DNA of 64,000 nt from Acidimicrobiaceae bacterium. Lineage in GTDB: Bacteria; Actinomycetota; Acidimicrobiia; Acidimicrobiales; JACDCH01. Made by a program: the position numbers and the translations under genes. The stretch covers positions 9,032-73,031 of the forward strand of contig JBEEGH010000034.1 of assembly GCA_041166745.1 (NCBI GenBank), in the 5' to 3' direction. The stretch's first letter is position 1. Each line of letters begins with the position of its first letter. Positions 1 through 64,000 of the stretch are shown here, piece after piece. The notes under the pieces were generated by a model. That model was not told where the DNA came from. It saw only the letters and a program-made list of their open reading frames with translations, and ran no database searches.

Positions 1-2018
1 GCGGTGACCGCGGCGAACTCATCGCCGTCGCTGGTCTGCTCGAGGTACCGCGCCACTGCGAGATGTCGCGCCTTGCGATCGCGGCGCGAGAGCGTGTCGT
101 ATGCGACGGTGCGTACCAGCGCCTGTACGAACCGGTACTGGCCGCGCTCGGGCGAAAATCGGTCGGTGTGAAGGAGCAGGATCTCTTTGCGGACCAGCTC
201 CTCCAGCACCGCATCCAGGTTCCCGACGCTGGTCACGGCCTCGAGTGCGTCACGGGAGAACGCCAACCCGTGCACGGTGGCGTCCTGCACGACCTCGCGT
301 TCGGCGGGCGTCAACGCGTCGAGTCGGGCCGCGATCAATGCCTGAAGGCTGGGGGGCGCGTCGAGCGTGCTGAGATCGACGCGCTGGTCCGCATCCGGAG
401 CGAGGACGTAACGGCCCTCGCGCGGGATGACCGCATCACGGTCGATGAGACCTCGCACCATCTCGAGCGCGTAGAGCGGAATCCCCTCCGAGCGTTCGAC
501 GAGCGCCCGGCACGCCTGCTCCGGCAGTCCCTGCACGAGACCGTTGACGATCTCGGCCATCACCGCTTCACCGAGCGGCTCGAGATACACCGTGGTGGCC
601 CGCCGTCCCGTGCCCCAGCCAGGGCGGGCGTCGACGAGATCCGGACGGGCCAGCGTCAACACGAACAGCGGGAAACGTGCGGTGTCCAGCAGGTGGTCGA
701 GGAAGTCGAGCAAGTCAGGGTCCGCGTACTGCATGTCGTCGAAGACGAGCACGACGCTCTTGTCGCCCTCGCTGACCCGCTCGAAGAAGTTGGCCCAGGC
801 CGAGAAGAGGTCGTCGCGCCCGAAGCTGGTCGGTCCGTCCGAGCGAACCTCGAGACCGAGAAGCGCGGCCAATCGCGGTTGGAGCCACTCCCGTTCATTC
901 GAATCCGCGACCGAGCGCTCGAGACCGGCGGTGAGCTTCTCGTGGACGACAGTGGACGGTTCCCCGTCGGTCACGCCGAGGCGCGAGCGCACCATCTCGG
1001 CCAGCGCCCAGAAACTGACGCCATCGCCGTAGGACAGGACGCGGCCGCGATGCCATCGCACGACCTCGCGGATGCCGTCGACGTACTTCTCGAACTCCCA
1101 CGCCACCCTGGTCTTGCCGACACCAGCGAGGCCAGAGACCGCTACCAAGCGCGGGCGACCTTCGTCCACGACCGCGTGGAAGAGCTCTTTCACCAACCGG
1201 AGCTCGTGCTCGCGTCCGAGGAACGGGGCTTCCAGACCATCGACGCGCTGAGCGCCACCGACGCTGGCGACGATGGCCCGCGCCGAATGCAAGCGCAGGG
1301 GCCCGGCCTTGCCTCTGAGGGAGTGCTCCCCCGCTTCCGTGTAGGTCACTGCCGCAGACGTGAGCGAGCGGGTGGTCTCATCGACCCACACCTGGCCAGG
1401 CTCGGCCACGGCCTGGATCCGAGCCGCGGTGTTGACGGCATCTCCGGCGACCATTCCCTCACCGACCGCGCCGAGCGTGACCGCAACCTCGCCAGTGAGG
1501 ATCCCGACGCGCATGTTCAGGTCGGGAACGCCGACTTTCTCGGCGAGGCCCCCGACCTCGCCGATCAGGTCCAGACCGGCACGCACGGCGCGCTCCGCGT
1601 CGTCCTCGTGGGTGATCGGCACGCCCCACACGGCCATCACGGCATCGCCGATGAACTTCTCGATCGTGCCTCCGTAGCGAGCGATGACCGTGTTCGCCAT
1701 CGCGAAGTACTGCGAGAGCAGTTCGCGAGTGTCCTCCGCATCGCGGGATTCCGCCAGCGTGGTGGAAGCCACCAGGTCGGCGAACAGGATCGTGGTGAGG
1801 CGCCGCTCGGCCACGCGCTTCGATGCGTCTGGCGACACGCCCGACGGCGCCGCCGGCGAGGCAGATGCCGTCAGTGCCCCGCCGCACTCGCCGCAGAACT
1901 TCGCGTCCTGTTCCACCGCCACACCGCACGTCGGGCACACGAGCCCGAGGGCCGCGCCGCACTCGCGGCAGAATTTCTTGCCCTCTGGGTTCTCCACGGC
2001 GCATGCGGGACAGTTCAT
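1..2018 (-). CDS. Zn-ribbon/class III nucleotidyl cyclase/AAA (STAND) ATPase protein, paralog 1 (C-terminus runs off window)
   Basis: Not in the ORF track (no stop in window). ATG at 2018 overlaps the upstream stop (ATGA) and gives MNCPACAVENPEGKKFCRECG...LFADLVAST...KFIGDAVMAVWG...GDAVNTAAR...GVGKT; colinear and highly similar to 2015-5560. Confidence 0.9.
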   Translation of the reverse strand, partial: MNCPACAVENPEGKKFCRECGAALGLVCPTCGVAVEQDAKFCGECGGALTASASPAAPSGVSPDASKRVAERRLTTILFADLVASTTLAESRDAEDTRELLSQYFAMANTVIARYGGTIEKFIGDAVMAVWGVPITHEDDAERAVRAGLDLIGEVGGLAEKVGVPDLNMRVGILTGEVAVTLGAVGEGMVAGDAVNTAARIQAVAEPGQVWVDETTRSLTSAAVTYTEAGEHSLRGKAGPLRLHSARAIVASVGGAQRVDGLEAPFLGREHELRLVKELFHAVVDEGRPRLVAVSGLAGVGKTRVAWEFEKYVDGIREVVRWHRGRVLSYGDGVSFWALAEMVRSRLGVTDGEPSTVVHEKLTAGLERSVADSNEREWLQPRLAALLGLEVRSDGPTSFGRDDLFSAWANFFERVSEGDKSVVLVFDDMQYADPDLLDFLDHLLDTARFPLFVLTLARPDLVDARPGWGTGRRATTVYLEPLGEAVMAEIVNGLVQGLPEQACRALVERSEGIPLYALEMVRGLIDRDAVIPREGRYVLAPDADQRVDLSTLDAPPSLQALIAARLDALTPAEREVVQDATVHGLAFSRDALEAVTSVGNLDAVLEELVRKEILLLHTDRFSPERGQYRFVQALVRTVAYDTLSRRDRKARHLAVARYLEQTSDGDEFAAVT

Positions 2019-5000
2019 GGCACGAGCGGACGGGAGTTGACACGTTGGACTTCCGCGACCCATCGGTTGGCCCGCAGGTCGACGAAGATTGCTTCCGCCT
2101 CTTCGAGCAGCGGCGCTGCAGCCTCGTCATCGCCGCTCTCCGCCATCACACGGGCGCGCTCGAGCAGCGTGCGCGCGATGTAGAAGCGGGCTCCGAGATC
2201 CCGAAACTCTTGCGTCGCGAGCTCGAGATCGGCGTCGATGACGGCCGAGTCGTCGCCGCGCGCGATTCCGACGAGCGCCCGGAGGCGTAACAGCTGCGCG
2301 TGCGCGAGCAGCGTGACCAAACCACGCGGCGCGTCGGCGACGTAGCCGAGCAGTCGCTCGGCTTCGCTCGTGTTTCCGGCCGCGAGCACGCTGTCGATGG
2401 CGAACGGCAGCAAGACGGCAAAGTCGTCTTCGATCCCAGACACGCGGTACGCCGCGTCCATGGCGCGGGTGAGCTCGACCGCTGCCTTCTCGAGATCGCC
2501 CTCGGCCTCGGCGCGCAAACCCTGGGCCAGCGCGTCCACGTACTCGGCCGCCGAGTTGCTGGCGTCGTACTCCGGAACGACGAGTTGGAAGTCGACGGGC
2601 TCGTCGCGGGCAGTGCGGATGAACACCAGCACGGAGCGGATCACGATGAGGTCGAGCGGATAGCTCAGGAAGTTGTCCTGATGGCTCACGTGGAGCGCCT
2701 CGGTCTCATCCCAGTCACCGGAGACCCAGCAGGTGAGTGCGAGGTTCATCGCGGCTATCCGCACGAGATCACGTGCGCCCGCCTGCAGCGTCAGCTCGAC
2801 CGCTTCACGGCCTGCGGTCCGCGCCTCGTCGAGGTCGCGGTTCTTGAGAAAGGCGGAGATGTTGAGCAGGGGCAGGATCGTCGCCCGCGGCAGATGTTCA
2901 CGGCGGCCGAGGTCGACGGCCGCGCGAAGAAGCGCGATCGCGCCCGTCGGCCGTCCTGTCGAAAGCCAGATGAGGGCCTGTCGGTTGAGCAGAGAAACGA
3001 GCCGTTCCCAGTCCTGCCGGCCTTCGGCCAGCTCCACCGCGCGATCGTTGTAGACCTGACCGGCGACCTGGTCGCCGCCCATCATGTGAACGCGCGCCAG
3101 GTTTTCGGCCAAGCGAAGAATGGCGTCATCGGCACCGGGCACGTTCGTGAGCTCGTCGTACACAGGGCGAACGAGCTCGCCTGACGCCTGGACATGGCCC
3201 TGTGAGAACAAGACGTCGCCGATGAGCGCGACGACGCGACCGGCGTCGACCCGTTGGCCCATCGACTCGTACGCGGCCCGCGCTTGTTCCGCATGGTGGA
3301 TCGACTCGTCCGGCCGGTTCGACGATTGCGCGGCACGCGCCGCCCCCTCGAGGAGCCGGCCGCGGTCGCTCGCGTCGGGCTCCCGTGCGAGCGCGGTCGT
3401 GTAGTGCCGAAGCGCTTCTTCGGGCGACCCCAGCGCTTCGGCCCGCCGCGCCGCACGCTGGAGTCGTTCGAGTGCGGCGGCGATGAGGGCCGGCGCATCG
3501 TCGTCGTCGGGCCCGTTGTCGAGTGCGTCGAGATAGTGCCGCGCGATGACCGCAGAGACTTCGTCGCCTTCACTCGCCTGCTCGAGGTACCGCGCCACGG
3601 CGAGATGTCGTGCCTTGCGATCACGCCGTGACAGCGTCTCGTACGCGACCGAGCGCACGAGCGCCTGCACGAACCGGTACTGACCCCGCTCCGCCGAGAA
3701 CCGGTCGGAGTGAACCTCGAGGATCTCCTTGCGGACGAGCTCCTCGAGCACCTCGTCCAGGTTCGCGACTGCGGTCACCGCTTCGAGCGCGTCGCGGGAG
3801 AATGCCAGCCCGTGTGCAGTTGCATCCTGCACCACCTGCCGTTCGGCGGGGGCCAGCGCGTCGAGACGGGCGGCGATCAGTGCCTGCAGGCTGGGTGGCG
3901 CGTCGAGAGCACTGAGATCGACGCGCTGGTCGGCATCGGGTGCGAGCACGTAACGGCCCTCACGGGGAATGACCACATCACGGTCGATGAGCCCGCGCAC
4001 CATCTCGAGCGCATAGAGGGGAATCCCCTCGGAGCGTTCGACCAGCGCGCGGCACGCCTGCTCGGGCAGCCCCTGCACGAGCGCATTGACGATCTCGACC
4101 ATGACGGCCTCGCCGAGCGGCTCCAGATACACCGTGGTGGCGCGCCGTCCCGTACCCCAACCGGGACGGGCGTCGGCGAGCTCCGGCCGGGCCAGCGTCA
4201 TCACGAACAGCGGGAACCGCGCGTTCTCCAGTAGGTAGTCGAGGAAGTCGAGCAGATCGGGATCCGCGTACTGCATATCGTCGAACACGAGCACGACGCC
4301 GTTGTCGTCCTCACGGACCTGCTCGAAGAAGTTTGCCCATGCTGCAAAGAGGTCGTCGCGGCCGAAGCTCGTCGGTCCGTCGGCGCGACCCGCGTCGAGA
4401 CCTAGTAGCGCGGCCAGCCTCGGTCGGAGCCACTCTCGCTCGTTCGGGTCGACGACGATGTTCTCGAGTCCAGCCGTGAGCTTGTCTTCGACAACGGTGG
4501 ACGATTCCGCGTCGGTGACACCAAGCCGTGTGCGCACCATCTCGGCCAGTGCCCAGAAGCTCACACCATCGCCGTAGGACAGGACCCGGCCGCGATGCCA
4601 CAGGACGACCTCGCTGATGCCGTCGACGTACTTCTCGAACTCCCACACCACCCGCGTCTTGCCGACACCGGCGACGCCCGTCACGGCCACCAACCGCGGC
4701 CGGCCCTCATCGATCGCGGCGTGGAAGAGGTCCTTCACCAAACGGAGCTCGTGTTCGCGTCCGAGGAACGGCGCCTCCAGTCCATCGACGCGCTGAGCGC
4801 CACCGACGCTGGCGACGATGGCCCGTGCTGAATGCAGTCGAATGGGCTCGGCCTTGCCTTTCAGGAGGTGTTCGCCCGCTTCTGTGTAGGTCACCGCCGC
4901 AGACGTGAGTGATCTCGTGGTCTCATCGACCCACACCTGGCCAGGCTCGGCCACGGCCTGGATCCGAGCCGCGGTGTTGACGGCATCACCGGCGACCATT

Positions 5001-5560
5001 CCCTCACCGACGGCGCCGAGGGTCACCGCCACTTCACCGGTGACGATCCCGACCCGCATGTTCAGATCAGGGATCCCGACCTTCTCCGCGAGGCCGGACA
5101 CCTCGCCGATCAAGTCGAGACCGGCGCGCACGGCGCGCTCCGCGTCGTCCTCGTGGGTGATCGGCACGCCCCAGACGGCCATCACGGCGTCGCCGATGAA
5201 CTTCTCGATGGTGCCGCCGTAGCGAGCGATGACCGTGTTCGCCATCGCGAAGTAGTGCGACAGGAGCTCGCGGGTGTCTTCGGCATCGCGAGACTCCGCC
5301 AGGGTGGTGGAACCCACCAGGTCGGCGAACAGAATCGTCGTGAGCCGCCGCTCGGCCACGCGCTTCGATGCGTCCGGCGCGCTCGTCGGGGCAGCCGGCG
5401 ACGCGGATGCCGTCAGCGCCCCGCCGCAGTCGCCGCAGAACTTCTTGCCCGACTCGACCAGGGCACCGCACGCCGGGCAGACGAGCGCGAGCGCCCCTCC
5501 ACAGTCGCCGCAGAACCTCTTACCCTCCGGATTCTCCGCTCCGCACGAAGGGCACGACAT
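2015..5560 (-). CDS. Zn-ribbon/class III nucleotidyl cyclase/AAA (STAND) ATPase/TPR-like protein, paralog 2
   Basis: Double CxxC zinc ribbon; cyclase motifs LFADLVGST, KFIGDAVM, GDAVNTAAR; Walker A GVAGVGKT; Walker B FDDMQYAD; helical C-terminus. Start is ATG 5560 or GTG 5575. Confidence 0.92.
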   Translation of the reverse strand: MSCPSCGAENPEGKRFCGDCGGALALVCPACGALVESGKKFCGDCGGALTASASPAAPTSAPDASKRVAERRLTTILFADLVGSTTLAESRDAEDTRELLSHYFAMANTVIARYGGTIEKFIGDAVMAVWGVPITHEDDAERAVRAGLDLIGEVSGLAEKVGIPDLNMRVGIVTGEVAVTLGAVGEGMVAGDAVNTAARIQAVAEPGQVWVDETTRSLTSAAVTYTEAGEHLLKGKAEPIRLHSARAIVASVGGAQRVDGLEAPFLGREHELRLVKDLFHAAIDEGRPRLVAVTGVAGVGKTRVVWEFEKYVDGISEVVLWHRGRVLSYGDGVSFWALAEMVRTRLGVTDAESSTVVEDKLTAGLENIVVDPNEREWLRPRLAALLGLDAGRADGPTSFGRDDLFAAWANFFEQVREDDNGVVLVFDDMQYADPDLLDFLDYLLENARFPLFVMTLARPELADARPGWGTGRRATTVYLEPLGEAVMVEIVNALVQGLPEQACRALVERSEGIPLYALEMVRGLIDRDVVIPREGRYVLAPDADQRVDLSALDAPPSLQALIAARLDALAPAERQVVQDATAHGLAFSRDALEAVTAVANLDEVLEELVRKEILEVHSDRFSAERGQYRFVQALVRSVAYETLSRRDRKARHLAVARYLEQASEGDEVSAVIARHYLDALDNGPDDDDAPALIAAALERLQRAARRAEALGSPEEALRHYTTALAREPDASDRGRLLEGAARAAQSSNRPDESIHHAEQARAAYESMGQRVDAGRVVALIGDVLFSQGHVQASGELVRPVYDELTNVPGADDAILRLAENLARVHMMGGDQVAGQVYNDRAVELAEGRQDWERLVSLLNRQALIWLSTGRPTGAIALLRAAVDLGRREHLPRATILPLLNISAFLKNRDLDEARTAGREAVELTLQAGARDLVRIAAMNLALTCWVSGDWDETEALHVSHQDNFLSYPLDLIVIRSVLVFIRTARDEPVDFQLVVPEYDASNSAAEYVDALAQGLRAEAEGDLEKAAVELTRAMDAAYRVSGIEDDFAVLLPFAIDSVLAAGNTSEAERLLGYVADAPRGLVTLLAHAQLLRLRALVGIARGDDSAVIDADLELATQEFRDLGARFYIARTLLERARVMAESGDDEAAAPLLEEAEAIFVDLRANRWVAEVQRVNSRPLVP

Positions 5561-5665
5561 ATCCACTCGCTTCACCCCCTTTCGCCGCGTCCGGCCAAAG
5601 GGTACGAGTCCACGACGCCCGCCGCTGACCGGTGTCCGGGTTGTGCCGTTTGACAGAGCACCCGC

Positions 5666-5686
5666 CCCCCGTAGCTCAGGGGATAG
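5666..5686 (+). repeat. 21-bp direct repeat of the tRNA-Arg 5' end (att-like tRNA fragment)
   Basis: CCCCCGTAGCTCAGGGGATAG is identical to 7327-7347. Confidence 0.85.
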
Positions 5687-5700
5687 CGCTCACGGGGCGA

Positions 5701-6237
5701 TCACGTGCCAACTCTCGTCGTGTCCGTGCTCCAGATGTTGTTGCACCGCTCGCACACTTCTGGCGGGACGGCACCGACGCGCATGAGCACAGCAAACACT
5801 TTGCAACCGAGGCACAGGCCGACGGCGGCTTCGAGGAATGCGGCCGCGATCAGGAGTGTGAGCGCGATCTTGGCGGCGCCCCACGCATCGAACACGAACG
5901 TGAGGGTGAGCGCGGTGGTGGTGAACAGCGCCCCGATGCCTTGAGCGAATCGTTTCGGTGGTCCGGCCACGAGGCGGGGCTCGATGTCGAGGCGCGGCGT
6001 GATGACTCTGGTGACGATCTGGCCGAGTGGGCTCAGTTTCGGTCCCGTGAGGACGCGGGCCCAGAACCCGTAGGTGAGCGGGATGAGTAGCCAACGTTGA
6101 TCGAAGGCCAGAGCGGTGATGGCCATGAGCAGCACACCCGCTGCGACGAGTCGCGCCGAGATCTCGTTGACCGGATTCGGGAACGAGAAGAGCGGGTCGG
6201 CGGTGACTACGCGGGTGTCGTGTGCCGCGAGCGCCAT
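5701..6237 (-). CDS. DUF4395 family membrane protein
   Basis: FSFPNPVNEISAR, GPPKRFAQGIG, LEAAVGLCLGC motifs; GGAGG SD before ATG 6237. Confidence 0.85.
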   Translation of the reverse strand: MALAAHDTRVVTADPLFSFPNPVNEISARLVAAGVLLMAITALAFDQRWLLIPLTYGFWARVLTGPKLSPLGQIVTRVITPRLDIEPRLVAGPPKRFAQGIGALFTTTALTLTFVFDAWGAAKIALTLLIAAAFLEAAVGLCLGCKVFAVLMRVGAVPPEVCERCNNIWSTDTTRVGT

Positions 6238-6264
6238 GTCAATCCTCCGGGTTGTAAATATGAC

Positions 6265-6293
6265 TTGTCCTATCAGGATTATAGACATACGGT
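6265..6293 (+). promoter_or_regulatory. Housekeeping-sigma promoter driving a leaderless sORF
   Basis: TTGTCC (6265-6270), 17 bp, TACGGT (6288-6293), 7 nt, GTG at 6301. Confidence 0.65.
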
Positions 6294-6300
6294 AACCGAC

Positions 6301-6375
6301 GTGCGAAGTGCGATCACGTTGAACGACACGTGGGGCGAGAGTCAGCGGTCGTCGTTCGACGAGCGCTGTTGCTGA
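6301..6375 (+). CDS. Leaderless Cys-Cys leader peptide (24 aa, MRSAITLNDTWGESQRSSFDERCC)
   Basis: Starts at the predicted TSS, ends TGT TGC TGA, lies just upstream of a cysteine dioxygenase and is followed by alternative hairpins. Confidence 0.65.
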   Translation: MRSAITLNDTWGESQRSSFDERCC

Positions 6376-6441
6376 ACGGAAACACGTGATGCGGGCTGTG
6401 CCCGCTCGTCCGTTCTGCCGCTCAGCTTGTTGGAGGAAACG

Positions 6442-6999
6442 TTGTCACTTGTCGCGCTTTCGCGCCCACCACTGTCGTACGCCGGTCCCGCTCGGTCGCC
6501 GGCCGCCTCGAAAGCGCTGCACCCCGCGGGCGCGGCCCTTCGTGTCGCCGGTGTGGACCTCCACGCGATCGCGTCGGGGCTGGCGCAGACCGCGCAGTTC
6601 GTGCCGCTGGACCACTGCGATGCGACCCGCCGGTACACCCGGATGTTGTCGACGCCGTCGTATGACGCGTGGGTCATCCGGTGGTCGCCGTCCGCGGAAC
6701 TCGATTTGCATGACCATGGCGGCTCGATCGGTGTAGTGCATGTCGTCGAGGGTGAACTCGTCGAACAACACGCCGACCTCGTCACAGGCGGACCGCTGCA
6801 GTCACAGACGGTTCGCGCCGGACACACCGTTCGCACCGCGTCGACGTCCGTGCACGCGGTCGCGAACCTCGGGCCCGACGACACGTTGACTGTGCACGTC
6901 TACTCGCCGCCGCTGTCAACGATGACGTTCTACGGGAATGCGAACGGACGGTTCGAGCCGATCGGCGTGCAGCCGGCGGGCGCGGAGATCACGCCGTAG
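6442..6999 (+). CDS. Cysteine dioxygenase family protein (cupin)
   Basis: HDHGGS, VHAVAN, TVHVYSPPL motifs; GGAGG 6432-6436 before TTG 6442. Confidence 0.85.
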   Translation: MSLVALSRPPLSYAGPARSPAASKALHPAGAALRVAGVDLHAIASGLAQTAQFVPLDHCDATRRYTRMLSTPSYDAWVIRWSPSAELDLHDHGGSIGVVHVVEGELVEQHADLVTGGPLQSQTVRAGHTVRTASTSVHAVANLGPDDTLTVHVYSPPLSTMTFYGNANGRFEPIGVQPAGAEITP

Positions 7000-7325
7000 T
7001 TGTCGAGCGACAGGCCCGCAGACGCTCGATCGCGGGCAGCTCAGACCCTGTACGAACCTCATCGGCTCGATGCCTGGCTCGACGAGCAGCAAAGCCTGCA
7101 GACGGCGCCGCTCAAGTTAGAGGAATACGTCGGTTCGAAGATTCGATAACTCCGTGCTGATGCAAAACAACCGGCGAGAGGGCAACGATCTCGGACTCGA
7201 GTGAGAGTCATGCCACGATTGGCCGCTCGGTACCGCCTCGTGCCACACCCTGTGGCACGCCGAGCACTTGGCCAGCACGCAACACACTCACGAAATCCAG
7301 GCTGACCAGCTACAACACAACATGA

Positions 7326-7397
7326 GCCCCCGTAGCTCAGGGGATAGAGCATCGGTTTCCTAAACCGTGTGCCCAGGTTCGAATCCTGGCGGGGGCG
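7326..7397 (+). tRNA. tRNA-Arg(CCT)
   Basis: Acceptor stem GCCCCCG/CGGGGGC; D-arm GCTCAGGGGATAGAGC; anticodon loop TTCCTAA; T-arm CCAGG-TTCGAAT-CCTGG; CCA not encoded. Confidence 0.95.
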
Positions 7398-7516
7398 CGA
7401 CATACGAGTGCGCGGGCCGCCCTCGGCGCGAACTTGCAGCGCAAACCGGACCCATCGGTCGTGTTCACGCTCTTGGTTCGAAGCGGGTCAGCGGCGGACG
7501 GCGATCGGCGTCGACA

Positions 7517-10500
7517 TCATGCACCGTTGATGCGCTGGAGCACTGCCTCCCATGCCAACAACTGGGACTTGGGCGATGCGGGATTGAGCCGCGCCGCCTC
7601 CGCCGAGGCAAGCACCTGACCGACCTGGGTGTCGGCGATCTTGTCACCGTTGGTGTCGACCAGCTGCGTCCAGCGCAGCGAACCGTGAGCGACATTGAGC
7701 CACGTCGCCATCAGCTGCCGGAGCATGATTTCCTTGTCGGCCAACACCGGCTTGCTGCTGAGGAGATCGCGGGCTTGCGCAGAGGTGTTGGCCACTGCGA
7801 TCGAGGAGTTGAACACCCGGCTCATGTGCCGGACGATCTCCAAGTAGCACGCGGTTGTGGTAGCCGGCAGCACGTTCGTGCTCTTCTTCGTCACGTCGTA
7901 CTGGTTGTACCAATAGCCCGGGGTCCGCACGGTGGTGTCGACGCCCGTGACCACGACCCAGATGTCGTCGTTGACACTGCCGCTGTCGTCATCGGTCACG
8001 CTGAGACCGACGTGATACATGCACGGCTGTGTCCATGTGTGCGTCACTTGACTCAGCACGTTGACTCGCGGTTGCACCGACGGGCTGGGGAACGGGTCGT
8101 TGTTCGGTGGGTTCACCCGCGACTTGTCCGACATCGTAGAGGTGTCGAACCGGTTGAGCAGGTCCCAGTCCCACAGGTGGGTGAGGTCGTCGCTACCCGG
8201 ATCGTTCGAGTTGGCTCGCAATGTGAGCGCGCTCCCAGATCGGGTCAGGAACGTCGCCGTCTCGAGCACCGCGTTGTCGCCGGGGCCGTCGGCCAGCACG
8301 GTGCCGGTCTCGTTGATCGCCGTCGTCGGTAGCACGTTGCGCACGGTGGCGACCGCGGACTCGCTGTCCGAGCCGAGGTCGTCGTCCCTGACCGTCACGC
8401 CGATGGTGAAGGGGCCGTTGTCGCCGTAGGTGAGCGTGGCGGTGAACTCGCGTTCCCCAACCGGCAGCGTGACCACCGAGTTCGCGTAGAGCGGGTTGCC
8501 CCAGGTGATAGTCACGGTGTGCTGATCGAGCAGCCCTGGGTCGACGAAGGAGCCTTTGAGAGCCACGGTCCCGCCCTCGTCGACAGTGATCGGGGCGATC
8601 GCCGCGCAGGATCGGCCCGGAGGCGCGCTGGCAAGGCCTTGTGGATCGAGCGTCGAGCAGACGTCCGGTGCCACGTTGTTCACGGTCACGGTCTTGTCGA
8701 CGGCGCTGAGGCCCGTGTCGTCGTCGGACACCTCGAGCGTGATGAGCTTGGCGTCGCTCGCGGTGCCGGTCGGGTCGTCGTCCGCGAACTCATGGGCCAC
8801 CGTGGTCGAGAGCAGACCCGCGGGTACGACCTGCTCGCTGTCGAACGTGCCGTCGTGGTTCCAGTCGACCCGAACGAGGTGGGTGTCGCGCGTTCCGGGG
8901 TCGGCGAACGACACGAAGTAGTTGACGGTGCTGCCCTCGTCGACGCTCGTCGGCGAGAGGCTCGTCGACGTGGCCGCCGGCGCGACGTTCATGATCGTCA
9001 CCGAACCTGTGGCCGATCGCGAGCCACGATCGTCATCGGTGACGGTCGCTCGGAAGCCGACGACGTCAGACGTCGTACCGGTGGGATCGTCGTCCACGTA
9101 GGTGTGCGAGAAGCTGCCGGTGCCGAGCGGGACCGTGACAACCGTTCCATCTCCCCACTCGATGCGGACGGTGTGGGTGTCGAGCACGCCGACGTCCGTG
9201 ACGCCGACGGTCAACACGGCGATTCCGCCTTCGTTTACCGCGGCACGATCGAGCGACGCGGTGACATTGGGTCTGGCATTCAGTACGCGGACTGCCGCGG
9301 TGTCGGGCACGACACCCGCGGAGGTCGCGGCAATGATGTAGAGGTCGGATGATGTGCCGGACGGGGCGTCATCGACATAGGCATGGGCGACGGAGAAGCC
9401 TTGCTCGCCGACGTCGAGGGTCTCGGCGCTGGTGCTGCCGTCCGCCCACGCGACGTTCACCAAGCGACTGCCGTCGCTCGCGAGGAGCGCCCGATTGAAC
9501 GACACGTCGAGGGTGACGCTGCTGCCCTCGACGACGACACCGGGAGCAACGGTCGCGCTGAGCACCAACGGAGGCGGCGGCGGAACGATGGGCGTGGAGC
9601 CGCCCGCGCCTTCGTCTGGATCGTCTGCTCCGGGCTCGAACTGATTCGCCGGAGCGGCGAGCAGGTCGGCAGGTACACCGCTGCACACGTCGCTCGTGAG
9701 AGGAGCGCCGGTGGCCAAATTCCAGAAGGCGGTGAGTGCGTCGGCCGCGCTCTGCTGCGGATTCGAGAAGTTCCACTCCGAGCCGAGCACGAACTGCTGC
9801 CCGAACACCGTGAGGTCGAGCGCGAGATCTGCCTTGTTCTCGCCCAGCAGGCTGAGCTGCAGGCTGGCTTCGGCGCAATCAAGCGCGAAAAGGGGTGGTG
9901 GGTCGTCGTCGGCCAAGAAATCGCGGACGAGATCGACCAGCTCCGAGAGGTTCAAGCCACCGACGTCGAGGCCCAGAGTCGCCATGCCGTCGGTGATGAA
10001 CTTCTCGACCTGACCCTTCACCTCGGTCAACGTGCAGGTGTGATCGCCGGCGTACGCCGCTGGGAACAGCGTGGCGCAGACCCCGCCGATGTTCACAGCG
10101 GGGAACAACGTGCAGTTGTTGTTGCCATCGACGAATCCGATGCACACCGCCGGGAACTCGAGCCGCGTCGGGATCTTGAAGAAATCGACCGTGAAGGTGT
10201 GCACGTTCGGGTCCAGCCACGCGCCGGGTACCCCCGGCACCAGCAGCAGCGGCAGCTTCGTCCAGCACTCGTCATCACTCGTATGAGGCAGGCCATCGAG
10301 ACCGTTCCGCACCGTGCCGAGCGAGGACGTGGGAGTGAATGGCCCGTCTGCGTTGAACAAGCCGAGGTCGATGCGATAGCAGGTGCGAGCCGCGGGGACC
10401 CAGGTCCCCGGAACCCGGTTCAGGTGGACACCATTGAGGACCTGGTCCAGGTTCACGCTGACACCGCGGTCTTCGAGATCGTCGAGCATCGACTGCGCGT

Positions 10501-13500
10501 CGGCCGCGAGATCTTCGAGCCAGTTGGGTACATCGATGTTGACGACCCCGACACCCGGAACGTTGATGTCGAGTGCCTCGAGGCGCGACGGCAGGGAAAG
10601 CAGCACCTGGAGCGGATCACCGTCGCTCATGTCGCCGAGCACGTCGTCGATGAACTGGACGACAACCGAGAAGCTGTCGAGGTACGGCGCAGTGAGATCC
10701 GCCACCTTGTCGGCGAGATCAGGATCACCACCGAGATCGGTCGACGAGTCGGCGAAGACGATGTGCAACGACAAGTTCGGGTTGAACGCGCTCGGGTCCT
10801 TGAGCAGGGCCAATGGGTCACTGGTGCCGAGCGTGTGCAGCTCGGCATCTACTACCGCGTTGAATCCGAGGATCTGGAGGCGACCGAAGAATTGGAACGC
10901 GGTCGGTTCGATCGACAGCGCGAGCTGGCCAGACGCGAGCGGCGCCGCCGGCGGGCCGATCTCGACGCCGCCGGACAAGCGGAGGTATTGCTGACTCAGC
11001 GTGAGCCGCAACGCGAGCGCGAGATCGTCCATGCGGAACGGGATCGCGGGGTTGAGATCGAAGCCCGCGAGGAAGCCGTCGGCGATGATGCCGTTCGGGG
11101 TGAGCTGCAACAGCACGCCTGCTACGCAGCCGTTGACCTTGTTCGCCGGGCACAACGCTCCGTCAGGTGGCGCTGGCGTCGGCGAGAAGCTGTTCGGATC
11201 ACAGTTCGGCGCGGCTGGCGGCGCGGCATTCGTCGGATTGATGTAGAGGTCGCCGCGAATGACGATGCCGATCGGGATGCACAACCGCTGCACGCCCAAC
11301 GGTGACAACGAGAATTCCAGGTTGCGCAGCGCGATGTTCGGGATGGCGGCCGCGACCGACGCCGGCAGCGGCGGTGCTCCGAACAGCGGCGCAAGCGTCT
11401 GGTTCAGCGCCAGCAAGTCGGCGACGGCCAATTGGTTCGTCGACGCGCGGACACCACCGAAGCTCGGCGTGGCGATGAACCCAATGGGGGTGGGCGCGGG
11501 CGTGATGGAGACACCCATCTGGAGCGCGCCGCTGAAGTTGGTGTTGCCGATGTCGATGCTGGCGAGAACGCCCACCTCAAAGGTCACGGTCGAGGGTGGC
11601 GTCACCTTCATGACGAGATCGAGACCCATCTGGCGGAGGGCGAACGCGTCGATGCCGAAGGGATGCCAGCCCTCGATCTCGTTGGCCGAGGTGATGCGGC
11701 CACCGATGAAGAGCTCGATGCCATCCGCCTCGAGTGAGATCCCGCCTTCGACGGTCACGACGAGCTGATCCATGCAGAAGTTCTCGGTGACCACGGACGG
11801 GAGGGCCGGCGGCGCGTTCAGCACCAACCGGTCGGCCGGTCGGATGACCCCGCCCGGAATCGGGCAGCTGGCCGGGTTGGGTGTGGCCACCGGGAGTCCG
11901 GTGTCCAAGCCGATGGCGGCGAGGCCGTTGGCGATGTCCTGGTCGAGGCCCTGCTTGACGAGCAGCGTCATCGAGCCACCAACGGTGAGGGAGATCGAGG
12001 GTGTCGGCGTGAGCTGTGCCGACAGGCCGAGGTGCAGGCTGGCGGCATCGATGAACCACGGCAGCGCGGCGGGGTCGGCGACGAGATAGAGGTTGACGGC
12101 GAATCCGGTCGCCACTCCCGGCATCGGGATCGTGCCGGTGAGCTGCACGTCGGGCTGCACGCCCAGCTTGTGGATGAGATCGCCGATGGGGTCGGGCAAC
12201 GTCAGCCGGCCGATGGCCTGCACCCCCGCGGGGATGTCAGGAAGGTCGGCGCCGTCGACCAGCAGCGGATCGAACCAGTCGCGCAAGGTCTGGGTCCGAT
12301 CAGGACTGGACGGATCGAGTGGCGCCGTGCTGAACACGAAGCCGAGCTCGGCGCCATCGCCGATCAGCGTGAAGTCCGGCTCGATCGGAACGCCGAGCAC
12401 GTCCGACAACTTGACCGTCGACGACGGTCGCACGCCGATGGTGAACCGCGGGTCGCCTGTGCTCGGGAACTCGGCCGAGAAGAGGAAGCTGAGCACCAGC
12501 GGGTTCGGCCCGAGCAGGGGCGCGGTGATGCTGGTGACGGCGTCGATGTCAACGCCGTCACCATCCACTCGCACGGTCAGCTCGGCTGGTCCGAACCCAC
12601 TCGTCTTCACCTGATCGGGAAGCGAGGCAAGGAAGTCGATGGCGCCGAACGCGGTGAGCATGTCGGCGATGGTGACCGTCGTCTCCAGCTTGACGGTGAG
12701 CTCCGCGCTCGGGTCCGCACCGCCGACGAGTATGAGCGACGCCGACGCCACTTCGGTGCCGACTTGGATGCGACCCGACAAGGTGGCCTCGGCACTGACG
12801 GTGCCGCCCAGAGACGACACCGTGACCTCGACGCCTGCGTCGAGGATGTCGAGGAACGCGATACCAAAGGGATGCGACCACGTCTGCGCGAGTCGCAACG
12901 ACAGGGTCAACGAGAAGTCGCCCGTGCCCGGTAGGGCGGCGAAGACACCCTCGGCCGCGAGATGCACATCACCGTCGCCGAGATCGACGGTGATGTCAGG
13001 CAACGACGCACCGAACTCGATCGTGTCGTCGGTCGGCGCCGGTCCTCCCGCGTCGAACCGCAGGAACAGCTCCCAATCGCCAGTCGACGGCCACGCCAGC
13101 GACGAGCCCGGTTGGAGACCGGCGAGCGCGGCGAAGAGATCGGTCAACGCCGGCGGCGGGCCGACGGTGGTGCTCGGCAACTCCGCGGTGAGCTCGAAAC
13201 CGTCGAGCGACGGATCCGTACCGCCATCGGCCAGCGAACCAAGGCTGAAGTCGAGCGTTCCGTGTAGGTGAGCGACCGTGTTGGGCCCGTCGGGCGTGAT
13301 GCCGATGGTCGCGAGCGCGTCCGCGAACGGTGCCAGGTCGACGTCGAGGTGCATCTCGAGGGCCCCACCGAGATGGACCGGGCCAGGCGACGCGTCGTCG
13401 AGGAGGTCTGCGAGGAATGCCGTCGCGTCCGGTCCGAGACCGGTCGGATCGAACTCGGCCCCGGTCGGCTGCACGGTGACGAAGTTGACGGCCGGAACCG

Positions 13501-15112
13501 TGAGGTCGGCCGTGAACTGTCCTGCCGGGAACGGCAGCAGGGTGCCGAGGTGGATGCACGGCGGCGCGGTGGTGCACGTCGGGTCGATCACGCGCAGCCC
13601 GGCGAGGAGCGCGCCCGGTCCGGCGCCGTCCCCGTCGGGATCACTGACCGCGAGCAACAGGGTGGCGTCGAGGGTGTCCGGCGTGGTGATGAAGCTGGGT
13701 GTCGGCAACGTCGTGTCGGCGAACGCGCCGAGAATTCGCCGGCCGCCGGAGCTGTCGTAGGTCAGCTCGAGGTCGTGGACGACGACACTTGCGAGCTCGC
13801 TCGGCGTGAACGATGCGTCGAATGCCCCGGAGTTGCCGAGCCAGTCGACGGCGTCGTCGAGCGGGATGTCACCGTCGACATCGATGATGCCCGCGCTGCC
13901 CGTGTCGCTGCCGTGGATGCCGATGTGGACGAGCGGCGATGGCGTTGTGATCGGCACGAGCGCGTCGAAGTCGGCGGCGAACGTGTTCGCGGTGTCGTCG
14001 AAGAGGAGATGCAACTTCGTGCCGTCGAATGGCCCCATCCAGTCGAGACCGAATGGCGGGGTGAACGACGGCGCGTCGATCGTGACGTCGAGAGTCGCGG
14101 CTTCGGCGAGGCTGACGTCGTAGTCGAACGTGTTGGTCACGAGGCTCGGTGGCACGCCAGGCGTTTCGATCGTGAAGGAGTCGTGCACATCGAAGCTGGG
14201 CGTGTGGTCGGGGGCCGGCCCGAGCCGCAGGTTGAACTCGGGGACGCGATCTTGCAGCCAGCTCGGTAGCAGGCTCGAGTCGACCGCGAGCGGCCCGTCG
14301 AGCGAGAAGTCTGCTGGGTCGAGGCTGTTGACCGCGTTGGTGTCGAACAGCAGCGCCGCGGAGTCGCCGAGAGAGCCGAGCAACGCGACACCGTCGGCCG
14401 GGTCGACGCCGAGGTACTGCAGCGCCTGACTGATCGCCGGCATGCTCGCGAGGTCGACGTCGCCGAGTAAGCCGGCGACATGGCCGAGCGTGGTCGAGCT
14501 GTCGATGCCCAAGAAGTCGACGGCGTTGGTAGGCAGAGCGCTCGGATCGAGAACGGTCGTGCCGGGATCGGACGCGAACGCGAGGACGACATCGTCGAGC
14601 TCGAGCAGCTGGCTGGGAAGCCCGGCGACTTCGCCGAAGCGGCTGTCGATCGCTGACAGCAGTTGGTTGGTCGCTCGAACGGCGAGAACGATGTGCGGGT
14701 TCGTGTCGCCGGCGACCGCTTCGTTCCAGTCGGCCATCAACATCAGCTCGACGGGAACCCCGGCGAAGGGCGACGTGCCGGTGGGAAAGAGCGAGAGCGG
14801 CGCCTGCGTGATGAGCGTGACCACGTCGTGCGCGTTGTCATTGCCGAAGTCGACGGGGATGTCGCCGATCGCGCCCAAGCCCGCAATCGGCAGTGGGATG
14901 ACCGGCGAGGAGTTGCTTCCGAGCGCGGTGACGACCTGATCGAACGTCTGGCCGTCGATGTCGAGGTCTGCGCCGAGTACGCCGGGAGCGCCGAGCGAGA
15001 TCGTGTGGGTCGGGGCCGCCTCCGCGGGGCGCGCAACGAAGCTCATGACCACGACAACGGCCAGCACGAGACCACTGGTGATCGCGGAGCGCGTCCGCAG
15101 CCGGCGCGTCAC
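7517..15112 (-). CDS. Giant secreted/surface protein (2531 aa) with C-terminal PKD/Ig-like repeats
   Basis: Signal peptide ending ARPAEA-A; long beta-rich region with recurrent PFG[IL] motif; about 5 repeats with D.G..DTH.V.I.WGDG...H.Y.DD...DDD.G. Confidence 0.85.
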   Translation of the reverse strand: MTRRLRTRSAITSGLVLAVVVVMSFVARPAEAAPTHTISLGAPGVLGADLDIDGQTFDQVVTALGSNSSPVIPLPIAGLGAIGDIPVDFGNDNAHDVVTLITQAPLSLFPTGTSPFAGVPVELMLMADWNEAVAGDTNPHIVLAVRATNQLLSAIDSRFGEVAGLPSQLLELDDVVLAFASDPGTTVLDPSALPTNAVDFLGIDSSTTLGHVAGLLGDVDLASMPAISQALQYLGVDPADGVALLGSLGDSAALLFDTNAVNSLDPADFSLDGPLAVDSSLLPSWLQDRVPEFNLRLGPAPDHTPSFDVHDSFTIETPGVPPSLVTNTFDYDVSLAEAATLDVTIDAPSFTPPFGLDWMGPFDGTKLHLLFDDTANTFAADFDALVPITTPSPLVHIGIHGSDTGSAGIIDVDGDIPLDDAVDWLGNSGAFDASFTPSELASVVVHDLELTYDSSGGRRILGAFADTTLPTPSFITTPDTLDATLLLAVSDPDGDGAGPGALLAGLRVIDPTCTTAPPCIHLGTLLPFPAGQFTADLTVPAVNFVTVQPTGAEFDPTGLGPDATAFLADLLDDASPGPVHLGGALEMHLDVDLAPFADALATIGITPDGPNTVAHLHGTLDFSLGSLADGGTDPSLDGFELTAELPSTTVGPPPALTDLFAALAGLQPGSSLAWPSTGDWELFLRFDAGGPAPTDDTIEFGASLPDITVDLGDGDVHLAAEGVFAALPGTGDFSLTLSLRLAQTWSHPFGIAFLDILDAGVEVTVSSLGGTVSAEATLSGRIQVGTEVASASLILVGGADPSAELTVKLETTVTIADMLTAFGAIDFLASLPDQVKTSGFGPAELTVRVDGDGVDIDAVTSITAPLLGPNPLVLSFLFSAEFPSTGDPRFTIGVRPSSTVKLSDVLGVPIEPDFTLIGDGAELGFVFSTAPLDPSSPDRTQTLRDWFDPLLVDGADLPDIPAGVQAIGRLTLPDPIGDLIHKLGVQPDVQLTGTIPMPGVATGFAVNLYLVADPAALPWFIDAASLHLGLSAQLTPTPSISLTVGGSMTLLVKQGLDQDIANGLAAIGLDTGLPVATPNPASCPIPGGVIRPADRLVLNAPPALPSVVTENFCMDQLVVTVEGGISLEADGIELFIGGRITSANEIEGWHPFGIDAFALRQMGLDLVMKVTPPSTVTFEVGVLASIDIGNTNFSGALQMGVSITPAPTPIGFIATPSFGGVRASTNQLAVADLLALNQTLAPLFGAPPLPASVAAAIPNIALRNLEFSLSPLGVQRLCIPIGIVIRGDLYINPTNAAPPAAPNCDPNSFSPTPAPPDGALCPANKVNGCVAGVLLQLTPNGIIADGFLAGFDLNPAIPFRMDDLALALRLTLSQQYLRLSGGVEIGPPAAPLASGQLALSIEPTAFQFFGRLQILGFNAVVDAELHTLGTSDPLALLKDPSAFNPNLSLHIVFADSSTDLGGDPDLADKVADLTAPYLDSFSVVVQFIDDVLGDMSDGDPLQVLLSLPSRLEALDINVPGVGVVNIDVPNWLEDLAADAQSMLDDLEDRGVSVNLDQVLNGVHLNRVPGTWVPAARTCYRIDLGLFNADGPFTPTSSLGTVRNGLDGLPHTSDDECWTKLPLLLVPGVPGAWLDPNVHTFTVDFFKIPTRLEFPAVCIGFVDGNNNCTLFPAVNIGGVCATLFPAAYAGDHTCTLTEVKGQVEKFITDGMATLGLDVGGLNLSELVDLVRDFLADDDPPPLFALDCAEASLQLSLLGENKADLALDLTVFGQQFVLGSEWNFSNPQQSAADALTAFWNLATGAPLTSDVCSGVPADLLAAPANQFEPGADDPDEGAGGSTPIVPPPPPLVLSATVAPGVVVEGSSVTLDVSFNRALLASDGSRLVNVAWADGSTSAETLDVGEQGFSVAHAYVDDAPSGTSSDLYIIAATSAGVVPDTAAVRVLNARPNVTASLDRAAVNEGGIAVLTVGVTDVGVLDTHTVRIEWGDGTVVTVPLGTGSFSHTYVDDDPTGTTSDVVGFRATVTDDDRGSRSATGSVTIMNVAPAATSTSLSPTSVDEGSTVNYFVSFADPGTRDTHLVRVDWNHDGTFDSEQVVPAGLLSTTVAHEFADDDPTGTASDAKLITLEVSDDDTGLSAVDKTVTVNNVAPDVCSTLDPQGLASAPPGRSCAAIAPITVDEGGTVALKGSFVDPGLLDQHTVTITWGNPLYANSVVTLPVGEREFTATLTYGDNGPFTIGVTVRDDDLGSDSESAVATVRNVLPTTAINETGTVLADGPGDNAVLETATFLTRSGSALTLRANSNDPGSDDLTHLWDWDLLNRFDTSTMSDKSRVNPPNNDPFPSPSVQPRVNVLSQVTHTWTQPCMYHVGLSVTDDDSGSVNDDIWVVVTGVDTTVRTPGYWYNQYDVTKKSTNVLPATTTACYLEIVRHMSRVFNSSIAVANTSAQARDLLSSKPVLADKEIMLRQLMATWLNVAHGSLRWTQLVDTNGDKIADTQVGQVLASAEAARLNPASPKSQLLAWEAVLQRINGA

Positions 15113-15267
15113 TGACCTGCTCCCGCGGTCGGCACCGACGGCGACATCGCATCCGGCCCGTACGCGTCGGGATCGTCACCGGACAAATCGCCGAGCAGGT
15201 CGACGACGTCGATCACCGGAGTGTCTTCGCCGTCGGTGGTCTCGCTGCGACTGTGTCGCTTTCCCAT
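15109..15267 (-). CDS. Small acidic hypothetical protein (52 aa) coupled to the giant protein
   Basis: Purine-rich SD-like GAGGAAGG upstream; stop overlaps the giant gene start (GTGA). Confidence 0.4.
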   Translation of the reverse strand: MGKRHSRSETTDGEDTPVIDVVDLLGDLSGDDPDAYGPDAMSPSVPTAGAGQ

Positions 15268-15325
15268 CGCGCCCGCCTTCCTCGTCCCCGAGGCGAACCT
15301 ATGACGGGTCATCGCGCGTGCGTGA

Positions 15326-15339
15326 GCGTGTGAACACGC
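15326..15339. promoter_or_regulatory. Inverted repeat, putative LuxR/LAL operator
   Basis: GCGTG-TGAA-CACGC in the divergent gap between the giant gene and the LAL regulator. Confidence 0.45.
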
Positions 15340-15365
15340 AAACCAAGACCATCTACGCTCGAACG

Positions 15366-18182
15366 ATGGGCAGCGAGAGCCCAGATGTCCTTGTTGGGCG
15401 AGATGTCGAGCTCGGTGCCCTCATCGAGTTGATCGACAGCGCACGGCGAGGGCTCGGCGGGCTAGCAGTCATCGAAGGCGAGGCAGGCATCGGCAAGACC
15501 CTCCTCCTCGCGCGCTCGATCTCGCACGCGCGCGAGCTCGGATTCGAGACCCGGTTGGGAACGGCAGAGGAGCTCACTCAGGACCGCCCGTTCGGTCCGA
15601 TCCTGGACGCGCTCGGCGCAGATGTCGCCGCGCACGCCGAAAACCTCGATGAAGTTGTGGGCGGCCTCGCTTCGCTGCTGCAGCTCACGGCGGCCAGCAG
15701 GCGAGCACGCGTCGTCGATCTGATCCGCACAGCGGCGTTCGATCTCGCCGCACAACATCCGGTGTTGCTCGCGATCGACGACGTGCACTGGGCGGATCAG
15801 TCGACGTTCTCGGCACTGCGAGACCTGCAGATGCGGGCCTCCGACGTCGCCCTCCTCGTGCTTGTCGCAACTCGGCCCACGCTGACAGACAGCGCTCGTC
15901 GCGGTCTCGACGCGCTGGTCGCCGCGGGAGCTTTGGCAATGGAGCTCCGACCCCTCGACGATGCGACCAGCAACGCGCTCGTCGCGCAACTCCTCGGCGC
16001 AGCTCCCGGCCCCCAACTCTCGCGACTGGCCAAGCGAGCCGGGGGCAACCCGCTCTACCTGAAAGAGCTCGTCCTCGGACTCGACGACGAGGGGCTCATC
16101 GAGCGCATCGGTGGCATCGTCGACACCGGCTCCGATGTGCTTCCTCGGAGCTTGGCGGAGCAGGTGCGCCGACGGGTCAACGAGCTCAGCCGCGACGCGC
16201 GGGGCCTCGTACGGCTCGGCGCGGTGCTTGGTCCGATCTTCTCGATATCGGAAATGGTCGCGGCGTCAGGTCGTGACGCGACGGCTCTGCTCGACACGGT
16301 CGACGAGGTGCTGCGGTCCGGGTTGTTCGTCGAGGGCGGTCGGGGGCTGGCGTTCGGCCACGACCTCGTGCGCCGAGTTGTCTACGACCAGATACCAGCC
16401 GCGGCGCGTTCAAGCGTGCATCGGCAGGTGGCCGAAGCCCTTGCGGCGAGCGGGGCGTCGTCGCTGCGCGTCGCCTCCCACTATGCCTTGGTCGCCGAAC
16501 TCGGCGACGAGCGCGCGATCGAATGGCTGCACCGAGCGGCTCGCGAGACCATCGCCGCCTCGCCCGAGAACGCGGTCAACCTCCTCGATCAAGCACTCGC
16601 CCTCGAGCCAGGCGATCCTGATCAGCGGGCGACGCTGTGCACGTTGCGTGTGGAGGCGCTGGCCGGTGCCGGCCGTCTCGACGAGGCCGAGACGGTCGCC
16701 ACCCAGCTCGCCCACGACGCGCGCAACCCCGTGCAGATCGCCGCGGTACAACGCCTCCACGCCGCAACGCTGTTGCTGCGGAACCGGGGTGCGGATGCCG
16801 CGACTCTCCTCGAGGCCATCGCAGCGACCACCGATCCGGAGAACCGCGGCCTTTCGCTCGCCGAAGCCGCGCTGTCGGCGCTCGTGGCAGGCGACCCCGA
16901 GCGGGCCCGTCGTGACGCTCACGCGGTGTTGCATCAGGACGATGGGACCGCGGCGGGGAGCGGTCAGAGTCTCGCTTTGAGCGTGCTGTCGCGCCTCGCG
17001 TCACTCGAACTCCGTCTCGACGAGAGCCTCGCTCTGGCCCGTCGAGCAGTCGAGGCCGGGAGCCGAAGCGTCGGTGGACACCGCTATCAGCCGTTGCTGT
17101 TCGAGGCGTTGACCCTGCATGACATGGACCGCCTCGATGAAGTCACCGGCCGCGTCGAGCTCGGCCGAATCCTTGCTCGGCAGCACGGCGAGACGTACGT
17201 GCTTCCGCTCTACGACGGGATGTCCGCGTTCAACGCGCTAAGGGCGGGACGGCTCGGTGATGCCGAGACCGAGGCCGCGGCCGGCGTTCGTTGGTGTGAC
17301 ACGACCGGTTCGTCGTTGGCCTCGGCCTGGTGTCACGCGTTGCTCGCGCTGACTCGTCTGCACCGAGGTGACGTGGACCACGCGGCCGACGCGACGGCGG
17401 CGGGACGCATCGCGCTGAGTAGCACTCCCCCGCTGCTCGGCCTCGACTTGATGCTGCTGGCCGATGCCCTCGTCCACGAGGCGAGAGGAGACGTCGATGC
17501 TGCGATCGACGGGCTGCTCGACGCGTGGACGCTCTTCACCGCCCTGGGCGCGAAGACGATGACGTCTGTTGTCGGCCCAGACCTCGTGCGGATGGCCGTG
17601 GCCCAGGGACGCGCGGAGGCCGCGACGCAAGTCACCGAGGCGCTGGAGCATGTCGCCGCCCACGGCGGTCTCACGAGTTGGCATGGGGCCGCGCTCGAAG
17701 CCCGCGCGCTTGTGGAAGACGATGCCGCACTCGCGGTACGGGCGGCCGATGCGTATCGCGAGTCGCCGCGGCGCCTCGACGCCGCGAGGGCGACCGTGCA
17801 TGCCGGCAGCGCACTCTGCCGGCACGGACGGGAGACGGAAGGGCGGGCCCTCCTGCACGAGGCGCTCGTACTCTACGAACAGATCGGGGCCCATCGCGGT
17901 CGAGCGCGTGCCGCCAGCGAGCTCCGCGCCGCCGGGGGCCGCGTCCCGCGGCCGGCCGCGGTAGAGGCGGGCGGAGGGGAACTGCTCAGCCCATCAGAGC
18001 GCCGCGTGGTCGAGCTCGTGGTGCTCGGGCTCGGCAACCAAGAGATCGCAGATCAGCTGTTCATCTCGCGTCGCACCGTAGAAACACACCTTCGCCGCGT
18101 ATTTCCAAAACTCGGTGTCAGCTCCCGAACGCAGCTGGCGATGTGGGCCACGCAACAGGGCGAAGGGGTGGTGCGGCGCTAG
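15366..18182 (+). CDS. LAL-type regulator (AAA ATPase + TPR-like region + LuxR HTH)
   Basis: LVGRDVEL, GEAGIGKT, DDVHWAD, GGNPLYL; C-terminal LSPSERRV...NQEIADQLFISRRTVETHL. Confidence 0.92.
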   Translation: MGSESPDVLVGRDVELGALIELIDSARRGLGGLAVIEGEAGIGKTLLLARSISHARELGFETRLGTAEELTQDRPFGPILDALGADVAAHAENLDEVVGGLASLLQLTAASRRARVVDLIRTAAFDLAAQHPVLLAIDDVHWADQSTFSALRDLQMRASDVALLVLVATRPTLTDSARRGLDALVAAGALAMELRPLDDATSNALVAQLLGAAPGPQLSRLAKRAGGNPLYLKELVLGLDDEGLIERIGGIVDTGSDVLPRSLAEQVRRRVNELSRDARGLVRLGAVLGPIFSISEMVAASGRDATALLDTVDEVLRSGLFVEGGRGLAFGHDLVRRVVYDQIPAAARSSVHRQVAEALAASGASSLRVASHYALVAELGDERAIEWLHRAARETIAASPENAVNLLDQALALEPGDPDQRATLCTLRVEALAGAGRLDEAETVATQLAHDARNPVQIAAVQRLHAATLLLRNRGADAATLLEAIAATTDPENRGLSLAEAALSALVAGDPERARRDAHAVLHQDDGTAAGSGQSLALSVLSRLASLELRLDESLALARRAVEAGSRSVGGHRYQPLLFEALTLHDMDRLDEVTGRVELGRILARQHGETYVLPLYDGMSAFNALRAGRLGDAETEAAAGVRWCDTTGSSLASAWCHALLALTRLHRGDVDHAADATAAGRIALSSTPPLLGLDLMLLADALVHEARGDVDAAIDGLLDAWTLFTALGAKTMTSVVGPDLVRMAVAQGRAEAATQVTEALEHVAAHGGLTSWHGAALEARALVEDDAALAVRAADAYRESPRRLDAARATVHAGSALCRHGRETEGRALLHEALVLYEQIGAHRGRARAASELRAAGGRVPRPAAVEAGGGELLSPSERRVVELVVLGLGNQEIADQLFISRRTVETHLRRVFPKLGVSSRTQLAMWATQQGEGVVRR

Positions 18183-18195
18183 AAGTGACCGACGG

Positions 18196-19110
18196 TCACC
18201 GAAACGTCGGGGCGACTCGCTCGATGAAGAGGTCGTAGGTGTCCTTGGTGCGCGCCGCCGGGCCCATGTTCCAGTCGGGAACGATGAGCTCGTCGACGCC
18301 AGCGTCGCGGTAGCCGGCAACGATGTCGATGACCTGTTCGGGCGTACCGATGATGACCGGGCGACCGGTGTTCTGCTCGCGTTTGGCGGCCAGCCACGCC
18401 TCGTCTTCGGACAAGAACATCAGCGCCTGCGTCGATCGCTTGATCGTCGACGGGTCGCGGCCCAGATCGTCGCAGTGCCGAGCCAGCACCTCTGATTTCT
18501 GGGCGACGATCTCCGCGGTTCCCCACACGTTCCACTCATCCGCGAACCGCGCGGCGATGCGCAACGTTCGTTTCTCGCCGCCACCACCGACCAGCAGCGG
18601 AAGCCGCTCCTGGACCGACCGCGGCTGACACGGCGCGTCGACGACCGTGTAGTGCTTGCCTTCGAACGTCGTGCGTTCGTTGTCGAGCAGGGACCGCACG
18701 ATCGCGCAGGCCTCTTCGAACCGGTCGAGCCGTGTGCGCGTGTCGTACAGCTCGATGCCGTAGGCCTTGTGCTCGTTCAGCTGCCAACCGGCTCCGAAGC
18801 CGAGCACGACCCGACCGTTGCTGACGTGGTCGACAGCCGTGGCGATCTTGGCCAGCACGGCGGGGTGGCGGTAGGTGTTGCCGCACACCAACGACCCGAG
18901 CCGCAGCCGCTCGGTAGCGCCTGCGAGCCCGCCGAGGACCGCCCAGCACTCGAGCGTCGGCCCGTCGAGCGGCGTGTCACCGTCGGGGTCGTTCGGCATG
19001 AAGTGGTCGGCGAAGTAGAGCCCGTCCCAGTTCGTCGCCTCGGCATGGAGGGCGATGTCGAGCACATCAGCCCAGGCACGCATCGGACTCGGCCAGATCG
19101 AGAATCGCAT
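18196..19110 (-). CDS. LLM-class (probably F420-dependent) oxidoreductase
   Basis: ADHFMP, GNTYRHPAVLAK, GGGGEKRTLRIAARFADEWN. Confidence 0.9.
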   Translation of the reverse strand: MRFSIWPSPMRAWADVLDIALHAEATNWDGLYFADHFMPNDPDGDTPLDGPTLECWAVLGGLAGATERLRLGSLVCGNTYRHPAVLAKIATAVDHVSNGRVVLGFGAGWQLNEHKAYGIELYDTRTRLDRFEEACAIVRSLLDNERTTFEGKHYTVVDAPCQPRSVQERLPLLVGGGGEKRTLRIAARFADEWNVWGTAEIVAQKSEVLARHCDDLGRDPSTIKRSTQALMFLSEDEAWLAAKREQNTGRPVIIGTPEQVIDIVAGYRDAGVDELIVPDWNMGPAARTKDTYDLFIERVAPTFR

Positions 19111-19191
19111 GGCCGGTGACCTTAGAAGGTGGACACAGATAGTCCTATCGGGTCATAGCGGCCGATCGCCCGATCTGTCACGCTTCCGCCC

Positions 19192-20121
19192 ATGCGTCGT
19201 TTTCCTGTCCGCCGAGCGTGGCGTCCCTTGGTGATCATCGTTCTTTGCGCCGCCGTACTGGCCGTGCCCGAGGTGGCTGGGGCCGCGCCGAGGGAAACCA
19301 TCTCCCGCCATGACATGAAGACCATGTTCCAGACCGCAAACGGGGAAGCGCAGAGCGGGAAAGGACCGGGCAAGCCGCAGACCAACGGCATCTCGTACCA
19401 CGGCGGGCCAGTCATGCTCGGCACGACGAAGGCGTACGTCATCTGGTACGGCAACTGGGCCGACAACACTGCAACCACGATCTTGACCGACCTGTTCACC
19501 AGCATCGGCGGCTCGCATTACTTCAACATCAACACCACATACGTCAACGGCACCGGCGGCCGAGTGAGCAACTCGGTTGCGTATGGAGGCTCGACGACCG
19601 ACGCCTACTCACGGGGCACGGCTCTGTCCGACGCCGGCGTGCAAGGGGTCGTGTCCGACGCAGTCACCGCCGGCCGACTGCCGAAAGACGCCAACGGTGT
19701 GTACTTCGTGCTCACCAGCGCCGACGTGAACGAGACGAGCGGTTTCCTCACGCAGTACTGCGGATGGCACACCCATGGCACGATCAGTGGCAGCGACCTC
19801 AAGTACTCGTTCGTCGGTGATCCCACGCGTGGCATGTCCGCCTGCGCAGCGCAGGGCACATCACCCAACGGCAACGCGCCGGCCGACGCCATGGCCAGCG
19901 TGATCGCGCACGAGCTCGAAGAGACCGTGACCGATCCCGATCTCAACGCGTGGTACGACAGCCGGGGCTACGAGAACGCCGACAAGTGCGCGTGGACCTT
20001 TGGCACCACGTACACCACGTCGAACGGCTCCAAGGCCAACATGACGCTCGGCACTCGCAACTACCTCATCCAGCGCAACTGGCTGAACGCTTCCGGCGGA
20101 CTCTGCGCCCTCACGTATTAA
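19192..20121 (+). CDS. Secreted PHI-1/EXORDIUM (phosphate-induced protein 1)-like protein
   Basis: Signal peptide; YHGGPVM, YVIWYGNW, YCGWH, SPNGN..ADAMASVIAHELEETVTDP..NAWY motifs. Confidence 0.8.
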   Translation: MRRFPVRRAWRPLVIIVLCAAVLAVPEVAGAAPRETISRHDMKTMFQTANGEAQSGKGPGKPQTNGISYHGGPVMLGTTKAYVIWYGNWADNTATTILTDLFTSIGGSHYFNINTTYVNGTGGRVSNSVAYGGSTTDAYSRGTALSDAGVQGVVSDAVTAGRLPKDANGVYFVLTSADVNETSGFLTQYCGWHTHGTISGSDLKYSFVGDPTRGMSACAAQGTSPNGNAPADAMASVIAHELEETVTDPDLNAWYDSRGYENADKCAWTFGTTYTTSNGSKANMTLGTRNYLIQRNWLNASGGLCALTY

Positions 20122-21214
20122 GAGAGGCCAGCGGCACGACGCTCGTCGACGGGACGACGTCGATGATGTCCTTGCCGACCCACCGCACGCCGAGCACACC
20201 TCGGTCGTGGCCGGCCATGCTCAACCAGTTCGGCACGCCGGGGTCGCGATGCGACACGACCATTCGCACCGACCCATCGGCCTCGACGTGCGCCGTCGCA
20301 GAGTTGAGCGTGACCGGGTGGTACCGGTAATCGAGGGTCTCCATCCAATGGTTGTGCAGCGCGACCATCCAGTAGTCACAGGCCGGCGGCATGAAGGCGA
20401 CGACGAGCGCGTCATCGTCATCGGCGGGCAAGGAGACATACGCCATGTGCCACTTGATCTGCGGATCGGCGAACAACCGCGTGTCGTCCTCCTGCGCGTC
20501 GAAGAATTCGTTCGGGTGGGTGGCGTTGCGCTCGGCCCACGACGCCCCGATCGACGTGATCGCCCGGAGGTACCCCACGCTGCCGAGCAGCGCCGTGTAG
20601 AGGTGGGTGGGATCGAGCGGCGGCGGCGGGCCATCGGCATCGATGCGCTCGATGTGGAGTACAGCCGGTTGATCGGTTCCCTTGTGGAGAAACGTCTGGC
20701 GGATGGTGAGCGACGTGCTGTCCGGTTCGAGCGGCAGCCAGTTCCCCGCTCGCTCGTGCTGGGACAGCAACACCTCGAACGTGCCGTCGGGTGCGATCTC
20801 GAGCTGATGCTCGTGCAACGTCGACCCAGTGCCGCGGCCGCCTTTGCCGCCGAAACCCCCGGCATTGAACGTGTTGAAGCTGATCCACCGGGCCTCCCCG
20901 CGCGTGCCCCACACGCGGTAGTCGTACCGGCCCGATATCGACGATCCGAGATACAGGTTGTCGGGGTTCTCGGCGACGATCTTGATCGTCTCGTGACACA
21001 CGCAGATCAACGCGGGATGGGCCGGCGCTCCGTACTCGAGTCGACTCTCGAGTGACCCGCGCAACAGGCGGGTGAGCATGCGGTAGCCCTCGGTGATGTC
21101 GAGCGGATCGTCGAGGCCTGGGCGCAGCACCTCGTCGCCCGCGGCCTTGAGCGCATCGCAGAACTCGGCCCACGCTGCGCCCGAAACGACCTTGGCCAGT
21201 ACGTCGTCAGCCAT
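20111..21214 (-). CDS. DUF1214 domain protein
   Basis: W..FCD.L..AG, ENPDNLY, NHWMETLDY, HRDPGVPNWL; coupled to the sulfotransferase. Confidence 0.8.
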   Translation of the reverse strand: MADDVLAKVVSGAAWAEFCDALKAAGDEVLRPGLDDPLDITEGYRMLTRLLRGSLESRLEYGAPAHPALICVCHETIKIVAENPDNLYLGSSISGRYDYRVWGTRGEARWISFNTFNAGGFGGKGGRGTGSTLHEHQLEIAPDGTFEVLLSQHERAGNWLPLEPDSTSLTIRQTFLHKGTDQPAVLHIERIDADGPPPPLDPTHLYTALLGSVGYLRAITSIGASWAERNATHPNEFFDAQEDDTRLFADPQIKWHMAYVSLPADDDDALVVAFMPPACDYWMVALHNHWMETLDYRYHPVTLNSATAHVEADGSVRMVVSHRDPGVPNWLSMAGHDRGVLGVRWVGKDIIDVVPSTSVVPLASLNT

Positions 21215-22361
21215 TGGTGTCCTCCCTGCCGAACCGTCGAAGATACGAGGCAAACCGCTCACGCACCGCGCCCTCATCGAGCCCGAACTCAGCGGGCGAG
21301 GGATCGTGTCCACCGCGCCCGTGCTGCGGATTGCCGGCCAACCATGCCCGCATGGCGCTCTCGGCATGCGCGGTCAGCGGCCACCGCAGTCGGTCGTAGA
21401 GCTGACCCATCGTGCCGATCGGGTCTCGCACCAGGTCATCCATCCACACGTCGACGAACGCCTCGTCACCGAACTGCTCCCGAGCCGCGAGACCCCGGTC
21501 GGCGGCCTCGGCCCACAGGTCCGTCTGGCGCGGGCCGAGTGCCGCACCGTCGACTTCGTCTGTGCCGAACGAGCGCACCACGGCAATGAGACTGCACACC
21601 GACGACATCGCCGCGAACGGATCTCGATGCGTCCAGATGAAGGTCGCGTCGGGAAACACGGCACGCACCGCGGGGAGACTCAACAGGTCTGGCGGGTTCT
21701 TCCACGCCCAGCGGGCCGGCGGACACCGCCACTGCAAGAGCTGCTGCACCTTGCGTTGGAACTCGTAGGCACCGGTCATGTCGCACGACAGGAGAAACGC
21801 CTCGTACGAAGGCACGTGGGCCTGTCCTTCGGCCTGGAAGGCGCGAAAACTCATGCCGGTGAGATCGAGCGTCTCCGACGGACTCGTCGCGGTGGCGAAG
21901 TAGAGGCGCGGCAGGTCGGGCATGAGTTGATGACTCATGTCGATACCCGCTTGCGTTGCCGCGATGCGAGGGTCCGTCATCTCCGTGGCGGCCTCGGGGG
22001 GTGGCGTGGGCGCCGTCGCTTCCCACGTGCGCAGGGCGCGGCTGTCCGGGTCGGCCGCGAGCAAGTGCGCGAGCGCCGTCGTACCGGTACGCGGCAGCCC
22101 CACGACGATCACCGGCCGGCAGATCTCTTCTGCGCCGATCGAGGGGTGACGTCGATGCCAATCCACGATCCGCAACCGCTCTGCGAGCAGATGACCGATG
22201 CGACCTTCGTGAACGGCCACGCCGATGGCGTTGAGGTTCGCCTCCCGGTTCAGCGCGTCGCAGAAGACTTCGAGCCCGTCCCGCCACGGCCCCTCACCGA
22301 AGTCGTCCAAACCCGTGGACGCGACCGCTCCATCGACGAAGGCACCGGCGTCCAGAGTCAT
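21207..22361 (-). CDS. Sulfotransferase family protein
   Basis: PAPS-binding GLPRTGTT; WKNP; THRDP...SS. Confidence 0.9.
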   Translation of the reverse strand: MTLDAGAFVDGAVASTGLDDFGEGPWRDGLEVFCDALNREANLNAIGVAVHEGRIGHLLAERLRIVDWHRRHPSIGAEEICRPVIVVGLPRTGTTALAHLLAADPDSRALRTWEATAPTPPPEAATEMTDPRIAATQAGIDMSHQLMPDLPRLYFATATSPSETLDLTGMSFRAFQAEGQAHVPSYEAFLLSCDMTGAYEFQRKVQQLLQWRCPPARWAWKNPPDLLSLPAVRAVFPDATFIWTHRDPFAAMSSVCSLIAVVRSFGTDEVDGAALGPRQTDLWAEAADRGLAAREQFGDEAFVDVWMDDLVRDPIGTMGQLYDRLRWPLTAHAESAMRAWLAGNPQHGRGGHDPSPAEFGLDEGAVRERFASYLRRFGREDTNG

Positions 22362-24376
22362 GCGGATTCAGATGATCGCACGGACGGCGCCTGAATCAGG
22401 GCGTCCAGTTGCTCGGCCGGCACCGGCCGGCCGAAGTGATACCCCTGTGCCAGTCGACAGCCGATGCTCTTGAGCATTGCCGCCGTGGCCGCGTCCTCGA
22501 CGCCCTCGGCGATCACCTCGAGTCCCAGGTTGCGGGCAAGATCGAGTATCGACCGAACGATGATGAGATCGTTCTCGTTGACCATCGCGGCGCCGACGAA
22601 CGACTTGTCGATCTTCAGCGTCGACAACGGGAGTTGGCGAAGGTACGCAAGTGACGAGTAGCCGGTGCCGAAGTCGTCGACTGCGAGCTTGACCCCCATC
22701 TCGTGCAGCGGCTCGAAAACCGTCATCGCCTGCTCGGGATCGCTCATGAGCGTGCTCTCGGTGATCTCCAGCTCGAGGCAGTCGGGAGGTATGGCGGCGT
22801 CTGTGAGGAGACGACCGATCAGGCGAGGCAAATCGAGGTCGAGCAGGTTCGTCATCGACACGTTCACCGCGATGCGGAGCGGCACGCCCGATGCACGCCA
22901 CGCTGCGCCCTGCGCGATGGCCGCGGCCAACACGAACTCCGTCACGGGCGCAATCAGACCCGACCGTTCGGCAATGGGGATGAACTCGATCGGCGGTAGC
23001 TGACCGTGAACAGGATGGTTCCAGCGCACAAGCGCCTCCACCGCAACGCAGCGTCTGGATTCCAACTCGATGACAGGTTGGTAGTGCAGGATGAGCTGGT
23101 CCATGTCAATGGCATGACGCAACTCGCCGAGCAACGTCAACCGTTCGCGGCTGTGACCATCGCGCTCGGCGCTGTAGCGGACGATCTTCGCTCGCTCCTC
23201 CTTCGCCACATAGAGCGCGATGTCGGCGCGCTGCAAGAGTGAGTTCGGATCGTCGCCGTCGTCGGGCAGGAGCGCAATACCAACGCACGCCTCGACATGT
23301 AGCAGCAGATCTTCGACCACGATGGGATCGGCCAGGCTCTCGACCAAGCGCATCGCCGCAGCTCTCGCCGCAACCTCGTCGCGAGCATCCATGACAAGAA
23401 CCGCGAACTCATCGCCGCCGAGACGGGCGACCACGTCCTCGTCATCTGTCGCGCCACACAGCCGGGGGCCGATGAGCCGCAGCAGCTCGTCGCCCACATG
23501 GTGGCCGAGAGTGTCGTTCACATCCTTGAAGCGGTCGAGATCCAGTAAAAGCACGGCGGCTCGAACGCCGGGGCCTCGGGTGCGGATCGTCTCGCGGACG
23601 CGATCGAGGAACAGCGTGCGGTTGGGCAGTCCCGTCAGGGCGTCATGCAATGCCTCGCGCTGTCGTTCAAGCGAGACGCGCGTCGTGATGTGAACGGCGA
23701 CGATGGGCACGACAAGGAGCGGGATCAGCGCTGGACTGTGCTCGGCCACGACGAGCACAACCGGCGCGAGTCCAAGCAATACACCATCGGCCAGAAGTTG
23801 CATCGCGAGTTGGCGACGCAACAGCGGGATCACGGTGACGCCTTGAGCAACGGCGATCACCACGGAGATCAGCACGTTGTTGACGAGGAAGAACGCGCCG
23901 GTGGCGGCCATCAAGGCCACAAGATCTCCTCCATCGACCCGACCGGTAGGCATGAGCACGGTCGAGCCGGAGATTGCGAGGATCACGAACCCTGCTGACG
24001 CGAGCGCCAATGTGTATTGCCCGACGTTGAAGGCCGATTTGAGCACGCCCCGTCGGCCTACGCCGTCGGCTACCAGCGAGCCGGCCGCAAGCACCGCCAC
24101 CGCGGGCGTCACGCCGAATCCCAGTAGCAGGGCGAAGGCGAAGGTGGTCGAGAGGGTCTCCGACAGGTCCTCGCGGGCGAAAATCCTCACCGGCCGCAGC
24201 TCACCCAGAATGCAGCCGGCGGCGAGGACCCAGAAGGCCGTTGGGCGTTCCGAAGGAGCGTCGCCGGTCCAGAGCAGCACGCCAAACACGAGAAGGCCGG
24301 CGAGCGCCACGCTGCCGGCGTACCAATGAACCCGATGCGCGATGGGTGTTTCGACCCATATCTGTCGGCCACGCAC
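22358..24376 (-). CDS. Membrane-bound diguanylate cyclase/phosphodiesterase (GGDEF-EAL)
   Basis: Multi-TM N-terminus; HDALTGLPNR, RLGGDEF, VEALVRW, DDFGTGYSS. Start uncertain. Confidence 0.92.
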   Translation of the reverse strand: MRGRQIWVETPIAHRVHWYAGSVALAGLLVFGVLLWTGDAPSERPTAFWVLAAGCILGELRPVRIFAREDLSETLSTTFAFALLLGFGVTPAVAVLAAGSLVADGVGRRGVLKSAFNVGQYTLALASAGFVILAISGSTVLMPTGRVDGGDLVALMAATGAFFLVNNVLISVVIAVAQGVTVIPLLRRQLAMQLLADGVLLGLAPVVLVVAEHSPALIPLLVVPIVAVHITTRVSLERQREALHDALTGLPNRTLFLDRVRETIRTRGPGVRAAVLLLDLDRFKDVNDTLGHHVGDELLRLIGPRLCGATDDEDVVARLGGDEFAVLVMDARDEVAARAAAMRLVESLADPIVVEDLLLHVEACVGIALLPDDGDDPNSLLQRADIALYVAKEERAKIVRYSAERDGHSRERLTLLGELRHAIDMDQLILHYQPVIELESRRCVAVEALVRWNHPVHGQLPPIEFIPIAERSGLIAPVTEFVLAAAIAQGAAWRASGVPLRIAVNVSMTNLLDLDLPRLIGRLLTDAAIPPDCLELEITESTLMSDPEQAMTVFEPLHEMGVKLAVDDFGTGYSSLAYLRQLPLSTLKIDKSFVGAAMVNENDLIIVRSILDLARNLGLEVIAEGVEDAATAAMLKSIGCRLAQGYHFGRPVPAEQLDALIQAPSVRSSESA

Positions 24377-24464
24377 GGCCGCCTTTGAGGGGTCAAGCGC
24401 GCTCGAACCCGGCTGCCGCCGACGGCGGGAAGTCGTACAGTCGCGGGTGGGTCAGGAGGGGTCG

Positions 24465-24851
24465 GTGGACAAGTCGGCAGTAACGGTGCTCGTCGTGGAC
24501 GACGAAGACGACATTCGGCAGCTCGTCCGCGCCGTGCTCGAAGGGGCCGGACTGCAGGTTATCGACGAAGCCGGCGACGGCCTCGAAGCGCTCACCACGC
24601 TCGAGAACCTGAATGCTCCGCCCGTACCGACGGTCATCGTGCTCGACAACCGCATGCCGGGCTTGACGGGCCTCGAGGTCGCCGAACAGGTCCTGCAGAA
24701 GATTCCGGACCAGCGCATCGTGTTGTTCAGCGCGTTTCTCAATGATGAGATCACCGGGCGAGCTCAAGAGCTGGGAATCAGCGCGTGCGCGGCGAAGTCC
24801 GACGTCGGTCGCCTTCCCGCGCTCATTGCGGGCGTCATCGACGACGCATGA
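24465..24851 (+). CDS. Single-domain response regulator (CheY-like)
   Basis: VLVVDDE, LDNRMPG..G; GGAGG SD before GTG 24465. Confidence 0.85.
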   Translation: MDKSAVTVLVVDDEDDIRQLVRAVLEGAGLQVIDEAGDGLEALTTLENLNAPPVPTVIVLDNRMPGLTGLEVAEQVLQKIPDQRIVLFSAFLNDEITGRAQELGISACAAKSDVGRLPALIAGVIDDA

Positions 24852-24933
24852 GAGGCCTTGATGTGGGATCGCCACCCCGCGACCTACGGCACCGTCAGCC
24901 TCTTCGCTAGCCAAACGCCGCCAGGGTGAGGCC

Positions 24934-25455
24934 GTGAAGCGGGTCGTCGTCGTCGGCCCTCCAGGATCGGGCAAGACGACGGTGGCCCAAGCCGCGGCGA
25001 CGCGTCTCGGGTTGCCGCACGTCGAGATGGACTCACTCTGGTGGGAGCCGCACTGGATGGAAGCCGGCGCGGCGGTGCTGGCCGAGCGGCTCCAGGTTGT
25101 CGCAGCGGACGACGAATGGGTCGTGGACGGCAACTACTTCTCTGTTGGATCGCGGGAGGTTCTGTGGCCCCGAGCCGACACCATCGTGTGGCTCGATCAC
25201 TCCCGCTGGGTGACCATGCCTCGCGTCATCCGTCGGACGGTGATACGAGCGGTGCGCCGTACGGAGCTGTGGTCAGGGAACCGGGAGTCGCTTCGTCGTG
25301 CCCTGCGCGCTGACTCCATCATCCGGTTCGCCTGGCGGGCACACCCGACCTACCGCCGCTACGAGTCGCTCGACACCGACCCCGAGTTCGCTCATCTCAC
25401 GTGGATCCGACTGCGAACTCCGCGAGCCGTCCGCCGCTGGCTCGCGTCGCTCTAA
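24934..25455 (+). CDS. Adenylate kinase-like / FlaR topology-modulation family P-loop protein
   Basis: GPPGSGKTT, WVVDGNY, RADTIVWLD. Confidence 0.8.
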   Translation: MKRVVVVGPPGSGKTTVAQAAATRLGLPHVEMDSLWWEPHWMEAGAAVLAERLQVVAADDEWVVDGNYFSVGSREVLWPRADTIVWLDHSRWVTMPRVIRRTVIRAVRRTELWSGNRESLRRALRADSIIRFAWRAHPTYRRYESLDTDPEFAHLTWIRLRTPRAVRRWLASL

Positions 25456-26663
25456 CGACCGAACATGATCGGCAGATGCTTCGGTCCCGAGATGAACGTG
25501 GACGGGAGCCATTCGGTCTCGCCCGCGGGTTGGACGCCGACGAGTCGAGTCAACAGCTCGCGCAGGATCGCGTGGATCTCGATCCTGGCGATGTGCGCGC
25601 CGAGGCAGAAGTGCGGCCCGCCGCCACCGAACGCGACATGGTCATTCGGTGAGCGCGACAGGTCGAGCTCACCGGCGGTTGGCCCGAACGCGTCGGCATC
25701 ACGGTTGGCCGAGCCGTAGTACATGACGACCTTCTGCCCAGCCGCGATCGCTACACCCTCGAGCTCGGTGTCGCGCGTGGCGGTGCGGCGCATGTAGACC
25801 ACCGGGCTGATCCACCGCAGCAGCTCCTCCACCGCCGGCGCCATCCGTCCTTCGAGATCAGCGGCGAGCCACGCCAGTTGCTCCGGGTGCGCGAACAGCG
25901 CATCCATTCCGCCCGCAACGAGATTGCGCGTGGTGTCGCCGCCGGCGTCGATGAGCAACAGGAAGAACAGGTTGAAGTCGATGACGTCGAGCTCCTGGTC
26001 GTCGATCGACGCCAACGCGATGAGCGTCGCGAGATCATCCGCCGGCTCGGCCCGCTTCTTCTCCCACACCTCACGCGCATAGTTGAACATCTCGAGCACC
26101 GCGCCGAGCCCGGCGCCGGGAGGCACGCTCTCCGGCGCGGCGTGAATCGTCTCCGTGAGCCGGTACAGCGCAACACCGTCTTCATGCGGGATGCCGAGCA
26201 TGTCTGCGATCACGTACGACGGCATCAGGCCGGCGATGTCCTCGACGAGATCGCACTCGCCCTTGTCGATCACGCCGTCGATGATCCGTTGCGCGAGGAC
26301 CTCGATCCGCGGCCGCATCGCCTTGGCGGCCTTCGGGATGAAGTCGCTCGCGACGAGCTTGCGGAGCCCTGTGTGCTGCGGCGGATCCGTGGTGATCATC
26401 ATCTTGTGATCGCCGACGTCGATGCTGCCCTCGCCGTCGGGAATCATGATCGCGGGAACGGAGGAGAACGTGGCGGCGTCGCGGCCGATGGCCTTCACGT
26501 CTCGGTAGCGCGTCACCGCCCAGAACCCTTCGCCATCGGGCTCGTCGTGCCGGTGCACGGGATCGTTCGCTCGAAGCCACGCGAACTGCTCGTGCGGCTG
26601 GCCGTGGGCGAACGACTCAGGAGACAGCAGCGCGATGTCGATCACCTCAGTGGACCGCGGCAT
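25452..26663 (-). CDS. Cytochrome P450 (CYP125/124-like)
   Basis: AGGDTT, EELLRW, FGGGGPHFCLG heme motif. Confidence 0.93.
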   Translation of the reverse strand: MPRSTEVIDIALLSPESFAHGQPHEQFAWLRANDPVHRHDEPDGEGFWAVTRYRDVKAIGRDAATFSSVPAIMIPDGEGSIDVGDHKMMITTDPPQHTGLRKLVASDFIPKAAKAMRPRIEVLAQRIIDGVIDKGECDLVEDIAGLMPSYVIADMLGIPHEDGVALYRLTETIHAAPESVPPGAGLGAVLEMFNYAREVWEKKRAEPADDLATLIALASIDDQELDVIDFNLFFLLLIDAGGDTTRNLVAGGMDALFAHPEQLAWLAADLEGRMAPAVEELLRWISPVVYMRRTATRDTELEGVAIAAGQKVVMYYGSANRDADAFGPTAGELDLSRSPNDHVAFGGGGPHFCLGAHIARIEIHAILRELLTRLVGVQPAGETEWLPSTFISGPKHLPIMFGR

Positions 26664-26800
26664 GCGGAACAGCCTGTCACGGACCAACGAAGCAAACGAA
26701 CGCATGATCCTCTTGCTCGCGTGCGACGCACGTTCACGACCCGAGCGCAGATCGGCCCATGCGGTACCGTCATAACGGATTTGCTCGAGAGGAGTCGGCC

Positions 26801-28108
26801 ATGAGCGTGTTGGTCCGCGATCCCGAGCTGGGGGAACAACCGTCGCCAGAGAGCGGCGAACCACCGGTTCGGTCATCTGCTTTGGTCTTACGGCCCGAGC
26901 TCGTGCTCCTTGGCGTCGCTTCATCGGGCACCGCGTTGCTGCACGCGGCATTCACCCCCGGACACTGGGCCGAGACGTGGAGCCACGGCCTCTTCTTCGC
27001 CGTCATCGCGTGGTTGCAACTCGCCCTGGCCGTCGCCCTCGTCGCGCAGCCGTCGCGGCGGGTGTTCGCACTGGCCACGCTGAACATCCTCGTCATCGCC
27101 ACGTGGGTGATCTCGCGCACGATCGGTGTCCCATTCGGTCCTAATTCGGGCGTCGCGGAAGACGTCGGCATACCGGATCTCGTCGCGACCGCGCTCGAAG
27201 CCGTGATCGTGCTCGGCAGCGCGGTGTTGCTTTGGCGATCGCGTGGCGGTCGCGGCTTTCGCGTCGTACGCGGGTCGCGTTGGCTGGTATCGGGCGCTGC
27301 GGCCGTGTGTGTGATCGTCGCCGCCGTCTCCACCGCGGCGCTCACGCCGCGCTATGCGGGCGAACACACCCACGGCACGGGAACGGTGAGCACCACCGGG
27401 CTAGCTGCTGATGGGCACAACCACGGTGCTACCGGCACCACGGGCACGGCGGCCGTTCCCACCCTCACCGGTACCACCCCGTGTGAGAAGTCCGGTCCGC
27501 CGGCGTCGCAGGGCAGCCTGATGGACGCCGAAGGTCACAACCATCGTGGTCCGGTCGAGCAGATCACCATCGACCGGCCGACGGCGGTGGCCCTCCAAGA
27601 GCAGCAAGCACTCGCCCGCGCGGTCGCAGAGAAGTACCCGACGGTGGCCGACGCAGAGGCCGCCGGCTACAACGCGTCGACGACGTATGTGCCGTGCATC
27701 GGCGCGCACTACACGAACATCGCCCTGGTGTTGCCGCCCTTCGACCCCACAGCCCCGTCCGAGTTGCTGTACGACGGCACCCGGCCCGACAGCAAGATCG
27801 TGGGCCTCAGCTACCTGGTGCTTCACCCCGGCGGCGCGCCCGCCGGCTTTGCGGGCCCGAACGATCACTGGCACCAGCACAACGCCAACGGCGGCCTGTG
27901 CTTCTCGACGACCACGCGCCAGGTGATCGGTGCGGAAGAAGTGACACCGGAACAATGCAGAGCGCGCGGCGGCATAAAGCAGGAACTCACCGACGTCTGG
28001 ATGCTGCACGACTGGATCGTGCCGGGTTGGGAGTGCAGTTGGGGCGTGTTCGCTCCTGAGTGCGCCGAGCTCGGCGGCACCGTCGGCGCCGACGCCTGGA
28101 CGAGCTGA
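26801..28108 (+). CDS. Membrane protein with His/Cys-rich extracytoplasmic domain
   Basis: About 5 TM helices, then HTH/HNH patches and YPTVADAEAAGY...GAHY...HWHQH...WMLHDW; GAGGAG SD. Confidence 0.75.
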   Translation: MSVLVRDPELGEQPSPESGEPPVRSSALVLRPELVLLGVASSGTALLHAAFTPGHWAETWSHGLFFAVIAWLQLALAVALVAQPSRRVFALATLNILVIATWVISRTIGVPFGPNSGVAEDVGIPDLVATALEAVIVLGSAVLLWRSRGGRGFRVVRGSRWLVSGAAAVCVIVAAVSTAALTPRYAGEHTHGTGTVSTTGLAADGHNHGATGTTGTAAVPTLTGTTPCEKSGPPASQGSLMDAEGHNHRGPVEQITIDRPTAVALQEQQALARAVAEKYPTVADAEAAGYNASTTYVPCIGAHYTNIALVLPPFDPTAPSELLYDGTRPDSKIVGLSYLVLHPGGAPAGFAGPNDHWHQHNANGGLCFSTTTRQVIGAEEVTPEQCRARGGIKQELTDVWMLHDWIVPGWECSWGVFAPECAELGGTVGADAWTS

Positions 28109-28111
28109 GGC

Positions 28112-28159
28112 TTTTCCCTGGCATACGCACACAATCGTGTGTACGTGGGCCAGGGAAAA
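28112..28159. repeat. 48-bp imperfect palindrome (REP-like or terminator)
   Basis: TTTTCCCTGGC...CACAC AATC GTGTG...GCCAGGGAAAA. Confidence 0.6.
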
Positions 28160-28177
28160 CGGAAGGTGGTGGACCGC

Positions 28178-29356
28178 ATGGACGACGACCGAACGTTGAT
28201 CGCCGAGGTCGGCGCACTGATCGCGGTGCCCAAGGCGGCGCCGGCGGACTCGTTCGTGCTGCATGCTCCACTCGAATTGCTGGCGCGAGCGGGCCTGCTC
28301 CCGTACGTGAGCGCCGCGGACCGTGAGAACGCGCGCGAGCGAGTGCGCGGGCTCGCGGCCGAGTATGCGGCCGCCGGCGATTCCGTCGAGGAACCCTCGA
28401 CCATCGAGATCGAATCGATCGAAGACGGTGCGCGACGCCTCGTCGCTGCCATCGAAGCGGGCGAGCTCGACGACGTCGATCGGCTCGCTCGCTGGCTCGG
28501 CGATCACGCCACCGCGACGGAGCTGCAACACCTGTTGGCCCAACCGGTCGCGGCATCGCTCGCGGCCGCGGCCCACGCCAGCATCCTGCTGTACCTCTTC
28601 CCCCGCGTCGCGCTGGCGGCCGACGTGCCTGTCAGCCTCGTGCGCGGTCCGGCACGCGAGCTCGCGCGCCATCCGAACTGGAAGCTGCGCTGGTTCGAAG
28701 ACCCGAACGACCTCGCAGCGACGCCGGCAACTCTGGCCGACGCGCTGCTCGAGGTGCCGATGCTCGGCCTACCCGGCAACAACTTCATCTTTCCGATCAT
28801 GCAGCAGGCGGAGGAGAGCGGCATCGCCGCCAAGCTGCTCGCCGGCGTCATCGATGGCAACGCCGAGTCTGCGGGTCGCGACCTCGCGCGAATCGCGGCA
28901 CTGTCGATGCTCCAGGAATCGGGAGACCACGCGCCCTACGGATGGAGCCACTGCCTCACGATGCCCCAAGCCGTGATCGCGCTCGCCGGCCATGGCTCGG
29001 AGCCCCGCACCGCGATAGCGGTCGCGGCAACGCACGTCGTCGGCTTTCGCGCCGCGCTCGGAGAACGTTCCCTCGACGCGGGCTATACGCCTCCGCCGCC
29101 GGCGACCGCCGACCTGTCAGAGGCCATCGCCGCTGGTCAACGCGACGCCGCCGCAACCGTGTGGCATGCACCGGAAGGCGCCATCGACGAGGTCGTCACC
29201 ACGCTCGCGACGCGAGCCGCTCTGCACCACGACGCGCATCTCGTGAAGTACACCCTCGCCTGCTTCGACGCCGCCGCCGCCGACCCGCCTCGGCGCCGCC
29301 TCTATCTCGCTGCCGCCGCTTCGCTGTCCGCGTGGTGGGCGCAGTTTCCGGACTAA
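28178..29356 (+). CDS. Hypothetical helical protein, possibly questin oxidase-like
   Basis: His motifs HAPLELLAR, YGWSHCLT, HHDAHLVKY. Confidence 0.6.
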   Translation: MDDDRTLIAEVGALIAVPKAAPADSFVLHAPLELLARAGLLPYVSAADRENARERVRGLAAEYAAAGDSVEEPSTIEIESIEDGARRLVAAIEAGELDDVDRLARWLGDHATATELQHLLAQPVAASLAAAAHASILLYLFPRVALAADVPVSLVRGPARELARHPNWKLRWFEDPNDLAATPATLADALLEVPMLGLPGNNFIFPIMQQAEESGIAAKLLAGVIDGNAESAGRDLARIAALSMLQESGDHAPYGWSHCLTMPQAVIALAGHGSEPRTAIAVAATHVVGFRAALGERSLDAGYTPPPPATADLSEAIAAGQRDAAATVWHAPEGAIDEVVTTLATRAALHHDAHLVKYTLACFDAAAADPPRRRLYLAAAASLSAWWAQFPD

Positions 29357-29922
29357 TTCGCCTTCTCTTCGGTTTCGGCTTGCGGGCCGTTGTTCCAGAA
29401 CGCCTTCAGCCGGGATTCGTGCGTGTCACTTTCGAAACGGACGTCGACGTTCGACGAGCTACCGCTCGAATCCACGCTGAACCCGGAGTTCGGTGTTGCC
29501 CACAACAGGTGGGCCTCGCCGTTCTCGAAGCGGACGCCGACGCTGCCGCCGGTCAGTTGATACGTGCGGTCCTCCGGAGCCGCGACGACGATTGACTCGC
29601 TCGACGACGCCTCGTCATTGGACGACGCCGGCACATCAGACGACGAGCCCGAGGACAGCTGACCCCCGTGATCGTCACCCGCGGCGGATGACGAGGACAC
29701 CTCGATCGATGATGAAGAAGAGCCGTCCGACGACGATGGCGAGGAATCGTCGTCGGACGAGCTCGACCGATCGAGCGCAGCCTTGACCGACGAGGGCGAC
29801 AGCGCCGGTTTCGGTGAGCTCGAGACCGAGGCCGAGATGGCACTCACCGCCTGCAACCCGAGAAGCAGCGCGAGCGCGGTGGCCAGCGCCCAACCAGCGA
29901 TGAGGAGTCCCGTTCGGCGCAC
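29353..29922 (-). CDS. Secreted/anchored Ser-rich protein associated with the two-component system
   Basis: N-terminal TM, S/D-rich linker, C-terminal GGSV.V...L..ATP..GF domain; probable leaderless GTG 29922. Confidence 0.75.
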   Translation of the reverse strand: MRRTGLLIAGWALATALALLLGLQAVSAISASVSSSPKPALSPSSVKAALDRSSSSDDDSSPSSSDGSSSSSIEVSSSSAAGDDHGGQLSSGSSSDVPASSNDEASSSESIVVAAPEDRTYQLTGGSVGVRFENGEAHLLWATPNSGFSVDSSGSSSNVDVRFESDTHESRLKAFWNNGPQAETEEKAN

Positions 29923-30024
29923 CGTCCAAGGATGGCGTACGGCGTCGCCGATCGTGCTCAAGACCACCCTAAATCGAGGCTAAGCGGCCTCGGTGCGCGC
30001 ACTCGCCCGGCTTAGGGTGACGTG

Positions 30025-30708
30025 ATGGCAGCGATCTTCGTCGTCGAGGACGACCAACGCATCCGGGCCACGGTCGTCCGCGAGCTCTCCGAACGCGGTC
30101 ATTCCGTTCGTGCCGCCGGCACCGCGATGGAAGCGCTGCGAGACATCGTCGATTGGACCCCCGAAGTCGTCGTGCTCGACCTCGGACTGCCCGACCTCGA
30201 CGGCGGCGAGCTGCTGAAGATGCTGCGCGCCGTCAGCGCGGTACCGATCGTCATTGCGACCGCCCGCGACGACGAAGCGGAGATCGTTCGCCTCCTCGAT
30301 GCCGGGGCCGACGACTACGTCGTGAAACCCTTCTCCGTCGACCAGCTGGAAGCGAGGTTGCGAGCGGTCCTACGACGATCGCACGAGACGGCCGCGAGCC
30401 CGGTGCTCCAGATCGGCGCACTGCGCATCGATACGACCAGCCGCGACGTGACACTGAACGACAAGCTCCTCGAGCTGAGCCGCAAGGAATTCGACCTGCT
30501 CGCGTACCTGGCGCGTCGAGAGGGCGAAGTGGTGACCCGCCGCGAGGTCCTTGCCGAGGTGTGGCGGCAGCCCTATGGCGGTGGCGACAAGACCGTCGAC
30601 GTGCACGTCTCGTGGTTGCGGCGAAAGCTCGGGGAGTCGGCGGCGAAACCGCGCTTTCTGCACACGGTGCGCGGCGTGGGGCTCAAACTCGTCGTTCCCG
30701 AGGACTGA
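30025..30708 (+). CDS. OmpR-family response regulator
   Basis: VVEDD, LDLGLPD, GADDYVVKPF, VDVHVSWLRRKL. Confidence 0.95.
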   Translation: MAAIFVVEDDQRIRATVVRELSERGHSVRAAGTAMEALRDIVDWTPEVVVLDLGLPDLDGGELLKMLRAVSAVPIVIATARDDEAEIVRLLDAGADDYVVKPFSVDQLEARLRAVLRRSHETAASPVLQIGALRIDTTSRDVTLNDKLLELSRKEFDLLAYLARREGEVVTRREVLAEVWRQPYGGGDKTVDVHVSWLRRKLGESAAKPRFLHTVRGVGLKLVVPED

Positions 30709-31979
30709 TGCGTCGCCGGCTCATCATCGTGGCCGCCGCCATCTCCTTGATGGTGACCATCGCGTTCCTTGTCCCGCTCGTGGTGCTCGTGCGCACGGTG
30801 GCGCGCGACCGAGCCATCACCAATGCAGAGCGCGACGCCAACTTGCTCGCGGCATTCGTCGCTACAACGGAACCAGATCTCGCGACGTTCGTGACCAGCA
30901 CCGATTCGGGACGCGACGGTCGGTTGACGGTCGTACTTCCGAACGGCACCGAGATCGGCGAGCCGATTCCGCACGACGATGACCTCGCGCTGGCCCAGAA
31001 GGGCAACTCGTTCTCCGCCTCCCATCCCGGAGGAACCGCGGTGTTCCTGCCCGTCGCCGGTCGCACGGGCACCAGCGTCGTGCGGGTGTGGGTTCCCGAC
31101 GCGCTTCTCACCAAAGGCGTGAACAGCGCGACAGCCGTGCTCGTCGGACTGGGCGCGGTGCTCGTGCTCGGTGCCGTTGCCGTCTCCGACCGCTTGGGTG
31201 CGTCGATGGTGCGACCGATACGACGTCTCGCAGGGGCCGCCGAACGCCTGGGCGACGGTGATCTCACGCAACGAGTGGAACCCGAGGGGCCGCAAGAGGT
31301 GGCCGCAGTCGCACAGGCCTTCAATCTGCTCGCGGGCCGGGTGGGCGAGCTGCTCGCGGCCGAACGTGAGCTCGTCGCCGACTTGTCGCATCGGTTGCGC
31401 ACGCCCCTGACCGTGCTGCGTTTCGAGGCCGACGCGCTCGAGGATGCCGACGCACGCGATCGGGTGGGCGCGGCCTCCGACGAGCTCGAGGCGGCCGTCA
31501 CCGCATTGATCACCGAGGCCCGGCGCCCCATCACCACAGGGGTTGGCGCCCGCTCCGACGTGGCGACGATCGCGGCTCAGCGCGTGGCGTTCTGGAGCGC
31601 GCTGGCCGAAGACCAGGGCCGGCCGTTGCAGAGTGACCTCGCCACCGGCCCGCTGCTCGTCGCCGCGACCGAGAGCGAGCTCGAAGCCGCGCTGGACGCC
31701 CTGCTGGGCAACGTGTTCGAGCACACGCCCGACGGAACCGCGCTCGCGGTCACCCTTCGAACGAACGACGCCGCCGAGGCCGAGCTCACGATCGACGATG
31801 CCGGCCCAGGGATCGACGAGTCGAACGTCGAGCGCGGTCAGAGCGGCGGGCGGTCGACAGGCTTGGGCCTCGACATCGCGAGAAGGACGGCCGAGGCGGC
31901 CGGTGGCGCACTGCGCATCGCGCGAAGCGAGCTCGGAGGCGCCAGCATCTCGCTGACGCTCCCGAGCTCGACCCGGTAG
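30708..31979 (+). CDS. HAMP sensor histidine kinase
   Basis: Two TM helices, HAMP, H-box SHRLRTPL, DDAGPG, GLGL; start overlaps the regulator stop. Confidence 0.93.
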   Translation: MRRRLIIVAAAISLMVTIAFLVPLVVLVRTVARDRAITNAERDANLLAAFVATTEPDLATFVTSTDSGRDGRLTVVLPNGTEIGEPIPHDDDLALAQKGNSFSASHPGGTAVFLPVAGRTGTSVVRVWVPDALLTKGVNSATAVLVGLGAVLVLGAVAVSDRLGASMVRPIRRLAGAAERLGDGDLTQRVEPEGPQEVAAVAQAFNLLAGRVGELLAAERELVADLSHRLRTPLTVLRFEADALEDADARDRVGAASDELEAAVTALITEARRPITTGVGARSDVATIAAQRVAFWSALAEDQGRPLQSDLATGPLLVAATESELEAALDALLGNVFEHTPDGTALAVTLRTNDAAEAELTIDDAGPGIDESNVERGQSGGRSTGLGLDIARRTAEAAGGALRIARSELGGASISLTLPSSTR

Positions 31980-31997
31980 CCGTTCGTAAGGGGTAGG

Positions 31998-32480
31998 TCA
32001 GTCGTGGCCGGGGCCGTCGTCGCTTCCGCCACCGTGGCCACTGTTGTCCCCACTGGTGGAGCTGCTGTCGTCGGCGTTGCCCGGGCCGCTGTTGTCCTCT
32101 TCGGCGTTGCCCGGGCCGCTGTTGTCGCCCTGGTCGTCGTCCACGTCGTCGGAGGACGAGTCGTCGACACCGTTGTCGTCGTTCACGTCGTGCGTGGCCG
32201 GATCGTCGACACCATTGTCGTCGTTGACGTCGTGCGTGGCCGGATCGTCGACACCGTTGTCGTCGTTCACGTCGTGCGAGGCGGGATCATCGCTGGAGGA
32301 GAAAGCGTCGCTGGACGACGAGGCGTCCGTCGTGGACGACGTCGAGTCTTGTGCGACGACGACGGCCGGGCGAGTGGACGCCCCACCAGCGCTACTCGCG
32401 GCAGCAACGGCGACGCCGCCGAGCGCGAGAGTGCCGATGCCGACACCGAGCAGTACGGGCAGCTTGAGCAGGCGGTTCAT
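31998..32480 (-). CDS. Secreted acidic low-complexity protein with DDPATHDVNDDNGV and DNSGPG repeats
   Basis: Signal peptide, AAGGAG SD, three 14-aa repeats. Confidence 0.8.
   Translation of the reverse strand: MNRLLKLPVLLGVGIGTLALGGVAVAAASSAGGASTRPAVVVAQDSTSSTTDASSSSDAFSSSDDPASHDVNDDNGVDDPATHDVNDDNGVDDPATHDVNDDNGVDDSSSDDVDDDQGDNSGPGNAEEDNSGPGNADDSSSTSGDNSGHGGGSDDGPGHD
32162..32291 (-). repeat. Coding tandem repeat, about 3 x 42 bp
   Basis: Unit gtcgtcgttcacgtcgtgcgtggccggatcgtcgacacc with synonymous variation; boundaries approximate. Confidence 0.8.
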
Positions 32481-32592
32481 GTGATCGGAACTCCTTGGGT
32501 TGGGATGGGCTCATCGTGCAGGAGGGCGGGTCTCGTCCACGTCTGGCCAAGGTCAAGAGGGCCCTAAGAAGCCGCGGACTACTTTTTCGGCC

Positions 32593-33387
32593 GTGAAGGT
32601 CGACGGCTTGATCGCGATCGTGACCGGTGCCTCATCGGGGATCGGGGCCGCTACGGCCGTGCGTCTGGCGGAGCGAGGGGCGACGGTCGTCGGCGTCGCA
32701 CGCCGCGAGGACCGGCTGACCGAGACCATCGCCGTGTGCCAAAAGCACAACCCGGCGTGTATCACGCACGCCGGCGACGTTGCGCAGCGCGCCTTTGCCG
32801 GCGAGGTCGTGGCCGACGCGCAGGCGCGATTCGGGCGCGTCGACATCCTCGTGAACAACGCGGGCATCAGTCCGGCCGAGGATCCGGTGCATCACGCCGC
32901 GGACGACGTCGAAGCCATCATGGGGGTCAACTTCTTCGGGCCGATCTATCTCGCCGACGCAGTGCTCCCAGGAATGGTTGCTCGCGGCCGGGGCTCGATC
33001 GTGAACGTCACCTCGGTGTCGGGCTACGTACCCACGCCGGGCGAGCCGGCGTACGGCGCATCGAAGGCCGCTCTCTCGCGCTGGTCACACGGCCTCGCGG
33101 TCGAGCTCCACGGCACAGGAGTCCACGTGGGAGTCCTCAGCCCCGGGCCGATCGACACAGAGATCTGGGAGCACACCGGCAACGAATACAGCGGCAAGCT
33201 CTACCCGGCCACCGTCGTGGCCGACGGCGTCGTGCACATGATCGAGAAGCAGCTCGTCCACCTGACGGTCCCGCGACGTTTCGGCGCGGTCGGCGCGATG
33301 TATCCGCTCGTAGGTCGCCCGCTGCGATGGGGGCTGCGCCGCTATGCGGCGGCCGAAGCCAAACGTCCGAACGCGTCGTCGTCGTAG
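32593..33387 (+). CDS. SDR family oxidoreductase
   Basis: TGASSGIG, NNAG, YGASK; TACTTT 7 nt before GTG. Confidence 0.92.
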   Translation: MKVDGLIAIVTGASSGIGAATAVRLAERGATVVGVARREDRLTETIAVCQKHNPACITHAGDVAQRAFAGEVVADAQARFGRVDILVNNAGISPAEDPVHHAADDVEAIMGVNFFGPIYLADAVLPGMVARGRGSIVNVTSVSGYVPTPGEPAYGASKAALSRWSHGLAVELHGTGVHVGVLSPGPIDTEIWEHTGNEYSGKLYPATVVADGVVHMIEKQLVHLTVPRRFGAVGAMYPLVGRPLRWGLRRYAAAEAKRPNASSS

Positions 33388-34193
33388 CTGGCGAAAAACG
33401 TCGACAGCACGTCGACAGCCTGTGCGAATGACGACGCCGCAAACAACAACGGCTGGTAGTGCGTGATGTCGTAGGCAGTCGAGCCCATCGTGCTGATGTC
33501 GAGTGGACGAACTTCGGCGTCTCGGAACAACTCGATCTCGGCGTAGGACGACAGCAGCCCGGCACCGTAGGTCCGCAACTCGCCGCGCTCCCACACCACG
33601 CCGAACTCGAGGCTGAACCAGAACACGCGGCTGAAGAACTCGAGCGCCACTTCGGTGCGACAGCGCCGCGAGGCTTCGCCCGCCAAGCGATACAGCTCGG
33701 CAAACGCAGGATGAGCAAGCGAGTTGCAATGCCCGACGACCTCGTGGATCACATCGGGCTCAGGTGTGTAGAACGGCACGCTGTGATGGCGCACGTATTG
33801 CGTCGAGAGAAACGTCCGGTCGGCAAGCGCGCCGTAAAAGTCGCGCGTGGGAACCAATCCGCCGACGGGCTCGACGCGAAATCCCGTCAACGAGCTCAAT
33901 CGATCGCTCACCTCTTGGAGTTGCGGCACGCGATCGGAACGCAGCGCGAGCCGCTCGGCACCCCCGAGGTAGGCGGCACACGCGAAGCGCTCGTGTTTGC
34001 GACCGAGCTCGGCGGACACCGTGCGCCACACCTCGTCCTCCTCCTCGATGTACGTGACATCGGGGATCGGTTCACCGCGCCGGAAGCGAGCGGCCACCTC
34101 GGCGATGGCGCCCCGCCGGGCGCGGTAGGCACGGTCGGCGACTCCGGGATGATCGTCGGGAAGCTCGAACAGGTCGACATCGATCATTGCCAT
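33342..34193 (-). CDS. phhA: Phenylalanine 4-monooxygenase
   Basis: TQYVRH...YTPEPDVIHEVVGH, EFG, YGAGLLSS. Confidence 0.88.
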   Translation of the reverse strand: MAMIDVDLFELPDDHPGVADRAYRARRGAIAEVAARFRRGEPIPDVTYIEEEDEVWRTVSAELGRKHERFACAAYLGGAERLALRSDRVPQLQEVSDRLSSLTGFRVEPVGGLVPTRDFYGALADRTFLSTQYVRHHSVPFYTPEPDVIHEVVGHCNSLAHPAFAELYRLAGEASRRCRTEVALEFFSRVFWFSLEFGVVWERGELRTYGAGLLSSYAEIELFRDAEVRPLDISTMGSTAYDITHYQPLLFAASSFAQAVDVLSTFFASYDDDAFGRLASAAA

Positions 34194-34284
34194 CAGTGTC
34201 CTCCGCCCCTGCCCTGATCGTCCAGCGATGGCCAGAGACAACAGCAGTCTGTGCAGTAAAGGCAATGTTCGTCGAACAGAGTGC

Positions 34285-35253
34285 CTAGGTTTCGTCGCTC
34301 CAGATGTGCAGGGCCTTCCAGATCGGCTTCGTGACCGGAGTGACCAATCGAAGCTCGATGCACAGCTGACGGACCTTGCGCAGCGACTCGGCCACCGAGG
34401 CGTACACCTCGGGTGTGCCGTAGGCCTGCTTCACGACGTCGCGGGGCACGCCGTAGCGACGGATCAGGTGACTCGGCGGCTGCAGCATGAGGCCGGCCAT
34501 GATGCCGAGGGTGATCGGCGCCTGGATGCTCACCGCGGTGCGGCGAGCGAACCCCAGCTTGGGCACGTTGCGCTTCAGGTAATGGCGAGCGAAGGAGAGA
34601 TGACGCGCTTCCTCGGTGACGTGGATGCGCATGATGCGCTCGAGCAACGGATGCAGCTCGCGCTCTGACCGAAGTGTCTCGCGCTGCACGTGATCGATCG
34701 GATCCTCACCACCGAGCACGAACACGAAGAACATCGACGGGAACCGCCGACCCATGAGCACCACTCGGCGCGCCAGGATGTCGATGAGCTTCGGCATGCC
34801 CGGAATCGGGAGTCCGGTGCGATTCACGAACTCCTGGAACATCAGTGCGTGATGCGACTCCTCGATGACCTCGTGATAGGCGTAGCGGAACTCGGGTGAA
34901 TGGTTTGGCAACTTCGCAGCGAACTCGAGCAGACCGCGCTTCAGGATGCTCTCGAACTGCAGACCGACTTTCATGTTCGACGCGATGCGGTACAGCCCGA
35001 TCTCGGCCCGCGTCTCCTGAGGTTGGCGGCGGTACCAATCGGTTGCGCCGAGCGGGTCGCTGTCGGTGAGCTCCCATCGCGGATCCGTCGGGTTGATCTG
35101 CATCTCCGGCGCGTCCCACGCGACATCGGCATACGCATCGAAGTGCTTCGTGACGGACTGACGGCTGAGGCGTTCGATGAGCGCGTTGAATGTGTCGGCA
35201 TCGGCAACGTCGGTGCGTTCTTCGTCGGCGAGCGTCGTTGGGACAGCAGTCAT
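34285..35253 (-). CDS. AurF-like diiron oxygenase
   Basis: HEVIEESHH, EDPID, HVTEEARH. Confidence 0.88.
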   Translation of the reverse strand: MTAVPTTLADEERTDVADADTFNALIERLSRQSVTKHFDAYADVAWDAPEMQINPTDPRWELTDSDPLGATDWYRRQPQETRAEIGLYRIASNMKVGLQFESILKRGLLEFAAKLPNHSPEFRYAYHEVIEESHHALMFQEFVNRTGLPIPGMPKLIDILARRVVLMGRRFPSMFFVFVLGGEDPIDHVQRETLRSERELHPLLERIMRIHVTEEARHLSFARHYLKRNVPKLGFARRTAVSIQAPITLGIMAGLMLQPPSHLIRRYGVPRDVVKQAYGTPEVYASVAESLRKVRQLCIELRLVTPVTKPIWKALHIWSDET

Positions 35254-35897
35254 GTGGAGGGCCTCCAGGCATCGGGGAGCAGCAGATTCGAAATGAACTT
35301 GAGGCTGGCGATCGCCTCTTGCGCGTCGGTGTCGTCGCCGACGACAGCGTTGAGCGCCGCGCCGGTGAGCACGGTGAACGCGAAACGAACGGCGACCGCG
35401 GGGTCGAACATGTCGTTTGCCTCCGCTCCGGGGAACGCGCGTTGGAACGACTCCTGCACCCCTTCGTCGAAACGCTTGTCGACTTCGATCAGCCGGGCAC
35501 GTAGGTCGCGATCGGTGCGGGCCGCAACCGTGAGCTCGAGCCACGCTTCGAAGGTGCGACCCTGGAACATCGTCCACAGCACGTCGATGGCGACATCGGG
35601 ACGACGGTCCTCATCGGGGAGCGCGGCGAACGCGGACTCGAACTCGACGAGACGCTGTGCGAACAACTGGTCGAGCGCGGCGACCACGAGAGCCGCCTTC
35701 GTCGGGTAGTGATGTACCTGCGCACCACGCGAGACACCGGCCCGTCGCACGATCTCGGTCGTCGAGGCGGCGGCGTAGCCCCGGTCGGCGATGCAGTCGA
35801 TCGTGGCGTCGAGCAGCCGGTCGCGTGTCGCGGCGCGGCGCTCGGCTTGGGTACGGCGAACTTGGCGATGTCCACGAGGACGGGCGGTGGTGGGCAG
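35250..35897 (-). CDS. TetR family regulator (start uncertain)
   Basis: RTQAERR..TR.RLLDAT...GVSRGAQVHHYPTK HTH. Confidence 0.88.
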   Translation of the reverse strand: MPTTARPRGHRQVRRTQAERRAATRDRLLDATIDCIADRGYAAASTTEIVRRAGVSRGAQVHHYPTKAALVVAALDQLFAQRLVEFESAFAALPDEDRRPDVAIDVLWTMFQGRTFEAWLELTVAARTDRDLRARLIEVDKRFDEGVQESFQRAFPGAEANDMFDPAVAVRFAFTVLTGAALNAVVGDDTDAQEAIASLKFISNLLLPDAWRPST

Positions 35898-35917
35898 GCA
35901 CTTGTTGTACTCCGACA

Positions 35918-35947
35918 ACTTACAAACAGTCAAGCCTGCATGTAAGT
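35918..35947. promoter_or_regulatory. Palindromic TetR operator overlapping a TTGACT -35
   Basis: ACTTACA-N16-TGTAAGT immediately upstream of tetR-aurF. Confidence 0.7.
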
Positions 35948-35982
35948 GACATGCGTCGCTCCGGGGGCCACTACCAGGACTT

Positions 35983-36795
35983 TTACTCTGCGGGGCGATC
36001 CCCAGCGGCACGTTGCAGCGCCGAGAGGCTGCTCCGTAACAAGCGCGAGACGTGCACCTGACTGACGCCGACTTGTTCGGCGATCTCGCTTTGGCTCAAA
36101 CCGGCGTAGAACCGCAGTTCGACGATCGTGCGTTCGCGCTCCGGGAGCGAATCGAGCAGCTGGCGGACGAGGAGGCGATCGTCCGACCCGGCAAGGAGCG
36201 TGTCGTCGATACGCAGTGCCTTCGATTCGCGTCGACCGTCGTCGTCGTCGCTCGCGCTCACGAGGGGCGCCGTGCGATAGGCGCCGCCGGCTTCGATCGC
36301 TTCGAGCACCGCGTCGACGGTCACACCGAGGTGTTCCGCGATCTCGTCGGGTGTCGGGGGATGACCGTTCTCCGCGGAGAGAAAGTCGACGGCATTGCCG
36401 AGATCGACATGCAGATCCTTCACGCGTCGCGGCACCTTCACGGCCCACGTCGCGTCGCGGAAATGGCGGCGAAGCTCGCCCATCACCGTGGGGATCGCAT
36501 AGCTGGCGAAGGACACGCCCACTTCCGGATCGAAGCGTTGCACGGCTTTCAGAAGGCCGAGCTGTCCTACCTGGATGAGATCGTCGAGTGGCTCGCCGCG
36601 CCGATCGAATCGGCGGGCGCAATGGATTGCCACCCAACGGTGCTCCTCGATGAGCTCGTTGCGCAGGTGTCGATCACCCGTTTCCCGAAGGCGGCGAAAA
36701 CGCTTGTCGGCGGCTGCCGCAGCGGCGGCTCGCTCGGCGCGAGTGGCTGCGGCTTTGTCGACTTCGGCGTCGTCGCCGCTCGCCTCATCCACCAT
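35983..36795 (-). CDS. SigB/SigF/SigG family sigma factor
   Basis: DDLIQVG.LGLLKAV.RFDP, GELRRHFRD..W...VPR, QSEIA...GVSQVHVSR. Confidence 0.93.
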   Translation of the reverse strand: MVDEASGDDAEVDKAAATRAERAAAAAAADKRFRRLRETGDRHLRNELIEEHRWVAIHCARRFDRRGEPLDDLIQVGQLGLLKAVQRFDPEVGVSFASYAIPTVMGELRRHFRDATWAVKVPRRVKDLHVDLGNAVDFLSAENGHPPTPDEIAEHLGVTVDAVLEAIEAGGAYRTAPLVSASDDDDGRRESKALRIDDTLLAGSDDRLLVRQLLDSLPERERTIVELRFYAGLSQSEIAEQVGVSQVHVSRLLRSSLSALQRAAGDRPAE

Positions 36796-37183
36796 CGCTG
36801 TTGGCGCGCCGCTTGTTCACGCGCACGCTGATCTGGCCATGGTCGGCGCTGATGTCGTGCTCGTCGACCACGACCGCCAGGATCTGTCGGCTCAATGCGA
36901 GCCGATCAGGCTCGAAGGCGACACCACCGGACGCCTTCGTGCTTCCGACGACGGTGACCTCTCCAGCTCCGAGATCGAAGCCGAGAAGCAGCGGAGATCC
37001 GTCGCCGCCTTCGACGAGCGCAGTACAGACTTCGTCGACCGCGATGCGCAGATCTTCGACCTCGTCGACATCGAAGCCGGCAGTCGTCGCGACTCCGCTG
37101 GCGACGAGCCGCGCGACGCGTACTAGGCGCGTATCCGCTGGCAACACCAACTCGATCAGGCCGTCAGCGCGCTCGTCGTTCAC
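36785..37183 (-). CDS. RsbW/UsfX-like anti-sigma factor
   Basis: LPA...V..ARL, EDLRIAVDE; directly upstream of the sigma gene. Confidence 0.8.
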   Translation of the reverse strand: MNDERADGLIELVLPADTRLVRVARLVASGVATTAGFDVDEVEDLRIAVDEVCTALVEGGDGSPLLLGFDLGAGEVTVVGSTKASGGVAFEPDRLALSRQILAVVVDEHDISADHGQISVRVNKRRANSDGG

Positions 37184-37239
37184 CCGGAAGTCCTTCGCTT
37201 GAAGAATGGGCCGCAAGCGACGTTAGCGGCCGCCCTGAT

Positions 37240-37266
37240 GTTTGAGTTCCCCCACCGCCGGGGCAC
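37240..37266 (+). promoter_or_regulatory. SigB/SigF-type promoter of the csbD-like gene
   Basis: GTTT-N17-GGGCAC. Confidence 0.65.
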
Positions 37267-37301
37267 CCCAAACAGGATCGCCAACCCAAAAGGAGACCCT
37301 C

Positions 37302-37493
37302 ATGGGCAGCAACATCGATGACGCCAAGGGCCGTGTCAAGGAAGCAGCGGGAGATCTCACGGACAACGACCGTCTGAAGCGAGAAGGCAAGACGGATCAA
37401 GTCGGCGCCAAGGTCAAGGACATCGTCGAGGACGTCAAGGAAAAGGTCGAAGACGTCGTCGACGACGTCAAGGAGAAGATCTCCAAGAAGTAG
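37302..37493 (+). CDS. CsbD family stress protein
   Basis: DDAKGRVKEAAGDLTDN..LKREGKTDQ; AAGGAG SD. Confidence 0.9.
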   Translation: MGSNIDDAKGRVKEAAGDLTDNDRLKREGKTDQVGAKVKDIVEDVKEKVEDVVDDVKEKISKK

Positions 37494-37593
37494 AGGACGG
37501 CACCTACGTAGCCGCTTCAGCGAGACATCGCAGGCAGGCTGCGCAGCGATACGCCAACGGGAACGGGGTGCCTCCCGCCCGGGCACCTCGTTA

Positions 37594-37623
37594 GCGAGAC
37601 CGGTCCTTCGGGGCCGGTCTCGC
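37594..37623. terminator. Strong hairpin with C(UUCG)G loop between convergent genes
   Basis: GCGAGACCGGTCC-TTCG-GGGCCGGTCTCGC. Confidence 0.65.
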
Positions 37624-37681
37624 GCGTACGGGCATTGCTAGTTGTCGAGCGCCGCCCAGCCCCGGCGCCGGGTCAAGGGGC

Positions 37682-37888
37682 TCAGACGCCGGGTTTGCCC
37701 TCGCCCTGCTGATGGGCGCCCCGCTCGAGCATCTCTTCCTCGGCCTTGCGCGTCGCCGGGTCGACCGACTGCTTCTCGGCGGCCGCAGCTTCCTCAGGAG
37801 TGGCCTCGCGGCCGGCGTCGTGGGCTTTGCCCGCTTGACGCGCTTCTTCTGCTCGGGTCTCGTCGGAGGGTTTCGTGTGTTCTGACAT
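37682..37888 (-). CDS. Small hydrophilic stress protein (68 aa)
   Basis: MSEHTKPSDETRAEE...GAHQQGEGKPGV; preceded by a SigB/F-type promoter. Confidence 0.65.
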   Translation of the reverse strand: MSEHTKPSDETRAEEARQAGKAHDAGREATPEEAAAAEKQSVDPATRKAEEEMLERGAHQQGEGKPGV

Positions 37889-37897
37889 CGCGGTTCG

Positions 37898-37924
37898 GTA
37901 CCCAACCCCGACGAACCCTGAAAC
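37898..37924 (-). promoter_or_regulatory. SigB/SigF-type promoter
   Basis: GTTT-N17-GGGTAC on the minus strand, 9 nt before the ATG. Confidence 0.7.
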
Positions 37925-37952
37925 CCGACGAACTCGCGCACGCCATGATGGC

Positions 37953-38705
37953 GTGGTGCTGCGCTGCGCAACCTGGCTCGCACCCGGACTTCCACTCGGA
38001 CTGTTCGAGACCGTGTCGTCGGCAGTCGCCCAATCGCTCGGGACCGAAGCGTCACTCGAGTCCTTCACCGAGACGAGCGGACCCGAGCCGGATGACGATC
38101 CCTTCTCTCGAGATGATGTCGACCTCGGCTTTCTGTGTGCGCCGTCGTACCGGCAACTTGCGCGTCGCACGCCGTCGTCGGTTCGGCTCGTCGGCGCTGC
38201 GCCCGTGTTCACCGACGAGCGGAATCAGGGCCGCCCGATGTACTTCGCCGAGCTCGTCGTGCGCGCCGGCGTGGACGCCACTTCGCTCGGGGATCTGGGC
38301 CACGTCCGCATCGGCTTCAACGATCATCAGTCGATGAGCGGGCTGATCGCGTTACGCGAACGGCTCGGCCAACTCGACCTCGACGAATCGGCCGCAAACC
38401 TCGTGCACACGGGCGGACATCGCCGATCGCTCGAGCTGCTCGCGGCCGGCGCCATCGAAGCCGCGTCGATCGACTCGAACACGCTCCTCGGCCTGGGCAC
38501 ACTCCCCGCGGGAATGCGGGTGCTCGAAACGTGGGGGCCGTTCCCCGTGCAGCCTGTCGTTGTTCGGTCATCATTGGTCGACAAGACATGCGAGGTGATT
38601 ACATCGACGCTGCTCTCACTGCATCGCGATGCGACCACGGCCCGCGCCCTGCGCCGATATCGCGTCGAGCGGTTCGCGCCCGTGACTGAGGACGACTACC
38701 TATGA
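37953..38705 (+). CDS. PhnD/SsuA-like substrate-binding fold protein (no signal peptide evident)
   Basis: DLGFLC..SY, FND..SMSG, TGGH..S, ASIDS. Confidence 0.8.
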   Translation: MVLRCATWLAPGLPLGLFETVSSAVAQSLGTEASLESFTETSGPEPDDDPFSRDDVDLGFLCAPSYRQLARRTPSSVRLVGAAPVFTDERNQGRPMYFAELVVRAGVDATSLGDLGHVRIGFNDHQSMSGLIALRERLGQLDLDESAANLVHTGGHRRSLELLAAGAIEAASIDSNTLLGLGTLPAGMRVLETWGPFPVQPVVVRSSLVDKTCEVITSTLLSLHRDATTARALRRYRVERFAPVTEDDYL

Positions 38706-39427
38706 CAAGACCGCTCGTTGCGGTGACCGGCCGGCATCTCAAGCCCGGTCGCATCAGCTCGTGGACCGCCGGCGCTCTGGCCCTGCCCCGCGGCTACACC
38801 GACGCGCTCGATCGCGCCGGGGCGCATCCGGTGCTCCTGCCACCGCCGCTCAGCGATCCGGTGGAGGCGGCCTCCATGCTCGAGCCCTTCGCCGGGCTGG
38901 TCCTCACCGGCGGCGCGGACGTCGACCCCGCCCGCTACGGCCAGGATCCGCACCCGTCGCTGTATGGCGTGGACCAATCGCTCGACGCGTTCGAAATCGG
39001 GCTCGTCGACGCGGCGATCGACGCCGACATTCCGGTGCTCGCCATCTGTCGTGGTCACCAGGTGCTCAATGTGGCGCTCGGGGGCACGCTCGACCAGCAC
39101 ATCACTGATCGTCCGGGACTCCTCGTTCACGGCGATCCCGCGCGCGGACCCGGCGGCGGAGTCGACCATGACGTGACGATCGAATCCGGCACTCGTCTGG
39201 CCGAAGCGCTCGGTGTCACACGTTGTTCCGTTCGATCGCACCACCATCAAGCGGTTGCTGATCTCGCGCCGAAAGCGATCGCCACGGCGTGGTCGGACGA
39301 CGGTGTGAACGAAGGCTTCGAGCTTCCCGAGGGGTGGGTCGTCGCCGTCCAGTGGCACCCGGAGGCGACAGCATCGGACGACGCCATTCAGCAGCGGCTG
39401 TTCAACGCCTTCGTCGCGCAATGCTGA
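38702..39427 (+). CDS. Gamma-glutamyl-gamma-aminobutyrate hydrolase family (peptidase C26)
   Basis: LTGGADVDP, ICRG.Q, HHQA, VQWHPE. Confidence 0.92.
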   Translation: MTRPLVAVTGRHLKPGRISSWTAGALALPRGYTDALDRAGAHPVLLPPPLSDPVEAASMLEPFAGLVLTGGADVDPARYGQDPHPSLYGVDQSLDAFEIGLVDAAIDADIPVLAICRGHQVLNVALGGTLDQHITDRPGLLVHGDPARGPGGGVDHDVTIESGTRLAEALGVTRCSVRSHHHQAVADLAPKAIATAWSDDGVNEGFELPEGWVVAVQWHPEATASDDAIQQRLFNAFVAQC

Positions 39428-39455
39428 GGTAGCGACTCTCCTACGATGCCGGTCG

Positions 39456-40394
39456 ATGGCTGACGAGGGGCATGGCGCCAAGGCAGTGATCGCGGCGTTC
39501 TTCGCCAATCTCGGCATCGCCATCATGAAGTTCATCGGCTTCGCCTTCACGGGCTCCGGTGCGATGCTCGCGGAGGCAGTGCACTCGACCGCCGACACCG
39601 GCAACCAACTGCTGTTGCTGCTGGGCGGCAAGAAGTCCCGCAAGACCGCCGACGAGGAGCACCAGTTCGGCTACGGGCGCGAACGATTCTTCTGGGCGTT
39701 CGTCGTCGCGGTGATGCTGTTCTCGGTCGGGGCGCTTTTCTCGATCTTCGACGGCGTCGAGAAGCTGCAGCACGCCCACGAGCTGGAATCCGCCGAGTGG
39801 GCCATCGGCATCTTGATCGGCGCGATGGTCCTCGAAGCCTTTTCGTTCCGGACCGGTATCCGCGAGGCCCGCAAGGTGAAGCGGAACACGTCGTGGTGGC
39901 GCTTCATCCGCACCGCGAAGAATCCTGAACTTCCCGTTGTGCTGCTGGAAGACCTCGCCGCGCTTCTGGGCCTCGCCTTCGCCCTGTGCGCGGTCGTCGC
40001 CGCCGACCGCACGGGCGATCCGAAGTACGACGCGATCGGCAGTCTGGCGATCGGCATGTTGCTCGGGGTGGTCGCCGTCGTCCTGGCGATCGAGATGCGA
40101 AGCCTGCTTCTCGGGGAGTCTGCACACCCCGAAGTGCAACAACAGATCGCCGACACCATCGCCGAGCAACCACATGTGCTCAAGCTGATTCATCTGCGGA
40201 CCGAGCACCTGGGGCCGGATGAGCTCCTGGTTGCGGCCAAGGTCGAGTTCTCTCCGGAGCTGACCCTTCGCGAGCTGGCCGACGTGGTGAACGATGTCGA
40301 AGCCGCCGTTCGTCGCGAGGTGCCGGAGGCACAGGTCATCTACCTGGAGCCCGACGTCACCCGCGCAGCCCGCGGCGCGATCGCTCCCGAGTAG
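39456..40394 (+). CDS. Cation diffusion facilitator transporter
   Basis: AEAVHSTAD..NQ, HQFGYGRE, EDLAAL, C-terminal IYLEPD. Confidence 0.9.
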   Translation: MADEGHGAKAVIAAFFANLGIAIMKFIGFAFTGSGAMLAEAVHSTADTGNQLLLLLGGKKSRKTADEEHQFGYGRERFFWAFVVAVMLFSVGALFSIFDGVEKLQHAHELESAEWAIGILIGAMVLEAFSFRTGIREARKVKRNTSWWRFIRTAKNPELPVVLLEDLAALLGLAFALCAVVAADRTGDPKYDAIGSLAIGMLLGVVAVVLAIEMRSLLLGESAHPEVQQQIADTIAEQPHVLKLIHLRTEHLGPDELLVAAKVEFSPELTLRELADVVNDVEAAVRREVPEAQVIYLEPDVTRAARGAIAPE

Positions 40395-40421
40395 CTCCCC
40401 ACCCGTAGGTAGGGTTGCGTC

Positions 40422-40820
40422 GTGGCAACGCTCGATGAGAACGCGCAGCGACAACTGCGAGCGCTGGGTGATTTCATCAAGGGGCAACGGCAGATGGCAG
40501 AGCTCTCGCTACGCGAGCTCGCGGCTCGCACAAACGTGTCGAACCCGTACCTGAGCCAGATCGAGCGCGGGCTGCACGAGCCATCCGTGCGTGTGCTCAA
40601 GGCGATCGCCAGCGCGCTGAACATGTCGGCCGAGTCGCTCTTGAAGCAGGCCGGCCTGTTGGAGGAAGACGGCGGCGTCGGCGAGTCGGCGCCGACGACG
40701 GAGAAAGCGATCGCCGCCGACAACGCGTTGAAGCCTGAGCAGCGAACTGCGCTGCTCGCCGTCTACCGCTCGTACCTCGAGGCCAACGAGGCCGAACGCG
40801 CGAAGAAGCCCCGGGCATAA
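40422..40820 (+). CDS. XRE-family HTH regulator (Rv0474-like)
   Basis: LG.FI..QR...LSLR.LA....VSNPYLSQIERG...PS. Confidence 0.88.
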   Translation: MATLDENAQRQLRALGDFIKGQRQMAELSLRELAARTNVSNPYLSQIERGLHEPSVRVLKAIASALNMSAESLLKQAGLLEEDGGVGESAPTTEKAIAADNALKPEQRTALLAVYRSYLEANEAERAKKPRA

Positions 40821-40835
40821 CCCAGGGCTTCTTCG
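40801..40835. terminator. Bidirectional hairpin terminator
   Basis: CGAAGAAGCCC...GGGCTTCTTCG between convergent genes. Confidence 0.7.
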
Positions 40836-40857
40836 TAGAACAGAAGACGAACGGGGT

Positions 40858-41217
40858 TCAGGCGGCCTTGCTCGTCTTGGCGACGACCGGCTTGGCCGGG
40901 GCCTTCTTGGCCGGCAACAGCGGTGAGATCGCTTCGACGATCGCCTTGGAGAAGTCGCGCTGGTTGGCGAGGATCGCCTTCACGAACTCGTGCTGTCCGT
41001 CGACGAACTGCTCGGCGTAGCTGAACGCCTTGTCGATGGCCTCGATCGGGTTCGGGAGCGAATCGGCGAAGGGGACGGCGGGACGGTCCTCGGGGAGGAA
41101 GCCTTCGACGGTCTCGGCCACCTTCTCGACGGCGTCGACGGCGGGCTCTTGGACGGTCTTCATGAGGTCGAGGACCTGGTCCTGCAGCCCGGAAAGCGTC
41201 TCGGTGATGGAAGTCAT
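40858..41217 (-). CDS. Small amphipathic helical protein (phasin/HBHA-like) with K/A/P-rich tail
   Basis: Helical body, tail PAKKAPAKPVVAKTSKAA; adjacent to the Rv0474-like regulator. Confidence 0.65.
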   Translation of the reverse strand: MTSITETLSGLQDQVLDLMKTVQEPAVDAVEKVAETVEGFLPEDRPAVPFADSLPNPIEAIDKAFSYAEQFVDGQHEFVKAILANQRDFSKAIVEAISPLLPAKKAPAKPVVAKTSKAA

Positions 41218-41409
41218 TACGAAAACCTTCTTTGCGTGTGGGGGGTGCTTGGGATCTTGCTTGTGCTGCATACTATGTCAAGCGTTGCTGCCTATGTCAA
41301 GCGAGACATGCGGCACAAGTCCGGGTCCGAATCCCGACGGACTTGGTCGGGTTTCGTCAGCGATCTGCCTAGACTCCGCACGAAACCGCACCACTCGAAG
41401 GAGACCGCT

Positions 41410-42045
41410 ATGGGATTGCGCTTGGGCGACGACGCCCCCGACTTCAAGGCTGAGACCACCGAAGGCCCGATCAACTTCTACGACTGGAAGGGCGACAGCT
41501 GGGCGGTGCTCTTCTCGCACCCGAAGGACTTCACACCGGTGTGCACGACGGAGCTCGGCTACACGGCGAAGCTCAAGCCGGAGTTCGAGAAGCGCAATGT
41601 GAAGGTCATCGGGCTGTCGGTCGACTCCCCCGAGAACCACGAGGCCTGGGCCAACGACATCGAGGAGACCCAGGGAACCCGCCCGAACTTCCCGATCATC
41701 GCCGACAGCGACCGCAAGGTGTCCGACCTCTACGACATGATCCACCCGAACGCAAGCGAGACGACCACGGTCCGCTCGGTGTTCGTGATCGGTCCGGACA
41801 ACAAGGTGAAGCTCACGATCACCTATCCAGCGGCAACGGGTCGAAACTTCGACGAAATCCTGCGCGTCATCGACTCGTTGCAGCTCACCGCGAACTACAG
41901 CGTGGCGACGCCGGTGAACTGGAAGCAGGGCGAAGACGTGATCATCGTCCCCGCGGTGTCCGATGAGGACGCGAAAGCAAAGTTCCCGAAGGGCTGGAAG
42001 ACGCTCAAGCCCTACCTGCGGGTGACCCCCCAGCCTGACAAATAG
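41410..42045 (+). CDS. 1-Cys peroxiredoxin (Prx6)
   Basis: FSHPKDFTPVCTTE, GRNFDE, ATPVNW; AAGGAG SD. Confidence 0.95.
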   Translation: MGLRLGDDAPDFKAETTEGPINFYDWKGDSWAVLFSHPKDFTPVCTTELGYTAKLKPEFEKRNVKVIGLSVDSPENHEAWANDIEETQGTRPNFPIIADSDRKVSDLYDMIHPNASETTTVRSVFVIGPDNKVKLTITYPAATGRNFDEILRVIDSLQLTANYSVATPVNWKQGEDVIIVPAVSDEDAKAKFPKGWKTLKPYLRVTPQPDK

Positions 42046-45000
42046 TCAACGGGCGACGAGGTCGACGCCGCTGGCGGCGACCGCGAACGCGACTCGCCAG
42101 GCGGTGTCGCCGAGCCCGAGGGCTTCGAGCTCGTCGCTCGCCGCGGCGGCGACCGATGATGCCCGGCGATCGCCGGTGACCTCGAGCGCGGTCCCCTCGG
42201 CGAGGCGCAAGAGCGCGTGTGCGAGCACGTCGTCGGTCGCTTCGACGACCTCGCGAGCGTCGTGGAACGCGTGAGCGGATCCTTCGGCGTCGCCCTGCTG
42301 CGCGAACGCGAGACCCTTGGCCTCGAGCGCAATGGTCTTGTCGGCGTAGGTGCCGATGTCGTTGGCGATGATGTCGTCGGCACGTGCGATTGCCTCGATC
42401 GGACGGCCCGCCGCCGCGAGCGCGAGCGCGAGCGCCGACGACGCGTTCGCGTTCTTGGTCGGCGCTGAAAGGACCACCGGCTCGAGGACGGCGACCGCAC
42501 CGGTGGCATCGCCTTGCTGGAGCTTGATCAGGCCGAAGGCGATGGCCGCATCGGTGAAACCGATCTGTCCTGGCTCGGCATCGGGCTCGATCGCCGAGGG
42601 GTCGAGATGGGCGGCGCGATCGGGTAGGCCCACCTGCGCAGCAACGACGGCGCTGAGCAGCGGCGACCACTGATCTGGGCGTGCGGCGGAGCTGAGCACG
42701 TCCATCTCGCCGAGAACCCCGAAGGCCTCTTCGATGCGTCCGGTGGCCACCAGAGCACGGGCAAGCACTCCGAGCGCATTGCCGTTGCCGTACCAATCGG
42801 ACATGGACGCGAACAGGTCGCGGGCTTCTCGGGCCGGCTCGATCGCCGACGCGGTGCGGCCGGTGAACAATCGCAGCGAGGCCAGCAGTACGAGCATCAT
42901 GCCGACCGCCCAGCGGTCACCGCGCTCACGGGCCTCGCCGAGCATTCGCTCGGCCAGACGTTCGGCCTCCAGATACTGACCCTGGTGGAAACGGACCCAT
43001 GCGAGCAGTCCGAGCGCCCACCCGAGTCCGCCGGCATCACCGATCTCGGAGAATGTCGCCGCGGACTCCTGGAGCCACGCGTCGGCGCGATCGGCGCGCC
43101 CTTGGCTGAACGCGAGCCATGCCAAGTTCTGCAGTGCCCACGCCTCGCCGCGCCGGTCGCCGACGAGCTTGTAGAGCTCGAGCGCGTCGCCGAAGGCGGT
43201 CTCGGCCCGCGTGTTGTGGTCCTGGAACATGAGTGTCATGCCCAGCGAGCGCAGCCCGTCGGCCGTGCCGCAATCGTCCCCAAGGCTGCGGAACGAGTCG
43301 ATCGCCGCCTCCAGGCTGACCACGGAGGCGTCGAGCTCGCCGGACTTCTGCTCGAGATCGCCCTGCACCAGAAGCACCCGAGCGCGTCCACCTTCGTCGA
43401 TGGCCTCGTGCATCGCCTGCCCGAGGTCGTCGCGGGCGGCGTCGAGCTCGCGCAGCTGGATGGCGGCGCGCGCCCGAGCGAGCAGGAACTGATGGCGAGA
43501 GCCGACGTCCACGACCGCGCCGAGGTCGAGGGCTTGCGTGGCGAGTTGGATCGTGACCATGTGCAATTCGCCGGCTTCGGCCTGGGCGAGCGCGCGTTCC
43601 AGCCACACAACTGCCTTCTCCACCAGATCGTTCGCGTCGAGACTCACGGCGTGTTCCAGGCCGCCGAAGTGGGCGACTGAACCGATCTCCGCCACGAGCG
43701 CCGCCGCGACTGCGTAATGGTGCGCGATGCGGTCGACGTCGGCCGCATCGTCTTTGTGGTGGATCTCCATCCACTTCGCGATCCCGGCGTGCCGGCGAAC
43801 GCGATCGGCCTTGGTGAGCATGCCGTACGCGACCTCGCGCACCAGGTCAGACCGGAACGACCAGATGCCGTTGTCGATGACGAGCACGTCTTTGGTGACC
43901 AAGCCATCGATGGCGGCGTTGATCTCCGGAACGCCGTGCGCCTCTCGCGCCATGATCCTGAGTGCTTCGGCCGGGCCTCGCCGGCCCATCACCGCGGCGT
44001 CGTCGAGTGTGCGCCGCTCGTCGGCGTTCAGTCCGTCGAGCCGCGCGGCGACAAGCCCGCGCAACGTGTCGGGTAGCTCGGTACGCCCCGATGATCCGCC
44101 GACCCCGCCGACCATCCCGGCTTCCGTCAGCAGCGAGACGAGTTCCTCGAGGTAGAAGGGGTTGCCCCCGCTGCGGTCGAGAAGCACGTCGCGAAGGTCA
44201 GCAGGCAGCTCGCCTTCGACGAGGGCACCGAGCAGAGCGGTGGCCGCGTCGCGATCAAGCGGATCGAGGTTGAGGACGACGGCGTTGTGCCGGCCGGGCT
44301 TGGGGTTCCAGCGCTCGAGGAGGGAATGTCGCGCGGTGGCGATGAGCACGAACGGTTGATTGGCCACGCGCTCGAGCAACTCGTCCATTCGGTCGAGCAC
44401 GATGTCGTCGGCCCAGTGCAGATCGGACAGCAGAACGATCATCGGACGCTGCCGGGTGGCGGACTCGACGAAGCTGAACAGCGACCGAACCATCTCCTCG
44501 CGCGCTCGGCCCGGATCGATGTCGCGCAGCGGACCGTCGTAGCCCATGAGATGCAGAAGGCCGTTCGTGACCCGTTCGACCTCGACCGCCATCGAGTCGC
44601 CCAGCGCGTTGCGAACTGCCTCCGTGCAACGTTCGTGAGCCACTTCGGTGGAGTCGTCGGCCGTGATGCCGCAGCCCGCTCGTAATGCTTCGGCCACGGG
44701 CCACCACACGTTGGCCTCGCCGTAGGGGACGCAACGTCCTTCCAGCACGACCGCGTCGTGCTCGCACTCCGCCGCAGTGGCTGCCTCTTCCGCCACGCGC
44801 GTCTTGCCCATCCCGGCCTCGCCGATGAGCAGCAATAGATGGGCGCGGCGACGGGTGACGGCCGTGTTTATGGCGTGCCCCATGAGACCGAGCTCGGCAT
44901 CGCGGCCGACGAGCGGCGCGCGTCCTCGATTTGGTCGTGCCCCCGGCGGGAGGAGCACGTCTTCGGCGATGCACACCTCGATGGGCTCTTCGCGCCCCTT

Positions 45001-45582
45001 CACCGTGAGCGGGCCGAGCGAGGTGTACTGCACCACCCCACGGGTCGCCGCGACCGTGGTCGGCCCGACGAGCACCTGCCCGGGTTGGGCCGCGGTCTGC
45101 AGCCGGCTCGCACTGTTCACGACGTCGCCCATCGCGGTGTAGTCGCCGCCGGCGCGCAGCGCGCCGACGAGTACCTCGCCCGTGTTGATGCCGATACGCA
45201 ATCGCAGGGCGCGCTCGTCGTCGGTGCTGGCCCAATCGGACAGTGTCCGTTGCATCGCCAGCCCGGCCCGCACGGCGCGCTCGGCGTCGTCTTCGTGGGC
45301 GAGCGGCGCACCGAACAGGGCGAGGATCGCGTCGCCAACGATCTTGTCGACACGTCCGCCGAAGGCGGCGATGTCGAGCACGAGGCGTTCGAAACACCGG
45401 TCGACCAGGTTCTTGACGTGCTCGGGATCGCGGGTCTCGGCCATCGACGTGAATCCGACAAGATCGGCGAAAAGGACGGTGACCACACGCCGCTCGTCGG
45501 AACGATGCTGCAACGGCTGCCCGCAAGACGCGCAGAAGCGTGATCCGTCGACAGCAGTCGCCCCACACGCCGGGCAGGTCAC
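42046..45582 (-). CDS. Zn-ribbon/class III cyclase/AAA ATPase/TPR protein, paralog 3
   Basis: CPACG, FADLVGFT, KIVGDA, YTAMGDVVNSASR, GEAGMGKT; TACAAT 6 nt before GTG. Confidence 0.92.
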   Translation of the reverse strand: MTCPACGATAVDGSRFCASCGQPLQHRSDERRVVTVLFADLVGFTSMAETRDPEHVKNLVDRCFERLVLDIAAFGGRVDKIVGDAILALFGAPLAHEDDAERAVRAGLAMQRTLSDWASTDDERALRLRIGINTGEVLVGALRAGGDYTAMGDVVNSASRLQTAAQPGQVLVGPTTVAATRGVVQYTSLGPLTVKGREEPIEVCIAEDVLLPPGARPNRGRAPLVGRDAELGLMGHAINTAVTRRRAHLLLLIGEAGMGKTRVAEEAATAAECEHDAVVLEGRCVPYGEANVWWPVAEALRAGCGITADDSTEVAHERCTEAVRNALGDSMAVEVERVTNGLLHLMGYDGPLRDIDPGRAREEMVRSLFSFVESATRQRPMIVLLSDLHWADDIVLDRMDELLERVANQPFVLIATARHSLLERWNPKPGRHNAVVLNLDPLDRDAATALLGALVEGELPADLRDVLLDRSGGNPFYLEELVSLLTEAGMVGGVGGSSGRTELPDTLRGLVAARLDGLNADERRTLDDAAVMGRRGPAEALRIMAREAHGVPEINAAIDGLVTKDVLVIDNGIWSFRSDLVREVAYGMLTKADRVRRHAGIAKWMEIHHKDDAADVDRIAHHYAVAAALVAEIGSVAHFGGLEHAVSLDANDLVEKAVVWLERALAQAEAGELHMVTIQLATQALDLGAVVDVGSRHQFLLARARAAIQLRELDAARDDLGQAMHEAIDEGGRARVLLVQGDLEQKSGELDASVVSLEAAIDSFRSLGDDCGTADGLRSLGMTLMFQDHNTRAETAFGDALELYKLVGDRRGEAWALQNLAWLAFSQGRADRADAWLQESAATFSEIGDAGGLGWALGLLAWVRFHQGQYLEAERLAERMLGEARERGDRWAVGMMLVLLASLRLFTGRTASAIEPAREARDLFASMSDWYGNGNALGVLARALVATGRIEEAFGVLGEMDVLSSAARPDQWSPLLSAVVAAQVGLPDRAAHLDPSAIEPDAEPGQIGFTDAAIAFGLIKLQQGDATGAVAVLEPVVLSAPTKNANASSALALALAAAGRPIEAIARADDIIANDIGTYADKTIALEAKGLAFAQQGDAEGSAHAFHDAREVVEATDDVLAHALLRLAEGTALEVTGDRRASSVAAAASDELEALGLGDTAWRVAFAVAASGVDLVAR

Positions 45583-45629
45583 GGGAGGATTGTACGAGGA
45601 CGCGTAGGCCGAACGCCTCAGTGGGAGGA

Positions 45630-45668
45630 TCAGGAATTCCCCTGACGTGCCCTCAGGGTGATACCGCA
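45630..45668 (+). promoter_or_regulatory. Tandem NarL/LuxR-type boxes upstream of the ABC exporter
   Basis: TCAGGAATTCCCCTGA plus a degenerate copy TCAGGGTGATACCGCA. Confidence 0.5.
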
Positions 45669-45704
45669 TTGTTCGCGGCGGCTCGCATCCCTAGGTTGAC
45701 CCGC

Positions 45705-46466
<762 letters not shown>

Positions 46467-46470
46467 CTCG

Positions 46471-49035
46471 ATGCTCAAGGTCACCCTGCGAGGCCTGATC
46501 GCCCACAAGACCCGATTCGTCTCGACGTTTCTCGCCGTGTTCCTCGGCGTCGCGTTCCTCGCGGGCACGCTGGTGCTGACTGACACGATCAAGACGAGCT
46601 TCGACGATTTGTTCGGCGACGTCTACCGCGGCACGGATGCCTACGTACGGAGCACCCAGAAGGTCACCGGTGACGATTCCGCCGACCTACGGAAGCGGAT
46701 CGACGACTCACTCGTCCAGACGGTGAAGAACGTTGACGGTGTCGCGGATGCAGCGGGCGACATCACGGCCGACAACACCCAGGTCGTCGGGTCGGATGGC
46801 AAGGCCATTGGCAACCCAGGGCAAGGCGCGCCGACCTTCGGCGGCGCGTGGTCGGACAACGCCGCGCTGAACCCGTTCCATGTGGACGACGGCCGTGCCC
46901 CCACCGCCGACGACGAGGTCGTGATCGACAAGTCGAGCGCGACGAAGGGACATCTCAAGGCCGGAGACACGATTTCGATCGTCTTGCCGACGGCGACAGC
47001 GCCTCAACAGTTCCATCTCGTCGGCATCGTGAAATTCGGCACCGCGGACAGTCCCCTCGGCGCGAGCTACGCACTCTTCACGCTCTCCACTGCGGAGCGC
47101 GTACTGACGCAGCCCGGAAAGATCGATGCCGTCAGAGTCGAGGCGGCGCCAGGTGTGTCGCAGCAGGAGCTCGCGACGCGTATCCAGGCCGTGCTGCCTG
47201 CGGAGACGGAGGCCTTGACCGGCGAGCAGATCACCAAGGAACAACAGAACGAAATCGAGAAGAACATCAGCTTCATCTCGATCTTCTTCACGGCGTTCGC
47301 GGTCGTCGCGATCGTGGTTGGCGGCTTCGTCATCTACAACACGTTCTCGATCATCGTCGCCCAGCGCTCGCGTGAGATGGCGTTGCTGCGAGCGATCGGG
47401 GCGGCCAGGCGTCAGGTGCTGACGTCGGTGGTGCTCGAGGCCCTCGTGGTCGGCATCTTCGCATCGGTCCTCGGCATCGTGGGCGGCCTCGGGGTGGGCG
47501 GTGGGCTCAAGGCGTTGTTCTCCGCGATCGGATTCGACCTTCCGGCAACGGGCCTGGTGCTGCGCAGCTCGACGATCGTCGCCGGCATGGTCGTGGGTCT
47601 GACCGTCACGCTGGCCGCGGCGATCTTCCCCGCGGTGAAGGCATCACGGGTTCCGCCGATCGCCGCGCTCCGCGACGTCGCGGTCGAGAGGTCGCCGCTC
47701 AAGCGGAGCCGCATCATCACCGGCTCCGCTCTCACCGCTCTTGGCGTGTTCAACGTCGTGCGCGGCACGATCGGCAGTGGGTCCGGCGGAGCGTTGGGGT
47801 TGGGAGTCGTCGGCACATTGATCGGCACGGTGGTGCTCGGCCCCGTCGTGGCCAAGCCGGTGAGCCGCGTCGTCGGGTGGCCGCTCCCGAAGGTGAAGGG
47901 GATGACGGGCTCGCTCGCCCGAGAGAATGCGATGCGCAACCCCCGTCGTACAGCGGCCACGGCGAACGCGCTTCTGATCGGCGTCGGCATCGTGAGCCTG
48001 ATCACCGTCCTCTACGGTTCACTGCGCACGTCGATCGACAACCAGATCTCCGAAGCGTTCACCGGTGACGTCACGATCACCACCGGAGGGTTCGGTCGAG
48101 GCGGTGTGAGCCCGACGCTGGCACAGGAGTTGAACCAGCTTCCCGAGGTCGAGGCGGCGGCCCCGCTCGAGATCGGACTCTCCGGTCAGGGCGACAACAG
48201 CACCGTGGTCACCGGTGTCGACCCCGCGACGTTCGCGAAGGTGATCGACGTGCAGGTGACCGCGGGCGACATCTCTGCTCTCGGCACCGACGGCGTCGCC
48301 GTGCTCGACACGCAGGACATCAAGGGGACGAACGGCGCAACGGTGCACCCGAAGCTCGGCGACAACTACGTGATGATGTTCGTCGAGACCGGCGCGAAGA
48401 CGTTCACGGTCCGAGCGCTGTTTCATCGGAGCACGGTGACCAGCGATGTACTCATCAGCACCCAGGCGCTCGAAGCCAACCAGCCGAACACGCTCGACGC
48501 CTTCATCTTCGTGAAGTTCAAGCCGGGTGTTCCGTTCGAGCAAGGCCGAACCGCGGTCGAGCAAGCAGCCAAGCCGTACCCGACCGCCAAGGTGCAGGAT
48601 CTCCACGAGCTCAAGCAGACGTTCGAGTCGCGTATCGCCGCGCTGTTCGGGCTGATCTTGATCATGCTTGCCCTCGCGATCGTGATCGCCCTCCTCGGAA
48701 TCGCCAACACGTTGCGGTTGTCGGTGTACGAGCGCACCCGTGAGCTCGGTCTCCTACGAGCGGTGGGCATGACGCGCGCTCAGGTGCGGTCGTCGATCCG
48801 GTGGGAGTCGGCGATCATCTCGTTGTTCGGGACGCTCGGCGGACTCGTGCTCGGGTTCTTCTTCGGGTGGGCGGTGGTCGTCGGCACCGGCGGGTCAGAC
48901 ATCACCTTCGCTCCGCCGGTGTCGTTGTTGGTCGTCATCCTCGTGGTGGGAGCACTCGCGGGTGTGATCGCCGCGATCCGTCCCGCCCGCAAAGCCGCCA
49001 AGCTCGACGTCCTCCAGGCGATCGCGACCGAATAG
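46471..49035 (+). CDS. FtsX-like ABC permease (two FtsX domains)
   Basis: NTFSIIVAQR.RE.ALLRAIGA; ERTRELGLLRAVG. Confidence 0.93.
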   Translation: MLKVTLRGLIAHKTRFVSTFLAVFLGVAFLAGTLVLTDTIKTSFDDLFGDVYRGTDAYVRSTQKVTGDDSADLRKRIDDSLVQTVKNVDGVADAAGDITADNTQVVGSDGKAIGNPGQGAPTFGGAWSDNAALNPFHVDDGRAPTADDEVVIDKSSATKGHLKAGDTISIVLPTATAPQQFHLVGIVKFGTADSPLGASYALFTLSTAERVLTQPGKIDAVRVEAAPGVSQQELATRIQAVLPAETEALTGEQITKEQQNEIEKNISFISIFFTAFAVVAIVVGGFVIYNTFSIIVAQRSREMALLRAIGAARRQVLTSVVLEALVVGIFASVLGIVGGLGVGGGLKALFSAIGFDLPATGLVLRSSTIVAGMVVGLTVTLAAAIFPAVKASRVPPIAALRDVAVERSPLKRSRIITGSALTALGVFNVVRGTIGSGSGGALGLGVVGTLIGTVVLGPVVAKPVSRVVGWPLPKVKGMTGSLARENAMRNPRRTAATANALLIGVGIVSLITVLYGSLRTSIDNQISEAFTGDVTITTGGFGRGGVSPTLAQELNQLPEVEAAAPLEIGLSGQGDNSTVVTGVDPATFAKVIDVQVTAGDISALGTDGVAVLDTQDIKGTNGATVHPKLGDNYVMMFVETGAKTFTVRALFHRSTVTSDVLISTQALEANQPNTLDAFIFVKFKPGVPFEQGRTAVEQAAKPYPTAKVQDLHELKQTFESRIAALFGLILIMLALAIVIALLGIANTLRLSVYERTRELGLLRAVGMTRAQVRSSIRWESAIISLFGTLGGLVLGFFFGWAVVVGTGGSDITFAPPVSLLVVILVVGALAGVIAAIRPARKAAKLDVLQAIATE

Positions 49036-49037
49036 CG

Positions 49038-49466
49038 ATGCCGGCGGGATACTCCGGGACGCCGCTGGCGACGAAGCTGGGCATCAAGGAAGGCCACACG
49101 GTCGCGCTGTTGGGCGCGCCGAAGGGATTCGCCGGCGAGCTCGAGGGATTGCCCGACGGAGTGACGGTCAGAAGCGCCGCCCGCGGCACGAACGACGTGA
49201 TCGTCTCCTTCCACACCGAGCGCGCTGATCTCGAGAAGCGGGTTCCGAAGCTGCTCGACGCGCTCGACGTGAACGGCGGGCTGTGGATCGCGTGGCCGAA
49301 GAAGGCGAGCAAGGTGCCGACCGACATCACCGAGGACACGGTCCGCGAAGTCTTCCTTCCGCTGGGGCTCGTCGACAACAAGGTGTGCGCGATCGACGAC
49401 GTGTGGTCGGGCCTCCGCGTGGTGTGGCGGAAGGAGAACCGCCCCAAATCAGCGCAGGTCGCGTAG
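49038..49466 (+). CDS. DUF3052 family protein
   Basis: AGYSGTPL..KLGIK, W.AWPKK, LVDNKVCA.D..WSG. Confidence 0.85.
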   Translation: MPAGYSGTPLATKLGIKEGHTVALLGAPKGFAGELEGLPDGVTVRSAARGTNDVIVSFHTERADLEKRVPKLLDALDVNGGLWIAWPKKASKVPTDITEDTVREVFLPLGLVDNKVCAIDDVWSGLRVVWRKENRPKSAQVA

Positions 49467-50240
49467 CAGGACTTCTTGGCTGACGGTGGCGAGATGGACG
49501 CCTTCGGTGTCGAAGACGTGGCCGACACTCAGGCCGCGCGAGCTCATGAGTCCGTGGCACGTGAAGTCCTGCAGCTGCCAGTCGGCGGCGAGTACCGGCC
49601 GGTGAAACCAGATCGCATGATCGACCGACGCGCTGAAGAACGGGAAGTCCATGTCCCACTCGCCGGCTTTGCGCTCGGGATAGAGGAGCGCGACCACCGC
49701 GTCGGTCGGTAGATCGTCGGACATGTATGCCAGCGCGCACGCATGCAGCGCTGGGTCGTCGCCGACCTCGTCCGTCATGCGCAGCCAGCCGACGGCGCGG
49801 CCGTTCTCGACTCGATCGCGGACGAACCTGCGCTCGAACATACCCATCCACGCCTGCCCCTCGAGCTCATCGGGTGAGGGCACGGGCGGCGGCTCGGCGA
49901 TCTGCTTGTCCGGCGCGGGCTCGTCGATCTGGAAGCTGGCCGACATGTTGAAGATCGCACCGATCGACTGGCGGGCGACGACCGAGCGGGTCACGAACGA
50001 GCGGCCGTTGCGGATGCGATCGATCTCGAAGCGGATCGGCTCCTCGTGGTCGCCGCGACGAATGAAGTACGCGTGCAGGGAGTGCACTCGGTACTGCGGC
50101 TCGACCGTGAGCTGCGCCGCCCGCAACGCCTGGGCCACGATCTGTCCGCCGTACAGCCCGCCCCAGGGGTACTTGGGCCCGATACCGACGAAGGTGTCAG
50201 GACCGTGGGGCTCGAGGTGCATCATCGTGGCGAAGTCCAT
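49449..50240 (-). CDS. tesB: Acyl-CoA thioesterase II
   Basis: YGGQIVAQAL, HSLHAYF, SVDHAIWFH, SQE. Confidence 0.88.
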   Translation of the reverse strand: MDFATMMHLEPHGPDTFVGIGPKYPWGGLYGGQIVAQALRAAQLTVEPQYRVHSLHAYFIRRGDHEEPIRFEIDRIRNGRSFVTRSVVARQSIGAIFNMSASFQIDEPAPDKQIAEPPPVPSPDELEGQAWMGMFERRFVRDRVENGRAVGWLRMTDEVGDDPALHACALAYMSDDLPTDAVVALLYPERKAGEWDMDFPFFSASVDHAIWFHRPVLAADWQLQDFTCHGLMSSRGLSVGHVFDTEGVHLATVSQEVLLRDLR

Positions 50241-50344
50241 GCGGTGCGCAGTCTGGGATGTCGACGCTCGCGCGGCAAACTGAGCGCTTCTCCGGAGCAA
50301 ATGTGGCGTATGACGCCGCAGATCCTCCTCTAAGGAGTTTTTGG

Positions 50345-51775
50345 GTGCTGTTCGCAGAGTTGGTGGCCACTTCGACGACGATGACGTCGACGTCGTCGCG
50401 CTCCGCGAAGGTGGCGGCGCTGGCGGACCTGATCCGACGGTTGGCGCCCGACGAGATCGCCATCGCGGTGAGCGTCCTCACGGGCGCGCCACCGCAGGGG
50501 AAAATCGGTGTCGGCTGGCGCTCGGCCTTCGCGGTCGAGGTCGAGCCCGCAGTCGCGCCCACATTGACCATCCTCGACGTGAATGCCGCGTTCGATGCGC
50601 TCGCCGCGACGACGGGCACGGGGTCGGGCGCCGCCCGGACGGCGTTGTTGACCGACCTGTTCTCGCGCGCGACGCACGACGAGGGCGAGTTCCTCCGGCG
50701 CCTGCTCGTCGGCGAGCTCCGGCAGGGCGCGCTCGCCGGCGTGATGACCGACGCGGTCGCCCGCGCCGCCGGTGTACCGCTGGCCGCCGTACGTCGTGCC
50801 GCGATGTTCGCGGGCGATCTCCCGACCGCGGCCGTGGCCGCGCTGACCGAAGGAGCCGACGCGCTGGCGGCGTTCGGATTGCAGCCGCTGCAGCCGGTGC
50901 AGCCGATGCTGGCGGCGTCGAGCCCGTCCGCGGCCGAAGCCGTCGCGCTGTTCGAGCAATCGTCCGTCGAGTGGAAGCTCGACGGAATACGGCTCCAGGT
51001 GCATCGCCTCGACGACGACGTGCGGCTCTTCACGCGCAACCTGAACGATGTGACCGAGCATCTGCCGGACGTCGTCGCGGTGATCCGGACGCTGCCGGCG
51101 AGCGAGTTCATCCTCGACGGCGAAGCGGTGGGCGGCCACGTGCGGTTCTTCGACTGCCTCACGCTCGACGGCGAAACGCTCGTCGACCGGCCGTTGCTCG
51201 AGCGGCTCGCCGCCCTCGAACGCGTTGCCGGCCGCTGGCGGATTCCCGGCATCGTCACGACCGACGGTTCCGAGGCCGAGCGTTTCCTCGACGAGGCCAT
51301 CGCCGCGGGTCACGAAGGTGTGATGGTGAAGGACGCGTCGTCGCCTTATGAGGCCGGACGGCGTGGCGCATCGTGGCGAAAGGTCAAGCCCGTGCGGACG
51401 CTGGATCTCGTCGTGCTGGCGGTCGAATGGGGCAGCGGACGCCGCACCGGGTGGCTCTCGAACATCCACCTCGGCGCGCGCGGACCTGACGGCGGGTTCT
51501 TGATGGTGGGCAAGACGTTCAAGGGCATGACCGACGAGATGCTGCGCTGGCAGACCGAGACGTTCCAGCAACTCAAGACCGAAGAGAAGGGCCACGTCGT
51601 GTTCGTGCGCCCCGAGATCGTGGTGGAGATTGCGCTCGACGGCGTGATGGAGTCGACGCGCTATCCGGGAGGCATCGGCCTTCGCTTCGCTCGCGTCAAG
51701 CGCTACCGAGACGACAAATCACCCGACGACGTCGACACCATCGACGCCGTGCGCGCACTGCTCCCGCGGCGGTGA
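50345..51775 (+). CDS. ligB: ATP-dependent DNA ligase
   Basis: EWKLDGIR, DGE, EGVMVK, GRRG..W.KVK, LRFAR; AAGGAG SD. Confidence 0.9.
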   Translation: MLFAELVATSTTMTSTSSRSAKVAALADLIRRLAPDEIAIAVSVLTGAPPQGKIGVGWRSAFAVEVEPAVAPTLTILDVNAAFDALAATTGTGSGAARTALLTDLFSRATHDEGEFLRRLLVGELRQGALAGVMTDAVARAAGVPLAAVRRAAMFAGDLPTAAVAALTEGADALAAFGLQPLQPVQPMLAASSPSAAEAVALFEQSSVEWKLDGIRLQVHRLDDDVRLFTRNLNDVTEHLPDVVAVIRTLPASEFILDGEAVGGHVRFFDCLTLDGETLVDRPLLERLAALERVAGRWRIPGIVTTDGSEAERFLDEAIAAGHEGVMVKDASSPYEAGRRGASWRKVKPVRTLDLVVLAVEWGSGRRTGWLSNIHLGARGPDGGFLMVGKTFKGMTDEMLRWQTETFQQLKTEEKGHVVFVRPEIVVEIALDGVMESTRYPGGIGLRFARVKRYRDDKSPDDVDTIDAVRALLPRR

Positions 51776-52999
51776 GTCTGGCCTGATGATCAGTCGGGGG
51801 CCGCGGTCCCAGGTCACGTAGTTCCACGCCCAGTTGAGGAACACCGACAAGCGGTTGCGGAACCCGACGAGCGTCACGAGGTGGAGTGCGAGCCATGCCA
51901 TCCAGGCTGGCGTGCCGGACAAGCGAACATGCAACGGGAGCTCGGCGACCGCGGCCCGCCTCCCGATCGTGGCCATCGTTCCCTTGTTGCGATAGCGGAA
52001 CGCCTTGCGCTGGCCCCGCACGATCTCGCGGGCCGCGTATCGCCCCGATTGGATCGCCACTTGCGCAACCATCGGGAGCAACTCATCGCCCTGGCCGCTG
52101 ATGGCGGCGACGTCGCCGATCGCGAAGGCGTTGTCGTGGCCCTCGATCTGCAGATGCGGGCCGACGACGATGCGGCCGGCACGGCCGGTGGCGACACCGA
52201 GCGCGTCGGCCAAGGGGTTGGCCCGCACCCCGGCGGCCCACACGAGGGTGTGCGACGCGATGCTCTCGCCTGACTCGAACGTGACGCGCGTCGGCGTGAC
52301 CTTCGTGACGGCTTCGCCGGTGCGGACCTCGACCCCCATGCCAGTGAGGCGCTCGCGAGCATGGCGCTGCGAGGGTGTCGAGAACGGCTGCAGAAGCACA
52401 TCGGCCATCTCGACGAGCACGATGCGCGCTTTGGTGAGGTCGAGCGTTCGGAAGTCCTTACGCAAGACCATCGCGAAGAGCTCGGACAATGCGCCGGCGA
52501 CCTCGACGCCCGTCGGGCCGCCGCCGACGACGACGAAGCAGAGCGCGCCGTCGTCGACCAATGACGCATCGGCGTCGGCCGCCTCGAAACGCTCCAGCAC
52601 GTGATTGCGCAGCGCGATGGCATCGGTGAGCACATACAGCGGGAAGCCGTGCTCCGCGGCGCCGTCGATGCCGAAGTACGCCGCGGTCGCACCCGCGGCC
52701 ACAACGAGGTGATCGAATCGCAAGGTGCCGTCGTCGAGCTCGAGCGTGTTCGCGCCCCAGTCGACGCCGGTGACTTCGGCTTGCCGGAACGACACGTTGT
52801 GCTGACGTTGGAAGATGCCGCGCACGGCGTACGCGACATCGGCGGCATTCAAGCCGGCGGTGGCCACTTGATAGAGCAGCGGTTGGAACGTGTGGTAGTT
52901 GTGCCGATCGACGATCGTGACGTGCACCGGCGCACCGGCCAGCTCTTTGGCGGCGGCGAGGCCACCGAACCCTGCGCCGATGATGACTACCTCTGACAC
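51719..52999 (-). CDS. ndh: Type II NADH dehydrogenase
   Basis: GAGFGG, FQPLLYQVAT, GGGPTGVE.AG, KGTMATIGR. Confidence 0.9.
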   Translation of the reverse strand: MSEVVIIGAGFGGLAAAKELAGAPVHVTIVDRHNYHTFQPLLYQVATAGLNAADVAYAVRGIFQRQHNVSFRQAEVTGVDWGANTLELDDGTLRFDHLVVAAGATAAYFGIDGAAEHGFPLYVLTDAIALRNHVLERFEAADADASLVDDGALCFVVVGGGPTGVEVAGALSELFAMVLRKDFRTLDLTKARIVLVEMADVLLQPFSTPSQRHARERLTGMGVEVRTGEAVTKVTPTRVTFESGESIASHTLVWAAGVRANPLADALGVATGRAGRIVVGPHLQIEGHDNAFAIGDVAAISGQGDELLPMVAQVAIQSGRYAAREIVRGQRKAFRYRNKGTMATIGRRAAVAELPLHVRLSGTPAWMAWLALHLVTLVGFRNRLSVFLNWAWNYVTWDRGPRLIIRPDSPPREQCAHGVDGVDVVG

Positions 53000-53733
53000 G
53001 TCGGACACCAGTACGTCGTGCGGGCCTGCTCGCCTTGGCGTTGTGCGCGGATCGGCGTACCGCACCGGCGGCAGGGCCGCCCGGCCCGTCCGTAGACGTT
53101 GCTCGGACGGGCGGCACCACGCATGCTCGCGCGCAACAACTTCGATGCTGTCGCGATGAGTGCCCGCTTCGTATCGCGGTCGACGTCCGCCGCAGAGCGA
53201 AACGGGTCGACACCACAGACGAACAGCGTCTCGTTCTTCCAGATGTTGCCGATGCCGGATGCGACTCGCTGGTCGAGGAGCACCACCCCGATCTCCGCAT
53301 CGGTCATCCGATCGACGGCGCGCTCGACGTCGTCATCTGTCACGTCGAGCGAAGTGAGATCAGGGCCGAGGTGGGCGATGCTTGCATTGGCCGCCAAACC
53401 GCTCTCGAGCTCGACGACCGGCGCAGAAAAGCACACTGCCGTCCATCCTTCGACGTCGATGACCGCTCGCGCCAGATGCGCCGGCTTCTTCCAGCGCTCG
53501 CCGGTGCGATACAGGTGCCACGAGCCGGTCATGCGCATGTGGGTGCGCAGCGTGATGCCGCCACCAAACCGGATGAGGAGATGCTTCCCCACCGCTTCGA
53601 CCGCCTCGATCGTGGTGCCTGGCCTCGGGCGCTTGCCGACCGCCCGAGGTACGTCGAACCGGATCAGGGACTGACCGACGAGCGCGGGCCGCAACCGATT
53701 GGCCGTGCGATGGATCGTGTCGCCCTCGGGCAC
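52987..53733 (-). CDS. nei: Fpg/Nei family DNA glycosylase (Nei2-like)
   Basis: MPEGD, GKHL, H2TH SGIGN, C-terminal zinc finger. Confidence 0.93.
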   Translation of the reverse strand: MPEGDTIHRTANRLRPALVGQSLIRFDVPRAVGKRPRPGTTIEAVEAVGKHLLIRFGGGITLRTHMRMTGSWHLYRTGERWKKPAHLARAVIDVEGWTAVCFSAPVVELESGLAANASIAHLGPDLTSLDVTDDDVERAVDRMTDAEIGVVLLDQRVASGIGNIWKNETLFVCGVDPFRSAADVDRDTKRALIATASKLLRASMRGAARPSNVYGRAGRPCRRCGTPIRAQRQGEQARTTYWCPTCQR

Positions 53734-53742
53734 AGGAGGCGC

Positions 53743-56700
53743 CTAGCTGCGCGGCGCTCGGTTCACGAGCCCCTTGTACCCATCGACGAAGCCCGCCTGC
53801 CGTAGTTGTTCGGCGGCGGCCTCGACCTCGCGGACGGGCTCGCCGTTGACCTTGCGGATCTCGAGCGTGCGGTAGCGCCCGCGCTCGACGAGCTGGTGCA
53901 GTGCGGAGGCCCAGCCGTCGACCTGGAACGTGACCAGGCTGTGGCCACCACGCTCGAGGTACGCCGCGAGCTGTCCGTCGATCAGCACGACGTGCGCGCC
54001 GGCGGCACGCGCGGGGCGTCCGCCCGATTCCGGCCACGGCAAGGCCGCGCCGTACGGCTGCGCCGGATCGGTGGCCGCGAGCACGAGCATGGAGTCGCCG
54101 GACTCTCGATGCGAGCGGAGGCGGTCGACGGCGCCGGGCATTGCGAACTGTGCGGCACCCAATCCGGCGACGAAGTAGCCCCGGCGCACTCGCCCGCGTT
54201 CCTCGAGTGCCTTCAGGACGGGATAGACGCCGGCGAAGCCGCCTTCGAGGCCCTCGCCGAGCGCGGCTTCGCGCGTCAACACGCCGTAGCGCTCGAGCAA
54301 CTGCGACGCGCGGGCGTGGGCGGCCTCGGTGGATGACGGGCGCGGCGCCAGCAGCGGAGCGACGAGAGACCACCGGCCGGACCCTGCGGGCGGGCCGAGC
54401 CGCGCGAGGCGGCCGGGACGGGGCCGTCCGGTGGCGCGGCGCGCGGGGCGAGCACGCACGTGAGCCCGCAGCGGTGCCAACGAATCGTTCGTGACGAGAC
54501 CGGCCCACACGAGATCCCACAGCGAAGTGAGGACCTCGCCGTCGTCGTAGCGCAGCCCCGCGGCGCCGATGGCCTGTACCAGCTCGGGCCAAAATGACGC
54601 GCCCCGCGCTTCGAGGTGCGCGAGCAACGCCTGATGCCCGGGACCGAGATCGATCTCGGTCGCTGACGGAACGAGCAGCGGGGCCTGATCGCGGAACACC
54701 ACTCGGATGCGTCCGTCGGACGATCCGATGGCGCCCGCACCGACCCACACCACCTCGCCTGACGTGCACAAGAGATCGAGATCTGAAGCGCGGTATTCGG
54801 CGAGGCGGGCGGGCAGCACATCAGCTTCGAGCACAGAGGCGGGGATCGCCGCGCCCGACAGCACACCGAGCACGTCCACTACACCGTCGATGCCATGCCG
54901 ATTGGATCCGACGCCCTGCCACGCGGGCAGGAACCGCGCGAGGGCGACGCCATCGACCGGCTCGACCTCCCGCCGCAACACGGCGAGCGAGCGCCGCCGC
55001 AACTGACGGAGCACGTCGTCGTCACACCACTCGCGCTCGACTCCGTCGGGCCGGAACTCGCCGCGTACGACGCGCCCTTCGCGTTCGAGTTTCTCGAGCG
55101 ACGGCTGCACCCGATCGGCGCCGACGCCCAGATGGGCGGCAACGTGCGCGGTGAGGAACGGTCCGTGGGTCCGCGCGAATCGGGCGACCAGATCGAGCAT
55201 CGGCTCGTCGACCGATTCGGTGAACGCACCCGGCAGGCCGATCGGCAGCGCGACGCCGAGCGCATCGCGCAAGCGGGCTGCATCTTCCGCCGCGGCGAAT
55301 CGAGTCTCGCCCGCGATCGACACCGCGATGGCCCGACGCTCGCTCACGAGTTGCTCGGCCCACGGAGAAGGGTCGGAGACCGAACGGGCGTCGAGGTCGA
55401 CCGCGGTCATCGGGCCGAGCACGCGCAGCAGGTCGTGCAGCTCATCCGCATCGCGGGCTCGCCGGCCGTCGACCAGGTGCTGCAGCTCGAGCTCGAGGTC
55501 GGCCAGCGCGCCGGGGTCGAGCAGGTCGCGGAGCTCCTCGGCGCCGAGGAGATCGCGCAGCAGATCGCGGTCCAACGACAATGCCGCCGCCCGGCGTTCG
55601 GCGATCGGCGAATCGCCTTCGTACATGTAGGCCGCGATCCACGAGAACACGAGCGACTGCGCGAACGGAGAGGCGCTCTGTGTGTCGACCGGTACGACCC
55701 GGATCGCGCGCGACCGCAGCTCGGCCAGCACCGTGCGCAACGCGGGAACGTCGAACACGTCGTTGATGCACTCGCGCGTGGCCTCGAGCAAGATCGGGAA
55801 GGTCGGGTGGTTGGCGGCCACGGACAACAGATCGGCCGCCTTCTGGCGCTGTTGCCACAACGGTGTGCGCTTGTCGGGACGGCGACGGGGAAGGAGCAGT
55901 GCGCGGGCCGCGCATTCACGGAAGCGTGACGCGAACATTGCCGTGTTCGGCAGCTGGCTGATCACGAGATCGTCGATCTCTTCCGGATCGATCAAGAGGT
56001 CGGCGATCGGGAGCTCGTCGATCGCCTCCGGCAGGCGCACCACGATGCCGTCGTCGCTCCACAACAACTCGACGTCGATCCCCCACCGTTCGGACAGCCG
56101 CGCCTGCAGTGCCATCGCCCAAGGGGCGTGCACCTGCGCGCCAAAGGGCGACAGGATGCACACGCGCCAATCGCCGATCTCGTCGCGGAAGCGCTCGACG
56201 ACGATCGTGCGGTCGTCGGGCACCGCGCCGGTGGCCTCGGCCTGCTCGTCGAGGTACTGCACGAGGTTGGTCGCCGCCCGCGGATCGAGGCCGAACTCGT
56301 CGTGGAGTCGCTGCACTGCGGGCGCGCCCCATCCGCGCACGTTGCGAACGAACTCCCCGACGGCGCGCCCGAGCTCGAGCGGCCGGCCCGGGCCGTCGCC
56401 GTGCCAGAACGGCATCTTCCCCGGCATCCCCGGTGCCGGCGTGACGATCACCCGCTCGTACGTGATGTCTTCGATGCGCCACGTCGACGCGCCGAGCAGG
56501 AACGTCTCCCCCGGCCGTGACTCGTACACCATCTCCTCGTCGAGCTCGCCCACGCGAGTGCCGTCGGGGAGGAACACGCCGAACAACCCACGATCGGGGA
56601 TCGTGCCGCCGCTCGTGACGGCAAGCCGCTGCGCGCCAGCGCGGCCGCGCACGATGCCGTTGACGCGATCCCACACGATGCGCGGTCGCAGCTCGGCGAA

Positions 56701-58191
56701 CTCGTCGCTCGGGTAACGGCCGGACAACAGATCGAGCACCGTCGCGAGCACGTCGTCGGACAAGTCGGCGAAGTTGGCGGACCGGCGCACGAGCGCGGCC
56801 AGCTCGTCGAGCTTCCACTCGTCGAGCGCGCACATCGCGACGATCTGCTGCGCGAGTACGTCGAGCGGGTTGCGCGGATAGCGGGTGTGCTCGATCAAGC
56901 CATCGCGCATGCGCTGGACCACGACGGTGGCCTCGACGAGATCCGCGCGATGTTTGGGAAAGAGCTTGCCCCGGCTCGGCTCGCCCACCTGGTGGCCGGC
57001 GCGGCCGATGCGTTGCAAGCCCGACGCCACGGACCGGGGCGACTCCACCTGGACGACGAGGTCGACGGCACCCATGTCGATGCCGAGCTCGAGACTCGAC
57101 GTGCACACGAGCCCGCGAAGGCGCCCTGACTTCAACGCGTCTTCGATCTGGAGCCGCCGCTCACGCGACAGCGACCCGTGATGCGCCATCACGAGGTCTT
57201 CGGCGGGAGCGTCCGTCGGCGGCGTCCCGCTCGCCTCGGCGGCGGCGTTCTCGCCTTCGAACTTCAGCTCGTTGAGCCGCGTCGCCAACCGCTCGGCCAG
57301 TCGACGGGAGTTCACGAAGATGAGCGTGGACCGATGCGACTCGACGAGCTCGAGCAGCCGCGGATGCATGGCCGGCCAGATCGAGCGTCGGACCGGGCCC
57401 GCTGCCGCCGGCCCGCTGACCGGCTCTTCGATGATCTCACCGAGCGCGCCCATGTCGTCGACCGGCACGATCACTTCCACGTCGAGCTGCTTGCGCATGC
57501 CCGCGTCGACGATCGTGACCGGCCGCGGCTGGCCATCCTCGCCGCGCCCGCCGAGGAAACGGGCGATCTCGTCGAGCGGACGTTGCGTGGCGGACAGGCC
57601 GATGCGCTGCGGTGACTGGTCGCAGATGGCCTCGAGCCGCTCGAGCGTCAACGAGAGATGGGCGCCGCGTTTGGTGGCGGCCAGCGCGTGGATCTCGTCG
57701 ATGATCACCGCGTCGATGTTGCGCAGGGTCTCGCGGGCCTGCGAGGTGAGCATGAGGTACAGCGACTCGGGCGTGGTGATGAGCAGGTCGGGTGGTTCAC
57801 GCACCAGCCGACGCCGTTCGTCTGACGGTGTGTCGCCGGTGCGCATGCCCACCGAGGGTTGATGCACGGTGAGGCCGAGACGCTCGGCGGCCAGACGGCT
57901 GCCGGCGAGCGGAGCCCGCAGGTTCTTCTCCACGTCGACCGCCAGGGCGCGCAGCGGAGACACATAGAGAAGACGCGTGCGCCGCACCTTCTCGGGGGCC
58001 GGCTCGGTCATCAGCCGATCGATGCCCCACAGGAACGCGGCCAGCGTCTTGCCCGAGCCCGTGGGAGCGAGGATCAGCGTGTGGTCGCCGGCGGCGATGG
58101 CCGGCCAGCCCTGCGCCTGGGCGTCTGTGGGCGCGGGAAAGCTGGACTCGAACCAGGCCCGAACGGGCGCCGAGAAACGGTCAAGCGCTAT
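53743..58191 (-). CDS. lhr: Lhr family SF2 helicase (long form)
   Basis: Q-motif and APTGSGKT lie upstream of ATG 58011; DEIH, SAT, HHGS, LELGID, QRIGR; the frame extends to a probable ATA start at 58191. Confidence 0.92.
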   Translation of the reverse strand: MALDRFSAPVRAWFESSFPAPTDAQAQGWPAIAAGDHTLILAPTGSGKTLAAFLWGIDRLMTEPAPEKVRRTRLLYVSPLRALAVDVEKNLRAPLAGSRLAAERLGLTVHQPSVGMRTGDTPSDERRRLVREPPDLLITTPESLYLMLTSQARETLRNIDAVIIDEIHALAATKRGAHLSLTLERLEAICDQSPQRIGLSATQRPLDEIARFLGGRGEDGQPRPVTIVDAGMRKQLDVEVIVPVDDMGALGEIIEEPVSGPAAAGPVRRSIWPAMHPRLLELVESHRSTLIFVNSRRLAERLATRLNELKFEGENAAAEASGTPPTDAPAEDLVMAHHGSLSRERRLQIEDALKSGRLRGLVCTSSLELGIDMGAVDLVVQVESPRSVASGLQRIGRAGHQVGEPSRGKLFPKHRADLVEATVVVQRMRDGLIEHTRYPRNPLDVLAQQIVAMCALDEWKLDELAALVRRSANFADLSDDVLATVLDLLSGRYPSDEFAELRPRIVWDRVNGIVRGRAGAQRLAVTSGGTIPDRGLFGVFLPDGTRVGELDEEMVYESRPGETFLLGASTWRIEDITYERVIVTPAPGMPGKMPFWHGDGPGRPLELGRAVGEFVRNVRGWGAPAVQRLHDEFGLDPRAATNLVQYLDEQAEATGAVPDDRTIVVERFRDEIGDWRVCILSPFGAQVHAPWAMALQARLSERWGIDVELLWSDDGIVVRLPEAIDELPIADLLIDPEEIDDLVISQLPNTAMFASRFRECAARALLLPRRRPDKRTPLWQQRQKAADLLSVAANHPTFPILLEATRECINDVFDVPALRTVLAELRSRAIRVVPVDTQSASPFAQSLVFSWIAAYMYEGDSPIAERRAAALSLDRDLLRDLLGAEELRDLLDPGALADLELELQHLVDGRRARDADELHDLLRVLGPMTAVDLDARSVSDPSPWAEQLVSERRAIAVSIAGETRFAAAEDAARLRDALGVALPIGLPGAFTESVDEPMLDLVARFARTHGPFLTAHVAAHLGVGADRVQPSLEKLEREGRVVRGEFRPDGVEREWCDDDVLRQLRRRSLAVLRREVEPVDGVALARFLPAWQGVGSNRHGIDGVVDVLGVLSGAAIPASVLEADVLPARLAEYRASDLDLLCTSGEVVWVGAGAIGSSDGRIRVVFRDQAPLLVPSATEIDLGPGHQALLAHLEARGASFWPELVQAIGAAGLRYDDGEVLTSLWDLVWAGLVTNDSLAPLRAHVRARPARRATGRPRPGRLARLGPPAGSGRWSLVAPLLAPRPSSTEAAHARASQLLERYGVLTREAALGEGLEGGFAGVYPVLKALEERGRVRRGYFVAGLGAAQFAMPGAVDRLRSHRESGDSMLVLAATDPAQPYGAALPWPESGGRPARAAGAHVVLIDGQLAAYLERGGHSLVTFQVDGWASALHQLVERGRYRTLEIRKVNGEPVREVEAAAEQLRQAGFVDGYKGLVNRAPRS

Positions 58192-58246
58192 CCGACTGAC
58201 TCTACGGCCGGGGTACGACAGTGAGGCTGGGCCTTACACTCCTGGC

Positions 58247-58918
58247 GTGGCTGAGTACGTCTCCCCCGAATGGCATCCCGCCTTCGAGGAGTACTGCGAG
58301 ACCATCTTCGAGCTCCGAGAAGACGACGTCGACGTCATCCAGGCTCGGGTGGCGGAGCGCCTCGAGATCTCTCGCCCGGCCGTCTCCGAGATGATCAAAC
58401 GGATGGAAGGCGAGGGTCTCGTCCAGCTGCGGGCGGGCTCGATCACGCTGACCGACAGCGGACTGCGGCTCGCCGAGCGGGTCGTGCGTCGCCATCGACT
58501 GGCCGAGCGCTTCCTCACGGACATCCTCGGCTTGTCGTGGGCCGAGGCCCACAAAGAGGCCGGGAAGTGGGAGCACGTGATCTCCGAGAAGGTCGAGCAG
58601 GCGATCATGCGCGTGCTCGACAACCCCACCACATGCCCGCACGGCAATCCGATCCCGGGCAGCGACTACGCCGCGCCGCCAGCAGTTCCGCTCGTCGATC
58701 TCGACGTGGGCAGCGGCTTCACGGTGTCACGCATCCCGGAGGAGTTGGAGTTCTCTCCCGGCTTGCTCGAGTTCCTCGAGGAGGCCGACGTGTTGCCCGG
58801 CCGTCACGGAACGATCACCGCAACCTCACCCGACGGCACGACCACTGTCGAGATCGAGGGCCGCCACGTGGGCATCGGCTCGTTTGCCTCGAAGCGGATC
58901 CTCGTCACCTCCGGCTGA
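58247..58918 (+). CDS. DtxR/IdeR/MntR family metal-dependent regulator
   Basis: EEY..I.EL.E, RRHRLAERFL, EA.KWEHV, CPHGNPIP; TACACT 6 nt before GTG. Confidence 0.93.
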   Translation: MAEYVSPEWHPAFEEYCETIFELREDDVDVIQARVAERLEISRPAVSEMIKRMEGEGLVQLRAGSITLTDSGLRLAERVVRRHRLAERFLTDILGLSWAEAHKEAGKWEHVISEKVEQAIMRVLDNPTTCPHGNPIPGSDYAAPPAVPLVDLDVGSGFTVSRIPEELEFSPGLLEFLEEADVLPGRHGTITATSPDGTTTVEIEGRHVGIGSFASKRILVTSG

Positions 58919-58933
58919 CGCTCGCGCCGCGCG

Positions 58934-59296
58934 TCACAGGCTGATGACGCGGTCCGCCTCTTCTATGAGGCGGGCCACATCCGGAGGCGCCACCCACTGT
59001 CCGCCGAGCTCGGCCAGGTCGTCATCGGTCGCCCCACGGGCGACGGCGCAGCCCTTTCAGACGTACACCGGCACTTCGTGCTGTCGAACCTTGGCGAACA
59101 GATCGCGAAGTGGCGGCAGACCGAGACCTTCGAGTCGTTCGCGGACATCCGCCTTCACCATCTCGGTTGCGTCTCCGGCCAGCATGATGCTGACGGCGTG
59201 ACCCACCTCGATCGAACCGTTCACCGCGAGGTGGATCGGGATCGATGCTCGGGTCGGATCGGCCGCACCGCTTGTCGCCATGTACAACATCCGCAT
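58934..59296 (-). CDS. DsrE-family protein, probable selenoprotein (in-frame TGA 59057-59059, U80-K-G-C83)
   Basis: DsrE N-terminus (DPTRASIP, LAGDA) continues past the TGA as KGCAVARG...LIEEADRVISL; hairpin 12 nt after the TGA. Confidence 0.8.
59028..59044 (-). promoter_or_regulatory. Putative bacterial SECIS hairpin
   Basis: GTCGCCC-GTG-GGGCGAC; the apical loop starts with G, 19 nt after the UGA. Confidence 0.65.
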
Positions 59297-59313
59297 GCGC
59301 AGAGCGTACGCGC

Positions 59314-59769
59314 CTACAGCCGCAGGGGTTTGATCGGGGCGAAGACGGCCATGGGATCGTCGCGCCACGTCTCGGGCTGCACGTCGATGTAGAGCTCGAT
59401 CTCGTTGCCGTCCGGGTCCTGGATGTAGAGGCTGTGGGTCACGCCGTGATCGGAGGACCCGACGATCGATACACCCGCGGCTTCCAGATCACGCACAGCA
59501 GCACGAAGCTCGTCGTCCGTGTCGCCGACCTTCAAGCCGAAGTGGTACAGACCGATCCGCCGGCCTTCGGGGATCGGGACTGCGGTCGGGCCGACCTCGA
59601 TGAGCAGGAGCTCGTGGTGGGTCCGGCCCGACGAGAACGCCGCCGCCGGCATGCGGAGGGGCGTGTCCCCCGCGACCTCGGTCCATCCGAGAACGTCCTT
59701 GTAGAAGCGGCGAGACCGCTCCAGGTCTTTGACGTACAGCACCACATGGCCGAGCTCTTTGACGTGCAT
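59314..59769 (-). CDS. VOC/glyoxalase family protein
   Basis: LGHVVLYV.D...S..FY, HHEL, LYHFG, SLY..DPDGNEIE. Confidence 0.9.
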   Translation of the reverse strand: MHVKELGHVVLYVKDLERSRRFYKDVLGWTEVAGDTPLRMPAAAFSSGRTHHELLLIEVGPTAVPIPEGRRIGLYHFGLKVGDTDDELRAAVRDLEAAGVSIVGSSDHGVTHSLYIQDPDGNEIELYIDVQPETWRDDPMAVFAPIKPLRL

Positions 59770-59829
59770 CGGGTGTGCTGAACGCTGCGGGATGGGCACC
59801 GATTCCCACCTTCTGAGTACCGTCTGCCC

Positions 59830-61040
59830 ATGGGCACAGATCGGTACACGATCATCTCGGCCGACACGCACGCCGGGGGCAGCCACGCCGAGTACCGCGA
59901 GTACCTCGACCCGAAGTACGTCGAGGACTTCGATGCCTGGCGCGGCCGCTACAAGAACCCGTACAAGGATCTCAAGAACACCGACCTGCGCGTCCGCAAC
60001 TGGGACAGCGAGCGTCGGTTCAAGGAACAAGAAGCCGACGGCATCGTCGCCGAAGTCATCTTTCCCAACACCGTGCCGCCGTTCTTCCCGAGCTTCGTGC
60101 TCTTCGCCCGCCCGCCGACCGACGAGCAGTACGAGCACCGGCTCGCGGGCATCCGTGCCCACAATCGCTGGCTGGCGGACTGGTGCGCGGAGTACCCGGA
60201 TCGGCGCGCGGGAATCGGACAGATCTTCCTGAACGACATCGACGACGCAATCGAAGACGTGCGCTGGATCAAAGAGCACGGCTTGCGCGGCGGCATCCTC
60301 CTGCCCACCATCGCACCGGACGTGACCTGGGTGAAACCGCTGTATCACCCGGACTACGACCGCCTCTGGGCCGTGTGCGAAGACCTCGGCGTCGTCGTGA
60401 ACAGTCACGGCGGCACCGGCTCACCCGACTACGGGCCGTTCCCCGTCTCCGCACTTCTGATGATCATGGAGGTGCAGTTCTACGGACAGCGGCCGTTCGT
60501 GCATCTGTTGCTGTCCGGCGTGTTCGAGCGCTTCCCGCGCCTCAAGTTCGCGATGACGGAGATGGGCTGCGCGTGGGTGCCTCCGATGCTCGACCACCTC
60601 GACGGCATGCTCGCCAACGTGCGCGACCGCGGCGCGATCGGAGAGCTTCGCTTCGCGAAAGACCACATCCTTCCGAAGTCGGCGACGGAGTACTTCCACC
60701 AGAACTGCTGGATGGGCGTGAGCCAGCCGGCACAAGCGGATGCTGCCGCCCGCGACGTGATCGGTCTCGATCGCTTCATGTGGGGCAGCGACTATCCGCA
60801 CGACGAGGGGACGTATCCGTTCACGCGCGAGCATCTGCGTCAAGTGTTCGCGGGTGTCGAGCCTGCATTGATGCGGCGCTTGCTCGCGGAGAACGCCGCG
60901 ACGCTCTACGAGTTCGATCTCGACAAGCTCGCGCCGATCGCCGCGGAAGTCGGCCCGACCGTGGCCGAGATCGCCGAGCCCCTTACCGAGCTGCCCGAAA
61001 ACGCCAACGAAGCGCTCAGACGGGGAAGGGCCCCCGCCCG

Positions 61041-61044
<4 letters not shown>
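59830..61044 (+). CDS. Amidohydrolase 2 family protein
   Basis: ISADTHAG, GVFERFP.LK, WGSDYPH.E. Confidence 0.92.
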
Positions 61045-62840
<1,796 letters not shown>

Positions 62841-62866
62841 TGGCCGGTCAACCTAGTGTCCACAGA

Positions 62867-63466
62867 ATGCTGTTCGAGCAGCGCTTCTGGCCACTGATCG
62901 CCGACGGATCGGTCACGCTCACGTTCCGCCGATGGCGGCGATGCCAAGCGATCGCCGGGCGGCGCTACCGAACGCCTGGCGGCATCATCGAGGTCGAGCG
63001 GGTGGACATCGTGGCGCCGGCCAGCATCACGGATCTCGATGCCCGCCTGTCGGGATTCGAGTCGGCAGCTGCAGTCGTCGCGAAGCTCGGTGGCGACGAG
63101 TCATCACCGACCTATCGCGTGCAGTTCCACATCGTCGCCGAACCCGACCCGCGCGCGGTGCTCGCGGCGTCCGACGACCTGAGCGCGGAGGATCTGGCCG
63201 AGATCGACCGCCGCCTCGATCGCTTCGACCGCGCCAGCAGCCACGGACCGTGGACGAGGGCGGTGCTCGAAACGATCGCGGCGCGACCCGGGGTTCGAGC
63301 GCCGGATCTGGCGCAGGGCTTCGGTCGGGAGACCCAGCCGTTCAAGATCGATGTCCGCAAGCTCAAGAACCTCGGACTGACGATCAGCCTCACCGTCGGC
63401 TATCGCCTCTCGCCTCGCGGTGAGCGCTACCTCAACGCGCTGGCCAAGCGGCGGACACCTTCGTAG
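62867..63466 (+). CDS. ASCH-like domain + HTH protein
   Basis: I.DG.VT.TFRRW, A..SGF.S; C-terminal FK.DVRKLK.LGLT.SL..GY.LS.RG. Confidence 0.75.
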   Translation: MLFEQRFWPLIADGSVTLTFRRWRRCQAIAGRRYRTPGGIIEVERVDIVAPASITDLDARLSGFESAAAVVAKLGGDESSPTYRVQFHIVAEPDPRAVLAASDDLSAEDLAEIDRRLDRFDRASSHGPWTRAVLETIAARPGVRAPDLAQGFGRETQPFKIDVRKLKNLGLTISLTVGYRLSPRGERYLNALAKRRTPS

Positions 63467-64000
63467 AGCTGCTCGGGCGTGGCCGTGGCGAACGACAACC
63501 GCAACGCCCGGCGATGGTCGCCGTCGACGGCGAAGGCTCGGCCCGGCACGTAGGCCATGCCCTCCTCGAGTGCACGTGGCAGGAGTGCCTGCGTGTCGAT
63601 CGAGTCGACGAATTGTCCCCACACGAACATGCCGCCGTCGGGCGCGGCGAACTCGAACCGGTCGCCGAGCTCCGTTCGCAGGGCGTGCACGAGTGCGTTG
63701 CAGCGGTCGCTATACAGGGGCCGTAGGCGATCGAGCTGCGCGGTCATGAAGCCCGGAGCCGTCAGGACTCGATGGACCGCGCGTTGCGAGAGCGTCGAGG
63801 TGTGTAGGTCGACGGCCTGCTTGACCAACACCAAGGTCTGCGCCAACGGCCGCGGCGCGACGACGAAACCGATGCGAAGACCAGGGCAGACGATCTTCGA
63901 CACGGTCCCGAGGGTGACGACGCGATCACTGAACGACGCGATCGACGCCCGGGAAGGGCCGTTCCAGCGCAGCTCGCCGTACGGATCGTCCTCGACGACG
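63427..64000 (-). CDS. PLP-dependent aminotransferase class I/II (partial)
   Basis: EDDPYGEL, GTVSKI.CPGLRIG, GGMFVW, LRLSF. Confidence 0.9.
   Translation of the reverse strand, partial: VVEDDPYGELRWNGPSRASIASFSDRVVTLGTVSKIVCPGLRIGFVVAPRPLAQTLVLVKQAVDLHTSTLSQRAVHRVLTAPGFMTAQLDRLRPLYSDRCNALVHALRTELGDRFEFAAPDGGMFVWGQFVDSIDTQALLPRALEEGMAYVPGRAFAVDGDHRRALRLSFATATPEQLYEGVRRLASALR

What the first reader, a model, noticed from the sequence alone, without database searches (positions are those of the whole stretch)
58934..59296. Hidden selenoprotein: DsrE-family UxxC protein with a SECIS-like hairpin
Seen: the ORF track stops at ...EVPVYV-TGA (59057-59059). The frame continues stop-free for 40 more codons (KGCAVARGATDDDLAELGGQWVAPPDVARLIEEADRVISL), completing a 120-aa protein. 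A 7-bp GC stem with a G-led loop starts 12 nt after the TGA. Known: DsrE/DsrF/YchN-like proteins carry a Cys or CxxC at this V-Y-V-C position and end in an 'AD.V.' strand; bacterial SECIS elements lie just 3' of the UGA; DsrE-like selenoproteins have been reported in other bacteria. Inference: the TGA is decoded as Sec, giving a selenium-based sulfur-relay or redox enzyme co-transcribed with the VOC gene 17 bp upstream. This would imply Sec usage in this actinobacterium.
Basis: partly seen in the sequence, partly recalled or inferred. Interest (0 to 1): 0.85.

Follow-up and report, generated by a model that had tools for sequence, protein, structure and literature searches.

The report
Hidden selenocysteine DsrE-fold protein gene
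A small gene that looks cut short by a stop codon almost certainly encodes a full 120-residue selenium-containing (selenocysteine) redox or sulfur-handling protein, of a family already known but routinely mis-annotated as truncated.

Summary
On the minus strand, a 120-codon DsrE-family gene (59296..58934) has an in-frame TGA at codon 80 (59059..59057). The motif is U-K-G-C, and a 7-bp GC hairpin starts 12 nt after the TGA.

The Sec reading is strongly supported:
- The genome has tRNA-Sec(UCA), adjacent selA and selB, selD, and a formate-dehydrogenase-type gene with an in-frame TGA.
- The same TGA, an open and conserved 39-42-codon tail, and the hairpin recur in 31 other genomes (38-73% identical).
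- Synonymous sites in the hairpin are nearly frozen (0.57 versus 1.49 bits), and compensatory changes keep the pairing.
- 110 of the 120 best database homologs stop exactly at the TGA.
- The read-through product fills the whole Pfam DsrE profile and folds confidently (pLDDT 91.5) into a DsrE fold, with U80 and C83 at a helix N-terminus.

A DsrE-like UxxC selenoprotein family has been in print since 2005, so this is a new member of a known kind. It belongs to a large, under-annotated actinobacterial clade.

Function is inferred: a selenenylsulfide redox or sulfane-sulfur-handling enzyme. The link to the upstream VOC gene is specific to this genome and co-transcription was not shown.

The parts
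58934..59296 (-). Complete coding sequence of the DsrE-fold selenoprotein: 120 residues plus the terminal TGA at 58936..58934
   Evidence: Translation with TGA=U. Pfam DsrE PF02635 E 1.2e-14, 54.9 bits, residues 1-119 on profile positions 1-115 of 116. AlphaFold2 pLDDT 91.5 and pTM 0.86. Foldseek TM 0.81 to 3MC3 and 0.75 to DsrE 2HY5_A. The start at 59296 is supported by homologs beginning MRxLY/MKxxY at the same column, mostly with a Shine-Dalgarno upstream.
59057..59059 (-). In-frame TGA, read as selenocysteine U80
   Evidence: TGA at the same alignment column in 30 of 30 loci, plus L057 and L058. It aligns with the Cys of VYVC in PDB 3MC3.
59048..59050 (-). TGC codon of Cys83, the second residue of the UxxC motif
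   Evidence: Invariant in the 15-sequence alignment and in all 30 loci. Replaced by Ser together with U80 in the 4 stop-free paralogs. Lies in the first turn of helix 81-86 in the model.
59028..59044 (-). SECIS-like hairpin: 7-bp stem (59044..59038 with 59034..59028) and loop GUG (59037..59035). The alternative reading is a 6-bp stem with loop CGUGG. It starts 12 nt after the UGA
   Evidence: 96.3% of cells paired against 34-71% in slid controls; 2 pairs with compensatory change; 2 of 500 shuffles reach the observed values. Third-position entropy 0.57 bits in 5 hairpin codon columns against 1.49 bits in 17 other conserved four-fold columns. L058 keeps the stem through three double changes (read by eye). 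The genome's own fdhA-type gene has the same geometry.
59303..59308 (-). TACGCT, a -10-like hexamer 6 nt upstream of the ATG, with no Shine-Dalgarno (candidate leaderless promoter; weak)
   Evidence: Same hexamer at the same 6-nt spacing in the window, L020 and L021 only, which is 3 of the 30 printed loci. Most of the others show a GGAGG-type SD instead. The sigma-70 consensus scan found 0 promoters.
59314..59769 (-). Upstream VOC/glyoxalase-family gene. It is a neighbour, not a conserved partner. The start at 59769 is inferred
   Evidence: PF00903 E 1.1e-21. tblastn with this protein hits only the window's own locus among 37 loci.

Best explanation
The gene encodes a 120-residue stand-alone DsrE-fold selenoprotein. 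During translation the UGA at codon 80 is read as selenocysteine. SelB carrying Sec-tRNA(Sec) is recruited by the 17-nt GC hairpin that starts 12 nt downstream, and this hairpin lies inside the coding sequence (codons 85-90). These steps are supported by comparative evidence, but selenium incorporation was not shown directly. Function is inferred. U80 sits at the end of strand 77-80, at the N-terminus of helix 81-86, three residues before the invariant C83. I read the pair as a redox couple in which the selenolate attacks a sulfane-sulfur, disulfide or peroxide substrate and C83 resolves the adduct into a selenenylsulfide, which a cellular thiol system then re-reduces. I put the Sec decoding at about 0.9 and this redox mechanism, as opposed to a pure carrier role, at about 0.5. 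The gene belongs to a widespread actinobacterial clade that gene callers truncate at the UGA.
For: Sec machinery in the same genome:
- tRNA-Sec at 66.4 bits against a cut-off of 47, called tRNA-SeC with anticodon tca by ARAGORN.
- selA at 311.5 bits, with selB adjacent at 244.5 bits against a cut-off of 242.25.
- selD at 330.8 bits.
- A molybdopterin oxidoreductase reading ...ARI-U-HSS... with one in-frame TGA.

Conservation:
- TGA at the same column in 30 of 30 loci, plus 2 same-order genomes.
- 39-42 open codons follow in 30 of 30.
- Codon-position differences downstream (0.387/0.345/0.607 for codons 91-120) match those upstream (0.401/0.292/0.617), which indicates protein-level purifying selection in this frame.
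- 110 of the 120 best database homologs cover only the first 61-65% of the query, ending at the TGA.

Hairpin: as listed under parts.

Co-occurrence: of the 25 other carriers in the phylum sample, 22 have selA. Two more have a selD that itself contains a TGA, and one of those also has tRNA-Sec.

Fold and site.

Redox reading:
- C83 is invariant.
- U and C are lost together, as S-x-M-S, in 4 of 4 stop-free paralogs.
- The literature lists the DsrE-like selenoprotein among UxxC redox motifs.
Against: No direct evidence of selenium incorporation, and no bSECISearch run.

The single-sequence fold is not better than shuffles (z = -0.17), and no Rfam family matched.

The hairpin overlaps strongly conserved residues (AVARGAT). 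Part of its conservation is therefore protein-level, and only 2 compensatory pairs were counted in the 25-sequence alignment.

The selA background is high (268 of 400 sampled genomes), so co-occurrence discriminates weakly.

One carrier, G055 (94% complete), shows no selA, no selD over the cut-off and no tRNA-Sec over the cut-off. Its gene is split across two frames.

The runs that reproduce the TGA may be the source sample.

On function: characterised DsrE and TusD act as single-Cys persulfide carriers (recalled, not tested here). TusA lies directly upstream in 5 of 10 U-G-x-C loci, which favours a relay role for that subclade.
Confidence: 0.86

Rival explanations
1. The protein is a sulfur (or selenium) relay carrier like DsrE/TusD. 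U80 accepts a sulfane sulfur from a TusA- or rhodanese-type donor and passes it on, and C83 has only a supporting role. The UGA is still read as Sec, so this rival concerns the mechanism only.
For: DsrE, TusD and YchN are among the best fold matches. A TusA gene (PF01206, E about 5e-17) lies 15-28 nt upstream on the same strand in 5 of 10 U-G-x-C loci. An ArsR-rhodanese ORF lies about 870 nt upstream in L026, and rhodanese appears in 2 of 89 neighbour ORFs.
Against: None of the 20 U-K-[G/A]-C loci, the window's clade, has TusA within the flanks examined. No DsrF/DsrH/TusB/TusC-like partner appears among the 89 neighbour ORFs. The strict invariance of C83, and its loss together with U80 in the paralogs, is not required of a single-site carrier.
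Confidence: 0.3
2. The UGA is recoded, but to another residue (Trp or Cys by near-cognate read-through), not to Sec.
For: Six of the 10 full-length database homologs carry W at this column. This shows at least that a W reading gives an open frame.
Against: Two of those W sequences also read W at the terminal stop, which points to gene calling under a TGA=W code; this is my inference. The gene's own terminator is TGA, so the genome uses TGA as a stop. The conserved hairpin at SECIS distance and the full Sec machinery would have no role. A UxxC site on a redox fold matches Sec/Cys, not Trp.
Confidence: 0.04
3. The TGA is a real stop. A 79-residue product is made and the downstream 40 codons are not translated.
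For: This is how gene callers annotate it: 110 of the 120 best homologs are truncated there. Under selenium starvation, termination at UGA is expected to compete (general knowledge, recalled).
Against: The tail stays in frame and stop-free in 30 of 30 loci, with a third-position excess of change. The Pfam profile and the predicted fold need the tail, which supplies strands 100-102 and 116-120 and helices 81-86, 91-97 and 104-113.
Confidence: 0.03
4. It is a sequencing error, or a recent nonsense mutation that made a pseudogene.
For: One carrier, G055, does look like a decaying copy: its hit is split across two frames and no Sec machinery was found in that genome.
Against: The TGA is at the same column in 31 other genomes at 38-73% identity. 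Contigs of two runs reproduce the window with 0 differences, though these may be the source. The window's copy has an intact frame.
Confidence: 0.01

Closest known systems
Published 'DsrE-like protein' selenoprotein family (PF02635, UxxC): Sargasso Sea sequences and Desulfovibrio vulgaris, representative WP_014524487.1
   Same: Same Pfam family, same UxxC redox motif, and a SECIS hairpin with a G in a small apical loop just 3' of the UGA. Read as passages from PMC1088965, PMC1794560, PMC9312934 and PMC13188914.
   Different: Those papers count 2 Sargasso sequences and 1 member in complete genomes, from a deltaproteobacterium. Here it is a broad actinobacterial clade: 610 database homologs and TGA-form copies in 31 other genomes. 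I could not obtain the published representative, so orthology as opposed to independent Cys-to-Sec recruitment is untested. Supplementary tables of large surveys were closed and may already list this clade.
PDB 3MC3, DsrE/DsrF-like family protein of Sulfolobus solfataricus (structural-genomics entry, function unknown)
   Same: Best sequence match (E 0.16 single, 0.054 profile) and best fold match (TM 0.81, rmsd 2.7 over 119 columns). It is a stand-alone protein of about 120 residues. Its VYVC Cys aligns with U80, and both end in an EADR-type strand.
   Different: It has Cys instead of Sec and no Cys at +3 in the printed alignment. Only 23% identical, and archaeal.
DsrE (2HY5_A) and TusD (2D1P_A), active subunits of the DsrEFH and TusBCD sulfur-relay hexamers
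   Same: Same fold (TM 0.75 and 0.77). An active-site Cys near residue 78 after the fourth strand carries the persulfide; that statement is recalled from the literature and was not tested here.
   Different: Those work as hetero-hexamers with DsrF/H or TusB/C and use a single Cys. No such partner genes lie near any of the 25 public loci, and this protein has a U-x-x-C pair.
CxxC-bearing DsrE-like domains: YedF C-terminal domain (CGxC) and SaoD (CxxC)
   Same: A DsrE-like fold with a dithiol-type motif, proposed to act in selenium- or metal-related redox chemistry (passages of PMC5322559 and bioRxiv 10.1101/2022.07.06.499078).
   Different: YedF is fused to a TusA/SirA domain. SaoD is stated never to be a selenoprotein. 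No sequence comparison was made here.

Membership tests
Bacterial selenoprotein gene (SelB/SECIS-dependent UGA decoding) | In-frame UGA aligned with Cys (or Sec) in homologs | tested here: met
   Aligns with the Cys of 3MC3 and with C in P0005 and P0007. TGA at the same column in 30 of 30 loci.
Bacterial selenoprotein gene (SelB/SECIS-dependent UGA decoding) | Coding potential conserved downstream of the UGA | tested here: met
   39-42 open codons in 30 of 30 loci. Third-position excess 0.607 against 0.387 and 0.345. The Pfam profile is covered to position 115 of 116.
Bacterial selenoprotein gene (SelB/SECIS-dependent UGA decoding) | Stem-loop immediately 3' of the UGA with a small apical loop containing G | tested here: met
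   A 7-bp stem 12 nt after the UGA with loop GUG. 96.3% of cells paired, 2 covarying pairs and frozen synonymous sites. The criterion is as worded in PMC1088965. bSECISearch itself was not available.
Bacterial selenoprotein gene (SelB/SECIS-dependent UGA decoding) | tRNA-Sec, SelA, SelB and SelD encoded in the genome | tested here: met
   All are over their family cut-offs, selB only just (244.5 against 242.25).
Bacterial selenoprotein gene (SelB/SECIS-dependent UGA decoding) | Selenium actually incorporated at the UGA | not testable with these tools
   Needs 75Se labelling or mass spectrometry.
DsrE/DsrF-like family (Pfam PF02635) | Profile match over the gathering threshold | tested here: met
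   54.9 bits against 22.7, E 1.2e-14. No NCBIfam model matches.
DsrE/DsrF-like family (Pfam PF02635) | DsrE-type alpha/beta fold | tested here: met
   Model pLDDT 91.5. The 9 PDB hits with E <= 0.001 are all DsrE/YchN/TusD-family or related structural-genomics entries.
DsrEFH / TusBCD sulfur-relay complexes | Partner subunit genes (DsrF/H, TusB/C) in the same locus | tested here: not met
   No second DsrE-family ORF among the top families of 89 neighbour ORFs from 25 public loci. No family recurs in more than 2 ORFs.
DsrEFH / TusBCD sulfur-relay complexes | Nucleophile at the position of DsrE/TusD Cys78 | tested here: inconclusive
   U80 aligns with the 3MC3 Cys. No residue-level alignment to 2HY5_A or 2D1P_A was obtained, and the Cys78 numbering is recalled.
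Published DsrE-like UxxC selenoprotein family | PF02635 plus a UxxC motif | tested here: met
Published DsrE-like UxxC selenoprotein family | Orthology with the published representative (WP_014524487.1 / D. vulgaris) | not tested
   The sequence could not be fetched with the tools at hand.

The most novel reading that the evidence does not exclude
The actinobacterial U-K-[G/A]-C clade is a distinct, almost obligately Sec-using DsrE-fold enzyme family. Only 2 of the 120 closest database homologs carry Cys. It would have been recruited to selenocysteine independently of the Desulfovibrio-type protein, and its SECIS is so constrained that the same ~34-nt RNA recurs across the soil organisms sampled in these metagenomes. 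It would perform a selenium-dependent sulfane-sulfur or persulfide reduction not yet described for the DsrE fold, and its routine truncation in databases would mean that Sec use in soil Actinomycetota is underestimated.
Probability: 0.3. Interest if true: 0.6.

Novelty: new member of a known kind. Interest (0 to 1): 0.45.

Why it matters
It corrects an annotation error that appears to be systematic: 110 of the 120 closest database entries are truncated at the Sec codon, and no NCBIfam model matches the read-through product.

It shows that this soil actinobacterium uses selenocysteine beyond formate dehydrogenase.

It provides a well-conserved, compact, in-frame SECIS (17 nt, 12 nt after the UGA) with comparative support, which could help train selenoprotein finders for high-GC Actinomycetota.

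Biochemically, a Sec-x-x-Cys site on a DsrE scaffold is an untested chemistry that links selenium to sulfane-sulfur or thiol redox metabolism.

The kind itself has been in print since 2005, however, so a selenoprotein specialist would not be greatly surprised.

Tried and rejected
Rfam scan of 58850-59400 at E <= 10 gave only two chance-level hits, a miRNA and an sRNA model. Rfam has little for bacterial SECIS, so this says nothing either way.

Folding the single sequence gave z = -0.17, which is uninformative in 70%-GC coding sequence.

NCBIfam gave no match.

PDB sequence searches gave only 3MC3 at weak E-values. The carbonic anhydrase and TraR hits (E 0.2-0.6) look like chance matches to the short VYxxxC stretch.

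A conserved operon partner was not found. Clustering ORFs of 30 loci returned mostly antisense shadow ORFs of the gene itself, and the Pfam tally over 89 neighbour ORFs showed no family in more than 2. The VOC neighbour is unique to the window.

The sigma-70 and intrinsic-terminator scans found nothing.

selA co-occurrence discriminates weakly because 268 of the 400 sampled genomes have selA.

Sequencing runs: X3 and X4 hold only small shares. Their contigs over 59012-59083 come from other organisms, and differences below the 10% listing threshold would not be shown. They therefore do not independently confirm the TGA of this strain. No habitat claim is made from the small-share rows.

I did not try to name the organism. 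'Actinobacterium' rests on the labels of the four named homolog-bearing MAGs and on the sampling by phylum.

Complex prediction was not used, because no partner is proposed.

Full report
OBSERVATION.

The feature lies on the minus strand. From ATG at 59296 the frame reads MRMLYMATSG...EVPVYV and then TGA at 59059..59057. It stays open for 40 more codons (KGCAVARGAT...EEADRVISL) to a terminal TGA at 58936..58934, giving 120 residues with the motif U80-K-G-C83.

Twelve nucleotides after the in-frame TGA comes GTCGCCC-GTG-GGGCGAC (59044..59028). This is a 7-bp stem with a G-led triloop, or a 6-bp stem with loop CGUGG, and it has -11.6 kcal/mol on its own.

The upstream VOC/glyoxalase gene (PF00903, E 1.1e-21) ends with TAG 17 nt before the ATG. 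A DtxR/IdeR-type repressor gene converges from the other side.

FAMILY AND FOLD.

With TGA read through, the product matches Pfam DsrE/DsrF-like PF02635 at E 1.2e-14 (54.9 bits, cut-off 22.7). The match runs over residues 1-119 and profile positions 1-115 of 116, so the tail after the TGA is needed to complete the domain. No NCBIfam model matches.

AlphaFold2 on a 15-sequence alignment gives pLDDT 91.5 and pTM 0.86. The tail contributes helices 81-86, 91-97 and 104-113 and strands 100-102 and 116-120.

Foldseek against the PDB returns 3MC3 (TM 0.81), DsrE 2HY5_A (0.75), YchN 1JX7 (0.78), TusD 2D1P_A (0.77) and other DsrE-family entries as the only strong hits.

By sequence, only 3MC3 is found (E 0.16; profile E 0.054). 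Its VYVC cysteine is aligned to U80. U80 ends strand 77-80 and C83 lies in the first turn of helix 81-86, which is the usual setting of a CxxC/UxxC redox pair.

SEC MACHINERY.

The window's genome (34 contigs, 4.51 Mb, 98.3% complete) has:
- a tRNA-Sec at 66.4 bits against a cut-off of 47, which ARAGORN calls tRNA-SeC with anticodon tca;
- selA at 311.5 bits;
- selB directly downstream of selA at 244.5 bits, just over its cut-off of 242.25;
- selD at 330.8 bits with no internal stop.

A molybdopterin oxidoreductase on another contig has one in-frame TGA and reads ...ENQARI-U-HSSTVPG.... From memory, that is the active-site motif of Sec-containing formate dehydrogenase alpha. Its UGA is followed, after 11 nt, by a 7-bp GC stem with loop GGUCU. 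This is the same geometry as the hairpin in the DsrE-like gene, and both loops contain G-U. One SelB could plausibly read both; that is inference.

CONSERVATION OF THE TGA.

A search of the protein collection found 610 homologs. Of the 120 best, 110 cover only 61-65% of the query, meaning they stop at residue 79 (mostly 79 aa, or 74 aa from a later start).

The 10 that cover the full length have, at the U80 column:
- W in 6 cases. Two of these also read W at the terminal stop, so I infer gene calling under a TGA=W code.
- C in 2 cases.
- R in 2 cases.

At the DNA level, four named MAGs labelled Acidimicrobiia, Acidimicrobiales, Actinomycetota and Thermoleophilia (63-73% identical) all have TGA at codon 80.

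In an even sample of 400 other genomes of the phylum, 42 have a match at E <= 1e-8. Of these, 25 carry a copy with exactly one in-frame TGA (38-69% identity). The weaker hits have no stop.

A tblastn-anchored extraction shows the TGA at the same column in 30 of 30 stop-containing loci, counting the window. The motif is U-K-[G/A]-C in 20 loci and U-G-x-C in 10. The four stop-free paralogs examined have Ser at both positions (S-x-M-S) and no hairpin.

All 30 keep 39-42 open codons after the TGA. Mean pairwise differences by codon position are 0.387/0.345/0.607 for codons 91-120 and 0.401/0.292/0.617 for codons 1-79 (25 public sequences). The tail therefore evolves as protein in this frame.

Among 20 close relatives, none of 5 same-genus genomes (63-91% complete) and none of 7 other same-family genomes has the TGA form. 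Two same-order genomes have it, one of them twice. The distribution is patchy.

THE HAIRPIN AS AN RNA ELEMENT.

The hairpin lies in codons 85-90 (VARGAT), so protein conservation is a confounder. Two controls address this.

First, synonymous sites were compared in columns where the residue is conserved and four-fold degenerate:
- Ala86 is GCC in 30 of 30, Gly88 is GGG in 28 of 28, Arg87 is CGT in 26 and CGG in 4, and Val85 is GTC 20 / GTT 5 / GTG 1.
- Mean third-position entropy is 0.57 bits over the 5 hairpin columns, against 1.49 bits over 17 such columns elsewhere in the gene.
- With public genomes only, the figures are 0.50 against 1.50 bits.
- Thr90, just outside the stem, is free at 1.37 bits.

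Second, pairing was counted. On 25 public sequences (23 distinct), 96.3% of cells form standard pairs, against 34-71% when the partners are slid. Two pairs show changes on both sides: L028 goes from C-G to G-C through two synonymous changes, and L052 goes from U-A to C-G. Only 2 of 500 shuffles reach the observed values.

A same-order copy, L058, fetched later, keeps a 6-bp stem through three double changes (G-C to A-U, U-A to C-G, C-G to G-C) although the encoded residues differ. I read this by eye.

The codon before the UGA is also biased, at GTC in 25 of 29.

[quoted passage not shown] The numeric bSECISearch limits I remember were not found in the text I read and are not used here.

CO-OCCURRENCE.

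selA is found in 268 of the 400 sampled genomes, so it is common in this phylum sample. Of the 25 other TGA-form carriers, 22 have it. The other three:
- G391 (91% complete, unpublished) has a tRNA-Sec at 77.6 bits and a selD with an in-frame TGA.
- G347 has a selD with an in-frame TGA.
- G055 (94% complete) shows none of these over the cut-offs, and its DsrE-like hit is split across two frames. That fits a decaying copy in a genome that no longer decodes Sec, which is inference.

READS.

Two soil-metagenome runs hold 98-99% of the sampled words, and both may be the source sample. Their contigs reproduce 58850-59400 with 0 differences, TGA included. This excludes an assembly slip but is not independent confirmation.

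In all four runs laid, depth rises only over 59021-59077, for example from 0-2 to 187 in X4. The rise comes from short contigs with few or no differences, and the longer contigs break there. I read this as the Sec codon plus hairpin being nearly identical across many organisms in these soils.

CONTEXT.

No neighbour is conserved. Among 89 flanking ORFs from 25 public loci, no Pfam family occurs more than twice. The window's VOC protein has no counterpart in the 36 other loci.

Most loci have a GGAGG-type Shine-Dalgarno before the start. The window and its two closest relatives instead have TACGCT exactly 6 nt before the ATG and no SD. This may be a -10 box of a leaderless transcript, but the evidence is weak and the consensus scan found no promoter. 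Co-transcription with the VOC gene is therefore neither shown nor needed.

In the U-G-x-C subclade, a TusA gene (PF01206, E about 5e-17) ends 15-28 nt before the Sec gene in 5 of 10 loci. In the U-K-[G/A]-C clade the count is 0 of 20.

MECHANISM.

Shown by comparison: the UGA is under selection to stay UGA. The tail is translated. An RNA stem-loop at SECIS distance is under selection of its own. The decoding machinery is present and has at least one other client gene.

Inferred: SelB-dependent insertion of Sec at residue 80.

For function I commit to a Sec/Cys redox couple, in which U80 attacks and C83 resolves to a selenenylsulfide. The reasons are the invariance of C83, its position at +3 on a helix N-terminus, the joint loss of both residues in the paralogs, and the listing of UxxC DsrE-like proteins among redox selenoproteins in the literature. 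The likely substrates are sulfane sulfur, persulfides or disulfides, given the DsrE ancestry and the TusA link in the sister subclade. A pure relay-carrier role is the main rival.

COMPARISON AND NOVELTY.

A 'DsrE-like protein' selenoprotein family (PF02635, UxxC) is in print. The passages I read report:
- two Sargasso Sea sequences (PMC1088965);
- one member in complete genomes, in Desulfovibrio vulgaris (PMC1794560);
- a listing with representative WP_014524487.1 in two reviews (PMC9312934 and PMC13188914).

Three full-text searches found no paper describing this actinobacterial clade: 'DsrE-like' + 'selenoprotein', 'selenoprotein' + 'Acidimicrobiia', and 'selenoproteome' + 'Actinobacteria' + 'DsrE'. 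A 2026 preprint on Actinomarina reports many uncharacterised selenoprotein families in Acidimicrobiia but does not mention DsrE (passages). Supplementary tables were closed and may list the clade.

The gene meets the published definition, so I file it as a new member of a known kind. Orthology with the deltaproteobacterial representative is untested.

VERDICT.

Its value lies in correcting annotation and in documenting a large, Sec-dominated actinobacterial clade with a very constrained in-frame SECIS. It is not a new kind of system.

Noticed in passing
G000 contig C28, locus L056 about 1105-4400 (+), TGA at L056:1708: A molybdopterin oxidoreductase, probably formate dehydrogenase alpha, has one in-frame TGA in the context ...ENQARI-U-HSSTVPG.... 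A 7-bp GC hairpin with loop GGUCU starts 11 nt after it. This is a second, canonical selenoprotein in the same genome.
   Followed up: partly
Loci L040, L041, L043, L044, L045 (U-G-x-C subclade): A TusA sulfurtransferase gene (PF01206, E about 5e-17) ends 15-28 nt upstream of the Sec gene on the same strand. It is present in 5 of 10 loci of this subclade and in 0 of 20 loci of the window's U-K-[G/A]-C clade.
   Followed up: partly
Loci L047, L050, L051, L053: Distant stop-free paralogs (31-32% identical) have Ser at both the U80 and C83 columns (S-x-M-S) and lack the hairpin. They look like a redox-dead branch of the family. Two of the four are from unpublished genomes.
   Followed up: no
Proteins P0011 and P0025: Two full-length database homologs carry Arg at the Sec column (V-R-K-G-C). 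This could be a TGA-to-CGA/AGA change or a calling artefact. Their DNA could not be fetched.
   Followed up: no
Genome G055, contig C79 27060-27411 (locus L039): This TGA-form copy is split across two frames, in a 94%-complete genome where selA, selD and tRNA-Sec were not found over their cut-offs. It may be a pseudogene left after loss of Sec decoding.
   Followed up: partly
window 59021-59077: In four soil-metagenome runs, contig depth spikes only over the Sec codon plus hairpin (up to 187 against 0-2 beside it), and the longer contigs break there. The ~34-nt stretch 59025-59058 seems to be shared nearly unchanged by many organisms in these soils.
   Followed up: partly
window 58916-58936: The stop codons of the convergent DtxR/IdeR-like gene (TGA at 58916-58918, + strand) and of the selenoprotein gene (58934-58936, - strand) sit in the two arms of the inverted repeat TGACGC...GCGTCA. 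There is no T-run, and the terminator scan found nothing.
   Followed up: partly
window 59297-59313: TACGCT lies exactly 6 nt before the ATG, with no Shine-Dalgarno, in the window and its two closest relatives (L020, L021) only. This may be a -10 box of a leaderless mRNA. Most other loci have a GGAGG-type SD.
   Followed up: partly
Genomes G347 and G391: selD itself carries an in-frame TGA in these genomes (the selenoprotein form of SelD), whereas the window genome's selD has none.
   Followed up: no
window 53743-58011 (-): A 1422-residue ORF that looks like a large ATP-dependent DEAD/DEAH-box helicase, judged by eye from its motifs, lies next to the DtxR-like gene. It was not analysed.
   Followed up: no
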